Shown here: one piece after another, positions 1 through 64,000 of the stretch
How the letters are laid out: every line of letters starts with the position of its first letter
Numbering within the stretch: the stretch's first letter is position 1
Assembly (NCBI GenBank): GCA_963749855.1
Contig: CAVVOC010000003.1
Span: forward strand, 308,900 to 372,899
DNA length: 64,000 bases
From: an uncultured Alphaproteobacteria bacterium
Lineage (GTDB): Bacteria > Pseudomonadota > Alphaproteobacteria > Rhodobacterales > Rhodobacteraceae
Reading direction: 5' to 3'
The notes under the pieces: model-generated
What the model saw: the letters and a program-made list of their open reading frames with translations, nothing else
Databases searched by the model: none
What the model was told of the DNA's origin: nothing
Program-made: the position numbers and the translations under genes

Positions 1-731
1 TGCCCCAGCCAGCGCACCTGACCCGCGGCAAACCCCGAAAAGAGCGCCTCGACCTCGGCGCGCAGCGGCCCGTCGCCCGCGACAGACAGGTGCCAGTCGT
101 CGGGCAAGATCCGCAATGCCTGCGCCAGATGGCGGAAGCTGTCCCACTTGTCGCCTGCCCGCATCATCGCCACCGACACCAGATGCCCCGGCTCCGGATC
201 GGGCTCCGCCGCAAAGTGCGCCACGTCGATGAAGGGGGCAAGCCGCGCCACCCGCGCGTCAGGCACGCCCTCCAGTATCCCCGCCTCGTCCCGGCCCGTC
301 AGGCAGACATTCACCGCCGCCAGAGCCAGCCCGGCGCGCACCCGCGCCTGCGTCCCGGCCCACAGCCCCAGGCTGCGCCGCGCCGACCAAGAGGACTCCA
401 CCGTCACGTAAGGCACCCCGAACCGTGCGCAGAGGTCCGGCCCGATCAGGTCCGGCGACTTGTAGTAGGGGTGGTAGCAGACGAAGGCATCGGGTCGTTC
501 CCTGGCCCACTCCGCCGCGATCCGCGCCCGCTCCGCCGCCGCGTCGGCCTCGATCGCCGCCCATGCCGCTGCATCCTCGGGGTCGCGCAGATAGCTGCGC
601 AACTCCGACACCAGCGCCACACGATGCCCCGCCGTTTCCATGCATCCCGTCAGCATCCGCGCCATGCGCCGGTCGCCGGACGGCACCGGATGGTCGGGCG
701 ATTTCAGCGGGGCGTAGAAGGCGATCTGCAT
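1..731 (-). CDS. Glycosyltransferase family 4 protein (runs off the left edge)
   Basis: Manual translation from ATG at 731: MQIAFYAPLKSPDHPVPSGDRRMARML...YHPYYKSPDLIGP...VAMMRAGDKWDS...AGDGPLRAEV, a GT-B/GT4 pattern; no stop within the window. Confidence 0.8.
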   Translation of the reverse strand, partial: MQIAFYAPLKSPDHPVPSGDRRMARMLTGCMETAGHRVALVSELRSYLRDPEDAAAWAAIEADAAAERARIAAEWARERPDAFVCYHPYYKSPDLIGPDLCARFGVPYVTVESSWSARRSLGLWAGTQARVRAGLALAAVNVCLTGRDEAGILEGVPDARVARLAPFIDVAHFAAEPDPEPGHLVSVAMMRAGDKWDSFRHLAQALRILPDDWHLSVAGDGPLRAEVEALFSGFAAGQVRWLG

Positions 732-742
732 CGCGAGGGGCG

Positions 743-1708
743 TCAAAGCCCCAGCGTCTTGCAGGTCTCGGCGTCCAGCAGGTCGGTGCAGTGGGGCGAG
801 CGGATGAAGTTGTCGTAATACATCACCCATTCGTCCGGCGCGCCATCGCGATAGGGGCCGAACTTGAAATACTGGTTCGCCCCCAGGCCCGGGTCGTTGT
901 GCCCGATGAAGCCCGTGACCGAGACGATCCACTTGCCGTTCGCGAACAGCTCGATCCGCCCGTCGCCGGACGGCCCCGGTTTCGAATAGACGGCGAAGTC
1001 GATCCAGCCGTCGGTGGGCTGCGGCATCGGCGTGCCGCGCGGCGTGACGACCGTGTTCGCGGTGCAGGCGTTGAAGCGCGGATCGTCGGTCGCGGTAAAG
1101 GTCGCGTCCGCCGCCACCAGCATCCGCATCTGGTTCGTCTCGGGCCGCAGCCAGACCGGCGTCTGCCCCGCGGCGCAATCGGCGACGATCGCCCCATCCT
1201 CCGGCACGCTCGGCGGGTAGTAGTTCGTCTCGACCGTCGCGAAGAGCTTTCCGTTCGTCATGCGGAAGGCGAGGTAGGGGCTGAAATCCCCCTCGGCCTC
1301 GGGGCCGATCTCGCGCTTCCACTGGGCGATCAGATAGCGGTGGTCGTCGGTCGGGATCGGATCGCCGAACTTGACCGAAAAGCCGAACCATACGCCCGTT
1401 TCGTACGGCACCCGCAGCGCGGTCTTCTCCCAGATCTCGGCCCGCTCGGAACAGCCCTCGGACCCGATGTCGCACAGCGCATTGACCGTCAGCTTCAGCG
1501 CCCGCCCGGTGCCGTCGCGCGTCACCTCGCCCTGGAACTCTGCCCGCCCGGCCGCCTGCTCGGCGTTCTCGCGGTAGTAGAGCCCGCCCTCCTCGGCAAA
1601 GTCCGTGCCGTCAAACCCGTCGCGCAGCACGATCTTGGCACTGTCCGCCAGACCCTGTTGCGTCATGACCGCCAGCCCCAGCACAACCGATCCAAGCACA
1701 TGCCTCAT
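743..1708 (-). CDS. Secreted polysaccharide lyase-like protein (Polysacc_lyase, jelly-roll)
   Basis: Signal peptide; motifs ERAEI, WFGFSV, LIAQWK, DGRIELFANGK, YFKFGPYR. Confidence 0.7.
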   Translation of the reverse strand: MRHVLGSVVLGLAVMTQQGLADSAKIVLRDGFDGTDFAEEGGLYYRENAEQAAGRAEFQGEVTRDGTGRALKLTVNALCDIGSEGCSERAEIWEKTALRVPYETGVWFGFSVKFGDPIPTDDHRYLIAQWKREIGPEAEGDFSPYLAFRMTNGKLFATVETNYYPPSVPEDGAIVADCAAGQTPVWLRPETNQMRMLVAADATFTATDDPRFNACTANTVVTPRGTPMPQPTDGWIDFAVYSKPGPSGDGRIELFANGKWIVSVTGFIGHNDPGLGANQYFKFGPYRDGAPDEWVMYYDNFIRSPHCTDLLDAETCKTLGL

Positions 1709-1840
1709 CGCCGCTCCCTTTCGTTCCGCGCCAGACGCTAGGAAACTTCGCCCGGCAAGGCGAGGGGGAAAATCCGCCCCACCTTGACAGCCCCCGCAAA
1801 TCGCCCGACTGAAAACCCGTCATCCCAGCGGAGCGCAGCC

Positions 1841-3182
1841 ATGGCCCCCGAGACCCCCGACGCCCCGCTCGCGTCCCTGATCGCCGCCCGCACCGCCCGC
1901 GTCGGCGTCATCGGCCTGGGCTATGTCGGCCTGCCGCTCGCCGTCACCGCCGCCCGCGCGGGCTTTCCCGTCACCGGCTATGACATCGACCCCGCCAAGA
2001 TCACCGCCATCGCCGCCGCCGAGAGCTACATCGAGGCCGTGCCCCAGCCCGTCCTCGCCGCCGAAGTCGCGGCCGGCCGCTTCGCCGCCACCGGAGATTT
2101 CACCACGCTCGGCCAGTGCGACGTGATCGTCATCTGCGTCCCCACCCCCCTCACCCGCCACCGCGAGCCCGACCTTTCCTTCGTCACGCGCACCTGCGAG
2201 GACATCGCGGCCACCCTGCGGCGCGGGCAACTGATCGTGCTGGAAAGCACCACCTATCCCGGCACGACCGACGGCCCGGTGAAGACGATCCTCGAAGGCA
2301 CGGGCCTGTCCTCGGGCAGCGACTTCTTCCTCGGCTTCTCGCCCGAACGCGAAGACCCCGGCAACCGCGCCTTCGACACCTCGACCATTCCCAAGGTCGT
2401 CGCGGGCGACGGCCCGGCGGCGGGCCGCCTGATGCAGGCCTTCTACGGCGCAGTCGTGAAAACCGTCGTCCCCGTCTCCACCCCTGCCACCGCCGAGGCG
2501 GTGAAGATCACCGAGAACGTCTTCCGCGCCGTCAACATCGCCCTCGTGAACGAACTCAAGGTCATCTACGACGCCATGGGCATCGACGTGTGGGAGGTGA
2601 TCGACGCCGCCAAGACCAAGCCCTTCGGCTTCATGCCCTTCTACCCCGGCCCCGGCCTTGGCGGGCACTGCATCCCGATCGACCCGTTCTACCTGACCTG
2701 GAAGTCGCGCGAATACGAGCTGACCACCCGCTTCATCGAACTGGCGGGCGAGATCAACTCGGCCATGCCCCGCCACGTCGTAAGCCGCCTCGCCGAGGCG
2801 CTGGACCGCCGAGCTGGGCCGGGCGCTGAGCCGGTCGCGCATCCTCGTCATCGGCCTCGCCTACAAGAAGAACGTGCCCGACATCCGCGAAAGCCCCTCG
2901 CTGAAGCTGATCGAGCTGATCGAGGAGCGGGGGGGCGAGGCGGCCTATCACGATCCCTTCGTGCCGCAGATTCCCCGCACACGGGCCTATGGCGCGTTGA
3001 AGGGTCGCCCCTCGGTGCCGCTGACCCCCGAGAGCATCGCAGGGTTCGACGCGGTGCTGATCGCGACCGATCACGACGCCATCGACTATCAGGTGCTCGC
3101 CGACTGGTCGCCGCTGCTGGTCGACACGCGCAACGTCTTTGCGCGGCGCGGCATCGTCTCGGACAAGATCGTCAAGGCGTGA
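1841..3182 (+). CDS. Nucleotide-sugar dehydrogenase (UDP-GlcNAc/ManNAc 6-dehydrogenase family), frameshift near 2815
   Basis: GLGYVGLPLA, ICVPTP, ESTTYPGTT, SPEREDPGN, GPGLGGHCIPIDP; C-terminal part PDIRESPS in ORF 2874-3182. Confidence 0.9.
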
Positions 3183-4838
3183 GCGTTCCGGTCGCGATCC
3201 TCGCCGATGCGCATGTCCATGACATCCACGGCGACTATGGCACGTCCGGAATAATGCTGAACGGCCGCCGCGCCACGCTGCGCAGCTGGCACGACACCGC
3301 CCGCGCCGCCCGCGCCTTCAACGAAAGCGGCGCGATCTTTGACGCGGCGCTGGCGCAGATCCGCGCGCGCGGGATCCGCCACGTTGTCCTTCTGGGCGAC
3401 TACACCGATGACGGGCAAGCCGAGACGACCGCGCGCCTCGCCGCGCGCCTGCACGCCGCCTCCGACCTGCGCTTCTACGCCATTCCCGGCAATCACGACG
3501 TGTTCGGCCCCCACGGCAAGCACACCGCCACCCGTTTCCGCACGCCCACCGGGACGCAGCTGGTCACCAGCGACCCGACCCTGGCGGAGCAGGACCGCCA
3601 TGCCGCGGTCCTCAGCCCCCGGCTGCGCTGCGCGGGCCAGCCCGCGGGCCTTCTGCCGATGGCCGCCTTCGGCCTGTTCCGCCAGCCGCAGTTTCTTCAT
3701 TGGGAAAGCCCCTTCGGCCCCTCCGACGCCGTGGCAGACCGCCAGTACGACGCCCGCTCTCCCGATGGACTTAACACCCGCCGCCTGATGGACGCCTCCT
3801 ATCTCGTCGAGCCCGCGCCGGGCCTCTGGCTTTTGCTGATCGACGCGAACGTGTTCGAGCCGCGCGACGGCGACTGGAACGAACGCCAGAAGCGCGCCTT
3901 CCTCGATCCCGCCACGGCCGGCTGGACGGCGCTCTTGCGGGTCAAGCCCTTCCTGCTGCCATGGATCGCAGATGTCACCGCCCGCGCAAAGGCGCAGGGG
4001 AAAAGCCTGCTGACCCTGTCGCATTACCCCGCGCTCGACCCGTTCGAGGATGGCGCGAACCATGAGCATGCCCTTTTCGGCGAGACCGAGGTGCTGCATC
4101 GCCGCCCCGCGCCCGAGGTGGCCGAGGCCCTGGCCGCCGCCGGGGTGCGCCTGCATGTGAGCGGCCACATCCACTGTGCGGGGATCACCCGGCAAGAGAC
4201 ACGCCTTGGCACCGTCACCAACGTGGCCGTCCCCTCGCTCGTCTCCTGGCCGCCCGGCTTCGCCATCGCCCATGCGACGCCCGACGGCCCGGAGGTGGAG
4301 ATCGTGCCGCTGGACCCGCTGCCGCTGGACCCCGCACTTGTCGCCCTCTACCGGGCCGAAAGCGCGGACGCGCCCGAAATGCTCGCCGCGCCCGACATCA
4401 CGCGCTTCCTGCTCGCCCAGTCCCGCAACCGTGCGATCCACCGCGTCGTGACGCGCGACTGGCCGCGCGAGATCGCCAGCGGCGCTGGCCTCGGCGACCG
4501 CGCTCGATCTCGCAGCCCTGATGGAGGGGGCAGCGACGCTCGCCCCCGATCCGGCCCGCCGCACGATGGCCGAGATGCGCGCGGTGGCCGCCGGTCTCCC
4601 CGCCGGAACGCTGGACGCCTATCCGCTGGCCGATCTCGCGGGCGACTGGTACGCCCTGCGCCAGGCGGGACCGCTGGGCCGCGATGCCATTGCGCCCGAC
4701 CGTATGCGGGCCTGCCGATATCTCGCGCAGGCCTACGGATGCGAGGAGCCGCAGTCTGAAGACGCCGCCTTCTTCGCGCGCCTGCTGGCCGTCCTCGCCA
4801 CCTCGCTGGCCCGGATGGATCGCGGCGCTACCACCTGA
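3179..4838 (+). CDS. Metallophosphoesterase (calcineurin-like), frameshift near 4480
   Basis: DAH, LGDYTDDG, PGNHD, SHYP, SGHIH motifs; GTG start overlaps the upstream stop. Confidence 0.8.
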
Positions 4839-5740
4839 TCCAGCGCGGCCAGACGAAGACCTGCGCGGCATCCGGCCCGCCCGGCCCCGCCAGCCCATAG
4901 CACAGCCGCCGCAAGCCTTCGGCCACGGCGGCGCGGTCGGCGCCTTGCGGCAACGCGCCCGCCTCCATCGGTGCCGAGACCGAGACCCGCACCGTTGCCC
5001 CGACACGCGCGGCCGTCTCGCGCAGGATCAGTGCCACGCGCAGCGGATAGGACAGGTGGCTCGCGATCTGGAACAGGCGCGAGTTCTGCCCGTGCAGGAA
5101 CATCACCACCGTCCGCACGCCCCGCCGCTGCGCCAGCCGCACGATGAACGGATGCCAGGGCGCGTCATGCGCGTGCCGCGCCAGCGGCGTGACGGCGGTC
5201 GAGACGCTGCCTGCGGGAAAGACGATCAGGACATGCCCCTGCTCCAGCCATTCCGCCGCCCGCCGCCGCGTCTCGAGAGAGGTGCGCCGCGCCTCCTCGC
5301 CGGGGCCGAAATCGACCGGCAGCAGCACGTCGCGCGCCTCTTCCGGTTGGCAGAGCAGGCTATGGGTCATGATCTTCATGTCGGGCCGCACCGTCGCCAC
5401 CAGGTGCCCGACCAGCAGCCCGTCGACGATCCCGAACGGATGGTTCGCCAGCACCAGAACCGGTCCCGTCCGGGGTATGTGACCCACCCCGCCCGCCACG
5501 AAGGCGGTCCGCACCCTGAGCTTGCGGATCGCTGCCGAGAAGATCGGCTCGTGCGGGTCGGGCGGCTCGGCCAGCCATTCGCCATAGAGACGTTGCAGCA
5601 CGGCGCGCCCGCTGACCGTCTCGACCAGCGCAATCAACCCCCTGCGGAACCGGCTCTGTTCCGGGCGGGCATAGGTCAGGGGCAGGCTGCGGCTCGCGGG
5701 CCACCGGCCGCTCGGCCACGACATCGACCACCTGATTCAT
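4828..5740 (-). CDS. Lysophospholipid acyltransferase family protein
   Basis: ANHPFGIVDG (HX4D) and FPAGSVS; probable indel near the 5' end. Confidence 0.85.
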
Positions 5741-5816
5741 CGCGCACCCTTCCTGCCTGAAGGGTCCGGTTACAAGGCCTGCGTGACAGTCCCGTGACGC
5801 CCCGCGACGCAAGCGG

Positions 5817-6239
5817 TCAGTCGCGTTCCACCAGGATGCCGCGCGCCACCAGCGCCTCGGCAAGGATGTCCTCCGGCGGCAGCCCGAGCGAGGGGATGTC
5901 CTCTTCCGTCCCGTCGCGCATCCGGACCGAGACCGTGGGCGCGCCATCGGTCCAATGGGCGAAACGGACAGAGGCGAGGCTGTCCAGCGGCACGACCTTT
6001 TCCGCCCCGTCGATGTAGAGCGTCCAGACATCGGTGGTCAGATGCATCCCGTAGACAGGATTGCGCTTCAGGACCAACCCCAGCAGCGCGATGGCCAGCG
6101 CGACAGGGCCATAGACAAGCGGAGGCGCATCCCAGGCCAGCGCAAGAAGCAGGAAAGCGACGGCTGCGATCATCGCGGCCAGGGTCTCGGCCCTGCGGCC
6201 CGTCCGGCGATAGATCAGGTCGGGCAAATCCTCGGCCAT
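5817..6239 (-). CDS. Hypothetical membrane protein (2 TM plus soluble domain)
   Basis: 140-aa ORF with two N-terminal hydrophobic helices and plausible codon usage. Confidence 0.6.
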   Translation of the reverse strand: MAEDLPDLIYRRTGRRAETLAAMIAAVAFLLLALAWDAPPLVYGPVALAIALLGLVLKRNPVYGMHLTTDVWTLYIDGAEKVVPLDSLASVRFAHWTDGAPTVSVRMRDGTEEDIPSLGLPPEDILAEALVARGILVERD

Positions 6240-6343
6240 ACCGGCGCAACCCTGTCACACAGTCATGTGCGCAAGGTAACACCTCGGATGCCCCGCGACC
6301 ACATGGCCGTGTGGACAGAGGGCGCAGCCCCGGGTGGGATCGG

Positions 6344-7087
6344 CTAGAGTTGTGCCGCGACCTCTTCGGGGATGTCGAAGTTGTGCGTCACGGTCTGCAC
6401 GTCGTCATCCTCTTCCAGCAGGTCGATCAGCCGCATCAGCTTCTGCGCCGTGTCGAGATCGACCTCGGTCCGGGTCTGCGGCCGCCAGACGAGCTTCGAT
6501 TCCGTGGATTCGCCCAGCGCCTTTTCCAGCGCGTCCGACACGTCCGACAGATCCTCGACCTGGCAATAGATCCAGTGCCCGTCCTCGTCCGACTCCACGT
6601 CGTCCGCGCCGGCCTCCAGCGCGGCCATCATCACCGTGTCGGCATCGCCCGCGCTGGCCGGATAGGAGATTTCGCCCACCCGATCAAAGCGAATGGCTGA
6701 CCGATCCGGTCTGTGCCCAGGTTCCCGCCGCCCTTGGTGAAATAGCTGCGCACGTTCGACGCGGTGCGGTTCAGGTTGTCGGTCATCGCCTCGACGATGA
6801 TCGCGATCCCGTTCGGCGCCGTAGCCCTCATAGCGGATCTCGGTATAGTCCTCGCCGTCGCCCATCTGCGATTTCTTGATCGCGCGGTCGATCACGTCCT
6901 TCGGCATCGACTGCGCCTTCGCCGCCTTCACCGCCAGCCGCAGGCGCGGGTTCTTGTCGGGATCGGGGTCGCCCATCTTGGCCGCGACGGTGATTTCCTT
7001 CGCCAGCTTCGAGAACATCTTCGAGCGCAGCTTGTCCTGCTTGCCCTTGCGATGCTGGATGTTCGCCCATTTCGAATGGCCTGCCAT
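6344..7087 (-). CDS. yebC: YebC/PmpR family protein (internal compensating frameshifts)
   Basis: [38 protein letters not shown]. Confidence 0.95.
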
Positions 7088-7168
7088 GACCCTGCTCCGA
7101 TCGTCCGTCTCGTTGATCGCGCCTCTATATCCCAGCCCGCGCCCAAGCCCGCAACCCCGGCCCCGGCC

Positions 7169-8972
7169 TCAGGGATAGAGCGGCCAGATCAGCGGGATCA
7201 GCGCCGAGCAGAGCAGCCAGGTGATGATGTTCAGCGGCACACCGATCCGGGTGAAGTCGAGGAACCGGTAGCCCCCCGGCCCATAGACCATCATGTTGGT
7301 CTGGTAGCCGACCGGCGTCGCGAAGGCGAGCGTGGCCGAGAACATCACCGCCACCACGAAGGGGCGCGGATCGACGCCCAGCGACTGCGCCAGCTCGATC
7401 GCGATCGGCGTGTAGATCACCGCGACCGCGTTGTTCGACAGGAACTCGGTCAGGATCAGCCCGAGCAGGTAGACCGCCAGGATCATCGCGAAAGGCGACA
7501 GCCCCTCCATCCAGGGCGCGCACCGCGTCGACGATCAGCGTCGACCGCCCCCGACTGCTCCAGCCCCTCGCCCACCGCCAGCATGGCGAAGATCATCGCC
7601 AGCAGCCGCCCATCGACGAAGTCAAACGCCTCGTCCGCTGTCGACGCAGCGGGTGACCAGGATCACCGCCACCGCGACGAAGGCCAGCGCCAGGATCGGC
7701 GCCACGTCCAGCGCGGACAGGCACCACGATCAGCGGCCAGCGCCGCCGATCGCGATCGGCGCCTTGTTGCGGCGATAGGCCTTGCTGCGACGGGTGGCTG
7801 ATGTCGACCAGGTCCATGTCGGCGGCCAGCCGCTGGATATCCTCGATCGCGCCCTTCCAGCAGCAGCGTGTCGCCGACCTGCACGATCAGGTCGTCCAGC
7901 TGCCGCCCGATGTTCTGGTTGCGCCGGTGCACCGCCAGCACATAGACGCCATAGCGCCGCCGCAGGCGCAGGTCGCCCAGCCGCTGCGCCCGACCATCCG
8001 GCAGCCGGGCGTGATCAGCACCTCGACCGTCTCGGTCTCGACCGATGACAGCTTGTCGACCAGATGCACGTCCTTGCTGCGCCTGCAGGCCCAGCAGTTC
8101 CGCCATCTCGGTGCGCAGCACCACGCGGTCGCCCGCCTGCCAGCGTCACCGGCGCCAGGTCGCGCCGCAGCGAGGCATCGCCGCGCAGCACGTCGATCAC
8201 CCGCACCCCGTCGCGCTTGAAATGTCGACACGTCCAGCACCGGCTGGCCGATCAGCGCGGCTGTCCTCGGGCATCGCGACCTCGGTGAAGAACTTCATCT
8301 TCCTGCGGTCGCTCGAGCAGCATCCCCATCGACTGCCGCTCCGGCAGCAGCCGGTTGCCGAAGAGCGCCAGATAAGCAGCCCCCAGCCAGCGTCACCGCA
8401 ATGCCCGAGGGGCGCGATCTCGAACAGCGAGAAATGCTCCAGCCCCTGCTTCACCGCCACGCCATCGACCAGCAGGTTGGTCGAGGTGCCGATCAGCGTG
8501 ATCATGCCCCCCAGCACCGTCATGTAGCTGAGCGGGATCAGCAGCTTCGACGGCGCCGTGCCGATCCGCACCGCGATCTGCATCACCACCGGGATCATCA
8601 CCGCCACCAGCGGCGTGTTGTTCATGAAGGCCGAGGCGACGGCGACGAAGCCGAACAGCACCACGATGGTCGTCTTCGGCCGGTCGCCCACATGGCGCTC
8701 GGCCATGCCGATGACCATCTCGACCGCCCCGGTCCGCACCAGCCCGCCCATCACCAGGAACATCAGCGCGATGGTCCAGGGCGCCGGGTTCGACAGGACC
8801 GACGATCGCATCGGGCACCGGCAGGATGCCCAGGACCAGCATCAGCGCCGCGCCCGCCGATGGCCGTCACCTCGACCGGGTAGGTCTCGCGCACGAACAT
8901 CACGAACATGCCGGCGAGGATGCCGAGCGCCATCAAGGCGGCCGTCGTCTCGGAGAACTCTATTCCCAGCAT
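7169..8972 (-). CDS. SLC13 family permease with TrkA-C domains (multiple frameshifts)
   Basis: SAFMNNTPLVA, TLIGTSTNLLV, TPVGYQTNMMVYGPGGYRF spread over ORF fragments. Confidence 0.88.
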
Positions 8973-9022
8973 CCGCCCGTCCGCAGAAAATCACGACTTT
9001 CTAGGCCGCGATTTCTGCGAGA

Positions 9023-9927
9023 TCAAGCTGTCGCGGGCCTCGCGCGCGGCTGCACGAGCGCCAGGCCGACCAGAAGGATCGCGGTTGCCGCACAAACAAG
9101 CGGACTGAAGCGCTCGCCCAGCAGCACCATCGCCCAGCAGACCCCGGCGATGGTCACGACATAGCCCACCTGCGCCGCAAAGACCGCCCCCGCCGCCCGC
9201 GCGAGCCAGACGTAGCCCACATACATCAGCGCATTGACGACCGACGAAACGACCAGCGCCCATTCCGGCGCGCCGAAGGCGCCGTCGGGTCGATCCATTG
9301 CCCCGAGATCAGCACCAGCGGCAGCACCAGCACCATTCCCACGACCGAGGCCGCGAAGATCGCCTGCACCGGGTCCATACCGGCCGTGCCCCAGCGCGCC
9401 ACCACAGTTCGCCCTCGATCGCGTAGAAGAGCGGCCCGACCATCGCGACCGCCAGCCAGGCCGGACCCGCCCCGCTCGGGCAGCGCCGCCTGCGGCAGCG
9501 CGATCAGCGCCACGCCCAGAAAGCCGCAGAGCAAGCCCGAGCAGCCGCAGTCGCGCTGAAGCGGTCCATCCCCAGCGACAGCGCGATGGGAAAGGCGAGC
9601 AGCGGCACGGTCGAGATCAGGATCGACATGATCCCCGCCGGCAGATGCGCGACCGAGATGTAGAAGGTCGTGTTCGGAATGATCGTGCCGATCACCGCGA
9701 TCAGCAGCGCAAAGCGCAGGGCCGCCCCGGTGAGCGGACAGGCCCGCCGCCGCACCAGCTGCACCGCGCCCAGCACGACCGACCCCCACGACCAGCTGCC
9801 AGAAGATCAGTCCGAAATGGCCGTGCCCGGTCGAGACCGCGATCTTGCCCAGCGACTGCGTGCTGCCCCAGCCGATTCCAAGCCCCAGCAGCGCCGCGAC
9901 GAATCCCAGGCGCTGCGACCGCATCAT
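9023..9927 (-). CDS. DMT/EamA family transporter (frameshifted)
   Basis: Hydrophobic fragments; AGAVFAAQVGYVVT, LGERFS. Confidence 0.8.
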
Positions 9928-10739
9928 GGCAGCGCCTGTTCCAGCCGCCCGCCCAGCCGGATCATCCGCACCCGCGTGGCCTTGCCCGGTGCGGTCATCG
10001 GTCTCGACATAGACGCCCGACAGCGTCGCCTCGCCCGCCGCCGGCTCGAACCGCGCCTTGGCCATGCCGGTGATGAAGCGGCGCAGCGGCTCCAGCTTGT
10101 CCATCCCGATCACGCTGTCATAGTCGCCGCACATGCCCGCATCGGTCTGATAGGCGGTGCCGCCCGACAGGATCTGCGCGTCGCCCGTCGGCACATGGGT
10201 ATGCGTGCCCACGACAAGGCTCGCCCGCCCGTCGCACCAATGGCCCATCGCCATCTTCTCGCTCGTCGCCTCGGCATGGATGTCGACGATCGTCGCCTGC
10301 GCGAGGCCGCCCAGCGGATGCGCCTTCAGCACCGCCTCGACCGCCGAGAACGGATCGTCGAAGGGCCGCTTCATGAACACCTGGCCCAGCGCCTGCACCA
10401 CCAGCACCTTGCGCCCGCTTCGTCGCCGGGAACAGCCGCGCCCCGCGCCCCGGCGCGGCCTTGGCGAAGTTCAGCGGCCGGATCAGCCGCGGTTCGCTCT
10501 CGATGAAGGACAGCATGTCCTTCTGGTCGAAGGCATGGTCGCCCAGCGTCACGCAATCCGCCCCGGCGGCGAACAGCAGCCTTCGCATGCTCGGGCGTCA
10601 GCCCCGCCCCGGACGAGGCGTTCTCGCCATTGACCACGACGAAATCGAGGCCCCACTCCGCCCGCAGCCCCGGCAGCCGCGCGGTGATCGCGGCCCGACC
10701 GGACCGCCCCATGACATCGCCAAGGAAGAGAAGTTTCAT
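9924..10739 (-). CDS. YmdB/TIGR00282 family metallophosphoesterase (frameshifted)
   Basis: LFLGDVMGRSGR, NGENA, TLGDHAFD, DIHAEATSEK, GTHTHVPT, TDAGMCG. Confidence 0.92.
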
Positions 10740-10790
10740 GGTTTCGGGGATATTGCCTCGCCGCCGCCGGGGCAAGGGGAGAGCGCAGCG

Positions 10791-10841
10791 GCGGGGGTTT
10801 CACACCCCCGCACCCCCGTGGGGTATTTCGCCGAAAAGAAG
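10791..10841 (+). repeat. Short intergenic repeat, copy 1 (hairpin plus GGGTATTT-N-AAGAAG core)
   Basis: gcgggggtttcacacccccgcacccccgtggggtatttcgccgaaaagaag; related copies at about 22.4 kb and 29.7 kb. Confidence 0.65.
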
Positions 10842-10857
10842 CGCAAGGCGGTCGTTC

Positions 10858-11421
10858 TCAGCCTGGCGAGGGGTCGAATGAGCCCCGCCTCGGTCACGAT
10901 CAGGTCGAGCTTCTGGTCCGTCGGCTCGGTCGGCACCTCGGCCACCTCCTGCGCGGCGAAGGCGAAGCCCACCGCCAGCACCGGGTGCCGCGCGCGCAGG
11001 CGTTCCAGCGTCCGGTCGTAGAACCCGCCGCCATAGCCCAGCCGATAGCCGCGCGGTCGAAGGCCAGCAAGCGGCACGATCAGCACCTCGGGTTCAAGCC
11101 AGGCGCCCGTCCGCCGGGATCAGCGCGCCGAACGTCCCCGGCCACCATCGCCGCACCCCGGCGTCCATTCGCGGAACCGCAGCGGCAGCCCGCGCCCAGG
11201 GATCACCGGCACGCAGACCGGCCCCTGATGCGCGGCCATCGCGGGCAGCGGGTCGATCTCGGTCCGCATCGGCATGTAGCCCGACAGCACCCGGCCCGCC
11301 TGCGTCGCGCAGGGCAATCCGCCAGCAACTCCGCCGCCTGCCCCTGCCCCGCCGCGAAGGCCGTCTTGCGCGCGGCGAAGGCCGCCCGGCGCGCCTCGGC
11401 CTTGATGTCGCCGGCGGTCAT
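10858..11421 (-). CDS. 5-formyltetrahydrofolate cyclo-ligase (frameshifted)
   Basis: SGYMPMRTEIDP, RLGYGGGFYDRTL, VPTEPTDQKLDLIVTE. Confidence 0.9.
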
Positions 11422-12817
11422 AGCAGCATCATCGTGGCCAAGCCGAGGAAGGCGAAGATAGCCCATCACATCGGTCAGCGTCGTGACAAAGGTGCCCGAG
11501 GCCAGCGCCGGGTCCAGCCCCAGCCGGTTCAGCCCCAGCGGCACCAGCACGCCCGCCCAGGGCCGCGACGACCTGGTTGCACGATCATCGCCAGCCCCAG
11601 CACCAGCCCCCAGCCAGGGATCGCCGAAGATCAGCATGCCCCGCCGACGCCCAGGATCAGCCGCCAGCGCCAGCCCGTTCAGCAGCCCCGCCCCCAGTTC
11701 GCGCAGCACCACGCGCCGCGCGTTCGACGCGGTCAGGTCGCGCGTCGCCAGCGCCCGCACCGAAACGGCCAGCGATTGCGTGCCCGCGATCCCGCCCGTC
11801 GAGGCGACGATGGGCATCAGCGCGGCGAGCGTCACCAGCGCCGCGATCGTCGCTCTCGAACTGCGAGATCACGAAGGCCGAGATCGAGGCGGTGAAGAGG
11901 TTGATCACCAGCCAGGGCAGCGCGCTGCCGCGCCGTCTCGACCGGCCCGTCCGACATGCTCGACCTCGTCGCTCACCCCGGCCAGGCGCAGCATGTCTTC
12001 CTCGTGCTCTTCGTCCAGCACGTTCATCGCGTCGTCGATGGTGATGACGCCCACCAGCCGGTCGTCCGCATCGACGACGGGGCAGGAAATCAGGTGATAC
12101 TGGTTGAAGATATAGGCGACCTCGGTTCCTCGCTCGGTCGCCTCGATGGTGCGGAAGCTGTCCTCGGTGATATCCCGCAGCTTCACCTCGCGCGCCGGAC
12201 GACAGGATGCCGCCCCAGCGTGACATAGCCCCGCGGCTTCATCCGGGGATCGACCAGGATGACGTGGTAGAACTGGTCCGGCAGCTGGTCGGCGCCGCGC
12301 AGGAAGTCGATCGCCTCGCCCACCGTCCAGTGCTCGGGCGCGACCACCACCTCGCGCTGCATCAGGCGGCCGGCGGAATATTCCGGATAGGCCATCGCCT
12401 GCTCGACCGCGACCCGGTCGGCATCCTCCAGCGCGCTCAGGATCATGTCCTGCTGCGGCTGCTCCAGATCCTCGAGGATGTCGACGACATCGTCGGTCTC
12501 GAGCTCGCGCACCGCTTCGGCCAGAACGTCGCGCGGCAGCGCCTCGATCACCTCTTCGCGGATCGACTCGTCGATCTCGGACAGGATCTCGCCGTCGATC
12601 TCGCCCGACCAAAGGCCGCAGAAGCGCGCGGCGGTCGGCCGCGCCGATCTGTTCCAGAAGGTCGGCGATGTCGGCGGCGTGGAGGGGTGCCATGAGGTCG
12701 GTCAGAGCATCGGTATCGCGCGCGCTCGACCGCCTCGAGGATCGCCTCGACGCGGACCGGGTCGAGGCCCATCAGTTCCTCTTCCACCTCGTCGCGCTCT
12801 GCCAGGCTTTCGGCCAT
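11418..12817 (-). CDS. mgtE: Magnesium transporter MgtE (frameshifted)
   Basis: YPEYSAGRLM, CBS pair PVVD..RLVGVITIDD, PWLVINL, MPIVASTGG, DPALASGTFVTTLTD. Confidence 0.93.
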
Positions 12818-12946
12818 GCCGCCCCCGTTCCGATTGCCGCGACCTTAGCGAAAGGTGTTTCAAAGAAACAGGGGCGGCGGCGGAAATTTACGCAGTCGCG
12901 GCAAAAGCACCTAGGCTGCCGTCCGCAAGCAGGGCGAGGGCGCGGG

Positions 12947-14240
12947 ATGACCGATCTACTTCTGGGGCAGGTGCTGTGCTTCGAGGGCGACCCGTTCCGG
13001 GAAGAGGGCGGTCGCCGCCCGGCATGAGCCCGCGGCGCGGTCGCTGGTCGAGAACGGGCCGGATCGCGGCGCGTCGGCGCCGCCGACGCACTTGCGCGCC
13101 GCCCACCCGCAGGCGCGCGTCACCGACTACGGCACGAGCGCTGATCTCGGCCGGGTTCGTCGATGCCCATGTCCATTACCCGCAGACCGCGATCATCGCG
13201 TCCTGGGGCAAGCGGCTGATCGACTGGCTGAACACCTATACCTTCCCCGAGGAGATGCGCTTCGCCGACCGCGCCTATGCCGACCGAGATCGCGAACCGC
13301 TACCTCGACCTGACGCTGGCGCAGCGGCACCACGACCGTCTGCACCTATGCCACGATCCACCCCGACAGCGTCGATGCGATCTTCACGGCCGCGCAGGCG
13401 CGCGGGCATGCGCGTCTTTGCCGGCAAGACCTGCATGGACCGCAACGCCCCCGACGGCCTGCGCGACACGCGCGCAATCGGCCTATGACGACAGCAAGCG
13501 CGCTGCTTGCAGAAATGGCACGGGGTGGACCGGCTGTCCTACGTCATCACCCCGCGCTTCTCGCCCACCTCGACGCCCGAACAACTCGCGGCGCTCGGCG
13601 CGCTCTGGCGCGAGTATCCCGACTGCCTGATGCAGACCCATCTGTCCGAACAGACCGACGAGATCGCCTGGGTGAAGGACCTCTTCCCGCAGTCGCGCGA
13701 CTACCTCGACACCTACGAGGCGCAGGGCCTGCTGCGCGAAGGCGCCGTCTACGGCCACGCGATCCACCTGACCGAGCGCGAGACGCGACCGGCTGGTCGA
13801 GGCCGGGGCGAGCCTTGTCCATTGCCCGACCTCGAACACCTTCATCGGCTCGGGCCTCTTCGACATGGCGCCTCGCGCAGCACCTGCGCGTCGGCCTGGC
13901 CACCGATACCGGCGGCGGCTCGTCCTTTTCGATGCTGCGCACCATGGCCGCCGCCTATGAGGTGGCGCAGCTGCGCGGCCAGGCGCTGCACCCGGCGCAG
14001 CTCTGGTGGCTGGCCACCCAAGGCTCGGCCCGCGCGCTGCATGCCGAGGACCGGATCGGCAACATCGCCCCGGGGATGGAGGCCGACCTCGTGGTGATCG
14101 ACCTCGCCTCCACCCCGGCCATCGAGCAGGCGACGCGCCGGGCCGAGGATATCTGGCAGGCGCGTCTTCCCGACGATCATGATGGGCGACGACCGGGCGG
14201 TGGCGGCGGTCTGGGTCGGGGGAAAGCGCGATGGCGCTGA
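12947..14240 (+). CDS. guaD: Guanine deaminase (frameshifted)
   Basis: GFVDAHVHYPQ, ITPRFSPTST, QTHLSE, GLATDTGGGSSFSML, MGDDR. Confidence 0.93.
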
Positions 14241-14252
14241 GCGGGCCGTCAG

Positions 14253-14575
14253 TCACTCGGCCAGTTCCCAGCCGTCCGGATAGAAGTCGTGCTTCAGCGC
14301 GATCGTCGGTCGCGCATCCGCTCCTTCTCCCAGATCGCCTCGGGGGTGACCGGGATCGGGCCGATGCTGGCGATCAGCGTCTCACCGTCGCCCTTGCGGC
14401 CGGGTGCTGAAGCCTGCCGCCTTCAGCGCCTGTTCCAGCGCGGGCCAGCTGGCGTCGAGTTCCTCGATGAAGAAGACGAAATCGACCACCGCCGTCTGCG
14501 GGCAGCTTCACCCCGCCCGCCTCCTTGAAGGTGGCAAAGGTCTCGCGGCGCTGTGCGTTCGTAATCGTGTGACAT
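14253..14575 (-). CDS. Small hypothetical protein, RraB-like domain (frameshifted; absent from the ORF track)
   Basis: Manual reconstruction: MSHDYE...VVDFVFF...ALEQALKAAGF...PVTPEAIWEKE...DFYPDGWELAE. Confidence 0.55.
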
Positions 14576-14597
14576 GGCGGCCACCGCTATCACCCCA

Positions 14598-15939
14598 TCA
14601 GCGCCGCGCGCCAAGCCGGTTCTGCCGCTCGACCACGCGCGGCAGGTCGATGGTCGCCATCTGACCCTCGCGCACCACCGCGCCGACCCTCGACGAAAAG
14701 GTCGCGCACCCGGGTCGGCCCGCAGAGGACCAGCGCCGCGACCGGGTCCCATGCCCCCGCCGCCTCGATCCCCGACACGTCCCAGACCGCAATATCGGCG
14801 CGCTTGCCGGGCTCGAGCGATCCGCAGATCGCGACCGCCCCAGCACCTGCGCGCCGCCGAGCGTCGCGATCTCCAGCGCCTCGCGCGCGCTCATCGCGTC
14901 GGCGCCCCGCGCCGACGCGCTGCAGCAGCATCGCCTGCCGCGCCTCGCCGATCAGCGTTGCCCGCGTCGTTCGAGGCCGATCCATCCACCCCAAGCCCCA
15001 CCTGCACCCCCGCGTCCCGCATCGCACGCACCGGCGCGATGCCCGACCCAAGGCGACAATTCGAACACGGACAATGGGCAACCCCGGTGCCGGACGCGGG
15101 CGAAAAGATCAATTTCCGAACCATCGAGCTTCACGCAATGCGCGTGCCAGACATCGTCGCCGGTCCAGCCCAGGTCCTCGGCATATTGCCCCGGGCGGCA
15201 GCCGAACTGCGCCAGGGAATAGGCGATGTCCTCGTCATTCTCGGCCAGATGGGTGTGCAGCATCACCCCCTTGTCGCGCGCCAGAAGCGCCGCCTCGCGC
15301 ATCAGGTCGCGGCTGACCGAGAAGGGCGAACAGGGCGCCAGCCCCACCCGCACCATCGCGCCCTCGCGCGGGTCGTGGAAGGCGTCGACCACGCGGATGC
15401 AGTCCTCAAGGATCGCATCCTCGCGCTCCACCAGACTGTCCGGCGGCAGCCCGCCCGGCGACTTTCGCCGATGCTCATCGCCCCCCGCGTCGGGTGAAAG
15501 CGCAGCCCCACCTCGGCCGCCGCCGCGATCGTGTCGTCCAGCCGCGCGCCGTTCGGGAACAGATAGAGATGGTCCGAGGTCATCGTGCAGCCGGACAGCG
15601 CCAGTTCCGCCAGCCCGACCTGCGCGCTGACGAACATCTCCTCCGGCCCGAACCGCGCCCAGATCGGGTAGAGCGTCTTGAGCCAGCCGAACAGCAGCGC
15701 GTCCTGCCCGCCCGGCACGGCGCGCGTCAGCGTCTGGTAGAGGTGGTGGTGCGTGTTCACGAGGCCCGGCGTCACCACGCAACCCGCGCGCCTCGACCAC
15801 CTCGCCCGCCGTGCGCAAGCCCCTGCCCCACGGCGGCGATCACGCCGCCCCGGATCAGCACATCGCCCCCGGCGATCTCGCGCCGCGCGCCGTCCATCGT
15901 CACCACGGCCTCGGCACCGCGCAGCAGAATCTCGGTCAT
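14598..15939 (-). CDS. 8-oxoguanine deaminase / amidohydrolase (frameshifted)
   Basis: [58 protein letters not shown]. Confidence 0.9.
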
Positions 15940-16158
15940 CTTCGCCCCCAATCGCCCCTTCGGTGACGCGCGCGCAGGGCCGACAGAAGGGGGAAGGACT
16001 CGGGCTCACCTGCACCTCTGACGCTAACGGCACCGGAAGCGGAACGACAAGCGGGGCGCGGCGCGAAAAACCTTCTCGTGCGTGTCGAAAATCCTGCGCA
16101 CCCCGCGTCTTCAGTTTACCGGGCCGGATCGGCCGCCCCGGCAGACACGGAGAGACCC

Positions 16159-16734
16159 ATGAACCCCTTTCTCGCCACCGCCTTATTCTGCCTCACCCTC
16201 GCCCCCGCCGCCCATGCCGACGACGCGGCGACGCTCGCCACGCTCAGCGGGACCTGGGTCAGCCCCAATGTCGAAGAGTGGTATGGAGGCTACGGAACCC
16301 GCGAATTCGTCTTCCATGACGGCCAGTGGCAACTGATCTTCACCCACGCGCTCGACCCTGCAATGACGCAGCGCACGTTCCAGTTCCGCACCGGCGGCGG
16401 CTATGTCATCACCGGCCCTTCCGCTGCGGTTCCAGGTGCTTACGAGGCGACCTTCGACGAAGACTGGAAGCATGTCACGCTTCTGACGACGATCCCCGAG
16501 GTGATCGCGGGCATGGGGATGGCCGAGTGCGGCCTGACCCCCAACCTCGAGACGGACATCTCGGTCACCGGCTGCGCCGCCTGGCGTCCGGTGGCCGAGT
16601 GCGGGCAGGACCACGACCTGCTGGCGCTTGACGGCACCGGCCTGCGCTTCGGCCAGCGCCCCGCGGATAACGACATGTGCACGCCCGACAAGCGGCCCAC
16701 GGCGCTGCTGGACCCGGTGGTGCCGCGCAGCTAA
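16159..16734 (+). CDS. Secreted protein with a single APCDD1-like domain
   Basis: Signal peptide; GTWVS, TREFVF, DISVTGC and C-terminal FGQRPADN..TPDKRPT resemble the APCDD1 repeat signature. Confidence 0.65.
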   Translation: MNPFLATALFCLTLAPAAHADDAATLATLSGTWVSPNVEEWYGGYGTREFVFHDGQWQLIFTHALDPAMTQRTFQFRTGGGYVITGPSAAVPGAYEATFDEDWKHVTLLTTIPEVIAGMGMAECGLTPNLETDISVTGCAAWRPVAECGQDHDLLALDGTGLRFGQRPADNDMCTPDKRPTALLDPVVPRS

Positions 16735-16739
16735 AGAAC

Positions 16740-16760
16740 CGAATTTTCGACGAAAATTCG
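16740..16760. repeat. AT-rich palindrome between convergent genes (possible terminator or REP-like element)
   Basis: cgaattttcg-a-cgaaaattcg, a perfect 10-bp inverted repeat. Confidence 0.6.
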
Positions 16761-16764
16761 TGCC

Positions 16765-17566
16765 TTACCCCCGCAGGACCGCCAGAGCCGCCGCGTGGAT
16801 CTCGGCATTCGCGGCGGCCAGAACCCGGCCCCCCTGGTGGGCCGGGCGCCCCTCCCAGTCGGTGACGACGCCGCCCGCCGCCTCGATCACGGCGATCGGG
16901 GCCATGCACGTCATAGGTTTGCAAGCCCGCCTCGACCACAAGGTCGATCTGTCCGGCGGCGATCAGCGCGTAGGCGTAGCAATCCATGCCGTAGCGTGTC
17001 AGGCGCACCTGCGGGACAAGCCGGCGAAAGGCCGCGCCTTCCTCGGCTGTGCCCACCTCGGGAAACGTCGAGAACAGGATCGCATCGGACAGCGGGCGCG
17101 GCGCGCGTGTGCGCAGCGACACATGCCCCATCGGACCGTTCACATGGGCCCGCCCCAGACCGCCCTCGAACCGTTCGCCGATGAAGGGCTGGTCGATCAC
17201 GCCATAGATCGGCCCCTGCGCATCGGCCAGCGCGATCAGCACGCCCCAGGTCGGCGTGCCGGAGAGATACCCCCGCGTCCCGTCGATCGGGTCCAGCACC
17301 CAGGTCAGGCCGCTGGTCCCCTGCACGTCCTCTCGCTCTTCGCCAAGGATGCCGTCCTGCGGCCGCCTGCGCGCGAGGATGTCCCGCATCATGTCTTCGG
17401 ACAGCCGGTCGGCGACCGTGACCGGGTCGAATCGGCCGTCTTCCTTGCTGTCGGCAGACAGACCTGCGGCGCGGAAATGGCGTAATGTCGCGATCCGCGC
17501 CGCATCGGCAAGTTCTGCGGCGGTCGAGAAAATCTCTTCCGCCTCTGCCTTGGTCAGTCTGTCCAC
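16765..17566 (-). CDS. hisN: Histidinol-phosphatase, inositol monophosphatase family
   Basis: DPVTVAD, GILGEE, WVLDPIDGTR, YGMDCYAY; frameshift near 16905. Confidence 0.85.
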
Positions 17567-17636
17567 ACCCGGTCCCCTCTTGACGCAACCCGCGCTAACG
17601 CGACGGGTCGGGGGCGTCAAGTTCGGGTGCGTCCTT

Positions 17637-18002
17637 TCAAGCGGCGGCGTCGCTCAGCACGCGCGCCAGGTCGAACAGGCGACGGCGCTGCGCCTCGGGG
17701 ATGGCGTAGTAGGACCGGACCAGTTCCAGCGCCTCCTTGTCGCCCAGGATGTCACCCGCAGAGCCCCGCGCCGGCGCGCCGGCATCTTCGAGGCCCTCGA
17801 AGAAGAAGTTGATCCCGACGCCAAGCGCATCCGCGATGTCCCAAAGCCGCGAGGCGCTGACACGGTTCATGCCGGTCTCGTACTTCTGGATCTGCTGGAA
17901 CTTGATCCCGACCTTGTCCGCCAGCTGCTGCTGGGTCATTCCGACCATCCAGCGACGGTGACGAATGCGCTTGCCGACATGTGCATCAACAGGGTGTTTC
18001 AT
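17637..18002 (-). CDS. XRE-family HTH transcriptional regulator
   Basis: PVDAHVGKRIR, QQIQKYETGMNRVSASRL. Confidence 0.92.
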   Translation of the reverse strand: MKHPVDAHVGKRIRHRRWMVGMTQQQLADKVGIKFQQIQKYETGMNRVSASRLWDIADALGVGINFFFEGLEDAGAPARGSAGDILGDKEALELVRSYYAIPEAQRRRLFDLARVLSDAAA

Positions 18003-18332
18003 AAGTATTCTCCAGTCCCATTAAGTTATTCCCCTGCCCTTCTATAAGCAATTTTCGTGCCAAAACCGCGCCACCGGTGGTTGTCCACAGCAAAGGCGGT
18101 TAACCTGGAAAAACCTGTCTTTTCGGATATGTCCAATTATACAGATGAGCAAATACGGCTATCAATCGCCCGATACGTTCCTGACCGGCCGGCCACTCTC
18201 CTGCAGGGAGATATGCGCAATGCGATGCAATATGCGAAATTCTCCTCTCATTCTTTGCAAAATGATCAAGATTTGCGGGCTGGAATGGGCCTTACAGCCG
18301 GAGTAGAACTCTTGCATCAAGCCAGAGGACCG

Positions 18333-19295
18333 ATGCGCGCCTTTCGGGTCGTCCAGAGCGGAGAGCGGCCCGTGCTGCTCGACATGGCCGTGCCAGAGCC
18401 GGGCCCGGGCGAGGTGCGCCTGCGGGTCACGGCCTGCGGCATTAACTTTGCCGACCTACTCATGCTGAAGGGCAGCTATCAGGACACTCCCCCCGTGCCG
18501 TTTACCATGGGCATGGAGGTGGCCGGCGTCGTCGATGCGCTTGGCCCGGGCGTGACGGCCCCCGCGCCAGGCACGCGCGTGGCGGCCGTGCCGGGCCAGG
18601 GCGGGCTGGCCGACTATCTTTGCGTCGGCGCCGCGCGCTGCCTGTCCCTGCCCGCGACGATGACCGATATCGAGGCGGCCGGTTTCCAGATCGCCTATGG
18701 CACCGCCCATCTGGCCCTGTCCCACCGCGCGCGCATGAAGCCCGGCGAGACATTGCTGGTCCTCGGTGCCGCAGGCGGCACGGGGCTTGCGGCCGTCGAG
18801 GTCGGCAAGCTCATGGGCGCGCGGGTGATCGCCTCGGCGCGCGGCCCTGACCGCCTGGACATCGCCCGGCGCGCCGGGGCGGACATCCTGATCGACAGCG
18901 AGGCACCCGACCTGCGCGGCGCACTCAAGGCGCAGGGTGGCGTCGACGTGGTCTATGATGCGGTCGGCGGCCCGGCCTTCATGGAGGCGCTTCGGGCCAC
19001 GCGACCCGAGGGCCGCCTGATTCCCATCGGCTTCGCGGGCGGCGAGGTTCCGCAAATCCCGGCAAACCTGCTGCTGGTCAAGAACCTGACAGTGATCGGC
19101 CTCTACTGGGGCGGCTATTCGCGGTTCAATCCGGCGGCGCTGACCGAGAGCCTCGCCACCCTTGTCGGATGGCACGCCGAGGGGCGGCTTCGCCCGCCGG
19201 TCAACCACATCCTTCCCCTCGAACGCGCGCAGGACGCGCTCGACTTGCTGCGAAGCCGGACAGCCACCGGCAAGGTCGTCGTCACGCTGACCTGA
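18333..19295 (+). CDS. NADPH:quinone oxidoreductase (MDR family)
   Basis: GINFADLL, GMEVAG, GAAGGTG, DVVYDAVGG, NLLLVKN, GKVVV. Confidence 0.92.
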   Translation: MRAFRVVQSGERPVLLDMAVPEPGPGEVRLRVTACGINFADLLMLKGSYQDTPPVPFTMGMEVAGVVDALGPGVTAPAPGTRVAAVPGQGGLADYLCVGAARCLSLPATMTDIEAAGFQIAYGTAHLALSHRARMKPGETLLVLGAAGGTGLAAVEVGKLMGARVIASARGPDRLDIARRAGADILIDSEAPDLRGALKAQGGVDVVYDAVGGPAFMEALRATRPEGRLIPIGFAGGEVPQIPANLLLVKNLTVIGLYWGGYSRFNPAALTESLATLVGWHAEGRLRPPVNHILPLERAQDALDLLRSRTATGKVVVTLT

Positions 19296-20163
19296 CCAGC
19301 TCCGGTGCGCCGCGCATCGCATAGGCGCGCCGGATCAGCCCTGCAAGGACCTCGACCACCGGGCTGTGTGCCGGGTCCGCGACGTAGACATTGATCCGCT
19401 TTCGCTGCAGCTCGGGCAGCGCTCCGCCGTGCTGGATCCGCTCCATCTGCGGCCCTTCCGAGCCGGCCAGCGCCGTATGCACCGCCAGGTCGGCGCTTAC
19501 GCTCGCCTCGATGGTGCGGCTGCTGTCCGATTCGACCGCCATGTCCCAGGCCACCCCCGCCGCATCCAGCGCCGCCTGGACGCCCTGGCGGAAGATGCAG
19601 TTGTGTTCGTAGGCCAGGCGCAGCGGGCGCTGCTTCCACGCGCTGCCCCCCGGGGCGCCGACCCAGACCAGGGGAAGCTCCACCAGCGTCTCGCCACCGG
19701 GGTCCACCTCGTCCTCGGTGGTCAGGATGACGTCGCACTCGCCGCGCCGGAACTGGTCCTTCAGCTTCAGCGTGAAGGAGGAGATCAGGGTGACCTTCAT
19801 GCGCGGGTAATCGGCATGCAGTCGTTGCAGCACGCCCGGAATGACGGGGTAGACGATGTCATGCGGCACCCCCAGCACGATCTCGCCCTCGTAGGCGTCA
19901 TGCGTCAGCCGCCCGAACACCTCGTCGTTCAGCGCCAGCATCCGGCGCGCATAGCCCAGAAGCTGCTCGCCCGCTGCCGTCAGCCCCACGCGCCGCGCCG
20001 AGCGATCCAGCAACTCCAGCCCCAGAACGTCCTCCAAGCGCTTGATCTGCATGGAAACGGCAGACTGCGTCAGGTTCAGGAACCCCGCGGCCCTGGTCAC
20101 GCCGCCCGCGTCCGCCACCGCCACGAAAGAGCGAAGCGCCGTCATGTCGAGATTTCGTATCAT
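19282..20163 (-). CDS. LysR family transcriptional regulator
   Basis: LRSFVAVADAGGVTRAA..LNLTQSAVSMQIKRLE. Confidence 0.95.
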   Translation of the reverse strand: MIRNLDMTALRSFVAVADAGGVTRAAGFLNLTQSAVSMQIKRLEDVLGLELLDRSARRVGLTAAGEQLLGYARRMLALNDEVFGRLTHDAYEGEIVLGVPHDIVYPVIPGVLQRLHADYPRMKVTLISSFTLKLKDQFRRGECDVILTTEDEVDPGGETLVELPLVWVGAPGGSAWKQRPLRLAYEHNCIFRQGVQAALDAAGVAWDMAVESDSSRTIEASVSADLAVHTALAGSEGPQMERIQHGGALPELQRKRINVYVADPAHSPVVEVLAGLIRRAYAMRGAPELVRSA

Positions 20164-20177
20164 CACATTCCCTGATG
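20161..20177. promoter_or_regulatory. Putative LysR recognition site (T-N11-A)
   Basis: CATCA-cattccc-TGATG dyad overlapping the lysR start, between divergent lysR and DUF1127 genes. Confidence 0.6.
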
Positions 20178-20292
20178 CCATGACGCAATATCATTCATTT
20201 TCCATATGCAGCACGCCGTGTCAAATACATCAGCATACGCGATGCAATCTTCGACTCAGATCACGCCAACGCATGAAACGAAAGGACCCGTC

Positions 20293-20511
20293 ATGTTCGC
20301 CTCGCATTCGACAGCCCACACCGGCACGCGCCCGCGCATCGCGGCAACCCTCGTCGCGCGCCTTCGCCTCGCCCTTGTCGTCCGCGCCCAACGGCGCGCG
20401 CTTGCCCGTGCCGATGCCCGCCTGCTGAACGACATCGGCCTCACGCGCGACCAGGCGGACGCCGAGGCGAAGCGCCCCCTTTGGGACGTGCCCTCCAACT
20501 GGCTGCGCTGA
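20293..20511 (+). CDS. DUF1127 domain small protein
   Basis: RRALARADARLLNDIGLTR..A..EAKRPLWD; RBS AAAGGA. Confidence 0.88.
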   Translation: MFASHSTAHTGTRPRIAATLVARLRLALVVRAQRRALARADARLLNDIGLTRDQADAEAKRPLWDVPSNWLR

Positions 20512-20636
20512 TCATTCCGCCGCACCGGTTTTGCGGGCGAAGTTCTTGAAAAGCGTGTAAGCTCCTCCAATATTCCAACCCAGTGGGCGGTCCGGGAAAC
20601 AGGGCCGTCCGACAGGGACAACATCGGAGGCTTCAC

Positions 20637-21375
20637 ATGGCTGAATATCAAACGATCCGGACGGGTTGGCGCTGGCGCCCGCACCGCCGTGATCGACGAG
20701 GGCCTTCGCGCCCACATGAACAAGGTCTACGGACTGATGTCCGTGGGCATGCTGCTGACCGGCGGCGTGGCCTGGGCCGTGGGCACCAGCGACGTGCTGA
20801 TGCAGGTCCTGCGCACGCCCGAAGGCAGCATGACCATCCTCGGCTGGGCCGTGATGTTCGCGCCGCTGATCATGGTCTTCGCCTTCGGCGCGGTGATCAA
20901 CCGCCTGTCGGCCGCCGCCGCGCAGCTGTTCTTCTATGCCTATGCCGCGGTGATGGGCCTGTCGCTCGCCTGGATCTTCCAGGTCTTCACCGGCGTGTCG
21001 ATCGCGCAGACCTTCCTGATCACCGCGATCGCCTTCGCGGGCCTGTCGCTCTACGGCTATACCACCAAGAAGGACCTGTCGGGCTTCGGCACCTTCCTGA
21101 TGATGGGTGTGATCGGCCTGCTCGTCGCGATGGTCGTGAACATCTTCCTCGCCTCGTCGGCGCTGGCCTTCGCGATCTCGGTGATCGGCGTGCTGATCTT
21201 CGCGGCGCTGACCGCCTATGACACGCAGAACATCAAGAACACCTACCTGCAGCATGCGCAGATGGGCGACAGCGAGTGGCTGGGCAAGGCTGCCATCATG
21301 GGCGCGCTGCAGCTCTACCTCGACTTCATCAACCTGTTCATGTTCCTGCTGCAGTTCATGGGCAACCGCGAGTAA
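20637..21375 (+). CDS. Bax inhibitor-1/YccA family membrane protein
   Basis: IDEGLRAHMNKVYGLM, YGYTTKKDLS, AYDTQNIK, GALQLYLDFINLF; indel near the 5' end. Confidence 0.93.
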
Positions 21376-21402
21376 TCCAGCGGGATCGCCGCAAGGGATC
21401 AG

Positions 21403-21430
21403 GGGCCGGTCGCAAGACCGGCCCTTTCTT
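21403..21430 (+). terminator. Rho-independent terminator
   Basis: gggccggtc-gcaa-gaccggccc followed by tttctt. Confidence 0.8.
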
Positions 21431-21463
21431 CATGTATCAAGGGTGCGCCCTTCTGCATCCACG

Positions 21464-22012
21464 TCACGGGTGCTGATGCGCGCTGCGTCCGCCTCTGCCC
21501 CGTTCCATCAGGTCGCATTCCATCCGGACCGCCGGAAACACGATGCCAGGACGCAGCGCCACGTCCACCGCCCCCAGCCGCGAGAAGCCGAGCGCGGCAT
21601 AGAACGGAACGGCGGTGCGGGTCGACAGGCAATTCAGGCGGCGGATGCCCCGGTCGAGGGCCTGGTCCATGGCGCGTTCCATCAGCGCCCGCCCGATGCC
21701 CCGCCTGACCAGCCCCGCCCGCGTGACCACATGGCGCACATGGCCCAGTCCCGCCGCCGCAGAGCCATCCTCGGGCGCGCCGGGCGTCCACCCGCCTGCA
21801 CCCACCACGTCACCCTCCGCGTCGACCGCCACCCAGTAGGTGCCCGAGGCCAGCAGTTCGGGCCGCGCGCGCGAGATCAGCGGCAGCGCGGTGACAAGAA
21901 CCGAGGGCGGATAGTCGGCCGCCAGCAGCCGGGGATAGCTGTAAGCCAGCAAGGCATCGACCGCCGCCAGATCGGCGGGCGTCGCGGTCCGCAGGGTCAG
22001 GAGATCGCTCAT
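21464..22012 (-). CDS. GNAT family N-acetyltransferase
   Basis: VRHVVT...RRGIGRALM, AVPFYAALGF. Confidence 0.88.
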   Translation of the reverse strand: MSDLLTLRTATPADLAAVDALLAYSYPRLLAADYPPSVLVTALPLISRARPELLASGTYWVAVDAEGDVVGAGGWTPGAPEDGSAAAGLGHVRHVVTRAGLVRRGIGRALMERAMDQALDRGIRRLNCLSTRTAVPFYAALGFSRLGAVDVALRPGIVFPAVRMECDLMERGRGGRSAHQHP

Positions 22013-22094
22013 CCCCGGTCTCATCCCACCACACCAAACCAAAAGGGCCGCGTCCTTGCGGAGCGGCCCCATCCCGAATGCAGTCCGGCAGATC

Positions 22095-22262
22095 CTACTT
22101 GATCTTGCCTTCCTTGTATTCGACATGCTCCCGCTTCACGGGGTCGTACTTCCGTACGGTCATCTTCTCGGTCATCGTGCGCGCGTTCTTCTTGGTCACG
22201 TAGAAGTGGCCCGTGCCCGCCGTCGAGTTCAGACGGATCTTGATCGTCGCCGGTTTCGCCAT
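22095..22262 (-). CDS. rpmG: 50S ribosomal protein L33
   Basis: [28 protein letters not shown]...KYDP...YKEGKIK. Confidence 0.97.
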
Positions 22263-22415
22263 CGTGGTCTCTCCAGTATCCGGACACGCAGCTTGGGCGA
22301 CCCGGTCAAATCCTTGAAGCCCGCCTTTTACCGGGGCGCGTCGCGGAGTCAACAGCGAAAGCGCCCGTCTTGCCGCATCGGCTCACCCGTTCGCGCGGGG
22401 TCAGCACGCCCGTGT

Positions 22416-22447
22416 TTCTTCTTGGCCCAAATACCCCCGCCGGAGGC
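22416..22447 (-). repeat. Short intergenic repeat, copy 2
   Basis: Reverse complement reads gcctccggcgggggtatttgggccaagaagaa. Confidence 0.6.
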
Positions 22448-22528
22448 CGCCTGAGGCCCCGCGCCTGCGCGGGGCCGAGGCAAAAGGCATGCCGCCCTCG
22501 GGCGGCACCGCTTGGCGACAGGACGAAC

Positions 22529-22933
22529 GCGCGGACGGCCTGTAAGCCGGGTTCTGTCCGGGGGCTTTCACCCCCTGGATGACCATTCCTCTCGGCCCGC
22601 CGTTACCGACGGGCTCAAGCTGCCAACCCGGGCCCCTGGGCTGAAGCGTCCCTGCGGCGGTATCCCGGACCGAAGCCCCGGACCAGCCCGCGCGGGGCCC
22701 CTATTCGGCATTGCTCCGGGTGGGGCTTGCCGTGCCGTCCCGGTTGCCCGGTCCGCGGTGGGCTCTTACCCCACCGTTTCACCATCACCCCGGAAGCCCC
22801 GGGGCAGACTGTTCTCTGTGGCGCTTTCCCTCGGGTTGCCCCGGCCGGGCGTTACCCGGCACCCTTGCTTCATGGAGCCCGGACTTTCCTCGACGGGACG
22901 TGCGCCCCCTCGCGGTCATCCGGCCATCCGCGC
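22529..22933 (-). ncRNA. rnpB: RNase P RNA (class A)
   Basis: Minus strand contains GAGGAAAGTCCGGGCTCC, AGCGCCACAGAGAA, GGTAAGAGCCCACC, ACAGAACCCGGCTTACA; 5' and 3' ends pair as P1. Confidence 0.97.
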
Positions 22934-22943
22934 GGCATGGGGC

Positions 22944-23623
22944 TTACGCCGCGCCCCTCGTCCGGTCAACCGGAAAGCGCCGCGCGAGGTCGGCCACGAT
23001 CCCCGCATCCAGCTCGTCCAGCGGCCCCGTGGCCCAGGGACGGAAGCGCAGCCGCACCGCCGACAGCAGCGCGGCATCGTCCACATCCGGATAGCCGAAG
23101 GTCCGCGCCGCCGCCCGGAACGCCCCCGGATCGCCCGGCCCACCCTCGGGCCAGACCGACAGCCCCGCCCAGCGCCAGCCGCCGCCAGTCGAACCGCGCG
23201 CCCGGATCGCCCTTGCGCCCGGGCGCCATGTCGGAATGCGCGATCACCCGCTCGGGCGGGATGTTCCAGCGCGCCATCACCTGCGCCAAGAGCCGCTCCA
23301 GCGCCGCCATCTGCGCTTCGGCAAAGGGCTCCGTCCCGCCATTCGCCAGTTCGATCCCGATGGAGCGCGAATTCACGTCCGCAACCCCGCCCCAGGCCCC
23401 CGCCCCGGCATGCCAGGCGCGCGCCTCTTCCGGGCACCAGCGACAGCACCTCGCCGGCCTCGGAAATCAGGTAGTGCGCCGACACCTCCGCCGCCGGATC
23501 GCACAGCCGCTCCAGCGCCGCCCCGCAGGAGGCCATCGCAGTGTAGTGGAGAACGATCAGGTCCGGCACCGCCCCGCCCCTCCGCTCGCCGAAATTCGGC
23601 GAGGGATGCGTCAGGCGCGCCAT
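22944..23623 (-). CDS. N-acetylmuramoyl-L-alanine amidase (Amidase_2), frameshifted
   Basis: SPNFGER, IVLHYT, VSAHYLI, NSRSIGIEL, HSDMAPGRKGDPG. Confidence 0.92.
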
Positions 23624-23627
23624 TGCC

Positions 23628-24405
23628 CTATTGCAGCGCGGCGCGGAACGGGCGCGGGTCCCAGGCGCAGGCGAAGCCGTCGCCGTCCGGGTCCAGCCCC
23701 TTGCGGGTCGCGCTTCGGCCCGCCCGAGTTCAGGAACGCCTCCTGCGCCAGGTCCGGCGAGCGATAGCGCTTGCAGGCCGCCTCGTAGGAGTTCAGCCGG
23801 ATGCCCGAGCGGCGAAAACATCTGCTCGCCCACGGCGTTCGTGGTGTCCAAGCGCGTATTCCACCAGCACGGGCTGGGTGTCGCCCTCGCGCGGCGGCAG
23901 GGCTGTCGGCTGCACCACCTGGTATTGCGCGCGCGTTGCGCGCGATCCGCTCCTTGTCGCTCTCGATGGTCTCGCGCTGCGACACGGCGTTGAAGTCCTG
24001 CTCGTCCGAAATGGCCGGCGAGCCGACGCCGGTCATCTCGCTCGTGGTCTCGGCGATCCCGGCGGGCGCGTTGCCGCGCGGCCGGTTCGCGTCTAGCGAA
24101 GCCGAGCCGCCGACCATCGCACCCGTGCCCGTCGCCGGAGAGAGCGGCGCAGGCGCGCCCGCGGGCGGCAGCGCCGTGCCCTGCTCCGCCGCGTCGATTG
24201 CGGCCCCCACGCGCGCCGGATCGAAGCCGGTCGCGGGGGGCACACCGCCCTGCGGCAGCGTCGAGGGTGGCGGAAGCCCGCGCAGTTGCGCGTCACGGTC
24301 GGCGGCGTAGCTCTGATAGCTGTCGAAGCCGACGCCGGTGTCGGTGCATTCGGGCGCGCAGGCGCCAAGCCCCAGAAGCACCACTGCCACAGCCGCAAAG
24401 CGCAT
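23628..24405 (-). CDS. Conserved hypothetical lipoprotein (frameshifted)
   Basis: Lipobox LGAC; ISDEQDF, AQEAFL..GGP.RD, DPDGDGFACAWDP. Confidence 0.75.
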
Positions 24406-24439
24406 CGTCAATCCCCGACCCATCCGTCAGCCGTCGCCC

Positions 24440-25929
24440 TTACCACCATTTCTCCGGCTTGGCCACAAAGCCCGCCGCCCGCTCCAGCACATAGGCGTGA
24501 TTGAGCAGGTCTCCCTCCTCCCAGGGCTTGCCGATCAGCTGCAGCCCCAGCGGCAGCCCCTTGCGGTCCAGCCCCACCGGCACGGCGATCCCCGGCAGGC
24601 CCGCCAGGTTCACCGTGACCGTGAACACGTCGTTCAGATACATCTCCACCGGGTCGGCATTGGCCATCTCGCCCAGGCCAAAGGCCGAGGACGGCGTGGC
24701 GGGTGTCAGGATCGCATCGACCCCAGCGGCGAAGACCTGCTCGAAATCGCGCTTGATCAGCGCGCGCACCTTGCGCGCGCGGTTGTAGTAGGCGTCGTAG
24801 AACCCGGCCGACAGCACATAGGTGCCGATCATCACCCGCCGCTGAACTTCCTTGCCGAAGCCCTCGGCGCGGGTCTTCTCGTACATCTCGGTGATGCCGT
24901 CGCCCTGCGACAGCTTGGCGCGGTGGCCATAGCGCACCCCGTCATAGCGCGCGAGGTTCGAGGACGCCTCGGCGGGTGCGATCACGTAATAGGCGGGCAG
25001 CGCGTATTTCGTGTGCGGCAGGCTGATATCGACGATCTTGGCGCCCGCATCCTTCAGCATCGCCGTGCCGTCGGCCCAGAGCGTCTCGATCTCTTCCGGC
25101 ATCCCGTCCATCCGGTATTCCTTCGGAATGCCGATGGTCTTGCCCCGGATGTCGCCGGTCAGCGCCGCCTCGAAATCCGGCACGGGCAGGTCGGCGAGGT
25201 CGAATCCTTCGGGTCATGGCCCGCCATCGCCGCCCAGCAGGATCGCCGCGTCGCGCACCGACTTGGTCATCGGCCCCGCCTGATCGAGCGACGAGGCGAA
25301 GGCCACGATGCCCCAGCGGCTGACGCGGCCATAGGTCGGCTTGATCCCGGTGATCCCGACGAAGGCCGCCGGCTGGCGGATCGACCCGCCGGTGTCGGTC
25401 CCGGTCGCCGCCAGGCAGAGGTCCGCCGCCACCGCCGCCGCCGACCCGCCCGACGAGCCGCCCGGCGTCAGCGCCGTCTCATCGTTCCCGCGCCGCCAGG
25501 GGTTCACCGCATTGCCGTAGCACGAGGTCTCGTTGCTGGAGCCCATGGCGAATTCGTCCATGTTCAGCTTGCCCAGCATCACCGCGCCCGCGTCGAACAG
25601 CTGTTGCGTCACGGTGGATTCGTATTCCGGGCGGAAGCCCCTGAGGATGTTCGACGCCGCCTGCGACGGCACGCCCTTGGTGCAGAACAGGTCCTTGATC
25701 CCCAGCGGAATCCCGCAGAGCGACGGGTGCATCCCCCGCCTTCAGCCGCGCATCCGCCGCCCGCGCCTGCGCCAAGCGCGATGTCCGGCGTCTTGTGGAC
25801 AAAGGCGTTCAGCGCGTCACCCGCATCCATCGCCGTCAGGCAGGCCATGGTCAGGTCGACCGCCGAAAGCTCGCCCTTGCGCAGCGCGTCGCGCGCCGCC
25901 GCAATCGTCAGACCGTTCGCCCCACTCAT
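24440..25929 (-). CDS. gatA: Asp/Glu-tRNA amidotransferase subunit A (frameshifted)
   Basis: [46 protein letters not shown]. Confidence 0.97.
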
Positions 25930-26213
25930 TCCACCACCTTCGGCACCGCAAAGAACCCCTCGCGCGCATCCGGCGCGTTCTTCAGGATCGCGGCCTGGAT
26001 ATTCCCGTCCGTCACCACATCCGCCCGACGCTTCAGGCGCATCGGCGTGACGCTCGTCATCGGCTCGACGCCCGTCACGTCCACCTCGTTCAGCTGCTCC
26101 ATGAAGGTCAGGATGCCCGACAACTCGCCCGCCAGCGCGGGCAGGTCGGCCTCCTCGACCCGGATGCGGGCCAGCTTCGCCACCTTGCGGGCGGTGTCGA
26201 TGTCGATGGACAT
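25926..26213 (-). CDS. gatC: Asp/Glu-tRNA amidotransferase subunit C
   Basis: [31 protein letters not shown]. Confidence 0.97.
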   Translation of the reverse strand: MSIDIDTARKVAKLARIRVEEADLPALAGELSGILTFMEQLNEVDVTGVEPMTSVTPMRLKRRADVVTDGNIQAAILKNAPDAREGFFAVPKVVE

Positions 26214-26314
26214 GGGAAACCCTTCAGCGAAAAGATCGGCTCCGTTTAGCGAGGCAGGGCAGAGGCTGCAAGCGGGATGGGCAGGGCGCGAGGGTCGGGC
26301 CGCGGAGGCGGGCC

Positions 26315-26941
26315 CTAGCGTTCTGTCGCACCCTTCCCGGCAAGGATGCGGTCACGGAACCGCGCGATCCGCGCCCGGCGCGTTGCCTCGGTCTTGGCCG
26401 AGGCCAGCGCGATCACATAGCTGCGCTGGCGTCCGGGGGTCAGAGCGTGAAACGCCTCGGCCAGTTCCGGATCGTCGTCCAGCGCGCCAAGCAGGTCGTC
26501 GGGCAACTCCACCTCACGCGCCTCGGCGGGGGGCAATACCCCGGCCTCGGCATAACCCTTGGCCTCGGCCAGATAGGCGCGGATGGTCGCTTGCCGTGCT
26601 GTGACCTCGGTGAGGTCACGAAACCGCAGCATGTCGGGGTGGCGCGTGTTTGGCCCCTGCCTCTCCAGCAGGCCATCGGGATCCGTCATCAGCGCGGCAT
26701 GGAAGAATGTCAGCCGGAAATCGCCCCGCAGCGCGCCGATGATCGCGACGTTCCGGCCCGCGTGCATGTAGCAGGGATGTCCCCATTTCACCGTCTCGAC
26801 CAGCCCCGCCTCGCGGCAGAGGCGGCGCAACTCGGCCAGCCCTGGTGACCAGAGCCGCGCTGCGCAGTCAGCGGTCGCGAACCGGTCACATCGTCCGCAG
26901 CCCTTGGTGAAGTAGTCCTCGATGTCGGTGATCATCGCCAT
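26315..26941 (-). CDS. YdeI/OmpD-associated family protein
   Basis: ETVKWGHPCY, FHALTPGRQRSY, AKTEATRRARI. Confidence 0.88.
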   Translation of the reverse strand: MAMITDIEDYFTKGCGRCDRFATADCAARLWSPGLAELRRLCREAGLVETVKWGHPCYMHAGRNVAIIGALRGDFRLTFFHAALMTDPDGLLERQGPNTRHPDMLRFRDLTEVTARQATIRAYLAEAKGYAEAGVLPPAEAREVELPDDLLGALDDDPELAEAFHALTPGRQRSYVIALASAKTEATRRARIARFRDRILAGKGATER

Positions 26942-27034
26942 GCCGGGCCTCCCGATAGAGGGAGCCTACGCGATGCGCCGTCCACCACAATCCTTTCCCT
27001 TGCCCCCGCCCTCCACATCGCGATGCTGGCCCGC

Positions 27035-27766
27035 ATGACCCCGCTGCCCCAGCCCCGCATCGCCCTCGTCGACATTGCCCGCACCGCCGCCCTGCTTGGG
27101 ATGGCGGCATTTCACTTCACCTTCGACCTCGAGATGTTCGGCTTCCTGCCACCCGGCACGGTCGCGATGCCCGGCCCATGGGCCTATTTCGCGCGGCTGG
27201 TGGCGGGCAGCTTCATCTTCCTCGCGGGGGTCAGCCTCGTCCTTGCCCATGGTGACGGCATCCGCTGGCGTTCCTTCCTGCGCCGCCTCGCGGTGCTGGT
27301 CGCCGCCGCGCTCGCGATCACCGTCGGCACCTATGCCGTCATGCCCGACGCGTTCGTCTTCTTCGGCATCCTCCACGCCATCGCCGCCTTCAGCGTGATC
27401 GGCCTGATGTTCCTGCGCCTGCCGCCGCTCGTCACGCTCGTCGTGGCCGCTGCCGTCTTCACGCTGCCCTGGGTCTGGACGCACCCCGTCTTCCAGGCCC
27501 CTGCCCTGCTCTGGCTGGGTCTCGCCCCCGTCCCGCCCCGCGCGATGGATTTCGAACCGCTCTTCCCCTGGCTCGCCCCCTTCCTGACCGGCATGGCGCT
27601 GACGAAGGCGGCGAAAGCGTCGTCCCTCTGGCCCATCCTCAGCCGCCCCTCCGGTCCGATGCTTCACCGCCTGACCTGGCCGGGACGCCACAGCCTTGTC
27701 GTCTATCTGGTGCACCAGCCGATCCTGATCGGCCTCGTCTGGGTCATGGCGCAACTGGCGCGCTGA
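27035..27766 (+). CDS. DUF1624 / HGSNAT-like membrane acyltransferase
   Basis: DIARTAALLGM..FH, FFGILH, DFEPLFPW, GRHSLVVYLVHQP. Confidence 0.85.
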   Translation: MTPLPQPRIALVDIARTAALLGMAAFHFTFDLEMFGFLPPGTVAMPGPWAYFARLVAGSFIFLAGVSLVLAHGDGIRWRSFLRRLAVLVAAALAITVGTYAVMPDAFVFFGILHAIAAFSVIGLMFLRLPPLVTLVVAAAVFTLPWVWTHPVFQAPALLWLGLAPVPPRAMDFEPLFPWLAPFLTGMALTKAAKASSLWPILSRPSGPMLHRLTWPGRHSLVVYLVHQPILIGLVWVMAQLAR

Positions 27767-28402
27767 TGCGGCGCATGTGGCGGACATAGACCACGATCAT
27801 CCATCCCAGCATGATCCCGTTCAGCACATGCCAAAGGAAATGCGTTCCCAGCGGCAAAGCGGCGCAGATCGGACCGTCCAGCGTCCGGAACAGCAGTGAG
27901 ACGAGAAGGATGCCCGCCCCGATCGCCAGCCCCCGCGCCGTCTCGGGCACCCGCCGCCGCAAGAGCCAGGCATAGGCAAGGATCAGCACCGGCACCGGCA
28001 TGTAGCCCGCCGACGAACCCAGCCCCGGCACCATCGACCAGAGCGGCACTGTCGCCGCCGCATAGGGCAGGAAGGCCACCATCGCCACACCCGCCTGCCA
28101 CCCCTTCAGCCCCAGCATGTCCCGGCTCGCCGCAAAGACATAGAGCAGGATGAACCCCAGGATCGGCGCCACGTCCAGCAGCCCGGTCAGCCGGTTCGCA
28201 AGGTGTGGAACAGGAACGACCCCAGCCCGATCACCCCCAGCATCACCGCCATCGCCCGCGCCAGAGGCAGCCCCGCCGTGCGCGGCCAGGCCCAGAGCGC
28301 CGCGATCAGGAAGGCCGCGTTGGTGACAGCGTTCACCGGCTCGGCCCAGAAGCCCGGCCCCAGCCGCTCGCAATAGCCGTCCACCTGTTCGAACCAGCCC
28401 AT
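27744..28402 (-). CDS. Ceramidase-domain (CREST) membrane hydrolase, frameshift near 28200
   Basis: YCER, AEPVNAVTN, GSFLFH, GTHFLWH. Confidence 0.82.
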
Positions 28403-28458
28403 TTCCTTCTCCGCTCCAGCGCCTAGAACCTGACCTAGTCAATAAAGGAGACGCCGCC

Positions 28459-29155
28459 ATGAAAATCATCTGGCTTGGCCATTCGGGCTTCCGCATCGAG
28501 ATCGAAGAGGCCGTCCTGCTGATCGACCCCTGGCTCGACGGCAACCCGATGTTCCCCGCCGACCGCCGCGCCGAGGCGCTGGAGGGCGCGACCCATGTGC
28601 TGCTGACCCACGGGCATGGCGACCACGCCGGCAGCGCCGCCGCCATCTGCAAGGAAAAGGGCCTGCCCCTCGTCGGCATCTACGACCTCGTCTCGTGGTA
28701 TCAGGCGCGCGAGGGGGTCGAGGCGCTCGGCTTCAACAAGGGCGGCACGGTCACGCTCGGCGGCGCACAGGTCACGATGGTCAACGCCAGCCATTCCTCT
28801 TCTGTCGCGGGCCCGGACGGCCCGGTGGCGACGGGCTCCGAGGCGGGCTTCATGATCGCGGGCGAGGGCCACACGATCTATGTTTCGGGCGATACCGACA
28901 TCATGGCCGACATGGCCTGGATGGCGCGAACTGCACCAGCCCGACATCGGCATCCTCTCGGCGGGCGGACATTACACGATGGACATGGCACGCGCCGCCT
29001 GGGCCGCGCGGAAGTATTTCAACTTCACCACCGTCATCCCCTGCCACTACCGCACCTTCTCGGCGCTGGAGCAGAACGCCGATGCGCTGCGCCGTGGCCT
29101 GCCCCCGGGCATCACCGTGATCGAACCCGAGGTGCTGGAGGCGATCATCATCTGA
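28459..29155 (+). CDS. Metal-dependent hydrolase (MBL fold, UPF0173-like)
   Basis: WLGHS, IDPW, THGHGDH, SGDT, PCHY; frameshift near 28925. Confidence 0.9.
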
Positions 29156-29182
29156 TCGCAGGCCCTTGAAGGCAGGACGCCC

Positions 29183-30900
<1,718 letters not shown>

Positions 30901-30983
30901 TCAAGCGGCTGGCATGGCGTTTCTGCTTCGCCTATAGTCCGGAAGCGGTTTGGAAACGATGCGGCGGATCGAGCGAGGGGCGC

Positions 30984-31071
30984 ATGGCGGACACCGGGCT
31001 TCAGAAGGTGGCCTTCTTCCTGCTGCTCGGCGCTGATCGTCTATGTGGCGGCCTCTGGCGGGGGCGTGTGA
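30984..31071 (+). CDS. Putative single-TM small protein of about 28 aa
   Basis: RBS GAGGGG; MADTGLQKVAFFLLL(A)LIVYVAASGGGV if one inserted base is assumed; its stop overlaps the next ATG. Confidence 0.45.
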
Positions 31072-32008
31072 TGGCGCAACGCTACGGCGGCAAGCACAGC
31101 CCCGTCCCGCAAGACCGCAGGACGGCCGCCCCGCTTCCGCACCGGCCCGTTCCAGGGCAAGCGCCGCTCCCGCGCGGGCGGGCGGGTCAACCTGCTGTTC
31201 GCCGCGCCCTGCTCTTTTCGTCCTGCGCGCCTTCACCGGCGATCCGACCGGGCTTGCGCTGAACCTCGCGGCCTTCGCGCTGCTGATCGCCGCCGCCTTC
31301 CTGACGCGCGAGGGCATTCTGGCGCAGGAAGCCTACGATGCGCGCAAGATCGCCAAGCGCCCGGCCATCCCGCGCAAGCTGTTCGGCTCGGTCCTGACCG
31401 GGGCGGGCCTGTTCGTGGGCGGGCTGGTCGCCGCGCCGAGCCTGCTCAATCCCATCCTCTTCGGCGTCATCGGCGTGGTGCTGCACTACCTCTCCTTCGG
31501 TCCCGACCCGATGCGCGACAAGGGGGCCGAGGGTCTGGACAGCTTCCAGACCGACCGCGTCGCCCGCGCCGTGGACGAGGCCGAGAAGCACCTCGCCGCG
31601 ATGAAGGACGCGATCCTGCGCGCCGGCGACCGCACGCTCGAGGCGCGGGTCGACCGTTTCGCGGCCACCGCCCGCATCGCTGTTCCGCACCATCGAGGGC
31701 GATCCGCGCGACCTGACGGCGGCGCGCAAGGATATCGGCGTGTTCCTGATGGGCGCGCGCGATGCGACCGTGAAGTTCGCCGACCTCTACGCCCAGACCC
31801 GCAGCGCCAAGGCGCGCGCCGACTACGAACAGCTTCTGAGCGACCTCGAAACCCATTTCGCGAACCGCAAGGAGGCGCTGCTGTCCAACGACCATTCCGA
31901 CCTCGACATCGAAATCGAGGTCCTGCGCGAGCGTCTGATGCTCGAAGGCACCGCGCGACCTGCGCCGATCCCATTTCCGCCACCCCGACCCGCATCAAGG
32001 GAGACTGA
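31071..32008 (+). CDS. XpaC-like (5-bromo-4-chloroindolyl phosphate hydrolysis family) protein, frameshifted
   Basis: TM region then helical domain DPRDLTAARK..GARDATVKFADLY, DLDIEIEVLRERL; directly upstream of telA. Confidence 0.8.
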
Positions 32009-32011
32009 TCC

Positions 32012-33191
32012 ATGTCCGACACCACCCGCGCCCAGGCCCAAGCCGCCCTCGCCGCCGCCGAAGAAGTGACGGCCACGCTGCTGCCTCTGCCCGCGAACGA
32101 GGTCGTGCCCCTCGACGCCGCCCCCGCCCCCAAGGCCGAGGCGATCCGCAAGCGGATGGCCGAACTCGACCTGACCAACACCCAGTCGATCATCGCCTTC
32201 GGCTCTTCCGCCCAGTCGGAGCTTCAGGTCATCAGCCAGTCGATGCTGGCCGATGTGACGCAACAAGGATGTGGGCCCGGCGGGCGATGCGCTGCGCAAG
32301 ATCGTCAGCACCCTGCGCGGCTTCTCCTCGGAAGAGCTGGACGTGCGGCGCGAGAAAAGCTGGTGGGAATGGCTGACCGGCCAGGCCGCGCCCTTTGCCG
32401 AGTTCGTGGCGAAGTTCGAGAAGGTGCAGGAACCAGATCGACAAGGTCACCGACGAACTGCTGACGCACGAGCACAAGCTGCTGAAGGACATCAAGTCGC
32501 TCGACCTGCTCTATGGCAAGACGCTGAACTTCTACGACGAACTCGCGCTCTACATCGCCGCGGGCGAGGCCAAGCTGGAAGAGATCGACACCACCCTCAT
32601 CCCCGCCCGCGAGGCCGCCGTGCAGGCCGCGCCCGAGACCGATCAGGTGATGCGCGCGCAGGAACTGCGCGACCTGCGCGCCGCGCGCGACGATCTGGAA
32701 CGCCGGGTGCACGACCTGAAGCTGACCCGCCAGGTCACGATGCAGTCGCTGCCCTCGATCCGGCTGGTGCAGGAGAACGACAAGAGCCTGGTCACCAAGA
32801 TCAACTCCACCCTCGTCAACACCGTGCCGCTTTGGGAAACCCAACTGGCGCAGGCCGTCACCATCCAGCGCTCGCGCGAGGCGGCCGAGGCGGTGAAGGA
32901 GGCCAACGACCTGACCAACGACCTGCTGCGCTCGAACGCCGACAACCTGCGCGAGTCGAACCGCGTGGTGCGCGAGGAGATGGAGCGCGGCGTCTTCGAC
33001 ATCGAGGCGGTGAAGCACGCCAATGCCACCCTGATCGCCACCATCGAGGATAGCCTCCAGATCGCCGACGAGGGCAAGGCCCGCCGCGCCGCCGCCGAGG
33101 CCGAACTGGTCAAGATGGAGGCCGAGCTGCGCGACACGCTCGCCGGCCGCCCGCGCGCGCCGTCCCGCGCCGCCCGCCACCGCAGGCCTGA
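32012..33191 (+). CDS. telA: Toxic anion resistance protein (TelA/YaaN), frameshifted
   Basis: SIIAFGSSAQ, LERRVHDLKL, PSIRLVQEND..LV.KI, NTVPLWETQL. Confidence 0.9.
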
Positions 33192-33209
33192 GGAGGCGAC
33201 GCCGCCACC

Positions 33210-34171
33210 ATGCCCGGCTTCCGCGCGCACCTGTTCCGCGTGCCCCTCGTCATGCTGCTGGCGGGGCTGTCGGCCTGCGCGCCGATCGTGACCGATGCGC
33301 CCCCCGCCCCGCCGGACAGGCCCCGAAGGTCGAAGCAGCCTGCCCCGCCGCCGCCCTCCGCTGCCAGCGAGGCTGCGCGCCAGCACTATGCCAAGGTGCA
33401 GGCCGACCTTCTGTCGCGTGGCCTGATGCGCACCGATGGCGGGCACCGACGACGCGCCCTTCACCGACACGATGCTGGCCGAGAACTTCATCCGCATCGC
33501 GCTTTACGACGAATACACCCGATCGTCGCAGGGCCTGGTCGCGCAGCCCACGCGAAAGCCGCCTGCGCCGCTGGGAACAGCCCGTCCGCGTCGGCCTGCG
33601 CTTCGGCGCCTCGGTCCCGCCCGAGCGTCAGGCCACCGACCGCGCCCGCATCGCCTCGTTCCTCGCGCGGCTTGCAGCGGATCAGCGGGCATCCGATCCG
33701 GCTGTCGGACAGCGCGCCCAACTTCTTCGTCTACATCGTGAACGAGGACGAACGCCGCGCCCTTGGCCCGGTCGATCCGCGCCGCCCTGCCCGGCCTGTC
33801 GCCCGACCGACGTGGCGGGCATCACCGACATGCCGCGCTCCACCTACTGCCTCGTCTATGCGCTGTCCGCCGGGCAGGGCAGCACCTACACCACCGCCTT
33901 CGCGGTGATCCGGGCCGAACATCCCGACCTGATGCGCCTGTCCTGCATCCACGAAGAGATCACGCAGGGCCTGGGCCTTGCCAATGACAGCCCGCTCGCC
34001 CGCCCGTCGATCTTCAACGACGACGAGGAATTCGCGCTGCTGACGCCGATGGACGAGCTGATGCTGAAGATGCTCTACAGCCCCGCGCCTCGTCCACCGG
34101 CATGACCGAGGCCGAGGCCCGCCCCATCGTCTTCCCGCTTGCCACCGCCGCTGATGGGTGGCGAAAGCTGA
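33210..34171 (+). CDS. DUF2927 domain lipoprotein (frameshifted)
   Basis: Lipobox LSAC; CIHEEITQGLGLANDS..RPSIFNDDEEF. Confidence 0.85.
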
Positions 34172-34197
34172 CACCTCGACCATATTGGAGGACGACC

Positions 34198-35282
34198 ATG
34201 ATCTTCGATTTTCTCAAAGGCGAATTCATCGACGTCATCTCCTGGACGGATGACACCCGCGACACGATGGTCTGGCGGTTCGAGCGCCGGGGCAACGCGA
34301 TCAAGTACGGCGCCAAGCTGACCGTGCGCGAAGGCCAGGCGGCGGTCTTCATCCACGAGGGGCAGCTGGCCGACGTGTTCGGCCCCGGCCTCTACATGCT
34401 GGAAACCAACAACCTGCCGATCCTGACCACGCTTCAGCACTGGGATCACGGCTTCCAGTCGCCGTTCAAGTCCGAGATCTATTTCGTCAACACCACCCGC
34501 TTCAACGACCTGAAATGGGGCACCAAGAACCCCATCATGACCCGCGATCCCGAATTCGGCCCGGTCCGCCTGCGCGCCTTCGGCACCTATTCGATGCGCG
34601 TCATCGACCCCGGCAAGTTCATGACCGAGATCGTCGGCACCGATGGCGAGTTCACCGCGGACGAGATCAGCTTCCAGATCCGCAACGTCATCCTGCAGGA
34701 GGTCAGCCGCGTGCTCGCCTCGTCGAACATCCCCGTGCTCGACATGGCGGCGAACACCAAGGACCTGGGCAAGCTGATCACCACCGCCATCGCGCCCCAG
34801 ATCGCCGAATACGGCCTCGCCCTGCCCGAGTTCTACATCGAGAACATCTCGCTGCCCGAAGAGGTCGAAAAGGTGCTCGACAAGCGCACCTCGGCGGGCG
34901 TCGCGGGCGATCTGAAGAAGTACATGGATTTCAACACCGCCGAGGCGATGGGCAACCCCGCCAGCGCCGCCGGTCAGGCGATGGCCACCGGCATGGGCGC
35001 GGCCATCGGCATGGGCATGGCGACGCAGTCCGGCCCCTGGGGCGCCGCGCCCGCCGCCGCCGCCGCCGCCACCGCGCCGAAGGACCGCTCTGGCACGTGG
35101 CCGAGAACGGCGCGGCCACCGGCCCCTTCCCGCAGGCCACGCTCGTGGCCATGGCGGGCGCGGGCACGCTGACGCCGGCCAGCCTCGTCTGGACCGCCGG
35201 TCAGTCCGGCTGGCTGCCCGCCTCCGATACCGCACTCGCGCCGCTCTTCGCGCAGCTTCCGCCGCCGCTGCCCGGGACGTAA
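34198..35282 (+). CDS. SPFH domain protein (YdjI-like) with C-terminal GYF_2-like domain
   Basis: LTVREGQAAVF, PFKSEIYF, KWGTKNP, VRLRAFGTY; C-terminal WHVA..GPF..LVWTAG..W..A..PPPLP. Confidence 0.88.
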
Positions 35283-35285
35283 CCC

Positions 35286-36503
35286 TTGGCCGAGCCTGCC
35301 GAGCGCCACTGGCCCTGCGACAGCTGCGGGGCCGATCTCCGCTTCGCGCCGGGCCAGACGCAGCTGGTCTGCGCCCATTGCGGCCATGTGCAGGCAGATC
35401 CCGCAGGCGGCCCCGCGACCCGCGGCCCGCGCGCTGCGCGAGCTCGACCTTGCCTCGGGCCTGCGCGACGATCTGCCCGCCGGCGCGATGGAAGAGGTCC
35501 GCACCGCCACCTGCCGCAACTGCGGCGCGACGCTCGAATTCGACGGCGCGACCTTCGCCACCGAATGCCCGTTCTGCGCCTCGCCCGTCGTCACCGACAC
35601 CGGCGCGCAGCGGCTGATCAAGCCGCAGGCGCGTCGTGCCCTTCCGCCTGACCGAAAAGCAGGCGCGCGCCGCGATGACAAACTGGCTTGGCAGTCTCTG
35701 GTTCGCGCCCTCGGGGCTTGTCGAATACACGCGCAAGGGTCGCGCGCTGAACGGGATGTATGTGCCCTACTGGACCTTCGATGCCGACACCCGCTCGCGC
35801 TATCGCGGCCAGCGCGGCGTCTACTACTACGAGACCCAGACGGTCACCGTGAACGTCAACGGCCGCGCGCGAGCGCGCCAGCAGCAGGTCCGCCGCACCC
35901 GCTGGTATCCTGCCTCGGGCGCCGTCGCGCGCCGCTTCGACGATGTGCTCGTCACGGCCTCGGCCAGCCTGCCCCAGCCCTTTGGCGACGAGCTGACGCC
36001 GTGGGACCTTGGCGCGCTGGTGCCCTACCAGCCCGACTACCTCGCCGGGTTCCGGGCCGAGGGCTACACCGTCCCGCTGGCCGAGGGCCACAAGACCGCC
36101 CGCGCCAGCGCATGGCGGCCGTCATCGCCCGCGACGTGGCCAGCGACATCGGCGGCGACGAGCAGCGGATCGAGGCGATCGACACCCAGCATTCGGCCGA
36201 GACCTTCAAGCACATCCTGCTGCCGGTCTGGACCGCCGCCTACAAGTACAACGGCAAGAGCTATCTCTTCCTCGTCAACGGCCAGACGGGCGAGGTGCAG
36301 GGCGAACGCCCCTGGTCCATCTGGAAGATCCTTCTCGCCGTGCTGCTCGCGGCACTTGCTTGTCGGGAGCGGCGGCCTTCGTCGCCGAGGAAAGCGGTGC
36401 AATCCGCTTCGACGGCGGGTCGATCGAGTTCGGCGGCCCGGCCTTCGACGACAGCACAACGATCGGCCTGGCCAGGATCGCCCGAAGAGATGCCTGGGGC
36501 TGA
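35286..36503 (+). CDS. Zinc-ribbon membrane-anchored protein (YdjG-like), frameshifted
   Basis: CDSCGA, CAHCG, CRNCGA, CPFCA; YVPYWTFD, LLPVW, NGQTGEVQGERP, then a TM helix. Confidence 0.8.
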
Positions 36504-36633
36504 CCGATCACCAAGGCGACCCAAGGCCGCTCTGCGAGCCGCCTAAATCCAGAAGCGACCGGATTGACGACACGCCACCAAGGCGCTGCCCCCCGGCCTC
36601 CCCCCTTACGATCCCGGCGGAAGACGCCCGCCG

Positions 36634-37883
36634 CTACCGCAAGCGCCACCAGCAGGTCCATCGACGGCTGGCCGGTCACGGCCATCCCCCGGCTTTGCTG
36701 ATAGGCGCTGATCGCGGCCTCCGTCTTCGCGCCGATGACGCCGTCCGCCCCGCCGGTGTCGAATCCTGCCGCGGTCAGCCGCCGCTGCAACTCCTGCCGG
36801 TCGGCGATGGTCATGCCGTTCCGGTCCGGCCCGAAGCTCGCCTGGATCGGCGGCCCGCCTGCCAGGCGGTCCGACAGGTGCCCGATCCCGATCACGTAGC
36901 TTTCGGCGTTGTTGTAGCGGGTGATGACCGTGAAGTTGCGGAACACCATGAAGGCCGGTCCCCCTGCCCCCGCCGGGATCAGGATCGAGGCCGCGCCGTG
37001 GTTCGGCACCACCCGCCCGTTCATGTCGCGCACGCCTTGCGCGGCCCAGTCCGACGGGCTGCGCGTCGTGCCGCGCCCGGTCTGGCCCGTGTTGAACCCG
37101 GCGGGCAGTTGCACCTCCACTCCCCAGGGCTGGCCCTGGGTCCAGCCCGAGCGGTTGAGGTAGTTCGCAGTCGAGGCCAGCGCATCGGTCGGGTCGTCGT
37201 CCCAGATGTCGCGCCGCCCGTCGCCCCGGAAATCGACGGCATAGGCGAGGTACGAGGTCGGGATGAACTGCGTGTGCCCCATCGCCCCGGCCCAGCTGCC
37301 CGTCATCCGCCCAGGCGTCGTGTCGCCGTTCTGCAGGATCTTCAGCGCGGCGACCAGCTGGCTCTCGAAGAACTCGCCCCGCCGCCCCTCATAGGCCAGT
37401 GTCGACAAGGACGAGATCGACCGGGATCGTTGCCCCGCCGCTCGCCATAGAAGCTTTCCAGCCCCCAGACCGCGGCCACGACATTCGCCTCGACCCCGAT
37501 AGCGCGCCTCGATCTCGGACAGGACGCCGCCGTAAGTCCGCATCGCCGCGCGGCCCTTGCACACGCGTTCGTCCGAGGCGGCGATGGCGAGGTAGTCCTC
37601 CAGCGAGCGGGTGAATTCGGTCTGGTTGCGGTCCTTCTCGATCACGCCGGGCAGGAAGCCCGCATCGCGGAACGCCATGTCCAGCGTGCCGCCCGAAATC
37701 CCGCGCCCCGCTGCGCGCCCCTTGAAGCCCGCAACCCAGGCGTCCCAGCCGGAATTCGCAACCGGCGTCATGCCCGGTTCCGGTCCCCGGCTGACCGCCG
37801 CGCCCCCGCCGCCACCGCCGACGCAGGCGCTCAACCCCAAGCGCCCCAAGCCCCACCAGCACTGCCCGTCTGTTCGCCTGCAT
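36634..37883 (-). CDS. Lytic murein transglycosylase (MltB/SLT_2) with peptidoglycan-binding domain
   Basis: DRNQTEF, GSWAGAMGHTQFIPTSY, DALASTANYL, RYNNAESY, DGVIGAKT..AI..YQ. Confidence 0.92.
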
Positions 37884-37988
37884 GCTCGCGCCTCGTTTCT
37901 TTGTCCGGTTTGCGCCCAAGGCTACCCGATTGCGCCGCGACGGCAAGCCCGCGCCGCCGCGACCGGGGCTTCGCCGCCTTGGCCCCGC

Positions 37989-39656
37989 TCAGTAGACCCG
38001 CTGCGCGAAGACCTCGCAGCCTGCGCAATCCTGCGTCCGGGTGCGGACCGCGTCGTTCACGTAGACGTTCGAGAAGTGGTACCAGAAGTCGGCGTTGTAG
38101 ACGTTCGGCTCGCGCCAGACCCGGCACTGGAAGCCGATGCTCAGGTCCTCCCAGGGCAGCCCCTGCGCGATCACCCGCATCGCCTCGGCCGCGCGAACCC
38201 GGATCTGGAGGAACCGCATCCCCGCACGTCGGGGCGCGCCGATCACCGGGTCGCCCGCCTCGCGGAAGCGCACGCGTACTGGCTCGGCCAGCGGGGAGAA
38301 GGCATCGTCCGTCAGCACCAGCTCGAAATCGAGGTCGCGGCGGAAGCCTGATCCCGCGAAATAGGCGGCCACCGCCTGCCGGTCGACCGCCCCATACCGC
38401 GCCGCCGTGTCTGCCAGATAGCCCGCCATGTCATCCGCGGGCCAGCGCGGCACCGGATCGGCGGCCCGCTCCACAAGCGTCGCACCCTCGAAGCGGAACA
38501 ACTGCTCGCGCGTCACGTCCAGCAGCCCCGCTCCCGCCTCGGCGCAGTTGGCCTCGAAGGCGGCGATCGCGTTCTTCCCGTTGCGCTCGGCCACATAGGC
38601 GTCGCGCGGCGCGGCTTCCTTGAAGAACCCGGCATAGGGAAGGAACCATGCGGGCCGGGCAAGGCCCAGCATCGTCCGGTTCGTCGCCAGAACGGCATTG
38701 CGGTTGCGCACGACGATCCGACGCTTCTCGTCCTCGTCATAGGTCTCGAAACACAGCGGAAAGCCCGAGGCACCGCCTGCGAAGCTGTTGGCAAAGACGG
38801 TCAACCCCTTGGGAAAACGCCAGAAGTCGATGAAGTTGCAATCCACCCCGAAGAGCGCCGAGAATTCCCCTGTCTCCACCAGAAGCCCCGCATCATCGCG
38901 GAAATCACCGCTCTTCAGGCAGGACAGCGCAACCTCGCCGTCTTCCCACACATAAGCCTCGTCGAATCCCATCAACCGGATGTCGGTGAAGCCCAGGTCG
39001 CGCAGGTAGCGCCGGGTGGAGCCGGTCGCGAAATCGGGTGTCAGGATCGGCATGTCCCGCCGCACGGCGGCAAGACTTTCGGGGTGCAGATGGTCCGGAT
39101 GGTTGTGCGACAGGAACAGCGCGTCGCAGGCGTTCAGCGCCGCGAAACTGTCCTCGGGCGAGGGGAAGGCCAGCCACCAGCCGTTGCCGAAGGCCGGTCC
39201 TTTTACCCAGGGATCAGTGGCGATCCGCAGGCCAGCCGTCTCGACGATCACGCAGGCATGGTTCAGGAAGCGCAACCGGGTCTCGCCCCGGCGGGCAAAC
39301 CCCTGCAACCGCCGCCGCGCCTGCCGCCGTTCCAGCGTCACGACCCCAAGCGGCGCTTCGGCCCGCAAGAGAGGTGCCTTGCGCGCCGCCGCATTGGCAT
39401 AGCACCCCGTCGCCGCATCGAGCCTCCAGCCGTGCAGGGGGCATGTGATCACACCAGCATTCGAAATCAGCCGCCCGCCGTTGTGATCACAAATCCGGTC
39501 ATAGACCGTGACACCGGTGTCATCCCGGTAGAAAATGAAATCCTCGGACTGGGTCACGCCCACGGCCAGCGCCGACAGGTCCGCCTCCACCGCCTCGGTC
39601 GTCACATCGAACGCCGCCGCCCGCCGCTCGAAGCGATGCCCCGCTATCTGCATCAT
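37989..39656 (-). CDS. CMP-N-acetylneuraminate hydroxylase (CMAH)-like protein: Rieske plus MBL fold
   Basis: Rieske C.H (CDH) and CPLH; NHAC, DPWVKGPAFGNGWWL, SHNHPDH, FAGGASGFP, WEDLSIGFQCR..REPNVY..FWYHF. Confidence 0.8.
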   Translation of the reverse strand: MMQIAGHRFERRAAAFDVTTEAVEADLSALAVGVTQSEDFIFYRDDTGVTVYDRICDHNGGRLISNAGVITCPLHGWRLDAATGCYANAAARKAPLLRAEAPLGVVTLERRQARRRLQGFARRGETRLRFLNHACVIVETAGLRIATDPWVKGPAFGNGWWLAFPSPEDSFAALNACDALFLSHNHPDHLHPESLAAVRRDMPILTPDFATGSTRRYLRDLGFTDIRLMGFDEAYVWEDGEVALSCLKSGDFRDDAGLLVETGEFSALFGVDCNFIDFWRFPKGLTVFANSFAGGASGFPLCFETYDEDEKRRIVVRNRNAVLATNRTMLGLARPAWFLPYAGFFKEAAPRDAYVAERNGKNAIAAFEANCAEAGAGLLDVTREQLFRFEGATLVERAADPVPRWPADDMAGYLADTAARYGAVDRQAVAAYFAGSGFRRDLDFELVLTDDAFSPLAEPVRVRFREAGDPVIGAPRRAGMRFLQIRVRAAEAMRVIAQGLPWEDLSIGFQCRVWREPNVYNADFWYHFSNVYVNDAVRTRTQDCAGCEVFAQRVY

Positions 39657-39723
39657 CCCGCCCGTCATCCGAAATCCGGCCCGCAGGCTAGCGCCGCCGC
39701 CCGCCAACGTCCATGCGCGCCGC

Positions 39724-40290
39724 TCAGAACGCGGCCCCCAGCCGCGCCGCCTCGGCCACGACCGCCGCCGTCGCATCCTCGCCATCGAGCGTCCCGTAGA
39801 GCATGGCAAGGCGCGGCTCCTGCACCCCGCAATAGCGCAGGACGCCCGTCTCGATCTGTGTCACCATCGCCGTGTCATAGCCGCGCTTGGCGAAGCCTTT
39901 GGCCGTCCCGCCCGCAACGGCGAGCATCCAGACCTTGCGATGCGGATAGGTGCCGCCGCCATAGGCCCAGCCGTTGTTCCAGACCCGGTCGATCCAGCCC
40001 TTCAGCATCGCGGGCATCGACCACCACCAGACCGGAAAGACGATCACCGTCGCCTCTGCGGCGGCAATCCGCGCCATCTCGGCCTGCACCTCCGGACTGT
40101 AGACTTTGCTTGCATCGTCCCAGTCCGGCTCGTCCGCGTCGCGCAGGACCGGATCGAACCCTTCGGCATGCAGATCGGCCCAGACCACCTCGTGCCCCCT
40201 TTGCTCCACCGCCTCGGCAAAGGCCCGCGCCACCGCATGGGTCAGCGAGGACGGGCGCGGATGCACGACCACCAACAGGATTTTCGCCAT
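39724..40290 (-). CDS. NAD(P)H oxidoreductase (flavodoxin-like fold)
   Basis: HPRPSSLT, DLHAEGFDP, FPVWWWSMPAMLKGWIDRV. Confidence 0.92.
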   Translation of the reverse strand: MAKILLVVVHPRPSSLTHAVARAFAEAVEQRGHEVVWADLHAEGFDPVLRDADEPDWDDASKVYSPEVQAEMARIAAAEATVIVFPVWWWSMPAMLKGWIDRVWNNGWAYGGGTYPHRKVWMLAVAGGTAKGFAKRGYDTAMVTQIETGVLRYCGVQEPRLAMLYGTLDGEDATAAVVAEAARLGAAF

Positions 40291-40377
40291 CGCCCCCTCC
40301 CGTTCCAGGTCCCGCGATCATGCCCGCATCCCGCCGCTCCGCCAAGCGGCACAACGCCCTTGCTCCACACGTTCAGA

Positions 40378-40406
40378 TTGAAATTCGCCGGGAATCGTGC
40401 TATTAA
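40378..40406 (+). promoter_or_regulatory. Putative sigma70 promoter of the MNIO operon
   Basis: TTGAAA, 17-nt spacer, TATTAA with extended -10 TGn, in an AT-rich patch. Confidence 0.65.
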
Positions 40407-40473
40407 GACCGCGTGCGGAATTTGCCGCGCGCACTTTCGAAACGATCCATTTTTCACAACAGGAATTCACCCA

Positions 40474-40731
40474 ATGGAAAAGCCCATGGAATTGTCGGGC
40501 CGTATGGCGACCCTCAAACTCACCCAAGGCGACGCGATGCCCGTGCTCAGCGCGCGCGTGCCCAACGACCTTCGCAAGGAAGAGTTCGGGTATCTCGCGG
40601 CGAGCGCCTATGACGTCATCAGCAAGCTGACCGGCCATCCCTGCATGTCGGGCCGGATCAAGTTCGTGGTCGAGGATATCTTCCTCAACGAGATTACCCG
40701 CGTCGATCTTCAGACCGGCCGGATGGGCTGA
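40474..40731 (+). CDS. Putative RiPP precursor / MNIO substrate (85 aa)
   Basis: RBS AGGA, GC-rich third codon positions, single Cys in KLTGHPCMSGR, directly upstream of DUF692. Confidence 0.75.
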   Translation: MEKPMELSGRMATLKLTQGDAMPVLSARVPNDLRKEEFGYLAASAYDVISKLTGHPCMSGRIKFVVEDIFLNEITRVDLQTGRMG

Positions 40732-40745
40732 CCCCACCCCAGCCC

Positions 40746-40784
40746 GCCCTCCGGTCTGCGCCGCTCCCGCGCGGGCCGGAGGGC
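40746..40784 (+). terminator. Intergenic stem-loop between precursor and DUF692 genes
   Basis: gccctccggtctgcg pairs with cgcgggccggagggc (15-16 bp including two G-U), followed by a short T run. Confidence 0.6.
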
Positions 40785-40805
40785 CCCTTTCCACGGAGTT
40801 TCCCC

Positions 40806-41717
40806 ATGTCCCCCGCACGTCCCCGGGTCGGAGTCCTCTGCAATCCGACCACCCCCCTGCTGCTGGACCATGCGCCTGCGCTGATCGAGCATATCGCCGT
40901 CATGCCTGACCGCATGTGGTACGATTTCGGCACCGAGGCCGGTCCAGACCGCTTCAGCCCGCTGCACGAGACGATCCGCCAGACGAAGGGCTACCGTCCT
41001 GGCCGAAGTTTCGCCGGGCACGGCCTTGGCCTGTCGCTGCCCAGTGCGATGCCGCTGGACCGCCAGATGCTCTCGGCCGTTGCCGACATGGGCCGGGCGC
41101 TTGGCGGGTTCGACTGGTACAGCGAACATCTGAACGTCTTCATCACACCGAAGGGTGGCGTGCCGAATGCGCAGGCCGGCCTTGGCCTGCCCGTCACCTA
41201 CGACGCCGAAACCTTCGCCATCGTCGCGGCCAAGCTTCACTTCGTGACCGAAGCCCTCGACTGCCGGGTGCTGATGGAGAACGGCAGTTTCTTCACGCCC
41301 GTCGAAGATCTCGACATGACCGAGACAGAGTTCCTGAACCGCCTGTTCCGCGACGGCCACTGCGGCACCCTGCTCGACCTGCACAACCTTCTGGTGAACG
41401 AGCGCAACGGGGGGCCGTCGATAGAGGCATATCTGGAGGCGCTCGACCCCGACGCGGTCGAGGAGGTGCACCTGGCGGGCGGCGACGATGACGAGGGCTT
41501 CTACATGGACAGCCATTCGACCTTCACGCCGGAACGGGTCTGGGAAATGGCCGAGGCCTATCTGCCGCGCTGCCGCAACCTGCGCGCCATCACCTTCGAG
41601 TATCAGGAGTCCTATTTCGCCGACCTCGGCCTGCCGGGGCTGGTGGCGGAACTGGAGCGGATGCACCGGCTGGCCGACCGCTGCGCGACCGTGACGGAGG
41701 CCGCCGATGCTGGCTGA
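40806..41717 (+). CDS. DUF692 family multinuclear non-heme iron oxidase (MNIO)
   Basis: HGLGLSL, WYSEHL, LMEN, LLDLHNLLVN, EVHLAGG, MDSH, TFE metal-ligand motifs. Confidence 0.92.
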   Translation: MSPARPRVGVLCNPTTPLLLDHAPALIEHIAVMPDRMWYDFGTEAGPDRFSPLHETIRQTKGYRPGRSFAGHGLGLSLPSAMPLDRQMLSAVADMGRALGGFDWYSEHLNVFITPKGGVPNAQAGLGLPVTYDAETFAIVAAKLHFVTEALDCRVLMENGSFFTPVEDLDMTETEFLNRLFRDGHCGTLLDLHNLLVNERNGGPSIEAYLEALDPDAVEEVHLAGGDDDEGFYMDSHSTFTPERVWEMAEAYLPRCRNLRAITFEYQESYFADLGLPGLVAELERMHRLADRCATVTEAADAG

Positions 41718-42171
41718 CTTCCAGCAGGCGCTGGCCGACATCACCGCCCGGCCGGGCCTTTGCCGCGAGGTGCGTGACGATCCGGGCCGCCTGTCCGCCT
41801 ACGACCTCACGGACCGCGAGCGTGCGCGGCTGCTGGCCATCGCCAACCATTCCGGCATGGCCGCCGCCTGCACCGTCTACCGGATGAACCGCCTCGCCCC
41901 GCTTGCGATGAACTTGCCCGCCACCCTGCGCGCGCTCGGGCCCCGCTGTCGGGACTGGGTCGAGGACTACTGGCAGGCCCATCCGCGCGGGCACGCGCAT
42001 TTCTTCGTCGAGTCCGAGCGGTTCTGCCGCTGGGCCAGCGACAGGCTCGATGGCGCAGACGCCGTCCTGCGCGCAACGCTGGAAGCAGAGGCGGCGAATA
42101 TTCGGCAGGCGATTGCAGAGAGTCGCGGCAGTCCTGCGCGGGACGCTACGCCGCCTTCACCGGCCCCGTGA
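41707..42171 (+). CDS. Putative MNIO partner protein (DUF2063/RRE-like helical domain)
   Basis: Overlaps the DUF692 stop; LADFQQALA, LPATLRALG, YW..HP, ESERF pattern. Confidence 0.65.
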   Translation: MLADFQQALADITARPGLCREVRDDPGRLSAYDLTDRERARLLAIANHSGMAAACTVYRMNRLAPLAMNLPATLRALGPRCRDWVEDYWQAHPRGHAHFFVESERFCRWASDRLDGADAVLRATLEAEAANIRQAIAESRGSPARDATPPSPAP

Positions 42172-43009
42172 ACGGACCAAGGCAGATGGCGCGGTGCTGG
42201 GCCTGGAAGACGTGGTTGTAAAGCTGCGCCACCCACTGCTTGCCTTCCATCGTTTGCTCCAGATGCTTCAGCGCGGGGCCGATCAGCGGCTGGACCTGCG
42301 ACCAGAAGAAGTTCGGAAACTGCTCCATCAGGTCCATGGGCGAGGTATAGCCCAGCTTTTGCGCAAGGCCCGTCTCGCTGAACTCGTGATAGAGCCCCGC
42401 GATCTTGCGGTGGTAGAACGGATCACCCATCTGCCCCACGAGATCGGCCGCACGGACCAGCGCGGGTTCGCCCTCGGTATCGGCATAGTCCGGCCCCGGC
42501 GGGACCGGAAAGCGGGTGTAGTCGATCGCCCGCACGATGCGCTCGGCGTCGATCAGGGTAGACCCCGTGAAGCGCAGCCGCGCATAGATCTTGCCGCGAT
42601 CGACGTGGTACGGCGCAAGGAAGGCATCCGACGCCCCCCGGGGCGGACAGACCGTTTCGCCCTTTTCGTTGATGACCACCGCCGTCTCGGTATCGCCCGG
42701 CAGGATGTCGCGGGAATAGCCGATGTCGTGGATCAAGAGCGCCACGATGTAGTGCAGCCAGTCCTCCGGCTGGACCGACCGGGTGACAAGCTGCCCCCGG
42801 ATGATCTGCTGGCCGACCAGCGTGACCATCATCGTATGCTCGGCGTTGTGGTAGAGCGCGTCGGAATTTCCCAGCCGTTCCAGCATCATCCGCGCACAGC
42901 CGTTGATATAGGCCGCATAGTCGGCCTTCCGCCCGGCGAAGTATTGCAGGTAGGTCTCGGCCAGGTGGTCGCCGAAGGCGGCGGCGACGACGGCGGTGGG
43001 ATTGAACAT
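42146..43009 (-). CDS. HD-domain metal-dependent phosphohydrolase
   Basis: DALYHNAEHT, LIHDIGY, PYHVDRG, RAADLVGQ. Confidence 0.85.
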   Translation of the reverse strand: MFNPTAVVAAAFGDHLAETYLQYFAGRKADYAAYINGCARMMLERLGNSDALYHNAEHTMMVTLVGQQIIRGQLVTRSVQPEDWLHYIVALLIHDIGYSRDILPGDTETAVVINEKGETVCPPRGASDAFLAPYHVDRGKIYARLRFTGSTLIDAERIVRAIDYTRFPVPPGPDYADTEGEPALVRAADLVGQMGDPFYHRKIAGLYHEFSETGLAQKLGYTSPMDLMEQFPNFFWSQVQPLIGPALKHLEQTMEGKQWVAQLYNHVFQAQHRAICLGPFTGPVKAA

Positions 43010-43180
43010 GCCCGTGATCCTTCGTGCCGGACTGGCTGAGCGGATGCTAGCGCACCCGCTGGCCGCTGCAAAGCGCTTCGGCCCCGGCGAGGCATGGGGC
43101 CACCGCCCGAGGCCCGTCCGCCATGGCCGTTGACAGCGTCCCGCGACCGACGGATAGAGGCGCGATCCGACGGAGGCCCC

Positions 43181-44156
43181 ATGCCCGACCTGACCCGCGT
43201 CCTGCCCGAGGCCCGCATCCCCGAGCTTCCGAACCCCTATTTCGGCAAGGTGCGCGACTGCTACGACCTGCCCGCCACCGCCACCGAACCCGCCCGGCGC
43301 ATCCTGATCTCGTCCGACCGGATCAGCGCCTTCGACCGCATCCTCGCCGCGATCCCCTTCAAGGGCCAGGTGCTGACGCAGACCGCCCGCTTCTGGTTCG
43401 ACCGGACGGCGGACATCTGCCCGAACCACGTCCTCTGCTATCCCGACCCGAACGTGGTGATCGGTCGCCGCCTGACCATCCTGCCGGTCGAGGTCGTGGT
43501 GCGCGGCTATCTGGCGGGCACCACCGGCACCTCGCTGCTGACGCTTTACAGGCAGGGCCAGCGGCAGCTTTACGGCCACATCCTGCCCGACGGCCTGCGC
43601 GACAACCAGCCGCTGCCCGCGCCCCTCATCACCCCCACCTCGAAAGCCTTCGACGGCGGCCATGACGAGCCGCTGACCGCCGCACAGATCGTGGGCCAAG
43701 GCCTTCTCACTGCCGCGCAATGGGACGAGGTGTCGTCCATCGCGCTGGCCCTCTTCGCGCGCGGCCAGACGATGGCGGCCGAACGCGGCCTGATCCTGGT
43801 GGACACCAAGTACGAATTCGGCACCGACGAGGCGGGCCGCATCCTGATCGCCGACGAGATCCACACGCCCGATTCCAGCCGCTACTGGATCGCCTCCGGC
43901 TACGACGCGGCCTTCGCCGCCGGCACCCGCCCGCCCAGCTTCGACAAGGACGTCATCCGGTCCTGGGTCGCCGCCCGCTGCGACCCCTACACACGACCCG
44001 ATCCCCGAGATCCCGCCCGAGATGATCGCGGCCACCAGCCAGGTCTACATCGACGCCTACGAGGCCATCACCGGCCAGACCTTTGTCCCGGACCTGTCCG
44101 GGGCCACGCCGCTGGATCGCATCCGCGCCAACCTCGCCCCCTGGTTCACCGCCTGA
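43181..44156 (+). CDS. purC: SAICAR synthase (long form), frameshift near 43995
   Basis: [44 protein letters not shown]. Confidence 0.93.
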
Positions 44157-44210
44157 TTGCACCGCGACCGCCGCCGGCCCTAGGCTTTGCCAAACGAAAC
44201 GGAGACCCCG

Positions 44211-45137
44211 ATGATCCTGAGCTGCGGCGAGGCCCTGATCGACATGCTGCCCCGCGAGACGACGCTGGGGGAGCCCGCCTTCTCGCCCTATGCGGGCGGC
44301 GCGGTCTTCAACACCGCCATCGCGCTCGGCCGCCTCGGCGCGCCTTCGGGCTTCTTCACGGGCCTGTCGACCGACCTGTTCGGCGAGATCCTCGACCAGA
44401 CCCTTGCCGCCTCCCGCGTCGATACCGCGCTCTGCGCCCGCTCGGCCCGGCCCACCACGCTGGCCTTCGTCAAGCTGGTGAACGGTCAGGCCACCTATGC
44501 CTTCTACGACGAGAACACCGCCGGGCGCCTGCTGTCCGAGGCAGACCTTCCCGCGCTGCCCGACAGCATCGGCACGCTCTTCTTCGGCGGCATCAGCCTG
44601 GTGAACGACCCCGCCGCGTCAAGCTACGAGGCGCTGCAGACCCGCGCGGCGCGCGACGGACGTGTCACGATGATCGACCCGAACATCCGCCCCGGCTTCA
44701 TCACCGACGCAGCCGACCTATCGCGCCCGGATCGAGCGGATGATGGCGCGAGCCGACATCGTGAAGCTGTCGGACGAGGATCTGCACTGGCTTCTGGGCG
44801 CGGGCGACCTGACCAGCGCTGGCCCGTGACCTGATCGCCATGCGGTCCGAAGGTCGTCTTCATCACCGAAGGGGCGAAGGGCGCGCGCGCCGTGACGGCG
44901 ACGCAGGACCGGTTCGTCGCGGCCACCAAGGTCACGGTCGCCGATACCGTGGGCGCGGGCGACACGTTCAACGCGGGCGTTCTGGCGAGCCTGCATGCCG
45001 AGGGCGCGCTGACCAAGGACGGTCTCGCCGGGCTGTCGGACCACGCGCTCGACGCGGCGCTGAGCCTTGGCACGCGCGCCGCCGCCATCACCGTCTCGCG
45101 CCCCGGCGCGAACCCGCCCTGGTCGCACGAGCTGTGA
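44211..45137 (+). CDS. PfkB family carbohydrate kinase (fructokinase-like), frameshifted
   Basis: [31 protein letters not shown]. Confidence 0.92.
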
Positions 45138-45581
45138 GGGCGGTCGTCCAGCGCGTCTCGCCGCGCCTCGGTCGCGATCGACGGGGCGACGGTGGGCGAG
45201 ATCGGCGCGGGCCTGCTGATCCTCGTCTGCGCGATGCAGGGCGATACCGAGGCCGAGGCGCGACAAGCTGGCCGCGAAGATCGCCAAGCTGCGCATCTTC
45301 CGCGATGCCGAGGGCAAGCATGAACCTGTCGGTGCGCGACGTGGCTGGCGCGGCGCTGGTCGTCAGCCAGTTCACGCTTGCCGCCGACCTGCGCGGCAAC
45401 CGCCCGGGCTTCTCCACCGCCGCCGCGCCGGACGAGGGCAAGCGGCTTTACGAGCACTTCACCGCGCCTGATCGGGGCCGAGGGCATCCCGACCGCGACC
45501 GGCCAGTTCGGGGCGGACATGGCGGTGAGCCTGGTGAACGACGGGCCGGTGACGATCTGGCTGGATACGGCGGCGCTCTAG
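45134..45581 (+). CDS. dtd: D-aminoacyl-tRNA deacylase (frameshifted)
   Basis: [35 protein letters not shown]. Confidence 0.92.
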
Positions 45582-45585
45582 GCGC

Positions 45586-47501
45586 TCAGGCCGCCCATTC
45601 CCAGGCCACCGAGAATTCGCCCAGCACCTTCCCCACCGCTGCCTCGTCGACCGCCGCCCCGCGCCGCCAGCCGCGCGACGAGGCCGCGCTTCTTGTCCTC
45701 GACCACGGCCACGACATGCGGCATCGACGCCCGGCCTCCTTCAGCGCCGCGTCGTAGACCCGGGTGATCGCGAGGCGGCGCAGGTCGGGCTTGAAGACCT
45801 TGCCCACGGCGGTCTTCGGCAGCTCGGTCAGGATCTCGATATGCTTGGGCACGGCGGCACGTTCGTGGATCTGCTCGCGCGCGAAGGCCAGCAGCTCGTC
45901 GGCGGTCGTCGCCTCGCGCCCTTGACCAGTTCGACATAGGCGCAGGGCAACTCGCCCGCGAAGGCGTCGGGCTGGCCGATCGCGCCCACCATCGCCACGG
46001 CCTCGTGCCGCGCCAGCGCCTCTTCGATCTCGGCGGGGTCGATGTTGTGGCCGCCCCGGATGATCAGGTCCTTCGCCCGGCCCGTGATGAACAGGTAGCC
46101 GTCCGCATCCAGCCGCCCCAGATCGCCGGTGCGCAAGATAGCGCCCCTCGGCGAAGAGCAGGCGGTTCTTGTCGACCTCGGTATAGGTCGAGCCGGGGAA
46201 GACGCCGGGATTGGCGACGCAGATCTCGCCCACCTCATCCGTCGCGCATTCCTTCGTCACCGCCGCCGTCCGATCCGAATGCAGGATACGGACATGGGTA
46301 TAGGGGAAGGGGATGCCGACCGAGCCGATCTTCTTGACACCCTCCGGCGGGTTGACGGACGACGAGGCAGGTGCATTCGGTCAGCCCGTAGCCTTCGATG
46401 ATCTTGACGCCGGTCGCCTCCTCGAACCGGTTGTAGAGTTCGATTGGCAGCGGCGCCGAGCCCGAGAACGCGCCGCGCAGGCTGGAGACATCGGCATTGA
46501 TCGGGCGCTGCATCAGGACCGCCAGCGCCGTCGGCACGGTGATGAGGTAGGTCACCTTCCAGCGTTCGACCAGCTTCCAGAAATTGTCGAACACGCCCTT
46601 CGCCACGATAGCCCGGCGGGCGTCGGGAAGACGACATGCGCGCCGCTTGCGATCATCGACATCAGCACGGGATAGGCCGCGAAGACGTGGAACAGCGGCA
46701 GCGGGCAGATCACCACGTCGGTCTCGCGGAACAGCAAGCGGTGGCCCAGCCAGCCGTTGTAGATCATGCCCGAAACGAGGTGCTGCGCGACCTTGGGCAT
46801 CCCCGTGGTGCCGCCCGTGTGGAAATAGGCCGCCACCCGGTCATCCGGCCGGTCCACGAAGGTCAGCCGGTCGGCAGGCTGGCGCGCCAGCTCGCGCGCG
46901 AAGCTTTTCACGGCCGCCTTGTGCTTGACCTCGGTCTTCGGGCGCACCAGCGGGACGATCCACTTCTTCGGCGGCGTCAGGTAATGGCACAGGTCCACCT
47001 CGAGCACCGTCTTGACGCCCGGCGCATGGCGCACCGCCTCGGCCACCTTCTGCGAGACATCGGTCTTGGGGAAGGCGCGCAGCGTGACGACGACCTTGGC
47101 CCTCGTCTCGCGCAGGATGGCGGCCGATCTGTTCGGGTTCGAGCAGCGGGTTGATCGGGTTCACGATGCCCGCGACCATGCCCGCCCAGCAGCGTGACGA
47201 CGGTTTCCAGCGCATTCGGCAGGATGTAGGCCACCACATCCCTCTCGCCGACGCCAAGCGCGCGGAACAGGTTCGCGGCCTGCGTCACCTGCGCCTGCAG
47301 CTGCGGACCAGGTCAGCGTTTCGGCCTTGTCCTTCGGGCCGGACAGCAGCTGGAAGGAGACGGCCGGGCGGCGCACCATGCGCCGCGGCCGCGCGGCCGA
47401 GGAATTCGTACATGCGTGCGCGCGACATCGCGCGCCTCCCACGGCGCCTCGGCCTCGATGGCATCACGATCTGCGACGGACGCGAAAGCTGCCATCGTCA
47501 T
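45586..47501 (-). CDS. Acyl-CoA synthetase (AMP-binding), frameshifted
   Basis: [43 protein letters not shown]. Confidence 0.92.
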
Positions 47502-47608
47502 TCTCCTCCCTGATCCAAGCCGTTGGTCCGGCTGTCTTTGGGACGACCATGGGGCATTTTGTCGCAATCCCGCAAGAATGGGGCGCGGCGGAAACGCAAC
47601 GTCAGTCG

Positions 47609-49404
47609 TCAGACCTGCCCATCGGTGAACTGAAGCCGGGCAAGCCGGGCGTAAAGGCCGCCATCCGCCACCAGCTCGTCATGCGTGCCGGTGGCGACGA
47701 TCCGGCCCTGGTCGAAGACGACGATCCGGTCGGCCTTCTTCACGGTCGCCAGCCGGTGCGCGACGACCAGCGTGGTGCGCCCCACGCGACAGCCGCTCCA
47801 CCGCCTGCTGCACGGCGCGCTCGCTTTCGGCGTCGAGCGCGCTCGTCGCCTCGTCCAGCAGCAGGATCGGCGCGTCGCGCAGGATGGCGCGGGCGATGGC
47901 GATGCGCTGCTTCTGCCCGCCCGACAGCATCACGCCGCGCTCGCCCACGAAGGTGTCATAGCCCTGCGGCAGGGCCGATCAGGAAATCATGCGCGGCGGC
48001 GGCCCGGGCGGCGGCCTCGACCTCGGCATCGGTGGCGTCGGGGCGGCCGAAGCGGATGTTCTCGCGCGCGCTGTCGGCGAAGATCACCGGGTCCTGCGGC
48101 ACCAGCGCGATCGCGCGGCGGAAATCGGCGCGCGCCATCGTCGCGATGTCGATGCCGTCGATGGTGATGCGGCCCGATTGCGGATCGTAGAACCGCAGGA
48201 GCAGCTGCAGGATCGTCGTCTTGCCCGCGCCCGAGGGGCCGACCAGCGCCACCGTCTCGCCCGGCGCGACATGCAGGCCGACGCCGTCCAGCGCCGAGGT
48301 TTCGGGCCGGGCGGGATAGCGGAAGACCACGTCCTCGAACGCGATCTCGCCGCGCACCGGGCGCGGCAGCGTCACCGGGCGGGCCGGGTCCTGCACCGGA
48401 TCGTCGGTCGCGCAGCAGTTCCGCAGCCGCTCGGTCGCGCCCGCCGCCCGCTGCAACTCGCCCCAGATCTCGGACAGCGCGCCCACGGCCCCGGCGACCA
48501 TGACGGCGTAGATCAGGAACTGGATCAGCTCGCCCGGCGTCATCGCGCCCGCCCGCACGTCGCGCGCGCCGATCCACAGCACGCCGACGATGCCCGGTGA
48601 AGGTCAGGAAGATCACGATCACCGTCATCACCGCCCGCGTCCCGATCCGGGTCTGGGCCGAGGCGATAGGATTTCTCGGTCACGTCGCCGAAGGCGCGCG
48701 CGGGTCTGCGGCTCGTGCGTGAAGGCCTGCACCGTCTGCACCGAGGTCAGCGCCTCGGACGCGCTGCCCGACGAGGCCGCGATCCAGTCCTGGTTCTCGC
48801 GGCTGAGGCGTGCGCAGCCGGCGGCCCAGCACGACGATGGGCACGACGACCGCCGGCACGATCAGCAGGACCAGGCCCGTCAGCTTGGCCGAGGTGAAGA
48901 ACATCAGGACGAGCCCGCCCACGAGGATCAGCAGGTTGCGCAGCGCGACCGAGACGGACGATCCGATCAGCGACAGGATCAGCGTGGTGTCGGTGGTCAG
49001 GCGGCTGACGACCTCGCCCGTCATGATGCGCTCGAAGAAGGCGGGGCTCAGGCCCGACCACGCGGTCGAACAGCGCCGTGCGGATGTCGGCCACCACCCG
49101 CTCGCCCAGCCGCGTGACAAGGTAGTAGCGCAGCCCGGTGCCCAAGCGGCGAGCAGCGCCGCGATGACGAGGGCCGCGAGCGAAATACTGGTCCAGCAGC
49201 GCGGCATTGTTGGCGTTGAACCCGTCGACCACCCGGCGCACCGCAATCGGCAGGACAAGGCTGACCGCCGCCGTCAGGACCAGCGCCAGCGCCGCCAGCA
49301 CGACCAGCCTGCGATAGGGCCAAAGGAACGGGGCAAGACCGCGCAAGCGCACCAACCCGTCTGGAAGGCTTGCGCTCTTCCCCCTGCCCTGTGGTCTGCG
49401 CCAT
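47609..49404 (-). CDS. ABC exporter, fused TMD and NBD (MsbA-like), frameshifted
   Basis: [34 protein letters not shown]; multiple TM helices. Confidence 0.92.
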
Positions 49405-49557
49405 GTCCGCCGTGCCGCCCCGTGATTGCCGCACGGGTTTAGGCGCTGGCGCCGCGACGGGCAAGCGGCAGGATTGCCGCGCCCCGGACCCCCTTTCGCA
49501 AGCCGGCGGACCGTGACAGGCTCGCCCCCGTGCACTCGCCAGCCACGAGTGCCCGCG

Positions 49558-50396
49558 ATGACCCCCTCCACCTTTGCCGCCCCCGACGGCGCGCGCCTCG
49601 CCTATCGCGACGAGGGCGCGGGCCTGCCGCTGCTCTGCCTGCCCGGCCTGACCCGGACGATGGCGGATTTCGACTACTCTGGCCCCGCATCTGCCGCCGC
49701 TGCGGCTGATCCGCATGGATTATCGCGGGCGCGGCGCGTCGCGACTGGACCGGGGCCGCGACCTACACCGTGCCGACAGAGGCGGCGGATGCGCTTGCGC
49801 TGCTGGACCATCTCGGCGTGGAGAAGGCCGCGATCCTCGGCACCTCGCGCGGCGGGCTGATCGGCATGCTGCTGGCGCGCGGTCGCGCAGGACCGGCTGC
49901 TCGGCCTGTGCCTGAACGACGTCGGGCCCGGTGATCGAGCGCGCGGGGCTGGAGCGCATCTTCGACTATGTCGGGCGCAACCCGTCGGCCCCGACCCATG
50001 CCGCGCTGGCCGAGGCGATGCCGCGCCATTCGCCGGGCTTCGCGAACGTGCCGCCCGAGCGCTGGCTGGACGAGGTGCGGCGGCACTATACGCGAGACGC
50101 CCGAGGGCCTGCGCATCACCTACGACCCCGCGCTGCGCGACGCCTTCCTCGCGGCCTTCGAGGGCCCGCCCGCCGATCCTCTGGCCGCTGTTCGACGCCT
50201 GTGCCGGCCTGCCGCTGGCGCTGATCCGGGGCGCGAATTCCGACCTGCTGTCGCCGGAAACGGCAGCCGAGATGCGCCGCCGCCGCCCCGACATGATCTT
50301 TGCCGAGGTGCCGGACCGCGCCCATATCCCGTTTCTGGACGAACCCGAAAGCCTGGCGCGCGATCCGCGCCTTCCTCGAAGGCCTGCACGCCATGA
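49558..50396 (+). CDS. Alpha/beta hydrolase (frameshifted)
   Basis: LPGLTR, DYRGRG, GTSRGG, HIPFLDEP. Confidence 0.85.
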
Positions 50397-51379
50397 CCGA
50401 CATCGCGATGATCGAGGCCGCCGCCGCGCGCCTGCGGGGCCACGCCCGGCGCACGCCGCTGCTGTCGTCGCCCTTCCTCGACGAGATCGCCGGGCGGCGG
50501 GTGCTGGTGAAGGCCGAATGCCTGCAACACACCGGCAGCTTCAAGTTCCGCGGCGGCTGGTCGGCGGTCTCGGCGCTGCCGGCCGAGGTCCGGCGCGCGG
50601 GGCGTGATCGCCTTTTCGTCGGGCAACCACGCGCAGGGCGTGGCGCTGGCCGCCGCGCGCGCATGGCGTGCCTGCGGTCATCGTGATGCCCGCCGATGCG
50701 CCCGCGCATCAAGATCGAGAACACCCGCGCCCTTGGGGCCGAGGTGGTGCTTTACGACCGCGCGACCGAGGACCGCGATGCCATCGGCGCGCGACTTGGC
50801 GGCCGAGCGGGGCCTGACGCTGATCAAGCCCTTCGACGAGCCGCAGGTGATCGCCGGGCAGGGCACGGTCGGGCTGGAGATCGCCGAGCAGGCCGCCGAG
50901 GAGGGCGTGACGCAGGCCGATGTTCTGGTCTGCTGCGGCGGCGGCGGCCTGACCTCGGGCATCGCGCTGGCGCTTGCAGGCCCGCGCACCGGGGATGCGC
51001 GTGCGGACCGGTGGAGCCTGCGGGCTTCGACGACATGGCCCGCTCGCTGGCGGCTGGGACGATCCTGCCGCAATGCGGCGACGACCGGCTCGCTCTGCGA
51101 TGCGATCGTCACGCCGCAGCCGGGCGCGATCACCTTCCCGATCCTGCAGCGCCTCTGCGGCCCCGGCCTTGTGGTCACGCGACGACGAGGCGCTGCACGC
51201 GATGGCGCTGGCCTTCTCGCGCCTGCGGATCGTGCTGGAACCGGGCGGGGCCGTCGCGCTGGCCGCGGCGCTGTTCCGCCCGGCCGAGATCGACGGGCGC
51301 GGCGGTGATCGCCGTCGCCTCGGGCGGCAATGTCGATCCCGAGGTGTTCCGCCTTGCGCTCGACCGCTTCGGAGGCTGA
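50393..51379 (+). CDS. Threonine/serine dehydratase (PLP), frameshifted
   Basis: KAECLQHTGSFKFRG, SSGNHAQG, GQGTVGLE, CGGGGL, SGGNVD. Confidence 0.9.
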
Positions 51380-51383
51380 GGCG

Positions 51384-52265
51384 ATGCCGCATCTATTCCT
51401 CACCGACCTGCGGCTGCACTACACCGACGAAGGCGACCCAGGACGGGCCCGCCGGTCGTCTTCGCCCATGCGCTTGGCACCGACCTGCGGCTGTGGGACG
51501 CCGTGCTGCCGCTGCTTGCCGCCGGGGCTGCGCCTGATCCGGCTGGACATGCGCGGGCCATGGCGCGGTCGGACGTGCCCGACGCCGCCCTATGCCATGG
51601 GCGCGCTGATCCGCGACGCCGAACGCGCGCTCGATGCGCTGTCGGTGCGCGATGCCGTGTTCGTCGGGCCTGTCCATCGGCGGGCTGATCGCGCAGGGGC
51701 TGGCGGTGAAGCGGCTGGACCTGATCCGGGCGCTGGTGCTGTCGAACACGGCGGCAAAGATCGGCACGCCCTCGGTCTGGGCAGGACCGCATCGCCGCCG
51801 TGCGCGCGGGCGGGATGGCACGCCGTGTCCGAGGCGACGCTGGCGCGCTGGTTCCCGCGCCCGTTCCGCGACGGCGCCGGAGGCGGCCGTCTGGCGCGCG
51901 CGGCTGGAAGCGACGCCGGTCGACGGCTGGATCGGCGCGGCCGTCGGCCATCGCGGGGACGGATTTCTACACGACGACCGCCACCCTGACGCCTGCCGAC
52001 GCTGGTGATCGCGGGCAGCGAGGATGGCTCCACCCCGCCCGACCTCGTGCGCGAGACGGCCGAGCTGATCCGCGGCAGCCGCTTTGCGCTGTTGCGCCGC
52101 ACGGGACACCTGCCGCCCGTCGACCGGCCCGATGCCTTCGCCGCCACGCTGGCGACGTTCCTGCACGAGATCGGCCATGTCGGGACCGCGACGGACGCGG
52201 CCCATGACCGCGTCGGCGGTCGCTTGCGTCGCAATCGGATGTCGCGCACCCACGCGCGGACTTGA
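51384..52265 (+). CDS. pcaD: 3-oxoadipate enol-lactonase-like hydrolase (frameshifted)
   Basis: LGTDLRLWD, GLSIGGLIAQ, SNTAAKIG, GSEDGSTPP, GHLP. Confidence 0.8.
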
Positions 52266-52328
52266 CTTCGCGGCTAGCGTTGCCGCAGCGTGCCGTCACC
52301 CGCTCCGCCATCGCGAAAGGCCGTCCCG

Positions 52329-53571
52329 ATGCGCCTGACCGACCTGGAGATCTTCACCGTCGCGCCCCCGCCCCGGGCTGGGGCGGGCGCTACTGGACCT
52401 TCGTCGAAGCTGACGACCGACGACGGCATCATCGGCTACGGCGAATGCTATGCCTCGACCGTCGGCCCCAAGGCGATGAACGCGGTGATCGAGGATGTGT
52501 TCGAACGCCACATGCAGGGCGACATCGCCGGAAGAGATCGAGCTGATGTTCCGCCGCGCCTATTCCTCGGGCTTCACCCAGCGCCCCGACCCCACCGTGA
52601 TGGGGGCCTTCTCGGGGCTGGAGATCGCCTGCTGGGACATCCTCGGCAAGGCGCGCAACCGCCCGGTCTGGGCGCTGCTGGGCGGGCAGGATCAACGAGC
52701 GCATCCGCTCCTACACCTACCTCTACCCCGAACCGGGCGAGGATGCGGCCGAGTTCTGGGTGAACCCCGACATGACGGCCGAGGCCGCGGCGCGCTGCGT
52801 GCGCGCAGGGCTTCACCGCGGTGAAGTTCGACCCCGCCGGCCCCTACACGATCCGCGGCGGGCCATCAGCCCGCGATGTCCGACATCTCGCGCTCGGTCG
52901 CCTTCTGCACGACGATCCGCGAGGCGGTGGGCGACCGGGCCGACCTTCTCTTCGGCACGCACGGCCAGTTCAACACCCCCGGCGCGATCCGGCTGGGCCG
53001 CGAGCTGGAGCCCTACAACCCGCTCTGGTACGAAGAACCGATCCCGCCCGACAACCTGCTCGAATTCGCCGAAGTCGCGCGCCAGGTCCGCATCCCGCTG
53101 GCCACCGGCGAGCGGCTGACGACCAAGGCCGAGTTCGGCACGCTGCTGCGGCTGGGCGGGGTGAAGATCCTGCAACCCGCGCTCGGCCGCGTCGGCGGCA
53201 TCTGGGAGGCCAAGAAGATCGCCGCGATGGCCGAGGTCTTCAACGCCGAGATGGCCCCGCATCTCTATGCCGGGCCGGTGGAATGGGCGGCCAACATCCA
53301 CCTCGCGGCCTCGATCCCGAACCTGCTGATGGCCGAGACGATCGAGACCGGCGGCGCCTTCCACCTCGCGCTGATCCGGCAACTCGATCAAGTGGGAGGA
53401 CGGCTACATCGTGCCGCCCGAGGCCCCGGGCCTTGGCATCGACTTCGACGAGGATCTCGCCCGCGCCCATCCCTATACCGGCACCGGCTGCATCTGGAGA
53501 TGCAGGAAGCCCCCTGCGACTATCGCCACGGCAACCGCTTCGAAGGCGGCGCGCCCTCGGAGTCGACCTGA
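52329..53571 (+). CDS. Mandelate racemase/muconate lactonizing family enzyme (frameshifted)
   Basis: EIACWDILGKA, KFDP, WYEEP, ATGERL, APH. Confidence 0.88.
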
Positions 53572-53575
53572 GCGG

Positions 53576-55427
53576 TCAGGGATCGCAGAGGCGAGCGCAT
53601 AGCCAGCGCAGCACGGTGGGCTCGGCCCCGTAGCGGAGCTGATAGCTCTGGCGGCGAGTCGCCGGTCGAGGTCTGATTCGCCCGCGCGCGCAAGGAATGC
53701 CCCGTGCAGGATCAGGATTCGGAGCGGATCTGCAGGCTCGACGCCCCGGCCAGCGCGCTGCGGTCAGGTCCGCGTGCGAGACGAGGAGAGCTGTCCGGGC
53801 GATCCTCGGACAGCAGCGCCGAAAGGTTCGGCTGCGTCGCGCCATGGTCCGGACCAGCGCGGCTTGGGCGGAAGGTCGACCCCGTTGCGGGCAGGATCGT
53901 CGGAAGGCGCACGCAGGCAGGCCTCGTCGCTCTCCTGCAGCCATCAACGTCAGGTCGGGCCGTGTCTGGGACAGTCGCACCGCGACGAAGCCGAAGCCCG
54001 CGCCAAGGTCCAGACACCGCGATCGCCCCTGCGGAACGATCTGGGTCAGATCGCCGCGCCAGCGCACGGTCGAGCTTGCCCTTGCCGACCAGTGCCCGCG
54101 CCTTCGGCGTGAAGAGACGCGGGATCGTCGGGCAACAGGACGCCGCTGTTCGCCACCCAGTCGCCCGCGAAATGGGCGGACAACCGCGGCCTCCGCGGCA
54201 AGATCATCGCCGCAGCGGAGGCCGTCCGCCTTTCCGCCTTCCGTTCTCGCGCGCCTTCGACGGTGCGCTTCTCGCTCCACCTCGCTCATCTGGGCCGCGA
54301 TCTTCTCGCGGTCGCGTCGGCTGCGGCGGTTTGGCAACGATCTGATCGAGCGGCACCGTGCTGGCCTGCGCCAGCGTCCGTGACGAGGTCGCGATAGGCG
54401 TCCGTTCCCCGTCAGCTCCGCCAGGCGCGCCTCGGCCATCTCGATGGCCCGGTATGCAAGGCCGCGCAGCACCGGGTCGGCCAGCAGTGCCGCCAGGATC
54501 TCGCTCCGCCGCGCCGAGTAGCGCAGCATGGTGTCGTCGGCCACTTCATTGCGATCCTGAAGCGCCCAGTAGTCCGCCCCGTACTTGCCCACCTTGTTGT
54601 TCACGTTGCCCCGCAGCCGGCGCAGCGCATAGCTGTCGACGGATTTCACCGCATAGTGGTTCACCTGAAGCCAGTCATACCCGACTGTCCGGGTGATCGA
54701 CCGCCAGCCGCGGAACTTGAAGTACTCTTCCATCTCGCGGCCCGAGCCGTTCAGCCATTGCACCGTGTCGGGGAAATCGGTCTTGAGATGCTTGGTCTTC
54801 ATCTTGGGGCGGTGGATGCCAAGTTTCCAGTAATCCGGATCGAACGCGAACAGCGTCTTGACGCCCCAGCCCTTGTTCCAGTCCACCGGCGCGGCGCGCA
54901 GGTATTGCTCGGTCACCGGCGATCGCGGCTCCATTCCACCCGTCCCGCTCGATCCGAAGAGGCGCCACGTCGCGACGATCCCGTTCGCGTTCTTCGCCTT
55001 GACGGCCGCGAGCAGATCGTCGAGCGTCCCGTCGCCATAGGCGGATCGAGACGAACTCGTCGGCGTCGAACACCATCACCCAGTCCGATTGCGTCGACGA
55101 CAGGCTCTTCCTGCGCATGGTTCAGCGCCGACGGCTGCGGGCGCAGCCCCTCCGGGATCACATTGCGGCGGTGATGCAGCAAGGCCCAGCTCCTCAAGCC
55201 GGATCAGCATCGTCGTCGGTGCCGTCGGAACAATCGTTGGTGTAGACGACCAGATCGGTGAAGCCGACGGCCAGGTGATGCGCCACCCATTCCAGAGGTA
55301 GGGCCCCTCGTCCTTCATCATCGAGACGGCAGTGACCTGACCGTGCGGGCTCTGATGCGGGTCACGGCGGAAAGGCGACGGTACGCGAAGAGGCCGGACG
55401 CGCCGCGTGGTCGGTCCATGTCGTCAT
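53576..55427 (-). CDS. Glycosyltransferase family 2 (Glyco_tranf_2_4-like) with a C-terminal methyltransferase-like remnant; heavily frameshifted
   Basis: MMKDEGPYL, DADEF, QVNHYAVKS, LDLGAGFG. Confidence 0.75.
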
Positions 55428-55665
55428 GCCTTCCATCATCCTCGCCTCGCGCTCCTGCACCGGATCGTCGGCGGACCATCGCCGAACGATCTTAGGGCGG
55501 TGAAGAGCGCAAGCGCAATCGGTCCCGTCCATCGCGGCAGGCCAACATCATCTCTGCACCATCGGCGGATTCGATTTTGCCGCGGGCGGTGACAAGCCCG
55601 GCAGGGCGGTTCATAACTTTGCAGGCGACGCCCCGGCGTGGCGATCCGGACTGAAAGGTAGGTCC

Positions 55666-56356
55666 TTGCCCGCAGATCAGACCGAGATCGTGGCGACCTA
55701 TCACGGGGTCGCCGTTCCCGATGCGCCCATCTTCGGCCCCGGCATGATCGCCGCGCTGAACGCGGGCCGGTACGAGCGCAACGAGATCGCCTGTGGCCTG
55801 GCCGCCATCCCGCCGGGCAGCCGCATCCTGGAACTGGGGGCCGGGTCGGGCGTGGTGGGGGCGGTGCTTGCGCGCAACTGCGCCCCCGCCGCGATCCTGG
55901 CCAGTCGAGGCCAATCCGGCCTTGCTGCCGCATATCGAGCGCCTCTACCGCCACAACGGCCTGACCGAGATCATCTCGCTGCGTCAGGGTGTCGTGCTCA
56001 GCGATCCCCACGCGCCCGCGACGGTCGAATTCTTCGTTACAGGCAACTTCCTCGGCTCGGGCCTTGCGGCGCGCAAGGACGGGCGGGCGCGCGCAGTGCA
56101 GGTGCCGGTCCTGCGCTACGCCGAAGTGAAGCTGGAATTTCCACATGACACGATCATGATGGATATCGAGGGTGCGGAACTTGACTTTCTGCGCCATGCC
56201 GATCTTGGCGGGGTGAACGTCTTCGTGGCCGAAATGCACCGCGACATTTACGGGCGGGAGGGGATGCAGGAATGCCGCCGCCTTCTGCTGGCTGCCGGGC
56301 TGGAGATGGACGAGACGCTCTCGAAGGTCGGGGTCCATGTCTATCGCAGGGCCTGA
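55666..56356 (+). CDS. FkbM-family methyltransferase (frameshift near 55905)
   Basis: GRYERNE, LELGAGSG, EANP, MDIEGAE. Confidence 0.8.
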
Positions 56357-56427
56357 AGCTTCGAAAGGCGCGGGCCGAGGGCGAGAGGCGCACCCCACGC
56401 CCGGCGATCTCTGCCCCGCCGCCCGAC

Positions 56428-58453
56428 GTGGCGAGCGCCGAAGAGGCCGCACTGCGCGACAGCTTCCTGTTGCGCGCAGGGTTGGTGGATGCGTGGTTCA
56501 GTCGGCGGTCGGACGTGCTTCTCGTCACCTTCGACAACCTCGCCTCGGTCGGCGAATACGACCCTCCGCAACCCTGGCTGCACGCCCGGGCGGCCCAGGC
56601 CGGGGTGTCCATCCTCGGCATCCTCGCCAGCCGCAAGGACTGGTACCGCAACGCCGGATACGCCCGCCCTGCTGACCCGCCTGCGCGAGGCGGGACTGTT
56701 TGCCGCGTTCCGCCGCATCGTTTTTGCCGGCTCGTCGATGGGGGGCTACGCGGCGCTCGCCTATTCCGCGCTGGTGCCGGGGGCGACCGTCCTGGCCTTC
56801 AGCCCGCAGACGAGCCTGTCACGCAAGGTCGCGAGGTTCGAACAGCGCTTCCGCTACGCCCAGCGGAAATGGGACTGGTCAGACCCTGCCTTCCTCGATG
56901 CGGCCGCATCGGTACCTGCCGCCGCCGAGGTGGTCGTCGTCTTCGATCCCTTCGTGCCCGAGGATCACGCCCATGCCCGCCGGATTCACGGGCGCGAACG
57001 TGCGCGCAGATCCGGGCTGGACCACCTGGGCCACAAGGCCATCCGGCATCTGAAATCTCTGGGTATCCTGCAACCGCTGATCGCGGATGTCGCCGTCGGC
57101 CGCTTCGAGCCCGAGGTGTTCTGGCGGGGACTGCGGGCGCGCCGGAATCTGCCGTTCTGGCAGCGCAGCCTGCTGGCCGAGGCGGAACGACGGGGTCACG
57201 CGAGGCTCGCGCGGGCGGCGGCGAATGCCCTTGTGTCCGTCTCGCCCGACCGCCGGTTCGCGCGCCGTCTGGCCGGAACTGCGCCCCCGCCCACAGCCGT
57301 CGCGGCGGACAGCGCGATCCTCGGTGGCAACCCCGCCGCCCGCCCCCCCTTCACCGGACAAATCCTGCACCTCGCGCGGCGCTGGTCCTGCCCGAACGCG
57401 ACGGTGACGCGCCGCTCGCCTCGGGCGTCCTGCACGCCGACGGACGCTGGTGCGAGCTGTCGCGCGCCTGGATCCGGGCACGCAAGACAACGGAGATCCC
57501 GACGCTCCTGCCTGGCGAGGCGGTCGTGGACCTGCCGGGCACGCACCTGTTCGCCGGGCATTTCCGGGGCCATTTCGGGCATTTCCTGGTGGAATCCACC
57601 GCACGTCTCTGGGCGCTGGACCATGTCGGCCAGCCGCCTCGACTCGATCCTCTACCTGCCCTATCGCGGCGCGCTCGGTGCGGTCGAGCGTGCGATCGAG
57701 GGTCAGGCGGGGTTCTTTCGCCTGCTGGGCATCGACACCCCGGTGCGCACCTATGGCACGGCGCTGCGGGTGGAGCGGCTGCATGTGCCCGAACTGGGTT
57801 TTGGCTGGCTGGAGCGCTACGCGGGATCGCCCGCCTACCGCGCCTTCATGCAGGGCCGCCTGAACGCCGCCGTCAAGGCAGAGGGCGGCGAGAAGCTGTA
57901 CATCTCGCGCGCCCGGCTGAATGCGCAGCGTGGCGGCGTCCTGGGCGAGACGGTGATCGAAGAGAACCTCGCGCGCGCGGGCTACGACGTCTTCCACCCC
58001 GAGAAGCACCCGCTCGAGGTGCAGATCGCCCGTTACAAGGCGGCCCGGCAGATCGTGGCGCTGGACGGATCGGCGCTTCACCTGGCGGCCTATGTGCTGC
58101 GCCCCGGAAGCCAGGTGGCGATGATCCTGCGGCGGTCGAAGGCGAATGCCGAGGATTACCGATTGCAGTTCCGGTCGTTCTGCGGGGTCGATCCGCAAGT
58201 GATCGACGTCATCCGCCGCGACTGGGTGGCGGGCGCGTCGAACCGCGTCGATTTCCGCTCGGTGGGCGAGATCGACTTTGCGGCGCTGTTCGCGCGGTTG
58301 CGGGCACTGTCCTTCCTGCCTGCGGATTTCCAAGCCGAGTTGCCCAGTGCGGCGGAAATCGCCGCGATGCTCGCCGCCTACGAGGGGAAGCGGGGGATGC
58401 CATTCCGCCCCCTTGGCGCGGACGAACCCCACCCGGACGAGGACGAGGCGTGA
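56428..58453 (+). CDS. Fusion of an alpha/beta-hydrolase-like domain and a GT61/DUF563 glycosyltransferase domain (frameshifted; start uncertain)
   Basis: GSSMGGYAAL, AFSPQ; HFGHFLVES, KLYISR, HPE..LEVQI, DGSALH. Confidence 0.7.
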
Positions 58454-59341
58454 TGCCGCCCCGCCTGACGGTCTATTTCATCGTCGAACCCCCCGATTAT
58501 CAGCACATGGCCTGCTACCTTGCCGCCTCGCTGCGCGAGCAGATGGGCGACCATGTCGCGCTTGTCGGATACTGCCCGGTCGACAAGCTGGCTTCCGTCA
58601 GTCCCGATGTGCGGCAGGTGCTCGACCGGCTGTGCTGCGACCTGCGCCCCTTCGCAACGGCGGGACGGTTCGATCCGCCCTACCCCCACGGCAACAAGCT
58701 GCTGGCGACGCTGGAACCGCGCGACACCGAGTTTTCCTGCTTCATGGATTCCGACATCCTCTGCATCCGGCCAAACCGCGTCGAGAACCTGATCCGGCCC
58801 GGCCATGTCTCGCTCTCGCGCGCGGCCTCGATGAACTGGGCGCCGCAGTCGATCTGGGACCGCATTTATGGGATTTGCGGGATGGAAATTCCGGCGGAAC
58901 GCTTCAAGCTGATGAAGCAGCGCAAAGGGGCCGAGCGGATTCCCTACTTCTCCTCGGGCCTGTTCTCGTTCCCCGAGCGTCACCGCACCGCCGGGGGCAA
59001 GTCCTTTCCCGAGGTCTGGATGGAGGTCGCACGAGATGCTGGATGCCGCCCCCGACCTGCCGAGGAAGCGACCCTACCTTGACCAGATGTCGCTGCCGCT
59101 GGCGATCCGCCGGGCGGGGCTCGACTGGAACATCCTGCCGGACGAGCAGCATTTCATCCTGGGCGGGCGCGCGCGCGGCGAACCCCTGCCCGAGGACCCG
59201 CCCATCTTCACGGTGCATTATCGCCAGTGGCAGGTGCTGAAGGAAGCGGGCCTGTCACGGCAGGCGAAGGACATGCTTGAGAGGCATGCCGGAGTGCGCA
59301 GAATGGCTCAGGTGTCAAAGGTCCGCGCGGGCGCGGAATGA
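58453..59341 (+). CDS. Putative GT-A glycosyltransferase (GT8-like)
   Basis: PHGNKL, FMDSD (DXD), YFSSG, LDQ..L, VHY; frameshift near 59030. Confidence 0.6.
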
Positions 59342-59387
59342 CGCCGTGCCGGTCCTTCCCATCAATGGGCGCAACCGAGGGGATTCG

Positions 59388-60731
59388 ATGAGCCTGCTTG
59401 AGGACATCCGGTTCGGATACGGACCCCTCGCGGGCGTGCCCAGCCCCGGCGAGGGCGTCGATCCGGACCGGCTGCTGGCGCAGTTCGACCGGCCCGACCC
59501 CGCACTCGATGCGTTCCGTCGCCCCGGCACGGAAGAGCGGAAGCGCCTGATGCAGGAGTTGCGTCGCCAGAACAGGGAACGCCGGCAGGGCCAGGCGATT
59601 GACCGGGAAGACAGCGCGTCGCGTCAGTTGAAGGACATGTTCCAGCAGGACACGCTCGCCTTCGTGCTGCTGCCGGTGGCGGCGACGAACGGCTTTGTCG
59701 AGCGTCTGGTGAACCTTTGGTCGAACCGCCTGACCGTCGCGGTGGCGTCGAACGCGGGCACCTTCATCCAGCCGTTCCGGGACGAGGTCGTGCGCGCCCA
59801 TCTGACGGGGCGCTTCGCCGACATGCTGCGCGCCGCGCTCTGGCATCCGGCGATGCTGATCTACCTGAACCAGAACGCCTCGGTCGGTCCCGGCTCCAGC
59901 CTTGCCATGCGCAAGGACCGGGGCCTGAACGAGAACCTCGCGCGCGAGTTTCTCGAGTTGCACTCGATGGGCATGGGATACGACCAGTCGGACGTGACCG
60001 AACTTGCCCGCCTGCTTGCGGGGATGCGCAACGACGCGCGCGGCCGGGGCATGAACCTCACGGCCGTCACCCCCGGCCCCAAGGTCATCCTGGGGCAGCG
60101 GTATGGCGATGACGACCCCGAGGCCGAGATCGACCGGATGGTCGAGACGGTGGCGGCGCGGCCCGAAACCGCGCGCTCCGTCGGCCACATGCTGGCGCGC
60201 CACTTCATCGCCGACGATCCGCCGCCCGATCTGGTGGACGAGCTGACGCGCGCCTACCTCGGATCGGACGGGGCCCTGCTGCCGCTTTACCGCACGCTCC
60301 TGTCCCATCCGGCGGCCAGCTATCCGCAACTGGCGAAGCTGCGCAGCCCGCAGGACTACGCGGCGGCGGGCCTGCGCGCGCTTGGGCTGACGGGGCAGGA
60401 AACCGCCCTGCCCGGGCTGCACAAGCGCCGTGGCTTCCGCCTGCCCGAGGCGTTGGCGCGGATGGGTCAACCGATCTTCCGCGCCCGCCGCCCGGACGGC
60501 TGGCCCGAGACGGCCCAGGGCTGGCTGACCGCGCCGATGATGGCCGCGCGGATCGACTTCGCCGCCGACCTTGCCCGCGCCGCCGGAGATCGCTCCGATC
60601 CGGTCGGGTTGTGCGACGGGGTTCTGGGCGGTCTCGCCAACCCGGCGCTGCGCCCCTCGATCCAGGGGGCCGAACAGCGGTGGGAGGGCGTCGCGGTGCT
60701 GCTCGGCTCGCCCGATTTCATGCGGAGGTAG
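59388..60731 (+). CDS. DUF1800 family protein
   Basis: ERLVNLWSN, HPAMLIYLN, NENLAREFLELH, PDGWP, SPDFMRR. Confidence 0.9.
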   Translation: MSLLEDIRFGYGPLAGVPSPGEGVDPDRLLAQFDRPDPALDAFRRPGTEERKRLMQELRRQNRERRQGQAIDREDSASRQLKDMFQQDTLAFVLLPVAATNGFVERLVNLWSNRLTVAVASNAGTFIQPFRDEVVRAHLTGRFADMLRAALWHPAMLIYLNQNASVGPGSSLAMRKDRGLNENLAREFLELHSMGMGYDQSDVTELARLLAGMRNDARGRGMNLTAVTPGPKVILGQRYGDDDPEAEIDRMVETVAARPETARSVGHMLARHFIADDPPPDLVDELTRAYLGSDGALLPLYRTLLSHPAASYPQLAKLRSPQDYAAAGLRALGLTGQETALPGLHKRRGFRLPEALARMGQPIFRARRPDGWPETAQGWLTAPMMAARIDFAADLARAAGDRSDPVGLCDGVLGGLANPALRPSIQGAEQRWEGVAVLLGSPDFMRR

Positions 60732-60733
60732 CG

Positions 60734-61900
60734 ATGACACGCCTTCTTCTGTCCCGCCGGTCGTTCCTGATCGGCTGCGGTATGGCCAGCCCGCTCATGG
60801 CTCCGGTGACCTTCGCCGCCACGCCGGGCGAGAACCGGCTGGTCGTCATCCTGTTGCGCGGCGCAATGGACGGGCTCGACGTGGTGCGCCCGGTGGGCGA
60901 CCCGGCCTATGCCGCGCTGCGCCCGAAGCTGCTGGCCGAGGCACCGGACTCGCTTCCCCTCGACGGCTTTTTCACGCTGCACCCGGCGCTTGGACCCCTC
61001 CACCCGCTCTGGTCGCAGGGCGAGTTCGCCTTTGCCCATGCCGTGGCCCTGCCCTACCGCCAGGGTCGCAGCCATTTCGTGGCGCAGGACGCGCTGGAGA
61101 ATGGGTCGGGCGACGTGCAGGGCGCGCTGTCGGTCGCGCGCGACGGATGGCTGAACCGCGCCATCGGCCTGATCCCCGGGGCCACGGCGGAAACCGGAGT
61201 GTCGGTGGGGCAGGAACGGATGATGATCCTCGACGGCAGCGCGCCGACCGCGCACTGGTATCCGGCGGACGACAGCCAGTTGTCGGCACAGGCGCGGCTG
61301 CTGCTGTCGGAGTTGCACCGCGCCGACCCGCTGACGGGGCCGGTCTTTGCCGAGGCGATGGAGCTTGCCACCCTGACCGAGGACGAGCGCATCCCGCGCG
61401 AGGCGCAGGCGCTGGCAGTTCTGGGCGGCTATGTCGCCGAACGGCTGCGCGGCAGCGCCCGCATCGCGGCGCTGTCGATCGGCGGCTGGGACACGCATCA
61501 GCGGCAGGCGAAGACGCTGGACGAGCGGCTGGGGGCGCTGTCCTCGGTCATCACCGGGCTGAAGGACGGGCTCGGACGCGACTGGGGCACGACCCTCGTG
61601 CTGGCGCTGACCGAGTTCGGGCGCACCGCGCGCGAGAACGGATCGGCCGGGACGGATCATGGGACGGGCGGGGTGATGCTGGCCTTCGGGGGCGCGCTCA
61701 GGGGCGGGCGGGCCTTCGGGCAATGGCCGGGGCTGGGCCCGTCGGACCTGCTGGAGGACCGCGACCTGCTGCCCACCGAGGACTTGCGGCGCTACCCCGC
61801 CCATGCGCTGCGCAGCCTCTTCGGGCTGGACGCGGCGGGGCTGGAAGGGGTCGTGTTTCCGGGCCTCGATGCGGGCAGCGATCCGGGGCTGGTGCTGTGA
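60734..61900 (+). CDS. DUF1501 family protein (Tat signal)
   Basis: SRRSFL, LRGAMDGL, RSHF.AQ, GGWDTH, TEFGRT, GTDHG. Confidence 0.9.
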   Translation: MTRLLLSRRSFLIGCGMASPLMAPVTFAATPGENRLVVILLRGAMDGLDVVRPVGDPAYAALRPKLLAEAPDSLPLDGFFTLHPALGPLHPLWSQGEFAFAHAVALPYRQGRSHFVAQDALENGSGDVQGALSVARDGWLNRAIGLIPGATAETGVSVGQERMMILDGSAPTAHWYPADDSQLSAQARLLLSELHRADPLTGPVFAEAMELATLTEDERIPREAQALAVLGGYVAERLRGSARIAALSIGGWDTHQRQAKTLDERLGALSSVITGLKDGLGRDWGTTLVLALTEFGRTARENGSAGTDHGTGGVMLAFGGALRGGRAFGQWPGLGPSDLLEDRDLLPTEDLRRYPAHALRSLFGLDAAGLEGVVFPGLDAGSDPGLVL

Positions 61901-61912
61901 CAGGCCGTCGGG

Positions 61913-62606
61913 TCAGATCCAGTCGAGATTGACCTTCGCTGCCAGCTCGGGCACGGCCAGCGCGGCCCGAAGCGCGCGGTAGCGCGGGCGCAGGTGCGGG
62001 AACTTGCGCTCGTGCGTCTCGGCGACAAGGCAGCGGACATGCCCGAACAGCGCCTCGCGCCCCATCGCCTCGAGGATGTCAAGCTCCGCCCCCTCGATAT
62101 CCATCTTGACGAAGGCTATGGGAACGGAGGCGCCCCGCTTTCGAAGAAAGGCTGGAAAATCGACCAGCGGCACGTCGAACCCCTCGCCCGCGCCGATCCC
62201 CCGCCCGGCCTCGACGATGGTGCTCTTGACAGAGGCGCCCTTGCGGTTCTTCTCGAAATTCTCGGCGCGCATCAGGCGGACCGTGCCTGTCCCGATGCCC
62301 ACGGCGGCCTGCACGAGCGTGACGTTGGCGAGGCCGCTGAATTTTTCCTGAAGGATCGCAAAGGAATAGGGGTCCGGCTCGAAAGCCACGACATCGGCCC
62401 CGGTCGCGGCCAGCCGTTCGGTCACAACGCCGAGGTTCGCGCCGCAATCCACCGCCAGGTCGCCGGGCCGGAGCATGGCGGCGATCCCGGTCAGATAGCC
62501 CTCGGCCCAGGCCTTGCGCAGGTTGCGCTTGTGGCGGCGGATCAGCGCCGCGGCCTTCTGCTCGGTCTCAAGGGTCGCTGACGGGCGGATCGTCCGGCCC
62601 TGTCAC
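61913..62606 (-). CDS. FkbM-family methyltransferase (start uncertain)
   Basis: DCGANLG, AFEPDP, VKMDIEGAE. Confidence 0.85.
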
Positions 62607-63419
62607 TCCTCCAGCGCCCCGGCGGGATTGACGCCAAGCTCGGCGCACATCCGCGCGGCGTAGGAATTGGGCAGCGGCGGGTTCTTGCGCCACCAGGGCC
62701 GCGTACCGTTGGTGTAAAGGTGCACCGACAGCGTCCTGTCGGTGAAATGCCCCTCAACCCGGCCATGCGGATCGTAGAACACGTCGTTCAGCTGGAACGG
62801 CACGGGATAAAGCACGTCCGGCGTCTGCGCCTTGTCATAGTCGCCCGTCTGCTGCGCGAACCAGGTGAAGGCCTGCGGCCCAAAGGCCGTCCGCTCGGCG
62901 TTGTAGATGCGCACGGCCTGCGGCAGCGAGGCATCCTGCCGCTCCAGCCGCTTGCGCTGCTGCTTGTTGAACCAGGCCGGGGCGGCGCGGCAGGTTCTCG
63001 TAGTAGTCGAGCAGCCGCGCGATCAGCTCGCCCTCGCGCGGGATATAGACGACACCACAGTTCAGCGCCCCGCGAAAGCCGTGGCCCGCGTAGATATGGG
63101 TCATCTCGTCGGGAAAGGGCCGGTGGCAGAAGGCGTCGCAGTCGATCCAGACGGCATCGGTGGCCTGGATCATCTTGTAGCGGAAGACGTTGGACAGGAA
63201 GGATTCCGAGGTCTGGCTGACGATGTCCATGTCGATGGCCATGATCTCGGACGCCGGCCGCACCGTGACCCCCTCGGGCACGTTCGCGACCGTATCGGTG
63301 CAGTAGAGCGTCGTCGGATGGCCCTGCCGGACATGGCTGAGCAGGCAAAGCTGGTTGAGGTAATGCAGCTTCTCCCCGATCCAGAGGGAGGCGACGGGCC
63401 GTCGTTCGGGAGTTGCCAC
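62603..63419 (-). CDS. DXD glycosyltransferase (GT32-like), frameshift near 62985
   Basis: SLWIG..L..LCLLS, SNVFRY, WIDCD, FGPQAFT, VLYP, SVHL. Confidence 0.7.
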
Positions 63420-63874
63420 GGGAACCTCTTGGGGGTGGGCTGTTCGCGGCGATCAAATACGAAGCGAAGGGCCTTGCCAAGCGGCGCTGATGTCTGGCGA
63501 CCCCGGAAGGTGTGAAACAAGCCATACGGATCAAAGAGCTACGCTGTAAACAGATCGAAAACCTGACCAAGGTATATCAATGGCTTGCGGACCCCTCTGT
63601 AAACGGTTTCCCCACCGACCGAACCGCTGACCTCTTCGATGTGAACGAAGCGCGGCCTCGCCAAGGTACTGATTTTTCGTCAGAGGTCCTGTTTTTATTG
63701 GGGCCGCGTTCTCGATCTGTCCAACCTGTCAGGGTTCATGCAGGTTCAGTGAACCCCCGCACGCTTTGTAAGTTATCCACAGCCTTCCGCGCACGTCAAC
63801 TTCCGTGGCCCCACGGTCCCATTCCAAACTCAGAACCGACCACCTCACGCAACCCTGAAACAAGGACTAGCAGC

Positions 63875-64000
63875 ATGTTCAGCATCACAAGCGTTGAAGA
63901 GAAACTTCCCGAACTTAAGAACGCCAGCCTCGAAGATATCCAGGAGATGATGAAGATGCTCGGCACCTACGCCGAGCGACATCTCCGGGCCAAGAAGCAG
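63875..64000 (+). CDS. Partial ORF running off the right edge (possibly an H-NS-like N-terminus)
   Basis: RBS AAGGA; MFSITSVEEKLPELKNASLEDIQEMMKMLGTYAERHLRAKKQ, helical. Confidence 0.5.
   Translation, partial: MFSITSVEEKLPELKNASLEDIQEMMKMLGTYAERHLRAKKQ

Follow-up and report, generated by a model that had tools for sequence, protein, structure and literature searches.

What is the substrate of an MNIO (DUF692) enzyme whose gene lies between a small open reading frame and a short partner gene, and what happens to that substrate? The question is raised by a locus in a 64,000-nt stretch of contig CAVVOC010000003.1 (assembly GCA_963749855.1) from an uncultured member of the Rhodobacteraceae, hereafter the window. 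A preliminary description of this DNA reported an 85-aa ORF, a DUF692 gene with intact metal ligands and an overlapping 154-aa gene, co-oriented and free of indels, and our analysis agrees: the genes for a small protein, an MNIO and a partner protein run in one direction, and each is open and full length compared with its homologues (Table 1). The small ORF starts inside the interval given in that description, not at its edge. The junction of the MNIO and partner genes is an 11-nt overlap in 35 of 42 loci, the window included, a 7-nt overlap in five and a 2-nt gap in two. The non-conserved tail of the partner gene runs over the 3' end of a convergent HD-domain gene. The small-ORF region is also present in contigs of three runs from three studies at 96-99% identity (3 differences in 395 nt, 12 and one gap in 319 nt, 7 in 360 nt) and is therefore not peculiar to one assembly; no RNA data set was listed among its carriers, which carries no information on expression. 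Between window positions 34000 and 48000, the SPFH-domain, purC, CoA-ligase and ABC transporter genes (named by inspection) appear frameshifted, probably through assembly indels; the cassette genes are unaffected.

Table 1. Features of the cassette and its surroundings, in window positions.
Feature	Position	Strand	Basis or remark
Gene with Rieske and metallo-beta-lactamase-fold domains	37989-39656	-	intact
DNA missing in same-genus genome G014	40291-42145		flanking genes joined there by a 4-nt stop/start overlap
Possible sigma70-type promoter	40378-40406	+	sequence by eye; TTGAAA-17-TATTAA, TG just 5' of the -10 element
Small protein gene, 85 aa	40474-40731	+	ORF call; GGA-type RBS at about 40462
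16-bp hairpin in the small ORF/MNIO spacer	40746-40784 (arms 40746-40761 and 40769-40784)	+	folding
MNIO (DUF692) gene, 303 aa	40806-41717	+	PF05114, distinct clade
Partner gene, 154 aa	41707-42171	+	all-helical, PME-type 2; 11-nt overlap with the MNIO gene
HD-domain gene	42146-43012	-	convergent; stop at 42146

The promoter is the weakest element of the cassette. The two hexamers of the sigma70-like promoter that had been described are present and plausible by eye; a consensus scan does not call them, the final T of the -10 element being missing. A pattern fitted to the site is unique within the window, a test that is circular. No common upstream regulatory motif is apparent by eye among 30 loci. 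The stem-loop reported between the first two genes stands: its folding z-score is -4.8, and none of 200 shuffled sequences folds as well. It lacks a U-run and is not called as a terminator. Hairpins, mostly unrelated in sequence, occur in each of the 13 loci whose spacer exceeds 40 nt, with the shuffle control run at the window locus only. The spacer is 26 nt or shorter in 16 of 30 loci (one of the 30 was mis-set), so the hairpin is optional. It likely stabilises the upstream message or dampens read-through.

The enzyme passed the HMM check proposed for it, matching PF05114 at E 5.6e-41 with 141 bits against a cut-off of 25. Nine of nine iron-ligand positions are intact (H72, H108, E158, D191, N194, H222, D235, H237 and E265, of which E158, N194 and E265 are presumably ligands) and are invariant across 40 clade members. 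Six of these match the DybH pairs H65/H102, D179/H210 and D228/H230 by spacing, as given in the DybH report (PMC13733907). The predicted activity is an O2- and iron-dependent modification of a peptide or protein. The enzyme falls far below the cut-off of every model of a characterised MNIO that it matched: BufB (117 bits against 310), HvfB (98 against 360), ChrH (52.5 against 600), MbnB (24.8 against 325) and ApyH (69.4 against 400). It matches TglH at E 1e-14. A FastTree phylogeny of 34 MNIOs places it in a clade of its own (support 1.0) with 55-73% identity, the next relatives being 29-34% identical. It shares 63% identity with its orthologue from Pelomonas sp. KK5 and about 30% with the other MNIO of its host, which belongs to a canonical bufferin-type locus (G000:C3:128925-131576, minus strand) comprising a DoxX-like gene, a partner gene, the MNIO gene and a signal-bearing small ORF (names except MNIO by inspection).

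The partner is modelled as an all-helical protein (pLDDT 91). Searched against 48,161 chains, its fold resembles that of TglI most (Z 8.8, rmsd 4.3, 137 residues aligned); NGO1945 ranks third (Z 7.5) and MbnC ninth (Z 5.5). For a helical model such Z values are only moderate, but the order in which known partners come up is telling. The alignment covers only residues 3-154 of the 268 in TglI; the second domain is missing, so the partner has no RRE. Other comparisons gave no lead on the partner: it has no Pfam or NCBIfam match and no DUF2063 signature, Foldseek with its model returned no match at E <=0.001, and PDB sequence searches with the partner and with the small-protein profile gave nothing significant. 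Short RRE-less partner forms are noted by Antoine et al. (2025; PMC12452194), and the KK5 orthologue of the partner is classed there as PME-type 2.

The three genes occur together wherever DNA is available, which upholds the earlier view of a self-contained small protein-MNIO-partner unit. Thirteen of 18 genome stretches matching small-ORF patterns are relatives; they come from Pseudomonadota, Myxococcota, Acidobacteriota and Actinomycetota, and in all 13 the MNIO and partner genes lie directly 3' of the small ORF. The reverse search identified 32 of 74 metagenome stretches as MNIO relatives. The small ORF is upstream in 27 of these 32 and the remaining five begin inside the MNIO gene or no more than 34 nt from it; the partner is present in 28, and the other four end at or in the MNIO gene. 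Because several of the loci are almost identical to one another, eight of them coming from one Caldimonas-like group, these counts overstate the number of independent cases. The window and 45 related loci have no flanking family in common, and there is no fourth conserved gene. The protease, exporter, ECF sigma factor and DoxX genes said to be missing are indeed absent from the cassette and not conserved in its flanks, and no metal-resistance, DoxX or ECF gene accompanies it in any lineage. Short-chain dehydrogenases and one unannotated group (about 31-33% identity) recur across lineages; they are not in the window and were rejected as parts of the system. The small ORF was found in none of 60 relatives. 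Three phylum samples of 400 genomes each gave none either; 13 candidates were scored per genome there, and distant members may escape. Viral contigs and plasmids yielded no relative, MNIO matches on plasmids being at most 36% identical. The cassette is thus a real, rare, stand-alone set of three genes, intact in scattered bacteria of four phyla.

In the same-genus genome G014 the cassette is absent and the HD-domain gene abuts the left-hand NAD(P)H oxidoreductase gene. Gain of the cassette in the lineage of the window is the simpler reading. No terminal repeats or signs of mobile elements were seen at the cassette ends. Its GC3 of 0.84-0.85 matches that of its neighbours (0.86-0.90), and composition therefore does not show a recent foreign origin. 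The right-hand HD-domain gene is present in five same-genus genomes, in four of which its neighbours differ. This gene is related to Npun_R2479 (299.5 bits, under the cut-off of 400), is patchy in the genus (5 of 15 genomes) and is translationally coupled to the NAD(P)H oxidoreductase gene in G014. To the left of the cassette, a gene combines Rieske and metallo-beta-lactamase-fold domains, an architecture known from CMP-Neu5Ac hydroxylases; it is missing at the same site in G014, so genes have come or gone at this spot on more than one occasion.

The small protein carries a single internal cysteine in a loop that reads T53-G-H55-P-C57-M-S59-G60. All 41 candidates of the small-protein search, the query included, are relatives. 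A profile search extended the family to 68 representatives at 50% identity; three long repeat proteins were then dropped, and the motif count also left out one garbled and one fused sequence as well as fragments without the motif. C-x-S-G is present in 176 of 183 distinct sequences, and C57, S59 and G60 are the only invariant residues among 61 diverse members. His or Cys stands two or three places before the cysteine in 174 of 175 sequences (83 HxC, 82 CxC, 7 CxxC and 2 HxxC; one reads otherwise). In the MNIO tree, CxC loci are basal, HPC loci derived (support 0.92) and CQC loci nested inside HPC, which implies at least two swaps between His and Cys at position 55. A position that accepts only these two residues points to a metal ligand or a nucleophile, and not to a residue whose thiol must be oxidised.

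For the small protein, dN/dS stays under 1 in all 11 close pairs compared, at most 0.26 in eight and 0.42-0.74 in three. The cysteine lies 21-37 residues from the C-terminus in all members except one long outlier, and hydrophobic periodicity is kept on both flanks of the motif, which suggests a strand-strand-helix-loop-strand-strand body. The predicted model (mean pLDDT 57) supports only a helix at 35-53 that ends at the loop; the case for a folded protein therefore comes from conservation. No signal peptide was detected by a hydropathy proxy (highest N-terminal value 0.63), and a credible, Tat-like signal occurs in only one of 175 relatives. That member, P0308, has a twin-arginine-like signal ahead of its CxC domain, hinting that some members may be exported folded. 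None of the 61 diverse members has a convincing Pfam or NCBIfam match; a fold search with the low-confidence model gave a best Z of 4.3, nothing usable and no RRE or PqqD-like match, and the ESM Atlas returned unrelated plant clusters at <=0.91 or no match. Identities of the small protein and of the MNIO correlate across loci (Spearman 0.71 over 276 non-independent pairs from 24 loci). Of the RiPP-like operon in the preliminary description, the three-gene unit is borne out. The pattern of conservation suits a folded protein whose motif is internal more than it suits a RiPP precursor made of leader and core.

The motif extends beyond this clade. An enzyme-alignment search found four sister-level MNIOs in 300 genomes of an Acidobacteriota sample and one in 320 genomes of a Burkholderiales sample. 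Three of the five loci have an upstream small ORF that is recognised by the profile and carries a CxxC-x-SG motif; L071 and L072 do not. The L072 enzyme (L072:1429-2400, plus strand) has R, R and G in place of H72, H108 and E158, lies without a recognisable small ORF or partner gene, and is likely a dead or repurposed copy. hhalign gives 93% and 95% for the two sister CxxC-x-SG proteins tested. Judged from these alignments, the small protein is probably distantly homologous to the CxxC-x-SG proteins beside sister MNIOs, whose enzymes are 29-34% identical to ours. Two more distant loci read L-G-C-x-x-C-H-S-G and L-G-H-x-x-C-Y-S-G with weak hhalign matches (11% and 58%); the HxxC-Y-SG protein precedes a 503-aa MNIO fused to a partner-like domain (L100:922-2638, minus strand). 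A wider group with the motif (C/H)-x(1-2)-C-x-S-G, encoded ahead of MNIOs, probably includes the small protein, and within that group the first Cys has given way to His once more.

Comparison with known systems shows which parts of the cassette are familiar. The partner fold best matches the N-terminal part of TglI and the enzyme matches TglH; by contrast with the pearlin (3-thiaglutamate) pathway, the partner has 154 rather than 268 residues and no PEARL or tailoring gene is conserved. The modified cysteine of TglA is C-terminal, whereas Cys57 is internal. The captophorins (bufferins, oxazolin/HvfA and fontiphorin) share the minimal precursor-MNIO-partner order and internal Cys targets. They differ in having a Sec signal, a PME-type 1 partner (DUF2063 with RRE) and ECF sigma or DoxX genes, none of which is found here, and our protein has one cysteine only; the BufB and HvfB scores fall short of their cut-offs. 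Methanobactin and aminopyruvatide enzymes are set apart by equivalog scores that our enzyme does not reach for MbnB or ApyH.

The closest likeness is to clusters of the survey by Antoine et al. (2025; PMC12452194). Adjamnio-1 and -2 are signal-less precursors with PME-type 2 partners, and adjamnio-7 comprises CxxC precursors. As in our cassette, the small protein of adjamnio-1 and -2 bears a Cys motif and no signal, its gene precedes that of an MNIO, and the partner is of PME-type 2; the chemistry is putative there too. The differences are that about half of the present family has His for the first Cys, and that the enzyme lies outside MNIO clusters 1 and 2, judging by one accession, since Roseateles agri post-dates the survey. 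This accession, the KK5 enzyme WP_077033322.1, occurs once in the survey's table, in the PME-type 2 column only and in no numbered cluster, whereas the members of clusters 1 and 2 that we checked occur four times in the network table (PMC12452194). Network edges correspond to about 40% identity, so our enzyme would group with KK5 and apart from the sister clades, perhaps in a tiny unnumbered cluster or unlabelled in the large one. Sister-clade MNIO accessions are absent from the survey's table. Adjamnio-7 resembles the present family in its signal-less small protein with CxxC, and the CxxC-x-SG and HxxC-x-SG proteins beside sister MNIOs, loci that may be of the adjamnio-7 or -2 type judging by partner length, align to our family. 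The differences are that the spacing in our protein is H-x-C, that its partner is a separate protein of 154 aa, that the enzyme is 29-34% identical to the sister MNIOs, and that the KK5 enzyme, again a single accession, is not listed in cluster 7. A literature search, with subscription journals largely outside it, found no published account of the motif or of relevant MNIO His-Cys chemistry. The putative substrate has no Pfam or NCBIfam match. The earlier claim of an undescribed system was overstated: systems of the adjamnio-1, -2 and -7 type are catalogued, and the orthologous enzyme and partner stand in the tables of that survey (PMC12452194). The cassette is a branch, with putative chemistry, of a surveyed enzyme family; its general type is already catalogued and its motif variant is new.

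The 85-aa protein is very probably the substrate of the MNIO, because of its position, its complete co-occurrence with the enzyme and its one invariant cysteine in front of an enzyme of a mostly Cys-modifying family, and Cys57 is probably the residue modified. The MNIO and its TglI-like partner would oxidise this single internal cysteine. By analogy with the family, the Cys57 thiolate would bind iron and be oxidised to a thioaldehyde, which might close onto the neighbouring backbone to give a heterocycle of the 5-thiooxazole kind. Formation of a 5-thiooxazole changes the mass by about -4 Da. Cysteine is the target of most MNIOs, DybH oxidises the second Cys of its motif first, and a first step to the thioaldehyde, for which there is support in DybH, is proposed to be general among Cys-modifying MNIOs (PMC13733907). 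The small protein would stay folded, uncleaved and cytoplasmic, and its conservation, together with a partner that lacks an RRE, suggests recognition through the folded body rather than through a leader. The conservation of position 55 is likewise consistent with a ligand role instead of thiol chemistry; His55 and the modified Cys57 would form a soft-metal site of the copper type, and the hairpin would provide a surplus of small-protein message. Copper is bound by 5-thiooxazole products according to PMC13097082. We give slightly less than an even chance to this picture as a whole, in which Cys57 is oxidised on a folded cytoplasmic protein and builds a His/Cys-assisted metal site. Several points count against it. 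No metal or stress gene accompanies the cassette and the host already has a bufferin locus, which speaks against a metal role; the enzyme is only about 30% identical to the MNIO of that locus, and the partner is of the type found with TglH and ApyH, whose chemistry is not thiooxazole formation; a single cysteine can yield no more than one heterocycle, which would chelate metal poorly without oligomerisation of the protein; and the three dN/dS values of 0.42-0.74 are comparatively high. Complex prediction for MNIO, partner, iron and small protein gave scores of 0.00, 0.52 and 0.00, with no folded controls, and counts neither for nor against.

Position 55 could instead take part in the reaction, as the first Cys does in ChrH and DybH substrates: Cys57 would be oxidised and residue 55 would be the closing nucleophile, perhaps with a backbone rearrangement at x-S-G, so that CxC members would acquire a thioether ring and HxC members a link between His and Cys. 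We consider this unlikely. In the motif CPACGMG oxidation begins at the second Cys, ring closure is by the first, and a hydantoin forms from the two residues that come next; the two-position motif ends in C-x-x-G and its second Cys is essential (PMC13733907). The register C-x(1-2)-C-x-S-G parallels this motif, one relative even reads C-P-A-C-L-S-G, S59 and G60 are invariant, and an alternation of His and Cys is compatible with two residues that are both nucleophiles. The motif of ChrH and DybH is however C-terminal in an exported substrate, whereas ours is internal, and the ChrH model score is less than a tenth of its cut-off. A three-residue HxC ring would also be tight, and one enzyme clade would have to accept N and S nucleophiles at two spacings; the small HxC ring and the occurrence of two spacings are why we favour the ligand role of position 55. 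It is rather improbable that the clade cross-links His to Cys (Cys to Cys at the sister loci) within a loop of a folded protein and thereby makes a protein-derived cofactor or metal site without leader, RRE, cleavage or export. If true, this would be the first MNIO reaction to involve His and would define a wider (C/H)-x(1-2)-C-x-S-G superfamily of protein substrates.

The small protein might also be a third subunit, serving either for recognition in place of the missing RRE or as a donor of metal or electrons through its His/Cys-x-Cys loop, with the true substrate encoded elsewhere. Loops of the His/Cys-x-Cys kind can bind metal unmodified, the partner is short and without RRE, and the small protein is conserved over its whole length and co-diverges with the enzyme. 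We nevertheless find this role quite doubtful: across 45 related loci no gene for a candidate substrate accompanies the cassette, although the cassette occurs in four phyla, the small ORF sits upstream of the MNIO gene in the usual precursor position, the hairpin after the first gene suggests a product surplus as would be expected of a substrate, and the small protein, albeit from a poor model, has no RRE or PqqD-like fold match. A classical RiPP, whose modified Cys loop is excised by housekeeping proteases and released as a short peptide, is scarcely probable, for although conservation is strongest in a short stretch around the Cys and PME-type 2 partners serve true RiPP pathways (pearlins and aminopyruvatides; PMC12452194), the cassette has no conserved protease or transporter gene, the pattern of a hydrophobic core is kept on either side of the motif, and a signal peptide is lacking here and nearly throughout the family.

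The interest of the cassette is limited by its rarity and by its catalogued general type. What sets it apart is that the residue two places before the single Cys alternates between His and Cys, in an enzyme family where most newly studied clades have revealed new chemistry. The family offers a natural experiment, with the same enzyme group facing HxC and CxC and, further out, CxxC and HxxC putative substrates, and it has cultured carriers in Pelomonas sp. KK5 and Roseateles agri R3-3. The HxC/CxC series bears on the part that the first residue plays, as reactant or as metal ligand, and the cassette as a whole bears on whether an MNIO works on a folded protein without an RRE.
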